DNA from: a virus | Taxonomy: Duplodnaviria; Heunggongvirae; Uroviricota; Caudoviricetes | DNA: 4,531 nucleotides | Virus record (IMG/VR): IMGVR_UViG_2706794682_000007 | Direction: 5' to 3' (one strand) | Shown here: positions 1 to 4,531 of the stretch, in pieces | How the letters are laid out: every line of letters starts with the position of its first letter | Numbering within the stretch: position 1 is the first letter of the stretch | Notes under the pieces: generated by a model | What the model was told of the DNA's origin: nothing | What the model saw: only the letters and a program-made list of their open reading frames with translations | Databases searched by the model: none | Program-made: the position numbers and the translations under genes

Positions 1-11
1 AGTATTAAGAC

Positions 12-31
12 TATCACTTATTTAAGTGATA
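12..31. repeat. 20-bp perfect palindrome tatcacttat|ttaagtgata with TATCAC half-sites
   Basis: Read directly: positions 12-21 are the reverse complement of 22-31. TATCAC is the consensus half-site of lambda cI/Cro operators (from memory), but this palindrome is 20 bp rather than 17 bp and lies in a region that may be coding (frame 1 is open from position 1 to a TAA at 160-162). Confidence 0.5.
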
Positions 32-183
32 CTGGTTGTCTGGAGATTCAGGGGGCCAGTCTACGGACATTTTCTGCCTGTGGACCAGGAAAGTGCACGG
101 GTGCTTTCCACTCCCATGAAGCCCGGCAATCCGCGCAGATACAGTAATAAACGAACTGACAGCAGTAAGATGGAGCGTTTCTT

Positions 184-441
184 TTGAACAACCAGACAAT
201 GACTTTTACCCCTGAACAATTGCGTAAACACGCGCAGGAAATGCTGCGTCATGCTGAACAACTCGAAAAAACGGGCATAACAAAAGACGCTATCCGTAAA
301 GATATGGTACCCGCGCTTCGGGAACTGATGCAGGCGAAGCATCGCGCACAGAAAGCAGTAGATGAGCTGGTGGACTGTGTGGCAGAGCTGGAAACCAGAG
401 TCGGAAAGTTTGAAAAACTGGTGCAGGAGGTGCTGCGCTGA
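184..441 (+). CDS. hypothetical phage nin-region protein (85 aa), helical and charged
   Basis: ORF with TTG start at 184 preceded by GGAG (174-177); alternative ATG at 199. Its TGA stop overlaps the rusA ATG in an ATGA junction at 438-443, indicating translational coupling. Position immediately upstream of rusA matches nin-region organisation of lambdoid phages. No family recognised. Confidence 0.55.
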   Translation: MNNQTMTFTPEQLRKHAQEMLRHAEQLEKTGITKDAIRKDMVPALRELMQAKHRAQKAVDELVDCVAELETRVGKFEKLVQEVLR

Positions 442-815
442 TGCGCCATGAGTTTATTTTACCTTATCCGCCGACGGTGAATACTTACTGGCGACGTCGT
501 GACAACACATATTTTGTATCAAAAGCCGGTGAGCGTTATCGCCGGGATGTGGCGCTTATTGTCCGTCAGCAGCGACTGAAATTAAGCCTGTCCGGAAGAC
601 TGGCGATAAAGATTATTGCAGAGCCACCGGATAAGCGCCGTCGTGACCTGGACAATATCCTGAAAGCACCACTGGATGCACTGACACATGCGGGAGTGTT
701 AATGGACGATGAGCAGTTTGATGAAATCAATATCGTTCGTGGTCAGCCAGTATCTGGTGGACGTCTGGGGGTGAAGATTTACCCCATAATGCATGAAGAG
801 CAGGTCAAAAAATGA
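441..815 (+). CDS. rusA: RusA-family Holliday junction resolvase (crossover junction endodeoxyribonuclease)
   Basis: 124-aa product is of RusA size and contains ...RRRDLDNILKAPLDALTHAGVLMDDEQ..., matching the catalytic acidic cluster of E. coli RusA (RRRDLDN...DAL...DD) as I recall it. AGGAGG at 425-430 lies 10 nt upstream of ATG 441. Stop overlaps the next gene's ATG at 812-815 (ATGA). Confidence 0.9.
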   Translation: MRHEFILPYPPTVNTYWRRRDNTYFVSKAGERYRRDVALIVRQQRLKLSLSGRLAIKIIAEPPDKRRRDLDNILKAPLDALTHAGVLMDDEQFDEINIVRGQPVSGGRLGVKIYPIMHEEQVKK

Positions 816-1526
816 AACTGGAAGATTTACCGAAATACTACTCCCCAAAATCCCCTTGCCTGACCGATGCATCGGCCTCAACGTCAAAAGATGCGCTGAG
901 TATCACTGATGTGATGGCCGCGCAGGGCATGACACAGAATCGGGCTGAGATGGGGTTTTCTGCGTTCCTGGGGAAAATGGGCATCAGTATGAATGACAGG
1001 GCGCGGGCAACAGAATTACTGGCAGATTATGCACTCAGTCGGTGCGATCGTGTGGCGGCGTTGAGAAAACTTCCGGCAGAAATAAAACCGGTAGTGATGC
1101 GCATTATGGCTTCGTACGCTTTTGAGGATTATGCCCGCAGCGCAGCGAGTAAAAAGCANNNNNNNNNNNNNNNNNNNNNNNNNNNNNNNNNNNNNNNNNN
1201 NNNNNNNNNNNNNNNNNNNNNNNNNNNNNNNNNNNNNNNNNNNNNNNNNNNNNNNNNNNNNNNNNNNNNNNNNNNNNNNNNNNNNNNNNNNNNNNNNNNN
1301 NNNNNNNNNNNNNNNNNNNNNNNNNNNNNNNNNNNNNNNNNNNNNNNNNNNNNNNNNNNNNNNNNNNNNNNNNNNNNNNNNNNNNNNNNNNNNNNNNNNN
1401 NNNNNNAACCAGATAACACGCGCGTCATGGGAAAAAACAGTTAAGAAATTTTATGATGCGCTGGTGACCCGGTTTGATATTGAAGAAGCATGGGCTGAGC
1501 GGCAGTTAAAAAAGGTAACTAGGTAA
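812..1526 (+). CDS. Q: lambda-type late antiterminator Q, interrupted by a 248-nt N-run
   Basis: N-terminal part (812-1158) MKLEDLPKYYSPKSPCLTD...DVMAAQGM... parallels lambda Q (MRLESVAKFHSPKSPMMSD...DVMAAMGM..., from memory). C-terminal part (1407-1526, ends TAA 1524-1526) ...WEKTVKKFYDALV...VTR parallels the lambda Q C-terminus (...WSRTVKPLYDALV...VTR). The two parts are in different frames relative to window coordinates, so the N-run is either not true length or hides a frameshift. A lambda-like PR'/qut lies immediately downstream. Confidence 0.8.
1159..1406. other. run of 248 N (assembly gap or masked sequence) inside the Q gene
   Basis: Directly visible run of n characters. All ORF-track residues shown as X derive from it. 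Confidence 0.99.
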
Positions 1527-1531
1527 CAAGG

Positions 1532-1571
1532 TTGATTTTTCCGGAATCTGTGGTAAATTCGTTATAACGAT
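1532..1571 (+). promoter_or_regulatory. PR'-like late promoter with qut-type pause element
   Basis: -35 ttgatt (1532-1537), 16-nt spacer, TGn-extended -10 taaatt (1554-1559), predicted start near 1566, then the -10-like element aacgat (1566-1571) followed by ggg. The stretch ggtaaatt...aacgatggg closely mirrors lambda PR' (GGTAAATTTGACTCAACGATGGG, from memory), where sigma70 re-binding to AACGAT causes the +16/+17 pause at which Q loads. Confidence 0.7.
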
Positions 1572-1607
1572 GGGCGTTTTATGCCTGACGTTAGAAGAGT
1601 TTCTACA

Positions 1608-1630
1608 ACCCGCCGCCGAGCGGGTTTTTT
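1608..1630 (+). terminator. intrinsic terminator, tR'-like
   Basis: Stem acccgc (1608-1613) / gcgggt (1620-1625) with loop cgccga, followed by a T-run through 1630. Lies about 45-65 nt downstream of the predicted PR' start, so would release a short 6S-like leader RNA in the absence of Q. Confidence 0.75.
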
Positions 1631-1750
1631 ATGACTGAAATCGCGTCAGTACAGTAAACGCGCTGGTGGCGGTGAATACCTGTCTTTCAGCTTGCTGGCT
1701 TTTTCGACAAGAGTTATTGGTGTGTCACGTTAACCGGAAAAGGAAAAGAC

Positions 1751-1948
1751 ATGCTAAAACAGCAGGATATGACAGAAACCGCCAGAGTGGTGTTTAATGA
1801 ATTAAGCGTTACCGAACCGGCGACAGTCGGGGAGATAGCGCAGAATACTTACCTTTCACGCGAACGCTGCCAGTTAATACTGACCCAGCTGGTTATGGCG
1901 GGTCTGGCAGACTATCAGTTCGGTTGTTACAGACGCCTTCCGCAGTGA
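1751..1948 (+). CDS. small helix-turn-helix protein (65 aa), first ORF of the Q-dependent late transcript
   Basis: ATG at 1751 with AAGGA SD about 8 nt upstream. Segment TVGEIAQNTYLSRERCQLILTQL has an HTH-like helix-turn-helix pattern (by eye). Codons checked by hand: both Ile codons are ATA, 2 of 5 Arg codons are AGA, plus one CTA. Confidence 0.55.
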   Translation: MLKQQDMTETARVVFNELSVTEPATVGEIAQNTYLSRERCQLILTQLVMAGLADYQFGCYRRLPQ

Positions 1949-1958
1949 AGGCTTTTTT
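1935..1958 (+). terminator. possible intrinsic terminator overlapping the stop codon of the 65-aa ORF
   Basis: Stem gccttc (1935-1940) / gaaggc (1947-1952), loop cgcagt, then tttttt (1953-1958). The TGA stop (1946-1948) lies in the hairpin. Only a 6-bp stem, so moderate strength. Confidence 0.45.
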
Positions 1959-1975
1959 ATTTGTGGTAAATGGGC

Positions 1976-2006
1976 GGCTGGTGGGTGTTAGGGGCACCCA
2001 CCAGCC
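1976..2006. repeat. GC-rich 12-bp perfect inverted repeat (stem-loop) with 7-nt loop
   Basis: ggctggtgggtg (1976-1987), loop ttagggg, cacccaccagcc (1995-2006); exact reverse complements. No T-run follows, so not a canonical terminator. Lies between the 65-aa ORF and the methyltransferase gene. Confidence 0.6.
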
Positions 2007-2047
2007 ATCTGCTCATGCGTTGGGTTCACAAGCAAACCTCAGGCCCA

Positions 2048-2066
2048 CTGCTTTGCGCAAAAGCAG
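2048..2066. promoter_or_regulatory. near-perfect palindrome ctgctttgcgcaaaagcag, candidate operator
   Basis: ctgcttt (2048-2054), gcgc centre, aaaagcag (2059-2066); 7-bp arms complementary with one extra A. Lies about 35 nt upstream of the methyltransferase ATG. Binding function is inferred only. Confidence 0.3.
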
Positions 2067-2098
2067 AATGAGCCTATCAGAGACAGGCTTAATGATCC

Positions 2099-3157
2099 AT
2101 GCTTAATACTGTAAAAATATCCAGTTGTGAGTTAATCAACGCCGACTGCCTGGAATTTATCCGGTCGTTACCCGAAAATTCTGTTGACCTGATAGTCACG
2201 GACCCGCCGTACTTTAAAGTGAAGCCTGAGGGCTGGGATAACCAGTGGAAGGGCGACGATGATTACCTGAAGTGGCTGGACCAGTGTCTGGCGCAGTTCT
2301 GGCGGGTGCTGAAACCTGCCGGAAGTCTTTACCTGTTCTGTGGTCATCGCCTGGCATCTGATATCGAAATCATGATGCGTGAACGCTTCAGTGTGCTGAA
2401 CCATATTATCTGGGCGAAGCCGTCCGGACGCTGGAACGGATGCAACAAGGAAAGCCTGCGGGCGTATTTCCCCGCCACAGAGCGCATTCTGTTCGCGGAA
2501 CATTATCAGGGGCCGTATCGTCCGAAAGATGCCGGGTATGCGGCGAAGGGCAGTGCACTGAAACAGCATGTGATGGCCCCGCTGATTTCTTACTTTCGTG
2601 ATGCGCGAGCTGCCCTGGGGATAACGGCAAAACAGATTGCAGATGCCACAGGAAAGAAAAACATGGTGTCGCACTGGTTCAGTGCCGGTCAGTGGCAGTT
2701 GCCGAATGAAAGCGATTATCTGAAATTACAGGCGCTGTTTGCCCGGGTGGCAGAAGAGAAGCATCGGCGTGGTGAACTGGAAAAGCTCCACCACCAGCTG
2801 GTGGATACGTATACCTCACTGAACCGGCAGTATGCGGAGCTGCTGAGTGAATATAAACATCTGCGGCGGTATTTTGGCGTGACGGTGCAGGTGCCGTATA
2901 CCGATGTGTGGACGCATAAACCGGTGCAGTTCTATCCCGGGAAACATCCGTGCGAAAAACCGGCAGAAATGCTGCAGCAGATAATCAGCGCTAGCAGTCG
3001 TCCGGGTGACCTGATTGCAGATTTTTTCATGGGGTTGGGTTCGACAGTGAAAGCGGCACTGGCGCTCGGGCGTCGTGCAATTGGCGTTGAGCTGGAGACT
3101 GAACGTTTTGAGCAGACGGTTCGGGAAGTACAGGATTTAGTCAGCCAGAACGGATGA
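2099..3157 (+). CDS. DNA amino-methyltransferase (N6-adenine or N4-cytosine, beta-class motif order), no restriction partner in window
   Basis: 352-aa ORF. Catalytic motif IV DPPY (LIVTDPPYF) near the N-terminus and AdoMet-binding motif I FxGxGS (ADFFMGLGSTV) near the C-terminus; this IV-then-I order is typical of beta-class amino-MTases. A roughly 100-aa insertion between the motifs is a likely target-recognition region. No restriction endonuclease ORF is adjacent. Confidence 0.88.
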   Translation: MLNTVKISSCELINADCLEFIRSLPENSVDLIVTDPPYFKVKPEGWDNQWKGDDDYLKWLDQCLAQFWRVLKPAGSLYLFCGHRLASDIEIMMRERFSVLNHIIWAKPSGRWNGCNKESLRAYFPATERILFAEHYQGPYRPKDAGYAAKGSALKQHVMAPLISYFRDARAALGITAKQIADATGKKNMVSHWFSAGQWQLPNESDYLKLQALFARVAEEKHRRGELEKLHHQLVDTYTSLNRQYAELLSEYKHLRRYFGVTVQVPYTDVWTHKPVQFYPGKHPCEKPAEMLQQIISASSRPGDLIADFFMGLGSTVKAALALGRRAIGVELETERFEQTVREVQDLVSQNG

Positions 3158-3197
3158 TATTGAAGAATTAATTACGCGTCGTTATTATGCGGCTCCC

Positions 3198-3273
3198 GGC
3201 CCTTTAGCTCAGTGGTGAGAGCGAGCGACTCATAATCGCCAGGTCGCTGGTTCAAATCCAGCAAGGGCCACCA
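3198..3273 (+). tRNA. ileZ: tRNA-Ile2 type (anticodon CAT, lysidine-dependent AUA reader); by anticodon alone cannot be told from tRNA-Met
   Basis: Hand-folded cloverleaf: acceptor ggccctt/aagggcc, D-stem gctc/gagc, anticodon loop ctCATaa (anticodon 3231-3233), T-arm gctgg-ttcaaat-ccagc, discriminator a, encoded CCA 3271-3273. Nearly identical to E. coli ileX as I remember it. Gene name follows the ileZ-argN-argO trio of Stx phages. Confidence 0.88.
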
Positions 3274-3280
3274 TCACATA

Positions 3281-3357
3281 CCGCCATTAGCTCATCAGGA
3301 AAGAGCGCCAGCCTTCGAAGCTGGCTGCGCGGGGTTCAAGTCCCCGATGGCGGTCCA
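3281..3357 (+). tRNA. argN: tRNA-Arg (anticodon TCG)
   Basis: Hand-folded: acceptor ccgccat/atggcgg (C1-G72), D-stem gctc/gagc, anticodon stem ccagc/gctgg with loop ctTCGaa (anticodon 3315-3317), T-arm cgggg-ttcaagt-ccccg, discriminator t, CCA 3355-3357. Confidence 0.85.
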
Positions 3358-3370
3358 TTATCTGCATCAT

Positions 3371-3447
3371 GCGTTGTTAGCTCAGCCGGACAGAGCAATT
3401 GCCTTCTAAGCAATCGGTCACTGGTTCGAATCCAGTACAACGCGCCA
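3371..3447 (+). tRNA. argO: tRNA-Arg (anticodon TCT, AGA/AGG reader, argU-like)
   Basis: Hand-folded: acceptor gcgttgt/acaacgc, D-stem gctc/gagc, anticodon stem attgc/gcaat with loop ctTCTaa (anticodon 3405-3407), T-arm actgg-ttcgaat-ccagt, discriminator g, CCA 3445-3447. Confidence 0.9.
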
Positions 3448-3461
3448 CACTTATTTTCCCT

Positions 3462-3487
3462 GGCTCGCTTTTGCGGGCCTTTTTTTT
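3462..3487 (+). terminator. strong intrinsic terminator after the tRNA trio
   Basis: Stem ggctcgc (3462-3468) / gcgggcc (3473-3479) with one G-U pair, loop tttt, followed by eight T (3480-3487). Confidence 0.8.
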
Positions 3488-3683
3488 AAATGTCTCACAA
3501 TTCAGACGGTTGACAGTTGTCTGTTTTGCGGGGAGTTTGTTAAAAGAAACTGGCATGGTGAATCCCCCTGTGCGGAGGGGCAATCAGCGAGTAGGTATAT
3601 GGGATAATCGCGGATTCAGGTGCTGGTACTGAATTCACCGGGAGGCACCCGGCACCATGCAATGGCACATAGCGCCACTCTCC

Positions 3684-3710
3684 AGCCCCTCTCCGGAGGG
3701 GCTGTTTATA
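3684..3710 (+). terminator. GC-rich hairpin with U-rich tail at the left edge of the AT-rich island; possible terminator
   Basis: agcccctc (3684-3691), loop tccg, gaggggct (3696-3703), then gtttatattgattttg on the + strand. On the - strand no U-run follows, so it is not a canonical terminator for the convergent gene. Confidence 0.45.
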
Positions 3711-3735
3711 TTGATTTTGTCAGATGTGAGTAAAC

Positions 3736-3769
3736 TCCTTATGGACTTTGTTGTTTTAGTCCATAAGGA
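3736..3769. repeat. 12-bp perfect inverted repeat overlapping the 3' end and stop codon of the reverse-strand ORF
   Basis: tccttatggact (3736-3747), 10-nt loop ttgttgtttt, agtccataagga (3758-3769). The minus-strand stop TAA (3739-3741) lies inside the left arm. Confidence 0.6.
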
Positions 3770-4074
3770 CATATTTGCAGAGTGCAACGGTTATTAAAGC
3801 ATTCATTCAATACGTTATCTGTATTTGTAGGGCATTCCTGGCTATTTTTGATTGAATTCCAGAATGTTTTATTGAATGGTACTACGTTGTAAATGGTTAC
3901 AGGTAGCACTTTGTTATTGAGCATGATGCCTGTGTGAGTCAGTGTAAATATACTTTCAGGAGGTAAGAAAGCATCCGATTGATACCAGATTATTAATTTT
4001 ATTTTACTCCATATGACTGAAAAAGATATTCCGCATGATGGCTGGATAACTGTATCAATCACAATCCACTTCAT
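3739..4074 (-). CDS. hypothetical protein (111 aa) in an AT-rich island, opposite in orientation to the phage late operon; candidate moron
   Basis: ATG is the complement of 4072-4074, with an AAGGA SD (complement of 4081-4085) 7 nt upstream. Hand translation reproduces the ORF-track protein. 6 of 13 Ile codons are ATA and 2 of 8 Leu are CTA, unlike typical E. coli usage. Several Cys near the C-terminus, no obvious signal peptide or TM segment, no family recognised. Possible sigma70 promoter on the minus strand: -35 tttaca (complement of 4136-4141) and -10 tatact (complement of 4115-4120), spacer only 15 nt, so weak evidence. Confidence 0.55.
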
Positions 4075-4319
4075 TTAGTTTCCTTGTTTATGCCTTGCTG
4101 GTGATGTTCTGAAAAGTATAAATGATATTTTTGAATGTAAACCATAGAGCAGAATTATTTTTCTGATGTTGTTTATTGTTTATTTAAATGCAGGGTGGTT
4201 TATATCTCGTCTTGTAGTTTATCCATGCATATCTGCTTGATAATCAGGTTTTTATTTAAGGTATGGTTTTGTGTTTTTTCTGTATTACATGTCAGGTATT
4301 TTAAAGAATTATTTTTCAG

Positions 4320-4508
4320 ATGGTGGAAAGAACCATGGCATTTAAACACTATGATGTTGTCAGGGCGGCGCCGCCGTCAGATCTTGCGGAAAAGCTGACA
4401 CATAAACTGAAAGAGGGCTGGCAGCCGTTTGGTAGTCCGGTGGCCATAACCCCTTATACCCTGAGGTGTACTGGCAATAGCGGACACTACCATTTGTTCT
4501 TTTTTTAA
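4320..4508 (+). CDS. small phage protein, DUF1737-like (assignment from memory), probably first gene leading into the lysis module
   Basis: ORF from ATG 4320 (alternative ATG 4335 preceded by a purine-rich stretch ggtggaaaga) to TAA 4506-4508. The motif KHYDVV...EGWQPFG resembles small DUF1737 proteins I recall from lambdoid prophages just upstream of holin genes. G+C content rises sharply at the ORF start. All three Arg codons are AGA/AGG and the single Ile codon is ATA. Confidence 0.55.
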   Translation: MVERTMAFKHYDVVRAAPPSDLAEKLTHKLKEGWQPFGSPVAITPYTLRCTGNSGHYHLFFF

Positions 4509-4531
4509 GCAGCCATCTGATGATATTTTTC

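Follow-up and report, generated by a model that had tools for sequence, protein, structure and literature searches.

The methyltransferase M.EcoGII is a common tool in chromatin accessibility mapping, MadID and RNA methylation engineering; to our knowledge, its natural biology and control have barely been described. Together with M.EcoGI it comes from E. coli O104:H4 C227-11, where it is of prophage origin (PMC5778455). On its own, purified M.EcoGII has full, non-specific activity, methylating adenine in any sequence context, and in vitro it also methylates RNA (PMC5778455). The lysogen does not express it, and its constitutive expression is deleterious; Murray et al. proposed that it is switched on at induction, and named phage 1720a-02 as the carrier of a very similar methyltransferase (PMC5778455). 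Homologues of about 93% similarity from STEC strains are listed as non-specific, and the methylomes of the lysogens gave no motif (PMC6602927). Context-independent adenine methylation and silence in the lysogen are known for M.EcoGII, and we infer them for these STEC homologues from their similarity.

Small proteins are also encoded upstream of DNA-modifying enzymes in other systems. The C proteins of type II restriction-modification (RM) systems, of a small DNA-binding type, precede the methyltransferase in this way; they are Xre/HTH_3 dimers and are accompanied by a restriction gene. In phage Mu, Com, a small nucleic-acid-binding protein, activates the translation of the toxic mom gene by remodelling a stem-loop of its mRNA. 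In Mu-like prophages, mom is replaced by non-specific adenine methyltransferases (PMC3299994). PNB-2, a small winged-HTH protein of Stx phage PA8, is encoded directly ahead of the MT-A70 methyltransferase M.EcoPA8orf6770P, with which it co-purifies 1:1 and which it switches to 16S rRNA (PMC10810198); the enzyme is reported to be transcribed as stationary phase approaches (personal communication cited in PMC10810198).

In the window, the whole stretch of 4,531 nucleotides that was analysed, the parts from Q to the tRNA genes are on the plus strand. The antiterminator gene Q (812–1526) matches PF03589 on both of its readable parts (E-values 7e-23 and 3e-6, its central bases 1159–1406 being masked as N), and is named "antitermination protein" in E. 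coli genome annotations; a Pfam search shows that RusA is also encoded upstream of the cassette. A PR'-like promoter, read by eye at 1532–1559, consists of TTGATT (1532–1537), a 16-nt spacer and the extended -10 element TGgTAAATT (1551–1559), and agrees with the consensus at 8 of 12 positions, which is under the threshold of the promoter scan. Its location directly after Q and before tR', as in the lambdoid layout, suggests that it is the late promoter PR'. The terminator scan places a tR'-like intrinsic terminator at 1607–1633, with a 7-bp stem (hairpin 1607–1626) followed by TTTTTT. A rho-independent terminator is annotated at the equivalent site in the record of phage SfV, and DNA similarity to most relatives starts at the tR' position (query position 81). 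The gene pair thus has directly upstream of it what a lambdoid Q-dependent late operon has: Q with its PF03589 match, a promoter (sub-threshold, read by eye) and the terminator hairpin.

The pair is formed by a 65-amino-acid ORF (1751–1948), preceded by the Shine-Dalgarno sequence AGGA (1741–1744), and a gene for a beta-class amino-methyltransferase of 352 residues (2099–3157), as the sequence-only reading had described. Three tRNA genes (3198–3447; CAT, which relatives annotate as ileZ, Arg-TCG and Arg-TCT; ARAGORN and Rfam tRNA) are the next cargo of the late transcript, followed by an sRNA and an IraM-like gene. The same cassette is found at the same place as orf47-orf48 of SfV and as pairs in mEp460, cdtI, phiP27 and Stx2 phages, the SfV orf47 product being 94% identical to the small protein of the window. 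In SfV-type loci, a holin gene follows the methyltransferase gene where the window has its tRNA, sRNA and IraM-like genes. The SfV-type records label the small ORF only as 'hypothetical' or 'TrmB family' and leave the spacer unannotated, and neither an upstream small gene nor a conserved leader is described in the published work on M.EcoGII (PMC5778455).

The methyltransferase matches PF01555 (N6_N4_Mtase) over residues 29–340 with an E-value of 7.9e-42 and 144.1 bits (cut-off 26.7). Its DPPY motif (residues 35–38, nt 2201–2212) is N-terminal to FxGxG, which forms part of motif I (F-M-G-L-G-S, residues 310–315, nt 3026–3043), with the target-recognition region between them; this order of motifs is that of the beta class, to which the enzyme had been assigned earlier, and is shared with M.EcoGII. 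At full length, 324 of 349 residues are identical to M.EcoGII (about 93%), an approximate value, as the reference is the sequence printed in the supplement of PMC11551740, machine-read and with a few obvious errors. The M.EcoGII chain has 349 residues, three fewer than that of the window, and the two enzymes differ in the carboxy-terminal tail and at residue 313. At the DNA level, the gene is 94.7% identical to that of phage 1720a-02. Judged by its sequence, it is an ordinary representative of a phage gene already known, encoding a beta-class N6-adenine DNA methyltransferase of the M.EcoGII family. Since relatives of M.EcoGII are non-specific, no target motif is to be expected: the new methylated motif anticipated in the sequence-only reading would give way to diffuse 6mA in a methylome, and the central insertion (residues 140–250), from which a specificity was to be read, will not predict any.

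Residue 313 is located inside the SAM-binding motif I and is a leucine in the window (codon TTG, 3035–3037). Representatives of the M.EcoGII family have a serine here in 118 of 118 cases, as do 79 of 80 of the close viral relatives, Leu313 being found only in the window and in one viral contig of 100% identity. Not all family-invariant residues are therefore intact, although among the other positions where consensus reaches 95% or more, all but G197 are kept. The allele with Leu313 may be weakened or even inactive. If so, the cassette could be a decaying passenger of a defective prophage, an explanation that would also fit the mosaic nature of the window at both ends, where matches to the closest E. 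coli genomes cover only about 440 to 4464, and the occupation of the stx slot by the IraM-like gene. We consider such decay unlikely: the methyltransferase ORF is full-length, with no frameshift or stop, its remaining invariant residues are kept, the variable positions of FxGxG accept many residues across methyltransferases, and both the small ORF and the leader are intact.

Generally, the order Q, tR', small gene, about 150 nt of spacer, methyltransferase gene and lysis genes is conserved in lambdoid phages, with Escherichia, Shigella, Salmonella, Klebsiella, Citrobacter, Providencia and Morganella as hosts; Q, terminator, small ORF, methyltransferase and lysis genes are annotated in this order in SfV, mEp460, 1720a-02 and Morganella IME1369_02. 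Among 24 genome loci, which represent about 12 genera, 23 have the methyltransferase gene 138–154 nt after the small ORF. When loci were retrieved by a pattern scan with the leader only, a methyltransferase gene was downstream in 139 of 139 testable cases. In the leader-anchored sample the winged-helix ORF is present in 133 of 143 loci; in about 7% of leader-bearing loci it is absent or replaced by a different small ORF, with the leader kept, so the leader does not strictly need the winged-helix protein. A sample anchored on the methyltransferase, which was aimed at distant loci and consists only of close relatives (93–100% identity), has the winged-helix ORF in each of 74 loci and, in 79 of 80, the leader ahead of the methyltransferase gene. 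The types of small ORF and of methyltransferase are shuffled between loci, which argues against a tightly co-evolving partnership.

No restriction gene stands beside the pair in more than 200 loci of relatives. The window contains zero endonuclease ORFs, and none is near the pair in SfV, mEp460, 1720a-02 or IME1369_02, where the neighbours are Q, lysis genes, tRNAs or stx; the cognate adjacent endonuclease of a type II RM system is thus absent from the window and from its annotated relatives. The view that the methyltransferase lacks a restriction partner, and that the pair is an orphan modification module with which the cargo of the Q-dependent late transcript begins, is supported, in agreement with this absence and with the Q/tR' context.

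The small protein has 334 homologue clusters, some of them labelled 'TrmB family transcriptional regulator', and belongs to phrog_331, where no function is assigned. With a dN/dS of 0.03–0.2, and synonymous sites that are saturated in distant relatives, the ORF proves to be a genuine gene, maintained by purifying selection; the earlier proposal had hinged on such conservation. Searches of Pfam gave only sub-threshold winged-HTH matches, to TrmB (18 bits, cut-off 25.6), MarR_2 (14.7 bits, cut-off 27) and DprA_WH, with none to HTH_3 at E-values up to 0.1, and NCBIfam gave no match. The best AlphaFold2 model, with a pLDDT of 88.9 (mean pLDDT of the other four models 50.7–71.4), is a canonical winged helix, made up of three helices (residues 4–16, 26–33 and 37–49) and a beta-hairpin wing (strands 53–56 and 59–62) in the order H1-b-H2-H3-wing. 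In a fold search, this model has a TM-score of 0.8 to the winged-helix domains of IclR and MarR proteins (best E-value 7.6e-4), the matches being to generic winged-helix domains and pointing to no specific function. The 65-residue product is thus predicted to fold as a winged helix. Its recognition helix H3 (RCQLILTQLVMAGL) hardly varies, even where identity over the remainder of the protein drops to about 50%, a pattern that fits an invariant nucleic-acid target. Only two cysteines are conserved, C40 and C59, not the four of a CCCC zinc finger.

The description of the product as a small HTH protein thus stands as far as the predicted fold is concerned, but not in the sense of an Xre/HTH_3 C protein. 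An HTH-type gene upstream of a methyltransferase gene bears a superficial likeness to the C-protein layout, and PADLOC scores the enzyme as a Type II methyltransferase; from such a likeness, the pair had been proposed to be the remnant of a controller-regulated RM system, or an epigenetic switch that operates in lysogens. The small protein lacks any HTH_3/Xre signal and is modelled as a winged helix, no endonuclease adjoins the pair, the cassette is always located behind tR' in the late operon, and in lysogens the homologous enzymes, which have no recognition site, are silent. This explanation is already largely refuted, and we regard it as highly improbable. As an RM controller, the 65-residue protein is ruled out by the absence of HTH_3 and of an endonuclease and by the winged-helix model.

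A different role for the small protein would be that of a methyltransferase subunit, binding 1:1 and redirecting the enzyme to a preferred substrate (rRNA, other RNA or phage DNA), with bulk DNA not the real target. The precedent is PNB-2 with its MT-A70 methyltransferase (PMC10810198), where, as in the window, a winged-HTH gene precedes a phage 'DNA adenine methyltransferase' gene, with a terminator upstream of the pair. M.EcoGII does methylate RNA in vitro (PMC5778455), the gene pair is strictly syntenic, and the top fold matches of the small protein include winged-helix domains attached to SAM-dependent methyltransferases. However, M.EcoGII needs no partner for its full, non-specific activity, the genes are parted by a 150-nt structured spacer with no coupling, the small-ORF and methyltransferase lineages recombine freely, and about 7% of loci have the methyltransferase without the small ORF. 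The partner of PNB-2 is, moreover, not a PF01555 enzyme. A subunit role therefore appears rather improbable. Identity of the pair with the two-subunit rRNA methyltransferase of phage PA8 was ruled out, as M.EcoPA8orf6770P is an MT-A70 enzyme encoded at the other end of the phage genome, while the PF01555 enzyme of the window belongs to the Q-dependent late operon; PNB-2 is kept as an analogue only.

At the end of the small ORF, the terminator scan identifies a stem-loop, P0 (1935–1958), with the stem GCCTTC/GAAGGC (hairpin 1935–1952) followed by TTTTTT. The stop codon of the ORF is at the junction of the loop and the 3' arm; in most relatives it is in the loop. Of 63 distinct upstream regions, 54 have a hairpin at this position, against 26% of shuffles, and the stems comprise 24 different sequences. 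The sequence-only reading had seen here the ORF's own terminator. The existence and conservation of the hairpin are confirmed, but it accompanies the leader even where the ORF is deleted or replaced: P0 is a terminator-like insulator at the 5' edge of the methyltransferase leader and belongs to the leader, not to the small ORF. It cannot be credited with separating lysogenic from Q-driven expression, because the small ORF itself lies past tR' and the promoter scan called no promoter between tR' and its ATG.

The region from 1949 to 2098, previously described as intergenic DNA, behaves as a structured RNA, which had been missed. Conservation, pairing and covariation define a leader of the methyltransferase gene (1969–2098), composed of a hairpin P1 (1970–2016) and a multi-helix domain (2022–2098). 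The closing helix, GGUCA/UGAUC in most relatives and GGUUC/GAUCC in the window, abuts the AUG of the methyltransferase, a start codon that lacks a Shine-Dalgarno sequence and whose adjoining bases are paired in the fold. In 23 distant loci, the leader has a nucleotide identity of 83%, compared to 40% for the four-fold sites of the methyltransferase gene; these approximately 130 nt are the most conserved part of the cassette, under stronger sequence constraint than either protein. The z-score of the minimum free energy is -3.96. When a structure derived from one of the aligned sequences is tested, 88.6% of cells are paired (31–40% in slid controls) and 12 pairs show double changes (4–8 in controls), values reached in 0 of 500 shuffles. 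The support from covariation is modest because the sequence is so strongly conserved. The fold contains many G.U pairs, and its structure is therefore specific to the plus strand.

Searching the window leader against Rfam 15 gave nothing at gathering score and a single sub-threshold match, on the minus strand, to P26 (24 bits, against 36 required); nothing reached the gathering score in four related loci. No conserved uORF was found in the leader among relatives. A leader peptide encoded from the conserved ATG at 1970 was rejected, its frame and length (3 to 44 codons) not being conserved, and so was an ORF across the spacer (1924–2106), which relatives do not conserve. Neither the stretch from tR' to the small ORF nor the interior of the leader contains a sigma-70 promoter according to the scan; in the window, the candidate hexamers lack the critical final T.

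Conservation of 1969–2098 might also arise from a function at the DNA level, as a Chi recombination or anti-RecBCD site, a mosaic junction or an internal promoter of the methyltransferase gene. Six Chi octamers are present in the window against 0.13 expected, and the octamer at 1977–1984 (GCTGGTGG) is within the 5' arm of P1, which is invariant. Similarity to most phage records sets in exactly where the leader starts (query position 442), as at a recombination boundary, and in most relatives an extended -10-like sequence, TGTGAAAAT, is located just 5' of P1. However, the whole 130 nt are conserved and not the octamer alone, the pairs are maintained via G.U and compensatory changes that are sensible only for a plus-strand RNA, and the end of the structure coincides exactly with the start codon. 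In the window, the -10-like sequence is without the critical final T, and no promoter is called there. A DNA-level origin of the conservation is, in our judgement, improbable.

Compared with com-mom of Mu, the locus likewise has a gene for a protein of about 60 residues just upstream of that for a late, host-toxic, broad anti-restriction DNA-modifying enzyme, the start region of which is sequestered in a conserved RNA structure. The likeness is functional only: Com is a zinc finger and the small protein a predicted winged helix with two conserved cysteines, the small gene and the methyltransferase gene do not overlap, in contrast to com and mom, and the enzyme is of the beta class, while the methyltransferases of Mu-like prophages are of the alpha class. 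By analogy, the leader could be an undescribed family of cis-regulatory RNA, specific to genes for M.EcoGII-type methyltransferases, and form a translational gate with the winged-helix protein, which would bind the leader and open or lock the start-codon helix, so that the enzyme would be made only in a narrow late window. We put this forward tentatively, as a possibility with clearly less than even prospects; in a variant, the small protein would additionally retarget the methyltransferase.

The reading that we consider probable is the more general one of a conserved lambdoid late-operon cassette (tR', winged-helix gene, P0, leader and methyltransferase gene), which would act as a late, tightly gated anti-restriction hypermethylation module. 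In the lysogen, transcripts from PR' would stop at tR', and those reading through at P0, so that the harmful methyltransferase would not be made. After induction, Q-modified polymerase would pass both terminators. The leader, possibly with the winged-helix protein as a Com/mom-like translational regulator, would limit or time translation of the enzyme, which would then methylate adenines of the replicating phage DNA in any sequence context; the packaged genomes would resist many restriction systems sensitive to adenine methylation in the next host. Such an anti-restriction role, which we infer for the cassette, is in line with the sequence-only reading, where methylation of progeny DNA against restriction was suggested; it is the likely role, and the same view has been proposed for the near-identical M.EcoGII (PMC5778455). 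Whether the phage gains on balance is less evident, as non-specific 6mA would also turn the DNA into a target of 6mA-dependent type IV enzymes. The literature was searched for experiments on hypermethylated virion DNA and on the small ORF or SfV orf47/48, and yielded none of relevance.

New in this analysis are the structured leader, the link of P0 to the leader and the S313L allele. A fixed late-operon cassette with a leader RNA and a partner protein provides a testable model of how an anti-restriction function that is both sequence-independent and self-harming can be harboured by temperate phages, and would account for the apparent silence of the methyltransferase gene in every lysogen methylome. 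In many Stx2 phages the cassette lies in the interval from Q to stx, and its terminator and leader therefore belong to the Shiga toxin transcript. For the window itself the outcome is mostly clarification: the gene is a known one, no target motif is expected and the idea of an RM remnant is dropped.

A further conserved non-coding block, CTTGCTG-N17-TAYNTGTRTGTCAC (1691–1728), is located upstream of the small ORF and was recognized by sequence conservation. The promoter scan finds no consensus sigma-70 promoter in it, and alifold gives no consensus structure. It is seen in nearly all related loci listed, across genera, and in single folds of the block, pairing of GUAUGUC with the start-codon region recurs.

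The window encodes, at 2099–3157, a methyltransferase of 352 residues that matches Pfam family PF01555 far beyond threshold. Its DPPY motif (residues 35–38) precedes F-M-G-L-G-S (residues 310–315), which is the beta-class order. The protein is identical at 324 of 349 positions to M.EcoGII as printed in the supplement of PMC11551740, a figure that is approximate because the text was machine-read. The gene falls within an already characterised family, with thousands of members throughout the Enterobacterales. M.EcoGII methylates adenine whatever the surrounding DNA sequence, and in RNA too, is unexpressed in the lysogen and yields sick clones when expressed constitutively; it is part of a very large prophage family including the methyltransferase of phage 1720a-02 (PMC5778455, Murray et al.), which is also the second-best phage match of the window, at 94.7% DNA identity. 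Homologues from STEC, about 93% similar, are listed as non-specific, and lysogen methylomes gave no motif (PMC6602927). The sequence-only reading expected a target motif, which is misplaced, since the enzyme belongs to the characterised, non-specific M.EcoGII type. Residue 313, located between both glycines of SAM-binding motif I, is a leucine (codon TTG, 3035–3037). This residue is a serine in all 118 family representatives and in 79 of 80 close viral relatives, and the sole other Leu313 is found in a viral contig encoding a 100%-identical protein. The leucine could inactivate or attenuate the enzyme of this prophage.

The late promoter PR' was read by eye as TTGATT-16-TGgTAAATT (1532–1559), slightly below the scan threshold. 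The terminator scan places a tR'-like hairpin at 1607–1626, followed by a T run. The short transcript between them (1559–1633) gives weak, sub-threshold Rfam matches to isrK (18.9 bits) and Trp_leader; it occupies the same place as the short RNAs that other lambdoid phages make from their late promoters. The 65-residue small ORF (1751–1948) and the methyltransferase gene follow, and their late-operon position is established: the order Q, terminator, small ORF, methyltransferase, then lysis genes or stx, is found in mEp460, 1720a-02, Morganella phage IME1369_02 and SfV (where the two genes are orf47 and orf48). The methyltransferase gene is a close relative of that for a characterised enzyme, in a pair already annotated in many phages.

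The conservation of this cassette was established in three samples. With the small protein as anchor, 23 of 24 genome loci, drawn from about twelve genera, have the methyltransferase 138–154 nt downstream. In viral contigs anchored solely on the DNA pattern of the spacer between the two genes, a methyltransferase is present downstream in 139 of 139 testable contigs and a winged-helix ORF ends 0–30 nt upstream in 133 of 143. In close relatives anchored on the methyltransferase, the small ORF is present in all 74 that were testable, with the leader directly upstream of the methyltransferase in 79 of 80. The Stx2c phages, which at the DNA level had seemed to be without a small ORF, encode a 50%-identical version. 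The window has no endonuclease gene, and none flanks the pair in annotated relatives, so the absence of a restriction partner holds, as do the other features the sequence-only reading described (orphan beta-class methyltransferase, small ORF, terminator hairpins); its main reading, of an orphan methylase that acts late against restriction, is reasonable.

Compared by sequence, the 130-nt spacer is the most conserved part of the cassette: among 23 distant loci it is 83% identical, against a mean of 75.5% for the methyltransferase protein and 40% for its four-fold degenerate sites. It forms a structured leader, made up of a long hairpin, P1 (1970–2016), and a multi-helix domain (2022–2098), the closing helix of which is GGUCA/UGAUC in most relatives and GGUUC/GAUCC in the window and ends three bases 5' of the AUG. 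In a 37-sequence alignment, 88.6% of cells are paired, against 31–40% with slid partners, for a structure derived from one aligned sequence and containing many invariant pairs. Twelve pairs have changed on both sides, against 4–8 in slid controls, and none of 500 shuffles matches the observed values. Because G·U pairs are frequent, the structure is specific to the plus strand, i.e. the late transcript; that the leader is constrained, folds on the plus strand and pairs the start region of the methyltransferase gene is established. No Shine-Dalgarno sequence is present 5' of that start, the conserved ATG at 1970 opens no conserved reading frame, and no Rfam family matches the leader.

The main rival to an RNA leader is that the spacer acts at the DNA level, as Chi, mosaic junction or internal promoter. 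The 4.5 kb contain six exact Chi octamers (GCTGGTGG); shuffles predict 0.13, and none of 200 reaches six. Four are on the late-transcript strand (366–373, 1662–1669, 1977–1984 and 2797–2804), the orientation that, in lambda genetics, works against RecBCD entering at the cos end, and two on the minus strand (1998–2005 and 2791–2798). One is located in the invariant 5' arm of P1, its complement forming the 3' arm in the window; two others overlap as a palindrome within the methyltransferase gene. As to a promoter, the 10-mer TGTGGTAAAT of the extended -10 region of PR' (1549–1558) is repeated at 1962–1971, just 5' of P1, where most relatives carry the extended -10-like TGTGAAAAT. A chance repeat of such length is expected in the window, and the repeat may be taken only as a hint of an internal promoter. 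The paired changes and plus-strand G·U pairs favour the RNA leader.

Where the small ORF ends, the terminator scan finds a further hairpin, P0 (1935–1952), followed by a T run. The stop codon is at the junction of its loop and 3' arm in the window, and inside the loop in most relatives. P0 is conserved as a structure: of 63 distinct upstream regions, 54 have a hairpin at an equal distance, compared with 26% of shuffles, and 24 different stem sequences occur among them. It belongs to the methyltransferase unit, since it is kept where the small ORF is deleted or swapped for an unrelated one. In a few viral contigs (L045, L114 and L129), an unrelated ORF of 70–80 residues, ending in ...LVDTIGN or ...LVETITD, replaces the winged-helix ORF, while P0, leader and methyltransferase are retained; at two others (L072 and L103) the leader directly follows a tR'-like terminator. 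A role of this hairpin in keeping lysogenic and lytic expression apart is unsupported as stated: the small ORF is itself behind tR', and the scan detects no promoter between the two. P0 is plausibly a second insulator, passable only by Q-modified polymerase.

The small ORF is a genuine gene and under selection. There are 334 clusters of homologues, in Escherichia, Shigella, Salmonella, Klebsiella, Citrobacter, Buttiauxella and others. Compared with relatives, dN is 0.01–0.2, synonymous sites are saturated, and dN/dS is 0.03–0.2 where computable. The protein has winged-HTH Pfam matches, all sub-threshold, and is assigned to phrog_331 (PHROGs), of unknown function. The best AlphaFold2 model (pLDDT 88.9; the other four 50.7–71.4) is a canonical winged helix, and Foldseek returns only generic winged-helix domains with marginal E-values: IclR and MarR N-domains, those of small-molecule O-methyltransferases, SelB and Z-alpha. 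NCBIfam gives no match. With a winged helix predicted and no HTH_3 signal, the protein is not an Xre-type controller (C protein). Subfamilies are about 50% identical, the amino-terminus (MLKQQDMT) and helix 3 (RCQLILTQLVMAGL) being almost invariant throughout. A block, CTTGCTG-N17-TAYNTGTRTGTCAC (1691–1728), is located 23–60 nt 5' of the ORF and is kept across genera where flanking DNA is not; it has no consensus promoter by scan and no common structure by alifold. Many folds of single sequences pair GUAUGUC with GACAUGC around the start codon of the small ORF.

We infer that the two terminators and the translationally unfavourable leader would hold a host-damaging enzyme off in lysogens. After induction, Q read-through would permit expression, and adenines of the phage DNA would be methylated whatever the sequence, so that this DNA would be broadly protected from restriction. 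In the small protein, the invariant recognition helix, adjoining an invariant RNA, suggests a translational regulator, for which Com/mom of phage Mu is the model. Against this, about 7% of loci have the leader without the small protein, and small-ORF and methyltransferase lineages recombine freely. Alternatively, the two proteins might form a two-subunit enzyme like PNB-2/M.EcoPA8orf6770P of Stx phage PA8 (PMC10810198); however, that enzyme is of a different family (PMC10810198), and M.EcoGII is active by itself. Two elements appear undescribed in the sources searched: the structured, conserved leader together with the stem-loop at its 5' side, and the near-obligate winged-helix partner.

The window as a whole (4531 bases) is the late-regulatory region of a lambdoid prophage of the E. 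coli type. Leftmost is a coiled-coil ORF (85 residues), followed by RusA (441–815) and the Q antiterminator gene (812–1526, PF03589), its central part masked by N (1159–1406). Beyond the methyltransferase, three tRNA genes (3198–3447; anticodons CAT, TCG and TCT) correspond to the ileZ-argN-argO cluster annotated in Stx2 phages, in whose records the CAT gene is given as tRNA-Ile. Directly after these on the late transcript, a stretch that strongly matches the sRNA family STnc100 of Rfam (3524–3713; 133.6 bits, gathering score 47) ends in a terminator (3683–3704). An IraM-like anti-adapter gene (3739–4074, minus strand; NCBIfam PRK09919, 158 bits) sits, on the opposite strand, in the slot held by stx in Stx phages, and a DUF1737 ORF (4320–4508) has an unusual carboxy-terminus. 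About 528 complete E. coli genomes hold at least 80% of the stretch at 96–97% identity, and the nearest phage records are Stx2 phages, 1720a-02 and phiP27. The best-matching genomes align over about 440–4464 only; the left 440 bases (1–440) and last 67 or so (4465–4531) derive from different mosaic segments. In a related locus (L019), the small ORF is followed by an IraM-like gene, without the methyltransferase.

Follow-up and report, generated by a model that had tools for sequence, protein, structure and literature searches.

A conserved two-hairpin leader RNA in front of a prophage adenine methyltransferase gene, with a start region predicted to be sequestered

The window analysed here, a stretch of 4,531 nucleotides from a virus of the Caudoviricetes (IMG/VR record IMGVR_UViG_2706794682_000007), encodes a Q-like protein from position 812 onward. 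The gene of this antiterminator is followed on the + strand by a tR'-like intrinsic terminator (1607–1632), that is a 7-bp stem continued by TTTTTT with a folding energy of −11.2 kcal/mol; the RefSeq annotation of the identical locus L081 agrees as a basis for this assignment. Since the tR'-like terminator is located 3' of the Q gene, all DNA further downstream should be part of the Q-dependent late transcript. This downstream DNA comprises, on the + strand, an ORF for a 65-aa winged-helix protein (1751–1948), which belongs to phrog_331, a group of unknown function, and has a weak TrmB-like match, as well as a DNA methyltransferase gene (2099–3157), behind which three tRNA genes requiring processing are found. 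Homologues of the 65-aa ORF precede the methyltransferase gene in most of 80 species loci; the ORF is a frequent companion of the methyltransferase, yet dispensable for it.

The methyltransferase is of the beta class of N6-adenine enzymes (DPPY preceding FxGxG; Pfam N6_N4_Mtase, PF01555, E=8e-42), and its translation shows DPPY and FMGLGS. As is typical of M.EcoGII-type enzymes, an N-terminal DPPY, a central target-recognition domain and a C-terminal FxGxG are combined within about 350 aa, and the gene is prophage-borne. M.EcoGII itself is in wide use for chromatin footprinting. The protein shares 95% identity with the enzyme of phage 1720a-02, which is very similar to M.EcoGII (PMC5778455). 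The latter is a non-specific adenine methylase that is silent in lysogens and harmful if expressed in an uncontrolled manner (PMC5778455). Judged by its sequence, the methyltransferase encoded here is probably a member of the M.EcoGII/M.EcoGI family, and it is probably non-specific and toxic as well.

A preliminary description of the interval between the two genes had listed three separate symmetric elements within positions 1935 to 2066, and all three are present. The first one, described as a terminator-like hairpin overlapping the stop of the HTH ORF, was also found by a terminator scan (1935–1958, + strand). It consists of a 6-bp stem with four G-C pairs (1935–1940/1947–1952, GCCTTC/GAAGGC), a 6-nt loop and a U-run (TTTTTT, 1953–1958), and the stop codon TGA of the 65-aa ORF (1946–1948) spans the loop-stem boundary (−8.9 kcal/mol, z=−2.4). 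An equivalent hairpin with T-run is called in the Salmonella locus L021, and stem variants elsewhere still pair (GCCUCC/GGGGGC, CUGCC/GGCAG, GUCGCC/GGCGGC). By these sequence features, element 1 is a predicted intrinsic terminator, designated T1; positions 1400–2300 contain four terminator-like sites as compared to 1.1 ± 1.2 expected. The second element is a 12-nt inverted repeat (1976–1987/1995–2006), 100% complementary and lacking a T-run, and the third is the palindrome CTGCTTT/AAAGCAG (2048–2054/2060–2066), ending 33 nt 5' of the ATG at 2099. A fourth inverted repeat, beyond those previously listed, is present at 2071–2089. Folding of positions 1925–2110 yields z=−3.3, a value equalled by 2 of 200 shuffled sequences, whereas none of 200 was as good for positions 1966–2020 (−33.7 kcal/mol, z=−4.9); positions 2021–2101 fold with −26.2 kcal/mol (z=−2.9). 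Stronger than any comparison of folding with chance is the evolutionary evidence, that is conservation and compensatory changes among 123 variants.

This evidence comes from a conserved structured leader of the methyltransferase mRNA, ~137 nt in length (1962–2098, + strand; alignments A1 and A2, covariance model R1), for which a set of 123 distinct variants ranging from Escherichia to Providencia was used. Rather than being separate, as had been thought, the second and third elements are helices of this one RNA. Covariation had been set beforehand as a check, and the block is indeed conserved with compensatory changes across the variants. Model R1 detects a single + strand copy per locus, each ending at the methyltransferase ATG, with the match in the window extending from 1960 to 2104 (127 bits). 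Mean identity is 80% in the leader as compared to 68% and 73% in the flanking coding DNA, and the leader is more conserved than the methyltransferase in 91% of 171 pairs. Its indels are not multiples of three and break the reading frame, and therefore the leader is not protein-coding. The block is found directly 5' of the methyltransferase gene across Enterobacterales, and on viral contigs the gene follows at a fixed distance in 114 of 121 instances, contig ends cutting three more; Sakai prophage Sp5 contains neither methyltransferase nor leader. To judge from these positions, the leader belongs to the methyltransferase gene and travels with it, in line with the earlier view of the interval as a regulatory region of this gene.

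Of 5426 complete E. coli genomes, 2884, i.e. about half, contain the leader or a part of it, and it also occurs in Stx2 phages, yet it is absent from Rfam and unannotated in the RefSeq and GenBank records inspected. Scanning of the window and six homologous loci with Rfam 15, including all riboswitch classes, gave no + strand match over 1962–2098 at E<=1, for which reason assignment to a known RNA family was rejected. The sole Rfam match over the leader was a sub-threshold one to P26 on the minus strand (24 bits, gathering score 36). Literature searches by sequence string and keyword returned nothing on the element. That is, the leader matches no Rfam family and is absent from the literature searched.

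The leader is predicted to fold into two domains in its ground state: H1 together with the pairing of segments 1 and 2 would form domain 1, and a long interrupted hairpin with the palindrome at its tip domain 2. This two-hairpin fold is the minimum-free-energy structure in most homologues. H1 (1976–2006, + strand) corresponds to the second symmetric element with its arms 1976–1987 and 1995–2006, and is lengthened by segment 1 (AUGGGC, 1970–1975) pairing with positions 2011–2016 of segment 2 (UCUGCUCAUG, 2008–2017). The resulting helix AUGGGC:GCUCAU is paired in 98% of cells. The arms of H1 are wholly replaced with pairing kept in Providencia-type variants and in loci L258 and L268, and in L268 both sides of 1:2 are changed in addition (AUAGGC/GCCUGU), removing the AUG. 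Domain 1 is kept in loci in which the methyltransferase has been replaced and hence may have a role of its own. No U-tract follows the H1 stem in the window, where AUCUGCUCAUG comes next; H1 is followed by a U-run only in Xenorhabdus relatives.

These relatives bear on the question whether H1, with or without its extension, acts behind T1 as a further site of termination or pausing, so that the leader would set read-through and not translation. In many Xenorhabdus loci, the homologous hairpin has a U-run behind it and resembles a true terminator, and a terminator is always located just 5' of the leader. However, the hairpin is succeeded by AUUCGCUCAUG without a U-tract in Escherichia, Salmonella and Providencia, coding sequence instead of U's is present 3' of the 3:4 helix, and terminators are ignored by Q-modified polymerase. 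We give transcription attenuation little chance of being correct.

At the base of domain 2, segment 3 (UGGGUUCACAAGCAAA, 2021–2036) provides the 5' strand, and segment 4 (2087–2099) represents the predicted sequestered translation-initiation region according to the window fold and pair counts. GCUU (2087–2090) pairs with 2030–2033, and GAUCCA (2094–2099), whose last letter is the A of the AUG, pairs with 2021–2026. Consequently, the methyltransferase start region including this A is paired in the window fold, and likewise the start region is paired in other clades, where 3:4 pairing is kept by three clade-specific sequence solutions; the basal helices would occupy ~15 nt before the AUG. A Shine-Dalgarno sequence cannot be read before the methyltransferase AUG. 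The middle helix of domain 2 is formed by the 5' strand CUCAGGC.CA (2038–2047), which pairs with 2069–2075 and 2080–2082, and the 3' strand UG.GCCU....GAG (2069–2082), which contains the conserved motif YCAGAG. It covaries at pairs 89–124 (GC 86, GU 19, AU 17) and 95–117 (CG 80, UA 19) of alignment A2. The apical hairpin H4, the palindrome mentioned above (2048–2066; CUGCUUU/AAAGCAG, loop GCGCA), has nearly invariant arms; Providencia and Morganella lengthen the stem with other sequence and have GUGCAC or ACGCGU centres.

Ground-state pairs are complementary in 94.4% of cells for 43 sequences and 88.5% for all 123, as compared to at most 49% for slid partners. Changes on both sides affect 15 pairs and 162 cells, which was reached by none of 500 shuffles, and every helix contains compensatory changes. 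Much of the covariation is drawn from few clades, and thus the independent events are few. G·U pairs far outnumber A·C mismatches in four helices (121:13, 78:16, 111:5 and 25:10, the second ratio being that of H1), which fixes the + strand; such signatures are carried by H1, 1:2, 3:4 and the middle helix. RNAalifold, run on a MAFFT alignment of the 123 sequences, recovers only the hairpin and a helix UGGGC:GCCCA. A three-way junction in which the latter closes H1 and a 2:3 helix was demoted as the main + strand fold, because L268 disrupts UGGGC:GCCCA but restores 1:2 by compensation, and because most homologues reach a lower energy in the two-hairpin fold. On these comparative grounds, we regard the conservation of the leader, its strand, its helices and the pairing of the start region as established.

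The palindrome, the 12-bp repeat or both could be an operator bound by the 65-aa HTH protein, the central domain of the methyltransferase or a host regulator, controlling a methyltransferase promoter. All variants have a self-complementary palindrome centre (AGCGCU, UGCGCA, GUGCAC, ACGCGU), as expected for a dimer site, the HTH gene is adjacent in most loci, and no G·U evidence places H4 in RNA. However, palindrome and HTH gene are uncoupled both ways: about 12 loci have the palindrome without the HTH gene, and about 35 Xenorhabdus/Photorhabdus loci have the HTH gene without the palindrome. Moreover, promoter scans of both strands returned nothing above chance, leaving no promoter-like hexamers nearby and no sigma-70-like promoter over the palindrome. 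The flanking helices, in which G·U far exceeds A·C, clearly belong to RNA, and the palindrome arms form the tip of a covarying RNA hairpin. A DNA operator is thus hardly to be expected here, and the earlier suggestion that the 65-aa protein binds one does not hold up.

Another alternative would be a function in RNA processing or stability, in which the hairpins are RNase III sites (or protect from RNase E), the methyltransferase-tRNA segment is cut from the late transcript or stabilized, and occlusion of the start codon is incidental. The extended H1 comprises 18–20 bp, interrupted by a bulge of 4 nt, domain 2 is about as long, domain 1 is retained in loci lacking the methyltransferase, and the tRNA genes 3' of the methyltransferase need processing. 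Such a role could also coexist with translational control. However, it accounts neither for a basal helix whose end coincides with the AUG in every clade although the sequence itself has turned over nor for the covarying 2:3 alternative, and as the sole explanation we consider processing improbable.

This alternative consists in pairing of segment 2 with segment 3, i.e. of 2008–2013 with 2031–2036 and of 2016–2017 with 2027–2028. It covaries at A2 pairs 55–81 (UA 49, CG 33, AU 15, UG 4), 56–80 (GC/AU) and 58–78 (UA/CG). A·C mismatches far exceed G·U pairs here (117:5), and a tandem C·A/A·C is present, a pattern that by its sequence fits the opposite strand better. One may therefore think of an antisense transcript of the minus strand, folding into a three-way junction (the complements of UGGGC:GCCCA, 2:3 and H1) and targeting the methyltransferase leader as a small RNA. 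Helix 2:3 runs uninterrupted over 10 bp, with G·U pairs, on the minus strand only, where RNAalifold yields −35.7 kcal/mol as compared to −23.3 kcal/mol for the + strand, and the minus strand of the window folds with z=−4.1. However, scans of the minus strand revealed no promoter-like site in either the window or Salmonella, the single promoter match in Providencia is below chance expectation, and no minus-strand terminator was found. In addition, H1, 1:2, 3:4 and the middle helix carry + strand signatures, and the A·C mismatches are explicable as by-products of the constraints imposed by 1:2 and 3:4. An antisense RNA of this kind is in our opinion quite improbable.

On the + strand, 2:3 is rare at equilibrium (mean probability 0.09), and in silico blocking of segment 1 together with the hairpin did not shift the ensemble, the start region staying closed. 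It follows that any switch would have to be kinetic. Of the options raised by the preliminary description, an attenuator fits best, with four segments and mutually exclusive pairings, whereas an operator for the HTH protein is unsupported; the layout 1:2/3:4 versus 2:3 suggests attenuator-like behaviour.

The reading we favour, and hold to be reasonably probable, is that a two-hairpin leader together with T1 in the Q-dependent late transcript controls translation of the methyltransferase through sequestration of its start region. That is, the interval would consist of T1, located where the 65-aa ORF ends, and a cis-acting ~137-nt leader in the methyltransferase mRNA of a lambdoid prophage. The ground-state fold would keep translation very low, and translation would depend on opening of the sequestering helix, most plausibly by 2:3 pairing as an anti-sequestor, which would be possible only if something occupies segment 1 or the RNA is captured while still being transcribed. 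The combination of tR', T1 and leader would confine the methylase to the lytic late phase, the leader probably serving to keep a likely toxic methyltransferase tightly off. It thereby offers a concrete candidate explanation for the silence of M.EcoGII in lysogens, could be a natural part for tight post-transcriptional control and would be a compact model in which to study how RNA folds compete in the late operon of a phage. A bolder and rather unlikely version envisages a two-state RNA in which each of the six strands has two partners kept by evolution and swaps between them (1:2/3:4/5:6 versus 1:5/2:3/6:4). The flip would be caused by a ribosome on segment 1, by some other factor or by antisense RNA transcribed from this DNA, and would license a toxic, non-specific methylase only on actively translated late transcripts, with a functional Chi site in the same hairpin.

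The candidate trigger of a switch is a mini-ORF that starts within segment 1 and has 33 codons in the window (1970–2071), preceded by a conserved UGUGR motif. Its AUG is present in 122 of the 123 variants with GUGA/GUGG upstream, its length varies between 3 and over 43 codons, and its peptide is changed in Providencia. The AUG is lost by the compensatory change in L268, and the mini-ORF is also lost in several Xenorhabdus loci. A small protein encoded in the leader was rejected on account of the frameshifting indels, the variable length and the changed peptide. Flipping of the fold at equilibrium by a ribosome on the mini-ORF is unsupported, because in silico blocking raised neither 2:3 nor accessibility of the start.

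Two alternative folds in front of a SAM-dependent enzyme, along with very highly conserved unpaired motifs (UGUGRAAAUG, AACCAAG and YCAGAG), could also indicate an aptamer choosing between the folds, i.e. a riboswitch for, e.g., SAM or SAH, or a site of autoregulation by either the methyltransferase or the HTH protein. This is very unlikely, since no Rfam riboswitch matches even at E<=1, the alternative pairings largely account for the conserved 'loops', and Providencia and Morganella have CAAAAAAGG in place of YCAGAG.

The start-sequestration reading can be compared with known systems. Similar to the translational attenuators of ermC and cat, four segments may pair as 1:2 plus 3:4 or as 2:3, segment 4 contains the start of the methyltransferase gene and a short ORF begins in segment 1. 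Unlike in these systems, neither the leader peptide nor the ORF length is conserved, the AUG was lost compensatorily in one lineage, 2:3 is weak on the + strand, the methyltransferase gene is without a Shine-Dalgarno sequence, and the leader has no known inducer and no homology to them. Attenuators of the trp type share the 1:2/2:3/3:4 logic and the tandem UGG codons, which are found in segment 1/H1 of most variants. However, 3:4 is no terminator here and lacks a U-tract, and the Trp codons merely result from in-frame reading of the Chi octamer and are gone in Providencia. The idea that they sense Trp was rejected, as they are lost wherever Chi is lost. A weak Rfam match to Trp_leader lies elsewhere, at 1527–1633. 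In the com-mom operon of phage Mu, a DNA-modification gene of a late operon also has its start within a hairpin and a ~60-aa ORF directly 5'. Com, however, is a zinc-finger RNA-binding activator whose gene overlaps mom, whereas the upstream protein is winged-helix here, separated by a terminator and dispensable for the leader. The cIII mRNA of phage lambda with its RNase III site likewise stems from a lambdoid phage and has two folds that compete, the initiation region being occluded in one of them; the present leader differs in its unrelated sequence, the gene concerned, its late instead of early expression and its much larger structure. Short PR'-tR' RNAs such as StxS, IsrK and lambda 6S are found in the same late-operon neighbourhood and are terminator-delimited and Q-dependent (PMC7547250), but they are encoded between PR' and tR' (here about 1527–1633), while the leader is separate and ~330 nt downstream.

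Finally, the 5' arm of H1 would double as a Chi site, as it contains the exact octamer GCTGGTGG of this recombination hotspot on the + strand (1977–1984); in the window, the 3' arm contains a second copy on the − strand (1998–2005). Of 122 variants, 105 have the + strand copy and 15 have both. Providencia-type variants have lost Chi but retained the helix, and the octamer is located within, and subordinate to, an RNA helix. The same bases thus belong to a helix in RNA and to a recombination signal in DNA.

In this lambdoid prophage, the window corresponds to the late-regulatory region. It encodes a RusA-family protein (441–815), a Q-like antiterminator (from 812, partly masked by a run of 248 N bases at 1159–1406 that covers the middle of the gene), a 65-aa winged-helix protein (1751–1948; phrog_331, with a weak TrmB-like match), an N6_N4 DNA methyltransferase of 352 aa (2099–3157) and three plus-strand tRNAs (3198–3447; CAU anticodon, Arg-UCG and Arg-UCU), with a tR'-like terminator at 1607–1632. 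The CAU-anticodon tRNA is assigned to Met by ARAGORN versus Ile (ileZ-like) in RefSeq, and the three tRNAs are those of Stx-type phages (ileZ-argN-argO). Downstream of an identical stretch in E. coli strain 203740 lie genes for holin, endolysin and terminase, and the elements considered here thus sit within the Q-dependent late transcript.

The preliminary description had located three symmetric elements between the winged-helix (HTH) gene and the methyltransferase gene, and all three were found in place. The first, T1, is a textbook intrinsic terminator with a 6-bp G+C-rich stem (1935–1940/1947–1952) followed by six T's, whose loop and 3' arm hold the TGA of the 65-aa ORF. The second, hairpin H1, is a perfect 12-bp inverted repeat (1976–1987/1995–2006) lacking a T-run, and the third is the palindrome CTGCTTT/AAAGCAG (2048–2066). 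Compared to dinucleotide shuffles, folding of the whole region is favoured (z=-3.3), as is that of 1966–2020 (z=-4.9; 0 of 200 shuffles as good) and 2021–2101 (z=-2.9).

The region is a widespread cis-regulatory RNA leader plus an ordinary terminator, new to Rfam and to the literature searched: an Rfam scan of the leader matched no family, and text searches, sequence strings included, retrieved no description of it. Using the methyltransferase as a handle, 80 loci from different species were fetched, 44 of which show DNA similarity directly 5' of the methyltransferase ATG. Two viral-contig scans supplied further loci, bringing the collection to 123 non-identical forms of a block of ~137 nt that runs up to this ATG (1962–2098 in the window), from hosts including Escherichia, Salmonella, Citrobacter, Enterobacter, Klebsiella, Kosakonia, Erwinia, Mixta, Morganella and Providencia. 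Among 5426 complete E. coli genomes, 2884 were found to match the element in full or in part. Identity is 80% in the leader versus 68% in the small ORF and 73% in the 5' end of the methyltransferase gene, which is surpassed by the leader in 91% of 171 pairs; lengths of leader indels are not multiples of three. Where the upstream gene is swapped, in other genera and also within E. coli, the breakpoint falls at ~1961–1968 and the leader stays with the methyltransferase. The most invariant leader 21-mer has the methyltransferase 3' of it at a fixed distance in 114 of 121 instances (three others run into a contig end), and a covariance model of the leader, R1, finds exactly one plus-strand copy per locus.

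The structure of this leader is well supported. Free-energy folding of individual homologues mostly yields the same two-domain fold, which includes four pairing strands (segments 1–4: 1970–1975, 2008–2017, 2021–2036 and 2087–2099). In domain 1, H1 is extended over a 4-nt bulge by pairing of AUGGGC (1970–1975) with GCUCAU (2011–2016), i.e. segments 1:2. Domain 2 consists of one long hairpin with interruptions; the window fold pairs 2021–2026 with 2094–2099, 2030–2033 with 2087–2090, 2038–2044 with 2072–2075 plus 2080–2082, and 2046–2047 with 2069–2070, the palindrome forming the tip (2048–2054/2060–2066). On structure-blind MAFFT alignments, 94.4% (43 sequences) and 88.5% (123 sequences) of cells are paired, as compared to at most 49% when partners are slid. 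Two-sided changes affect 15 pairs in 162 cells; none of 500 shuffles reached the observed values. Most tellingly, locus L268 carries AUAGGC/GCCUGU in place of AUGGGC/GCCCGU in segments 1:2, both H1 arms are fully replaced with retention of pairing in L258 and Providencia-type loci, and at the base of domain 2 the 3:4 helix is built from three different sequences, each specific to a clade. In these helices, 335 G·U pairs stand against 44 A·C mismatches; the structure therefore forms in sense RNA and is neither a DNA structure nor that of an antisense transcript.

The 5' arm of H1 also contains Chi, GCTGGTGG, and the perfect stem in the window provides Chi on the other strand as well. Chi is strongly enriched, with six sites in the 4.5 kb window (plus strand 366, 1662, 1977 and 2797; minus strand 1998 and 2791) versus 0.13 expected, and 14 versus 0.57 over 12.2 kb of the E. 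coli prophage with the identical stretch. Two pairs form bidirectional Chi palindromes, namely H1 and CCACCAGCTGGTGG in the methyltransferase ORF (2791–2804), and mosaic breakpoints lie on both sides of H1. The plus-strand copy in H1 is retained in 105 of 122 variants, but those losing Chi still keep the helix, and RNA structure is therefore the primary constraint.

Segment 2 (UUCGCU...) has a second possible partner in the complementary segment 3 (...AGCGAA), and covariation of the resulting 2:3 helix is seen at alignment pairs 55-81 (UA 49, CG 33, AU 15, UG 4), 56-80 (GC 110, AU 10) and 58-78 (UA 82, CG 37). The ground-state fold cannot explain the covariation at 55-81, because column 55 is unpaired in it. 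Once 2:3 has formed, two further helices become possible, UGGGC:GCCCA and GUGAGC:GCUUAC, giving a full second fold with a second partner for every strand. Both folds lie within ~2 kcal/mol of each other in about 9 of 42 Enterobacteriaceae sequences tested, whereas the two-domain fold wins in the others; the 2:3 helix has an equilibrium probability of just 0.09, and simulated occupancy of segment 1 and H1 left this probability unchanged. From the large alignment, RNAalifold retrieves no helices other than H1 and UGGGC:GCCCA. The 2:3 helix contains 117 A·C versus 5 G·U, plus tandem C·A/A·C, and would form better in minus-strand RNA; scans for antisense promoters found none above chance. These mismatches may be side effects of the two stronger constraints, C pairing with G in 1:2 and A with U in 3:4. 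The arrangement (1:2 plus 3:4 versus 2:3) has the topology of a classical attenuator, with the gene start lying in segment 4. An attenuator, as suggested earlier, is the reading favoured by the evidence on account of this four-segment topology and the start in segment 4; the mechanism of the leader is an inference.

Ribosome-mediated opening of the leader is one candidate trigger. In 122 of 123 variants, segment 1 begins with an AUG that follows a conserved UGUGR motif; the resulting mini-ORF starts with MGGWWVL in 103 of them. It stops in the H1 loop after these seven codons in 31 of 123 variants, and in 23 of the 43 species representatives. However, its length ranges from 3 to >43 codons, the peptide differs in Providencia and the AUG is lost in L268 via a compensatory change, so that translation of the mini-ORF is only one candidate.

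The methyltransferase gene lacks a Shine-Dalgarno sequence, and the only invariant motif near its AUG is UGAUC at -6 to -2, whose partner is G(G/A)UCA in segment 3. The encoded enzyme shares 95% identity with its counterpart from phage 1720a-02, described as very similar to M.EcoGII, a non-specific adenine methylase that is silent in lysogens and not expressible without tight control (Murray et al., PMC5778455). From the missing Shine-Dalgarno sequence, the paired start motif and the M.EcoGII-like enzyme we therefore infer a layered containment, in which tR' and T1 would restrict transcription to Q-modified polymerase and the leader would hold initiation at the methyltransferase AUG low or conditional. 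Segment 3 G[G/A]UCAC (2024–2029) is identical to bases GAUCAC of the 16S rRNA 3' tail, and UGAUC (2093–2097), immediately preceding the AUG, is complementary to segment 3 and to these tail bases alike. By sequence resemblance, the sequestering helix may imitate an extended anti-Shine-Dalgarno contact. The GATC near the start is invariant and also a Dam site.

An operator for the HTH protein, also proposed previously, is unsupported: palindrome and HTH gene are uncoupled both ways, the former occurring without the latter in about 12 loci and the latter without the former in about 35 Xenorhabdus and Photorhabdus loci, and no promoter-like site was found near the palindrome. DNA binding at the palindrome is conceivable, because its arms vary too little to show G·U pairs.

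Partial and variant copies also exist. Some E. coli prophages (L206:2561-3400; also L098, L136, L162 and L181) retain T1, segment 1, H1 (with several G·U pairs) and segment 2; in place of the remaining leader and the methyltransferase gene lie AT-rich sequence and a gene of 237 aa, annotated as encoding a helix-turn-helix domain and AraC-like in appearance. In a Trabulsiella prophage, domain 1 occurs a second time in degenerate form (L005:2025-2101; GCTGTGAAGATGGGC and a hairpin; R1 match 23 bits), directly 3' of a tR'-like terminator, ~800 nt upstream of the real leader. Xenorhabdus and Photorhabdus loci (L043-L080) carry a short form ~100 nt upstream of the methyltransferase gene, whose H1-like hairpin covaries freely and often has a 3' U-run, which makes it terminator-like. 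Several have mini-ORFs of 6-7 codons (MDGWWS, MNGWWIE, MGGGWVG) ending in the hairpin loop, and in a subset the methyltransferase gene has a normal Shine-Dalgarno sequence (GAGAGGAAAAAAGCGGATG).

Elsewhere in the window, the PR'-to-tR' leader (1527–1633, plus strand) gives weak, sub-threshold Rfam matches to isrK and Trp_leader, and is probably the counterpart of short terminated late RNAs such as StxS, IsrK and lambda 6S. Just 3' of the three tRNA genes, the STnc100 sRNA family matches strongly (3524–3713, plus strand; 133.6 bits, E=2.5e-30), at a position matching the site occupied by the stx genes in Stx phages. An AT-rich stretch contains ORFs of 111 aa (3739–4074, minus strand) and 62 aa (4320–4508, plus strand).

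Follow-up and report, generated by a model that had tools for sequence, protein, structure and literature searches.

What is a trio of tRNA genes doing in the late region of a lambdoid prophage that has no stx toxin genes? The question is raised by a viral stretch of 4,531 nucleotides (the window, meaning the whole of the DNA analyzed), in which three tRNA genes lie in tandem downstream of a DNA methyltransferase gene. The initial annotation had read them as matched to rare codons enriched in three neighbouring cargo genes, on the model of the Stx phages, where such tRNAs are thought to support translation of the toxin. Both the cassette and the idea of compensation are already known. Three phage-encoded tRNAs occur in 933W, Min27, VT2-Sakai and others (PMC4631060), two Arg tRNAs and one 'Met' tRNA adjoin stx2a (PMC7946995), and the trio has been discussed in terms of compensation in both of these papers; PMC3636060 cites Schmidt 1997 for it. 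The only new claim is the extension to small neighbouring genes, which the comparisons described below support at most weakly.

The window is the late-regulatory region of a lambdoid prophage, with the following features:

441-815: RusA.
812-1526, plus strand: gene of the late antiterminator Q, with 1160-1406 masked as N; the 5' part matches Pfam Antiterm (PF03589) with 80.9 bits.
About 1532-1560, plus strand: pR'-like late promoter, TTGATT-17-TAAATT, read directly from the sequence.
1607-1626, plus strand: tR' intrinsic terminator, from a terminator scan.
1751-1948, plus strand: gene of a 65-aa probable winged-helix (HTH) protein, conserved in Stx-type late regions.
2099-3157, plus strand: gene of an N6/N4 DNA methyltransferase (Pfam N6_N4_Mtase, 144 bits).
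3160-3188, plus strand: sigma-70-like candidate promoter of the cassette, TTGAAG-17-TATTAT, with GC-rich sequence ahead of the first tRNA, from a motif scan and conservation.
3198-3273, plus strand: tRNA-Ile2 (anticodon CAU, lysidine-type, reading AUA; ileZ-like), from ARAGORN, Rfam, kinship to ileX and PGAP.
3281-3357, plus strand: tRNA-Arg (anticodon UCG, reading CGA and probably CGG; argN-like), from ARAGORN and Rfam.
3371-3447, plus strand: tRNA-Arg (anticodon UCU, reading AGA/AGG; argO-like), from ARAGORN and Rfam.
3462-3487, plus strand: intrinsic terminator closing the tRNA cassette, from a terminator scan.
3488-3491, no strand: empty moron (stx) insertion site, from comparison with the Stx2a phage Stx2_EH2246.
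3524-3713, plus strand: prophage sRNA of the STnc100 family (RF02076), full length in Rfam.
3683-3704, plus strand: terminator of STnc100 itself, from a terminator scan.
3739-4074, minus strand: iraM homologue, 35% GC (NCBIfam NF007393).
4335-4463, plus strand: 5' fragment of a DUF1737 gene interrupted by IS600 (Pfam DUF1737, 57.6 bits).
4462-4531, no strand: terminal 70 bases of IS600 (IS3 family), 100% identical to the IS600 end.

The identity of the tRNAs is confirmed in full. ARAGORN and Rfam agree on all three genes, and the anticodons, the Ile2 assignment and the coordinates are exactly those of the initial annotation. Scores against the Rfam tRNA model are 72.5 bits for Ile2, 58.0 for Arg(UCG) and 70.1 for Arg(UCU), with a gathering score of 29. 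Minimum-energy folding of the single sequences returned a cloverleaf only for the Arg(UCG) tRNA, a result that we judge uninformative given the high covariance-model scores of all three. The genes lie on one strand in the order CAU, UCG, UCU, separated by spacers of 7 and 13 nt, and the same layout is found in four related loci (L001, L006, which is Stx2_EH2246, L008, and L016).

The anticodon cat of the first gene stands at position 34 of a canonical cloverleaf in ARAGORN; the Rfam match flags one non-canonical pair in the anticodon stem. The predicted assignment of this gene to Ile2, not Met, is based on its identity to K-12 ileX (68 of 76 positions, 89%, with the same anticodon loop and a sole acceptor-stem difference that is compensated) and on PGAP, which names its homologues tRNA-Ile. 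The acceptor stem reads 5' GGCCCUU / 3' AAGGGCC, which gives the pairs C4-G69 and C5-G68, both recognition determinants of TilS. K-12 ileX, which with ileY makes up the host's minor Ile2 tRNAs (k2C34), shares these two pairs as well as the anticodon loop. The Arg(UCU) tRNA has an anticodon loop identical to that of K-12 argU and has A20, but every stem is different. We know of no UCG tRNA-Arg in E. coli K-12, so the middle gene would add a new isoacceptor.

The Q homologue in TOE17 carries the PGAP label 'antitermination protein'. The interval 1532-1626 is probably a short late-leader transcript region, by analogy with lambda 6S RNA and with StxS (PMC7547250); a match to isrK in it is weak (18.9 bits, under the Rfam gathering score). 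The HTH protein is identical in L001 and in the phage PPyecE_EH1910 (L002), and 4 residues differ in Stx2_EH2246. It falls below threshold against Pfam TrmB (18 bits vs 25.6), and its homologues sometimes carry the PGAP label 'TrmB family transcriptional regulator'. The prophage 'rRNA methyltransferase' of a 2023 NAR paper, considered in connection with the methyltransferase gene, is a different enzyme, of the MT-A70 type (DPPW motif), encoded elsewhere on the map of that phage. The STnc100 match spans model positions 1-206 of 206 and scores 133.6 bits vs a gathering score of 47 (E = 2.5e-30).

Two of the three putative cargo genes need to be redefined. The reverse-strand ORF, described as a moron by the initial annotation, encodes a homologue of the anti-adaptor IraM, a predicted RpoS stabiliser: it matches NF007393 over residues 1-110 (162 bits vs a cutoff of 121), its product is 61% identical to K-12 IraM, and PGAP annotation concurs. 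A Pfam search of this ORF matched no family. The ORF drawn at 4320-4508 is not a native gene in that form but a fragment disrupted by IS600. In relatives DUF1737 either makes up a protein by itself or forms the N-terminal domain of a NanS-p esterase, and three of four related annotations (L001, L002, and L006) start it at ATG 4335 (MAFKHY/MTFKHY); that of 640R1 starts at 4320, like the ORF of the initial annotation. The relatives continue with ...TLMQAI..., and homology to them ends at 4464. The IS600 end matches two other copies at 100%, an annotated one in L005 and another in L014, and the window ends inside the element. The junction of DUF1737 and IS600 is present in 4 viral contigs, one of which is 100% identical over 802 bases; it was not found in a scan of genome contigs.

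The relation to Stx phages is close. Window positions 1607-3488 are 94% identical to Stx2_EH2246, in which a 1.33-kb segment containing stx2AB and flanks (L006 16642-17973) inserts exactly between window positions 3488 and 3491. In that phage stx2AB is followed by an STnc100 region that has diverged, by iraM in reverse orientation and by nanS-p. The window is therefore an Stx-phage late region whose stx site is vacant, and the initial annotation was right to see in it a trio of the Stx-phage type at the Stx-phage position. The upstream Q/pR' module differs in type from that of Stx2_EH2246, homology beginning only at tR' (1607). Inspection of the 3488/3491 junction revealed no repeat or scar that would decide between an Stx phage deleted for stx and a site never occupied.

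The ileZ-argN-argO cassette of Stx phages (933W, VT2-Sakai, and Stx2a phages) has the same anticodons, order, spacing, promoter and terminator, and is likewise placed after Q, an HTH gene and a DNA methylase. By anticodon, order, position and sequence, the cassette of the window is a member of this known family. Unlike in the Stx phages, no stx follows the cassette; the STnc100 sRNA comes next, and then the reverse iraM. A search of 5426 complete E. coli genomes turned up the cassette in 3061 (56%), in up to 13 copies per genome, and in 2287 of those 3061 the match covers at least 80% of its length. Given this abundance, its presence in a phage without stx is ordinary.

Are the tRNAs then matched to the genes around them? 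The hand counts of the initial annotation proved exact on recount. The HTH gene (1751-1948) uses ATA for 2 of 2 Ile and AGA for 2 of 5 Arg; the IraM ORF (3739-4074) uses ATA for 6 of 13 Ile; and the ORF at 4320-4508 as drawn uses AGA once and AGG twice, for 3 of 3 Arg, and ATA for 1 of 1 Ile. In the last case, a start at 4335 would put the AGA at 4329 ahead of the coding sequence, and the AGG at 4465 is IS600 sequence. Only AGG 4362 and ATA 4446-4448 are certainly native. CGA, whose count had been proposed as a gauge of the role of the UCG tRNA, is absent from the three ORFs, is used 3 times in the seven genes of the window, and is unenriched in phages. CGG occurs 14 times in the window. Nine of these are among the 22 Arg codons of the methyltransferase, the gene nearest the cassette, in which AGA/AGG account for 0 of 22.

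The significance of such counts depends on the background chosen. In a host reference of 29 E. coli genes (7,856 codons) that flank two prophages, and which may not come from the host of the window, ATA makes up 0.061 of Ile codons and AGR 0.049 of Arg codons; compared with these genes, the three ORFs give binomial p values of 0.004, 6e-5 and 1e-4. The phage background, taken from three related lambdoid phages of which two are nearly identical, is considerably higher, with 0.16-0.18 for ATA/Ile, 0.17-0.19 for AGR/Arg, and 0.18-0.19 for CGG/Arg. When the 59 degenerate codons are ranked by the ratio of phage to host usage within codon families, the top four are AGG (4.97), AGA (2.85), ATA (2.76), and CGG (2.50), followed by GGA (1.65), with CGA at about 1. 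The nominal chance that the top four would all be among the five codons of the trio is 1.1e-5. The rare-codon load is thus phage-wide, and it is the same with or without tRNAs: in Stx2_EH2246, which carries the trio, ATA/Ile is 0.183 and AGR/Arg 0.169, and in the near-isogenic PPyecE_EH1910, in which ARAGORN found no tRNA, the values are 0.170 and 0.175. Similarly, the codon adaptation of lambdoid phages with two or three tRNA genes is no different from that of phages with none (P = 0.93, t-test; PMC4631060).

With this background, it is unlikely that the trio is matched to, and kept for, the rare codons of the neighbouring HTH, IraM and DUF1737 genes, as is thought for stx. The case for it begins with the pooled ORFs, which have 58.8 ATA+AGA+AGG per 1000 codons, compared to 6.5 in host genes and 32.1 +/- 11.8 in random triples of small phage genes. 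A fraction of 0.012 of the triples reaches the pooled value, and correcting DUF1737 raises this to 0.028. Taken singly, each of the three ORFs is among the top 5-10% when 122 phage genes are ranked. However, when the methyltransferase is added to the pool the density is 28.0 per 1000 vs 20.7 phage-wide, and with a GC-adjusted background the p values are 0.03 for HTH (ATA 2/2), 0.17 for IraM (6/13) and about 0.16 for the native DUF1737, uncorrected for the post hoc choice of three of the four neighbours with the methyltransferase omitted. The enrichment described by the initial annotation is therefore real in comparison with host genes and marginal in comparison with related phages, and after adjustment for GC none of the ORFs stands clearly above the phages. 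The gene directly downstream of the cassette in Stx2 phages, stx2A, uses ATA for 15 of its 20 Ile codons (p = 4e-7 on the GC-adjusted phage background). No ORF of the window comes near this excess.

Location gives a similar answer. Within 3 kb of the tRNA site, genes have 1.4-1.7 times the density of these codons seen elsewhere in the phage. ATA+AGA+AGG per 1000 stand at 30.7 vs 18.7 in the phage with the trio and at 32.7 vs 18.9 where Ile2 is the only tRNA, but the tRNA-less PPyecE_EH1910 shows the effect as well (26.9 vs 19.6). Rare-codon density also rises as GC falls (Spearman r = -0.36) and as genes get shorter (r = -0.34). The excess is thus a property of the short, lower-GC genes between Q and lysis and not a sign of tuning to the tRNAs.

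The individual genes behave accordingly. The HTH codons AGA12, ATA43 and AGA61 are identical in the tRNA-less PPyecE_EH1910. A high ATA share is kept in all four versions of IraM compared (5/13 to 8/18 Ile), which would favor a match, but the chromosomal iraM of K-12 has ATA at 8/18 and the 12 kb examined around it contains no phage tRNA cassette. Moreover, iraM of the window is encoded on the other strand and is not part of the late transcript. Phage 640R1 keeps the AGA and AGG of DUF1737 although both of its Arg tRNAs have decayed, and in the window DUF1737 is cut short by IS600, the third Arg codon of the ORF, an AGG, being contributed by the insertion sequence. At the level of sequence, these codon comparisons contradict a dependence of the cargo rare codons on the tRNAs, and the match between trio and cargo, as the initial annotation proposed it, is at best weakly supported.

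If not the neighbours, does the cassette serve translation at all? Its borders are sharp. The candidate promoter ends 9 nt upstream of the first tRNA, and in 9 loci with three different upstream contexts its -35 TTG and -10 TTATTAT are invariant. Homology between phages starts exactly at the -35 and stops around the terminator, which is conserved in the Stx2 phage and in TOE17. About 0.03 chance promoter matches would be expected in a comparable 40-nt window; a promoter scan of the region gave no enrichment over shuffled sequence (3 found vs 4.4 expected), so the call is made from position and conservation only. On these grounds 3160-3188 is probably active as a promoter. What lies past the terminator changes from phage to phage: nothing, stx2AB, a 117-aa ORF, or TerB/DUF3927 genes. 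Other cargo sits at about the same place in L016, where it replaces the terminator of the trio (window 3460-3482), and the genes that come after the tRNA array are different in L009 and L010.

These borders, the interchangeable cargo site and the decay of tRNA members in several lineages would suit a cassette that is mainly a recombination module at a mosaic boundary, travelling with the moron site of the late region and having little present function in translation. We regard this as improbable. The Ile2 and Arg(UCU) genes stay nearly invariant while their flanks diverge to 70-88% identity, and the few changes in their stems are compensatory: of 9 loci, 8 share one Ile2 sequence and the ninth carries a compensatory change in the anticodon stem, and Arg(UCU) has a compensatory T-stem change in one relative. 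The tRNAs of the cassette thus appear to be under structural constraint. In addition, it would have to be by coincidence that the anticodons match the four codons that the phages over-use most.

The way in which members are lost is itself informative. Among the relatives Ile2 is always retained, UCU usually, and UCG is often decayed or switched in its anticodon. In some lineages, such as 640R1, both Arg tRNAs have decayed, and in some relatives the middle tRNA is now a Lys(UUU) on an Arg(UCG) scaffold. Retention follows codon excess; CGA, the Watson-Crick codon of UCG, is not enriched. It is very unlikely that the phage tRNAs serve instead to replace host tRNAs cut by the anticodon nucleases of defence systems or colicins: tRNA-Lys is a known target of such nucleases and phage T5 tRNAs counter these systems, the Lys(UUU) form cannot be explained by compensation because AAA/AAG are not rare, and Arg(UCU) is unlike host argU in all stems, but Ile2 and Arg(UCU) have exactly the anticodon loops of host ileX and argU, unlike the T5 escape tRNAs, we know of no nuclease that targets Ile2, and the anticodon set fits the codon excess very well.

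The explanation that we favor, with a probability of roughly 0.65, is that the cassette adds to the supply of scarce isoacceptors for phage translation in general, probably to a modest extent. E. coli reads the codons concerned with scarce tRNAs, namely those of ileX/ileY, argU, argW and argX. The cassette would act as a self-contained unit, with its own sigma-70 promoter and terminator, embedded in the lambdoid late operon 3' of Q, pR'/tR', the HTH gene and the methyltransferase, and just 5' of the stx site. It would supply Ile2 for AUA, the UCU tRNA for AGA/AGG and the UCG tRNA for CGA/CGG, and four of these codons (AGG, AGA, ATA and CGG) are the ones that lambdoid phages over-use most relative to E. 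coli genes. The boost would go to the whole phage gene set, plus stx2A where that gene is present, with no tuning to the HTH, IraM or DUF1737 genes, and would be greatest while phage DNA is replicating and Q-antiterminated late transcripts from it are flooding the cell. What the sequences show directly is the identity of the genes, the layout of the cassette, its conservation and the codon statistics; we infer from them that the promoter is active, that charging and modification of the tRNAs take place, and that supplementation has some fitness value.

Two observations speak against this explanation. Codon use is the same with and without the trio, which means that demand is independent of supply and that many phages manage without the trio. 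The decay of UCG, and in some lineages of both Arg tRNAs, means that any benefit is probably small or conditional. The codon-compensation model (Bailly-Bechet, Vergassola and Rocha 2007), as cited in PMC7946995, holds that phage tRNAs match phage-enriched codons, as they do here. Unlike in the model, CGA is unenriched and tRNA-less sister phages have the same codon usage. The trio looks like an optional add-on, not a driver of codon usage.

A broader role may be considered, although only tentatively. The conserved promoter with its GC-rich, discriminator-like stretch could allow the cassette to be transcribed also in the lysogen, where it might raise the supply of tRNAs for AUA and AGA/AGG, given that up to 13 copies are present, and so boost AT-rich acquired genes generally, including those of IraM, effectors and toxins. 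A precedent for tRNA-dependent expression of horizontally acquired genes is provided by leuX and virulence genes in uropathogenic E. coli. As in that case, a mobile minor tRNA could lead to higher expression of acquired AT-rich genes, iraM for example; unlike in that case, K-12 iraM has the same share of ATA, and the 12 kb examined around it hold no phage cassette. If the broader role is true, prophage tRNAs would be host-wide enablers of foreign-gene expression.

For the window itself, the reassessment matters little beyond correct annotation. Of specialist interest are the probable promoter of the cassette's own, which may act in lysogens, and the remodelling of the middle tRNA from Arg(UCG) to Lys(UUU). 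The anticodons of the trio suit the codon usage of the phage at large, not that of the adjoining genes, which is a caution against over-reading codon counts in small ORFs. For the lambdoid family, the finding means that the classic trio of the Stx phages is a widespread, self-contained module of prophages that lack stx.

Two related E. coli prophages have a tRNA-Lys(UUU) as the middle member of the tRNA array, and in other relatives this position holds a decayed Arg(UCG) gene:

L010 1596-1672, tRNA-Lys(UUU)
L013 1623-1699, tRNA-Lys(UUU)
L003 26717-26860, decayed Arg(UCG) gene; also in L009, L011, L012, and L014

The tRNA-Lys(UUU) of L010 and L013 lines up position for position with the Arg(UCG) tRNA; the acceptor, D, and T arms are the same, and the changes in the anticodon stem are compensatory. 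The Lys(UUU) tRNA is apparently an anticodon switch on the Arg scaffold. Since Lys codons are not rare, codon compensation, the supply by phage tRNAs of isoacceptors for codons commoner in phage than in host, does not explain this variant. It is a candidate counter-measure against tRNA-Lys anticodon nucleases.

The decayed Arg(UCG) gene occurs in one form, with a scrambled center and an insertion, common to several prophages. These prophages retain Ile2 and usually Arg(UCU) as well. 640R1 has lost both of its Arg tRNAs. The window also contains:

2099-3157, +, DNA methyltransferase gene

Its Arg codons include CGG in 9 of 22 cases (host 0.075, phage 0.19), with no AGA or AGG, and the Arg(UCG) tRNA could read CGG by wobble.

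The few bases 3' of the tRNA terminator are an insertion hot spot for accessory genes, empty in the window and variously occupied elsewhere:

window 3488-3491, insertion site, empty
L006 (Stx2a phage) 16642-17973, stx2AB at the insertion site
L016 (IMG/VR contig) 2343-2986, segment of ~640 bp with a 117-aa ORF, in place of the terminator region
L009 and L010 (other E. coli prophages), about 1800-2570, TerB/TciA and DUF3927 genes, 3' of the tRNA array

Two further features of the window are:

3524-3713, +, prophage small RNA of the STnc100 family (Rfam RF02076, full length, 133.6 bits, E = 2.5e-30)
4462-4531, IS600 copy interrupting the DUF1737 gene; the window ends inside it

The DUF1737/IS600 junction is also present in four IMG/VR contigs. 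As an element typical of Shigella and of some E. coli, IS600 gives a hint of the host. The STnc100 RNA has its own terminator and is flanked by the tRNA cassette and iraM; in relatives, PGAP calls a pseudo-CDS on the opposite strand over part of this stretch. STnc100 has been linked to the PasD small RNAs of pathogenic E. coli (2026 preprint).

The late region also carries the following:

1532-1626, +, pR'/tR' short-transcript unit
3739-4074, -, IraM homologue

The IraM family is known for RpoS stabilization. The pR'/tR' short transcript is putatively analogous to StxS and belongs to a different Q/pR' type. The type and full length of the Q antiterminator gene itself are not readable from the window, because a run of 247 N (1160-1406) masks its middle. 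StxS activates rpoS translation in EHEC (PMC7547250). With the short RNA and the IraM homologue, this single stretch of prophage may carry two functions directed at RpoS.

What the first reader, a model, noticed from the sequence alone, without database searches (positions are those of the whole stretch)
3705..4330. AT-rich moron island with a reverse-strand gene of unknown function at the stx-equivalent position
About 0.6 kb between the tRNA trio and the DUF1737-like/lysis genes is visibly AT-rich (judged by eye, not computed) against GC-balanced phage flanks. It carries a single 111-aa ORF on the opposite strand with its own Shine-Dalgarno and possible own promoter. The left edge is marked by two hairpins (3684-3703 and 3736-3769). 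This is classic moron architecture, in the late-region slot where Stx-converting phages carry stxAB. Cargo here has typically been toxins, host-interaction factors or anti-phage/superinfection-exclusion genes. The Cys-containing protein matches no family I recognise, and its ATA-rich codon usage points to a foreign AT-rich donor.
Basis: partly seen in the sequence, partly recalled or inferred. Interest (0 to 1): 0.75.

Follow-up and report, generated by a model that had tools for sequence, protein, structure and literature searches.

The report
Prophage-borne iraL, an RpoS stabiliser
The AT-rich island is real, but its reverse-strand gene is iraL, an already characterised prophage gene whose small protein blocks the adaptor RssB and so protects the stress sigma factor RpoS from degradation; it is an ordinary copy of a known gene.

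Summary
Window 3705-4330 has 32% GC against 51% elsewhere. It carries one 111-aa minus-strand ORF (3739-4074), and both hairpins are present.

The claim of unknown function does not hold. The ORF passes NCBIfam's IraM model (162 bits, cut-off 121). It matches the solved IraM N-terminal domain (PDB 8twd, E=6e-31). It is 110/111 identical to CFT073 IraL, the RssB anti-adaptor that stabilises RpoS in log phase (Hryckowian 2014). The exact protein is the Shigella allele, and a S. sonnei iraL deletion lowers RpoS.

The published 5'-RACE start matches the window 30 of 30 bases, at 4107 (-). So the gene does have its own promoter.

The first hairpin is the terminator of the prophage sRNA STnc100 (3524-3713), not an island edge.

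The slot is not the stx slot. In Stx2c phage 1717 the order is tRNAs, stx2cAB, STnc100, iraM-like (reverse strand), nanS-p.

The same arrangement occurs in 1373 of 5426 complete E. coli genomes. The window itself is an IS2/IS600-truncated prophage remnant of Shigella type.

Verdict: a true moron, already known, of low interest. Two minor open points are an invariant C-terminal four-cysteine motif and a PhoP-box-like repeat upstream.

The parts
3739..4074 (-). iraL coding sequence (111 aa including the QQSP tail; stop codon TAA at 3739-3741). It encodes an RssB anti-adaptor of the IraM/IraL family.
   Evidence: ORF listed. NCBIfam NF007393 gives 162 bits against a cut-off of 121. PDB 8twd IraM residues 1-78 match at E=6e-31. 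The protein is 110/111 identical to CFT073 WP_000871291.1, which is IraL. dN/dS is 0.12-0.15 against homologues.
4075..4107 (-). iraL 5'UTR (33 nt). The transcription start maps to 4107 and the Shine-Dalgarno AAGGA lies at 4085-4081.
   Evidence: The published 5'-RACE mRNA end is ACATCACCAGCAAGGCATAAACAAGGAAAC. It matches window 4078-4107 (-) with 0 mismatches.
4115..4141 (-). Probable sigma-70 core promoter of iraL. The -10 element TATACT is at 4120-4115, 7 nt upstream of the start. The -35-like element TTTACA is at 4141-4136, with a 15-bp spacer.
   Evidence: This is my own reading of the sequence upstream of the mapped start. It is identical to CFT073 across both hexamers. The paper states that sigma-70-like -10 and -35 elements exist, but its figure is not available as text. 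The simple scan does not list this promoter because it requires a 16-18 bp spacer.
4170..4186 (+). PhoP-box-like direct repeat TGTTTA-N5-TATTTA, 63-79 bp upstream of the iraL start. Its function is untested.
   Evidence: One mismatch to KGTTTA-N5-KGTTTA, but 1.3 such sites at up to 2 mismatches are expected by chance in the window. A similar repeat, CGTTTA-N5-TGTTTA, sits at the aligned position in the phage 1717 cassette.
3736..3769 (.). 12-bp hairpin overlapping the last codons and the stop codon of iraL. The 5' arm covers the PYGL codons and the 3' arm covers S-P-stop. It may be the iraL 3'-end structure, but it is not a canonical terminator.
   Evidence: Folds at -17.5 kcal/mol on the minus strand, z -5.2. 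Only 3 U follow it, and the terminator scan does not list it. It is absent from K-12 iraM and from the phage 1717 homologue.
3524..3713 (+). STnc100 (PasD-related) prophage sRNA gene, convergent with iraL. It forms the left flank of the island.
   Evidence: Rfam RF02076 gives 133.6 bits against a gathering score of 47, E=2.5e-30, over the full-length model. The same family lies next to the iraL/iraM-like gene in E. coli SW070919 and phage 1717, and is also found in phage JLK-2012, which lacks the island.
3683..3704 (+). Intrinsic terminator of STnc100 (GC-rich 9-bp stem followed by TTTATATT).
   Evidence: Terminator scan. Fold of -20.3 kcal/mol. It lies within the 3' stem of the Rfam model alignment.
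4335..4464 (+). 5' part of the DUF1737 / nanS-p (SASA esterase) late gene, cut off by IS600. It forms the right flank of the island.
   Evidence: Pfam DUF1737 at 57 bits. RefSeq homologues start at the ATG equivalent to 4335. Full-length versions are annotated as SASA family carbohydrate esterase. Homology to E. coli prophages ends at 4464.
3198..3447 (+). Prophage tRNA trio (CAU-anticodon tRNA annotated Ile in RefSeq, Arg-UCG, Arg-UCU), upstream context. The empty stx slot lies between it and STnc100.
   Evidence: ARAGORN. RefSeq annotation of the homologous loci. Phage 1717 carries stx2cAB between the tRNAs and STnc100.
4462..4531 (.). Terminus of IS600 (IS3 family), which truncates the DUF1737 gene.
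   Evidence: 100% match over 70 nt to sequence annotated as IS3-like element IS600 family transposase. The same junction is present in 8 Shigella-type chromosomes.
1..62 (.). Terminus of IS2, bounding the prophage remnant on the left.
   Evidence: The 62-nt sequence has 19,655 copies in E. coli genomes. It abuts an IS2 family transposase gene in O157 strain PV15-279.

Best explanation
The island is the iraL moron of a lambdoid prophage, here a Shigella-type prophage remnant truncated by IS2 and IS600.

Shown in the literature for the 99%-identical gene: iraL is transcribed leftward from its own sigma-70 promoter during ordinary exponential growth of the lysogen. The 111-aa IraL protein binds RssB, the adaptor that hands RpoS (sigma-S) to the ClpXP protease. 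RpoS half-life roughly doubles, and RpoS is already elevated in log phase.

Inferred here by homology: the N-terminal 78 residues form the PmrD-like beta-barrel seen in the IraM-RssB crystal structure. They keep 11 of the 14 RssB-contacting residues.

Shown here: the cassette (gene plus about 260 bp of AT-rich upstream DNA) sits between the STnc100 sRNA terminator and the nanS-p (DUF1737) late gene, on the strand opposite to late transcription. This slot is one module downstream of where Stx phages carry stxAB.

Inferred only: Q-antiterminated late transcription would run antisense through iraL after induction. The AT-rich DNA is a likely H-NS target, which would fit the reported 37 C up-regulation.
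For: Family membership: NCBIfam IraM model, 162 bits against a cut-off of 121. PDB 8twd 'Anti-adapter protein IraM', E=6e-31 over residues 1-78. RefSeq annotates the same protein as anti-adapter protein IraM.

Identity with IraL: the CFT073 potB-prophage gene WP_000871291.1 occupies the same context (tRNAs, then this gene on the reverse strand, then DUF1737, then holin). It is 110/111 identical in protein and 334/336 in DNA. The paper places iraL on the CFT073 potB island and reports 58.9% identity to K-12 IraM. I find 61%.

Function, from PMC4045071: deleting iraL halves the RpoS half-life in CFT073 and lowers RpoS in S. sonnei. IraL binds RssB. The native promoter fragment from -100 to +33 complements the deletion.

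Allele: the exact window protein is the Shigella allele.

Promoter: the 5'-RACE start sequence is present 30/30 at 4078-4107 (-).

Interface: 11 of 14 IraM residues that contact RssB are identical. The changes are T13S, H63N and I64V.

Selection: dN/dS is 0.15 against K-12 iraM and 0.12 against the phage 1717 homologue.

Moron behaviour: 32% GC against 51%. The island is absent from the same slot in phage JLK-2012. A diverged homologous cassette, including the upstream region, is present in Stx2c phage 1717. The arrangement occurs in 1373 of 5426 complete E. coli genomes.

Expression reports in CFT073: iraL is up 1.6 log2 at 37 C against 23 C and is increased in a fur mutant.
Against: No experiment was done on this exact copy. 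It differs from CFT073 iraL by S74 in place of L74. It also differs at position -1 of the promoter and at one base between the Shine-Dalgarno and the ATG.

The prophage around it is decayed (IS2 and IS600 ends). Read-through or silencing could therefore differ from CFT073.

The AlphaFold model was uninformative (mean pLDDT 38.8). The fold is inferred from sequence identity to 8twd only.

My Pfam scan found no family, even at E up to 10. The collection's precomputed table lists PF11183 (PmrD) for the same protein. I did not resolve this discrepancy.

IraL was reported to bind only the RssB N-terminal domain in two-hybrid assays, unlike IraM. The IraM co-crystal may therefore not describe the IraL complex exactly.
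Confidence: 0.93

Rival explanations
1. The gene is a functional equivalent of K-12 iraM. On this view it is a PhoP/PhoQ-induced (low Mg2+, acid) anti-adaptor rather than the constitutively log-phase-expressed IraL.
For: It belongs to the same family. A PhoP-box-like repeat TGTTTA-N5-TATTTA lies 63-79 bp upstream of the start. A similar repeat is kept at the aligned position in the phage 1717 cassette. The IraL paper did not test PhoP or Mg2+.
Against: The protein is 61% identical to K-12 IraM and 99% identical to IraL. The upstream region does not align with that of K-12 iraM. The box match is no better than chance for the window as a whole: 1.3 are expected, and 139 of 200 shuffles have at least one. 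IraL is expressed without added stress.
Confidence: 0.12
2. The cargo is a toxin, superinfection-exclusion gene or anti-phage gene, as the first reader suggested for this late-region slot.
For: Morons in lambdoid late regions often encode such functions. PHROGs lists the family (phrog_4407) as 'unknown function'.
Against: There is no PADLOC hit. The protein shows full-length, high-identity membership of an experimentally characterised anti-adaptor family with a solved complex. It has no signal peptide or membrane segment evident in the sequence (my reading). Its neighbours are ordinary late genes.
Confidence: 0.03
3. The gene is a silent relic: an intact-looking ORF in a decaying prophage that is no longer expressed or selected.
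For: The surrounding prophage is cut by IS2 and IS600, and the neighbouring DUF1737/nanS-p gene is truncated. AT-rich DNA is commonly silenced by H-NS (general knowledge).
Against: The ORF, Shine-Dalgarno, mapped start and core promoter are all intact. The exact protein is seen on at least 999 contigs, named from Shigella. The S. sonnei iraL deletion has a phenotype. dN/dS is well below 1. iraL is statistically enriched in Shigella.
Confidence: 0.04

Closest known systems
IraL (c1429, formerly ycgW) of uropathogenic E. coli CFT073 and of Shigella sonnei (Hryckowian et al., mBio 2014, PMC4045071)
   Same: 110/111 residues and 334/336 nt are identical. The mapped transcription start and core promoter are the same. 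The prophage context is the same (tRNA trio, STnc100, iraL on the reverse strand, DUF1737/nanS-p, holin). The exact protein is the Shigella allele.
   Different: S74 replaces L74. There are two single-base changes, at -1 and at +31 of the transcript. CFT073 has an extra DUF3927 segment between the tRNAs and STnc100. Here the prophage is an IS-bounded remnant.
IraM (YcgW/ElbA, b1160) of E. coli K-12, next to prophage e14; the complex with RssB is solved (PDB 8twd; Brugger et al. 2023)
   Same: The family and length class are the same, with 61% identity. 11 of 14 RssB-contact residues are identical. The C-terminal C-x10-C-x4-C-x4-CPYG pattern is invariant.
   Different: The upstream DNA is unrelated, and K-12 iraM is induced through PhoP/PhoQ. 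Its genomic site differs, beside e14. It has no QQSP tail and no stop-codon hairpin. IraM is reported to contact both RssB domains, whereas IraL is reported to contact the N-terminal domain only.
iraM-like gene of Stx2c/Stx2a phages (for example phage 1717 gp43 and phage 2851)
   Same: It occupies the same slot and orientation between STnc100 and nanS-p. The protein is 74% identical. The roughly 250-bp upstream region aligns, including the -10 element.
   Different: It co-occurs with stx2c immediately upstream. It ends at GRK and uses the STnc100 terminator directly, with no second hairpin. To my knowledge it is uncharacterised experimentally.
PmrD (PhoP-to-PmrA connector protein)
   Same: The IraM core has the PmrD-like beta-barrel fold, and both proteins bind a response-regulator receiver domain. 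The collection's precomputed Pfam table assigns PF11183 (PmrD) to this protein.
   Different: The target differs (RssB, not PmrA). There was no detectable hit in my own Pfam scan. PmrD lacks the Cys-rich C-terminal tail (my knowledge; not tested here).

Membership tests
IraM/IraL/RssC anti-adaptor family | Sequence passes the curated family model | tested here: met
   NCBIfam NF007393 (PRK09919, anti-adapter protein IraM): 162 bits against a cut-off of 121, covering residues 1-110 of 111.
IraM/IraL/RssC anti-adaptor family | PmrD-like beta-barrel N-terminal domain (residues 1-78) | tested here: inconclusive
   Sequence match to the solved domain 8twd_A at E=6e-31, gap-free over residues 1-78. 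My own AlphaFold model was too poor to confirm the fold (pLDDT 38.8), although it does predict five beta-strands followed by one helix.
IraM/IraL/RssC anti-adaptor family | Conservation of the residues that contact RssB in the IraM-RssB crystal structure | tested here: met
   I4, I6, W22, K26, I42, C14, F18, W30, I61, Y62 and P66 are identical. T13S, H63N and I64V are conservative changes, and CFT073 IraL shares them.
IraM/IraL/RssC anti-adaptor family | Binds RssB and stabilises RpoS against ClpXP | not testable with these tools
   Shown experimentally for the 99%-identical CFT073 protein and, by deletion, in S. sonnei. Not tested for this copy.
iraL (as distinct from iraM) | At least 95% nucleotide identity to CFT073 iraL over the whole coding region, which is the paper's own criterion | tested here: met
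   334/336 nt identical, with one synonymous and one non-synonymous change. Against K-12 iraM the protein is only 61% identical.
iraL (as distinct from iraM) | iraL promoter and regulatory region at least 96% identical to CFT073, with the mapped transcription start | tested here: met
   The 30-nt 5'-RACE sequence is matched exactly at 4078-4107 (-). The upstream 260 bp differs from CFT073 at only a few positions.
Phage moron | Base composition distinct from the flanking phage genes | tested here: met
   32.1% GC against 50.8%. This is the minimum for the whole window.
Phage moron | Present or absent between conserved flanks in related phages | tested here: met
   JLK-2012 has STnc100 followed directly by yjhS/DUF1737, without the island. 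Phage 1717, CFT073 and SW070919 carry the island.
Phage moron | Own promoter, expressed from the prophage in the lysogen | tested here: met
   The mapped start is present. Expression in uninduced log-phase cells is literature evidence for the near-identical locus.
Phage moron | Own terminator | tested here: inconclusive
   A stable hairpin lies at the stop codon (-17.5 kcal/mol) but lacks a U-tract. The next structure is the STnc100 terminator read backwards, also without a U-tract.
stx-equivalent slot of Stx-converting phages | Same position as stxAB relative to the conserved late-region landmarks | tested here: not met
   In phage 1717, stx2cAB lies between the tRNAs and STnc100, and the iraM-like gene lies after STnc100. 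In the window the stx position corresponds to 3448-3523 and is empty.
STnc100 sRNA (Rfam RF02076), for hairpin 1 | Covariance-model score above the gathering threshold, over the full-length model | tested here: met
   133.6 bits against 47, model positions 1-206 of 206.

The most novel reading that the evidence does not exclude
The C-terminal tail was removed for crystallography and is described in the literature as less conserved and flexible. It nonetheless carries an invariant CP-x(9-10)-C-x(4-5)-C-x4-CPYG pattern. In window numbering the cysteines are C81, C92, C97 and C102. The pattern holds in all 16 homologues collected, down to 53% identity. The tail could be a small metal-binding or redox-sensitive module that controls IraL/IraM stability or activity. 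If so, it would add a second sensory input to RpoS stabilisation. Separately, the PhoP-box-like repeat kept upstream of both the iraL cassette and the Stx2c-phage cassette could make iraL responsive to Mg2+.
Probability: 0.2. Interest if true: 0.4.

Novelty: already known. Interest (0 to 1): 0.1.

Why it matters
The finding matters little as a discovery. iraL was named and characterised in 2014. Its family has a solved complex with RssB. RefSeq already annotates this gene as an anti-adapter protein.

The useful outcome is a correction. A candidate flagged as an unknown moron at the stx position is a known lysogenic-conversion gene that raises RpoS in growing E. coli and Shigella.

Three minor points have some practical value. 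First, phage resources still list the family as 'unknown function' (phrog_4407), so phage annotation pipelines miss it. Second, the late region has two adjacent cargo slots, stx before STnc100 and iraL/iraM-like after it. Some Stx2c phages therefore deliver a toxin and an RpoS stabiliser together. Third, iraL with its promoter survives intact in a heavily IS-eroded Shigella prophage, which is consistent with selection for the gene.

Tried and rejected
1. The Pfam scan of the ORF returned nothing, at E up to 0.01 and then at E up to 10. The collection's precomputed table nevertheless lists PF11183 (PmrD). I relied on NCBIfam and the PDB match instead.

2. AlphaFold2 on a 16-sequence alignment gave mean pLDDT 38.8 and pTM 0.31. 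This is too poor for a fold search, so I ran none.

3. I searched GTDB representative genomes for the exact DUF1737/IS600 junction and found 0 hits. I traced the origin through an exact-protein look-up instead. That led to Shigella-type chromosomes sharing both IS junctions.

4. The generic promoter scan did not recover the published iraL promoter, because the best hexamers are 15 bp apart. The two sites it did list, starting at 4182 and 4023, have no support.

5. The PhoP-box search found one 1-mismatch site, but this is not above chance for the window. I keep it only as a lead.

6. I considered that STnc100 might be the pR'-tR' late leader of this phage. I rejected that as the primary reading for two reasons. 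A promoter-plus-terminator module lies directly after the Q gene (about 1527-1633). In phage 1717, STnc100 lies downstream of stx2c rather than next to Q.

7. PADLOC gave no hit for the ORF, so the anti-phage reading was dropped.

Full report

Yes. Window 3705-4330 is 32.1% GC, and the rest of the window is 50.8%. The lowest-GC 626-bp window of the whole sequence starts at 3703. No window of that size to the left of the island falls below 47.3%.

The island holds one substantial ORF of 111 aa, on the minus strand at 3739-4074. An AAGGA Shine-Dalgarno lies 6 nt before its ATG.

Both hairpins exist and are far more stable than shuffled sequence. The one at 3683-3704 folds at -20.3 kcal/mol (z -5.3). 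The one at 3736-3769 folds at -17.8 kcal/mol (z -5.1).

The codon remark also holds. Six of 13 Ile codons are ATA. GC3 is 0.33, against 0.60 in the neighbouring methylase gene.

**2. What is the gene?**

It is not an orphan.
- NCBIfam's curated model for 'anti-adapter protein IraM' (NF007393) scores 162 bits against a cut-off of 121, over the full length.
- The protein matches the solved IraM N-terminal domain (PDB 8twd) at E=6e-31 without gaps.
- RefSeq annotates the identical locus in hundreds of E. coli genomes as IraM.

The closest characterised relative is IraL rather than K-12 IraM. The uropathogenic strain CFT073 carries a lambdoid prophage at potB. That prophage has the same gene order: tRNA trio, this gene on the reverse strand, DUF1737, holin. 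Its protein is 110/111 identical (L74 there, S74 here) and its DNA is 334/336 identical. K-12 IraM is 61% identical.

Hryckowian et al. (mBio 2014, PMC4045071) named exactly this CFT073 gene iraL and placed it on the potB island. They reported 58.9% identity to IraM. They showed the following:
- IraL binds RssB.
- Deleting iraL halves the RpoS half-life in log phase.
- iraL with its native promoter fragment (-100 to +33) complements the deletion.
- A Shigella sonnei iraL deletion also lowers RpoS in log phase.

The exact window protein is in the public collection, named from Shigella ('MULTISPECIES ... [Shigella]'), and is seen on at least 999 contigs.

**3. Promoter**

The paper's 5'-RACE mRNA end is ACATCACCAGCAAGGCATAAACAAGGAAAC. 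It is present with no mismatch at 4078-4107 on the minus strand. The start is therefore at 4107, and the 5'UTR is 33 nt.

Upstream I read TATACT at 4120-4115 and TTTACA at 4141-4136. Both are identical to CFT073.

**4. How it works**

The IraM-RssB crystal structure (Brugger et al.) shows a PmrD-like beta-barrel. It bridges the RssB receiver domain, the linker and the pseudophosphatase domain through three residue clusters. Of the 14 named contact residues, 11 are identical in the window protein. The other three are conservative changes (T13S, H63N, I64V), and CFT073 IraL shares them.

The coding frame is under purifying selection. dN/dS is 0.15 against K-12 iraM and 0.12 against the Stx2c-phage homologue, although dS is near saturation.

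The mechanism is therefore sequestration or remodelling of RssB, which spares RpoS from ClpXP. The biochemical steps are shown in the literature for near-identical proteins. For this copy they are inferred.

**5. Anatomy of the surroundings**

The first hairpin is not an island boundary marker. It is the terminator stem of the prophage sRNA STnc100. Rfam RF02076 covers 3524-3713 at 133.6 bits against a gathering score of 47, over the full-length model. A 2026 preprint relates this sRNA family to PasD and notes its association with esterase genes.

STnc100 and iraL are convergent.

The second hairpin overlaps the iraL stop codon. Its 5' arm is the conserved PYGL codons and its 3' arm encodes S-P-stop. 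This produces the IraL-specific QQSP tail, which K-12 IraM and the phage 1717 homologue both lack. No U-tract follows it, so its role as a terminator is unproven.

On the right, the island ends at the DUF1737/nanS-p gene. The ATG equivalent to the start annotated in RefSeq homologues is at 4335.

**6. Is it a discrete insertion, and is it the stx slot?**

Phage JLK-2012 has STnc100 followed almost directly by yjhS/DUF1737. Homology with the window breaks near 3660 and resumes at the DUF1737 start. The island therefore behaves as a cassette.

In Stx2c phage 1717 the order is Q, tRNAs, stx2cAB, STnc100, an iraM-like gene on the reverse strand (74% identical), nanS-p, holin. Its roughly 250-bp upstream region aligns with the window's, including the -10 element.

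So there are two adjacent cargo slots. stx lies before STnc100; in the window this position is the empty 3448-3523. iraL/iraM-like lies after STnc100.

The window-type arrangement, covering at least 80% of 3450-4531, is found in 1373 of 5426 complete E. coli genomes.

**7. Where the window comes from**

Bases 1-62 are an IS2 terminus. From 4462 onward the sequence is an IS600 terminus that truncates DUF1737.

No complete E. coli genome in the collection continues past 4464. Eight Shigella-type chromosomes, including S. sonnei 53G (HE616528), carry the same IS600 junction. They are 100% identical (99.9% in one) over window 1-1158, except one chromosome in which another element interrupts that stretch. 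They lack the central TrmB-like and methylase segment (1633-3157).

The window is therefore a mosaic relative of that Shigella prophage remnant. iraL and its promoter are intact inside an otherwise eroded prophage. This fits the reported enrichment of iraL in Shigella.

**8. What remains open**

Regulation of iraL is only partly known. It is expressed in log phase without stress. It is up 1.6 log2 at 37 C against 23 C. It is increased in a fur mutant.

A PhoP-box-like repeat (TGTTTA-N5-TATTTA, 4170-4186) lies 63-79 bp upstream of the start. It has a counterpart at the aligned position in phage 1717. Statistically it is no better than chance for the window.

The C-terminal 30 residues were removed for crystallography and are called less conserved. 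Yet they contain four cysteines and an ICPYG motif that are invariant across all 16 homologues I collected. The structural paper does not mention cysteines at all.

These are leads, not findings.

**9. Verdict**

The moron reading is right, but the claim of unknown function is wrong. The gene is a near-identical copy of iraL, a characterised prophage-borne RssB anti-adaptor. Novelty is 'already known' and interest is low.

Noticed in passing
window 3981-3742 (-), protein residues 79-107: The C-terminal tail has four invariant cysteines (C81, C92, C97, C102) and an invariant ICPYG motif in all 16 homologues, down to 53% identity. The solved structure omits this tail, and the paper calls it less conserved and flexible. 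It might be a metal or redox site.
   Followed up: partly
window 4170-4186 (+): A PhoP-box-like direct repeat, TGTTTA-N5-TATTTA, lies 63-79 bp upstream of the iraL start. A similar repeat, CGTTTA-N5-TGTTTA, sits at the aligned position in Stx2c phage 1717. The match is not above chance for the window.
   Followed up: partly
window 3198-3273 (+): ARAGORN calls the first tRNA Met (CAT), but RefSeq annotates the homologous gene as tRNA-Ile. That would be an ileZ-type tRNA reading AUA after lysidine modification (my knowledge). iraL uses ATA for 6 of its 13 Ile codons, so the prophage's own tRNA may serve its moron.
   Followed up: no
window 1-62 and 4462-4531: The window is bounded by an IS2 terminus on the left and an IS600 terminus on the right. 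Shigella sonnei chromosomes share both junctions. The prophage is an IS-eroded remnant, and its nanS-p/DUF1737 gene is cut after about 43 codons.
   Followed up: yes
window 1633-3157 versus L006-L013: The S. sonnei loci that share both ends of the window lack the central segment (65-aa TrmB-like ORF plus the 352-aa N6/N4 DNA methylase). Their tRNA region is only about 87% identical, and they carry an extra DUF3927 gene. This is mosaic replacement inside a shared remnant.
   Followed up: partly
window 1160-1406: A run of N masks part of the Q antiterminator gene. Its 247-nt length does not match the 355 nt at the corresponding place in the S. sonnei loci.
   Followed up: no
window 1527-1633 (+): Directly after the Q gene lie a promoter-like TTGATT-N16-TAAATT and a GC-rich hairpin with a T-run. 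There are weak sub-threshold Rfam hits here (isrK 18.9 bits, Trp leader 21.8 bits). This is probably the phage's pR'-tR' late leader.
   Followed up: no
window 3462-3479 (+): A terminator-like hairpin (7 pairs followed by T8) lies immediately after the third tRNA. This is at the start of the empty interval where Stx phages carry stxAB.
   Followed up: no
window 3739-4074 (-): Databases disagree on this protein. PHROGs lists its family (phrog_4407, 240.8 bits, full length) as 'unknown function'. My Pfam-A scan finds nothing. The protein collection's precomputed table assigns PF11183 (PmrD). NCBIfam names it IraM.
   Followed up: partly
window 3736-3769: The stop-codon hairpin is an inverted repeat of the conserved PYGL codons. 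It creates the IraL-specific QQSP extension. It is absent from K-12 iraM and from the Stx2c-phage homologue, which abuts the STnc100 terminator directly.
   Followed up: partly
window 1751-1948 (+): A 65-aa ORF has a weak TrmB-type helix-turn-helix match (18 bits, below the cut-off) and a strong match to phrog_331 (unknown function). It sits between the Q-proximal terminator and the methylase gene.
   Followed up: no
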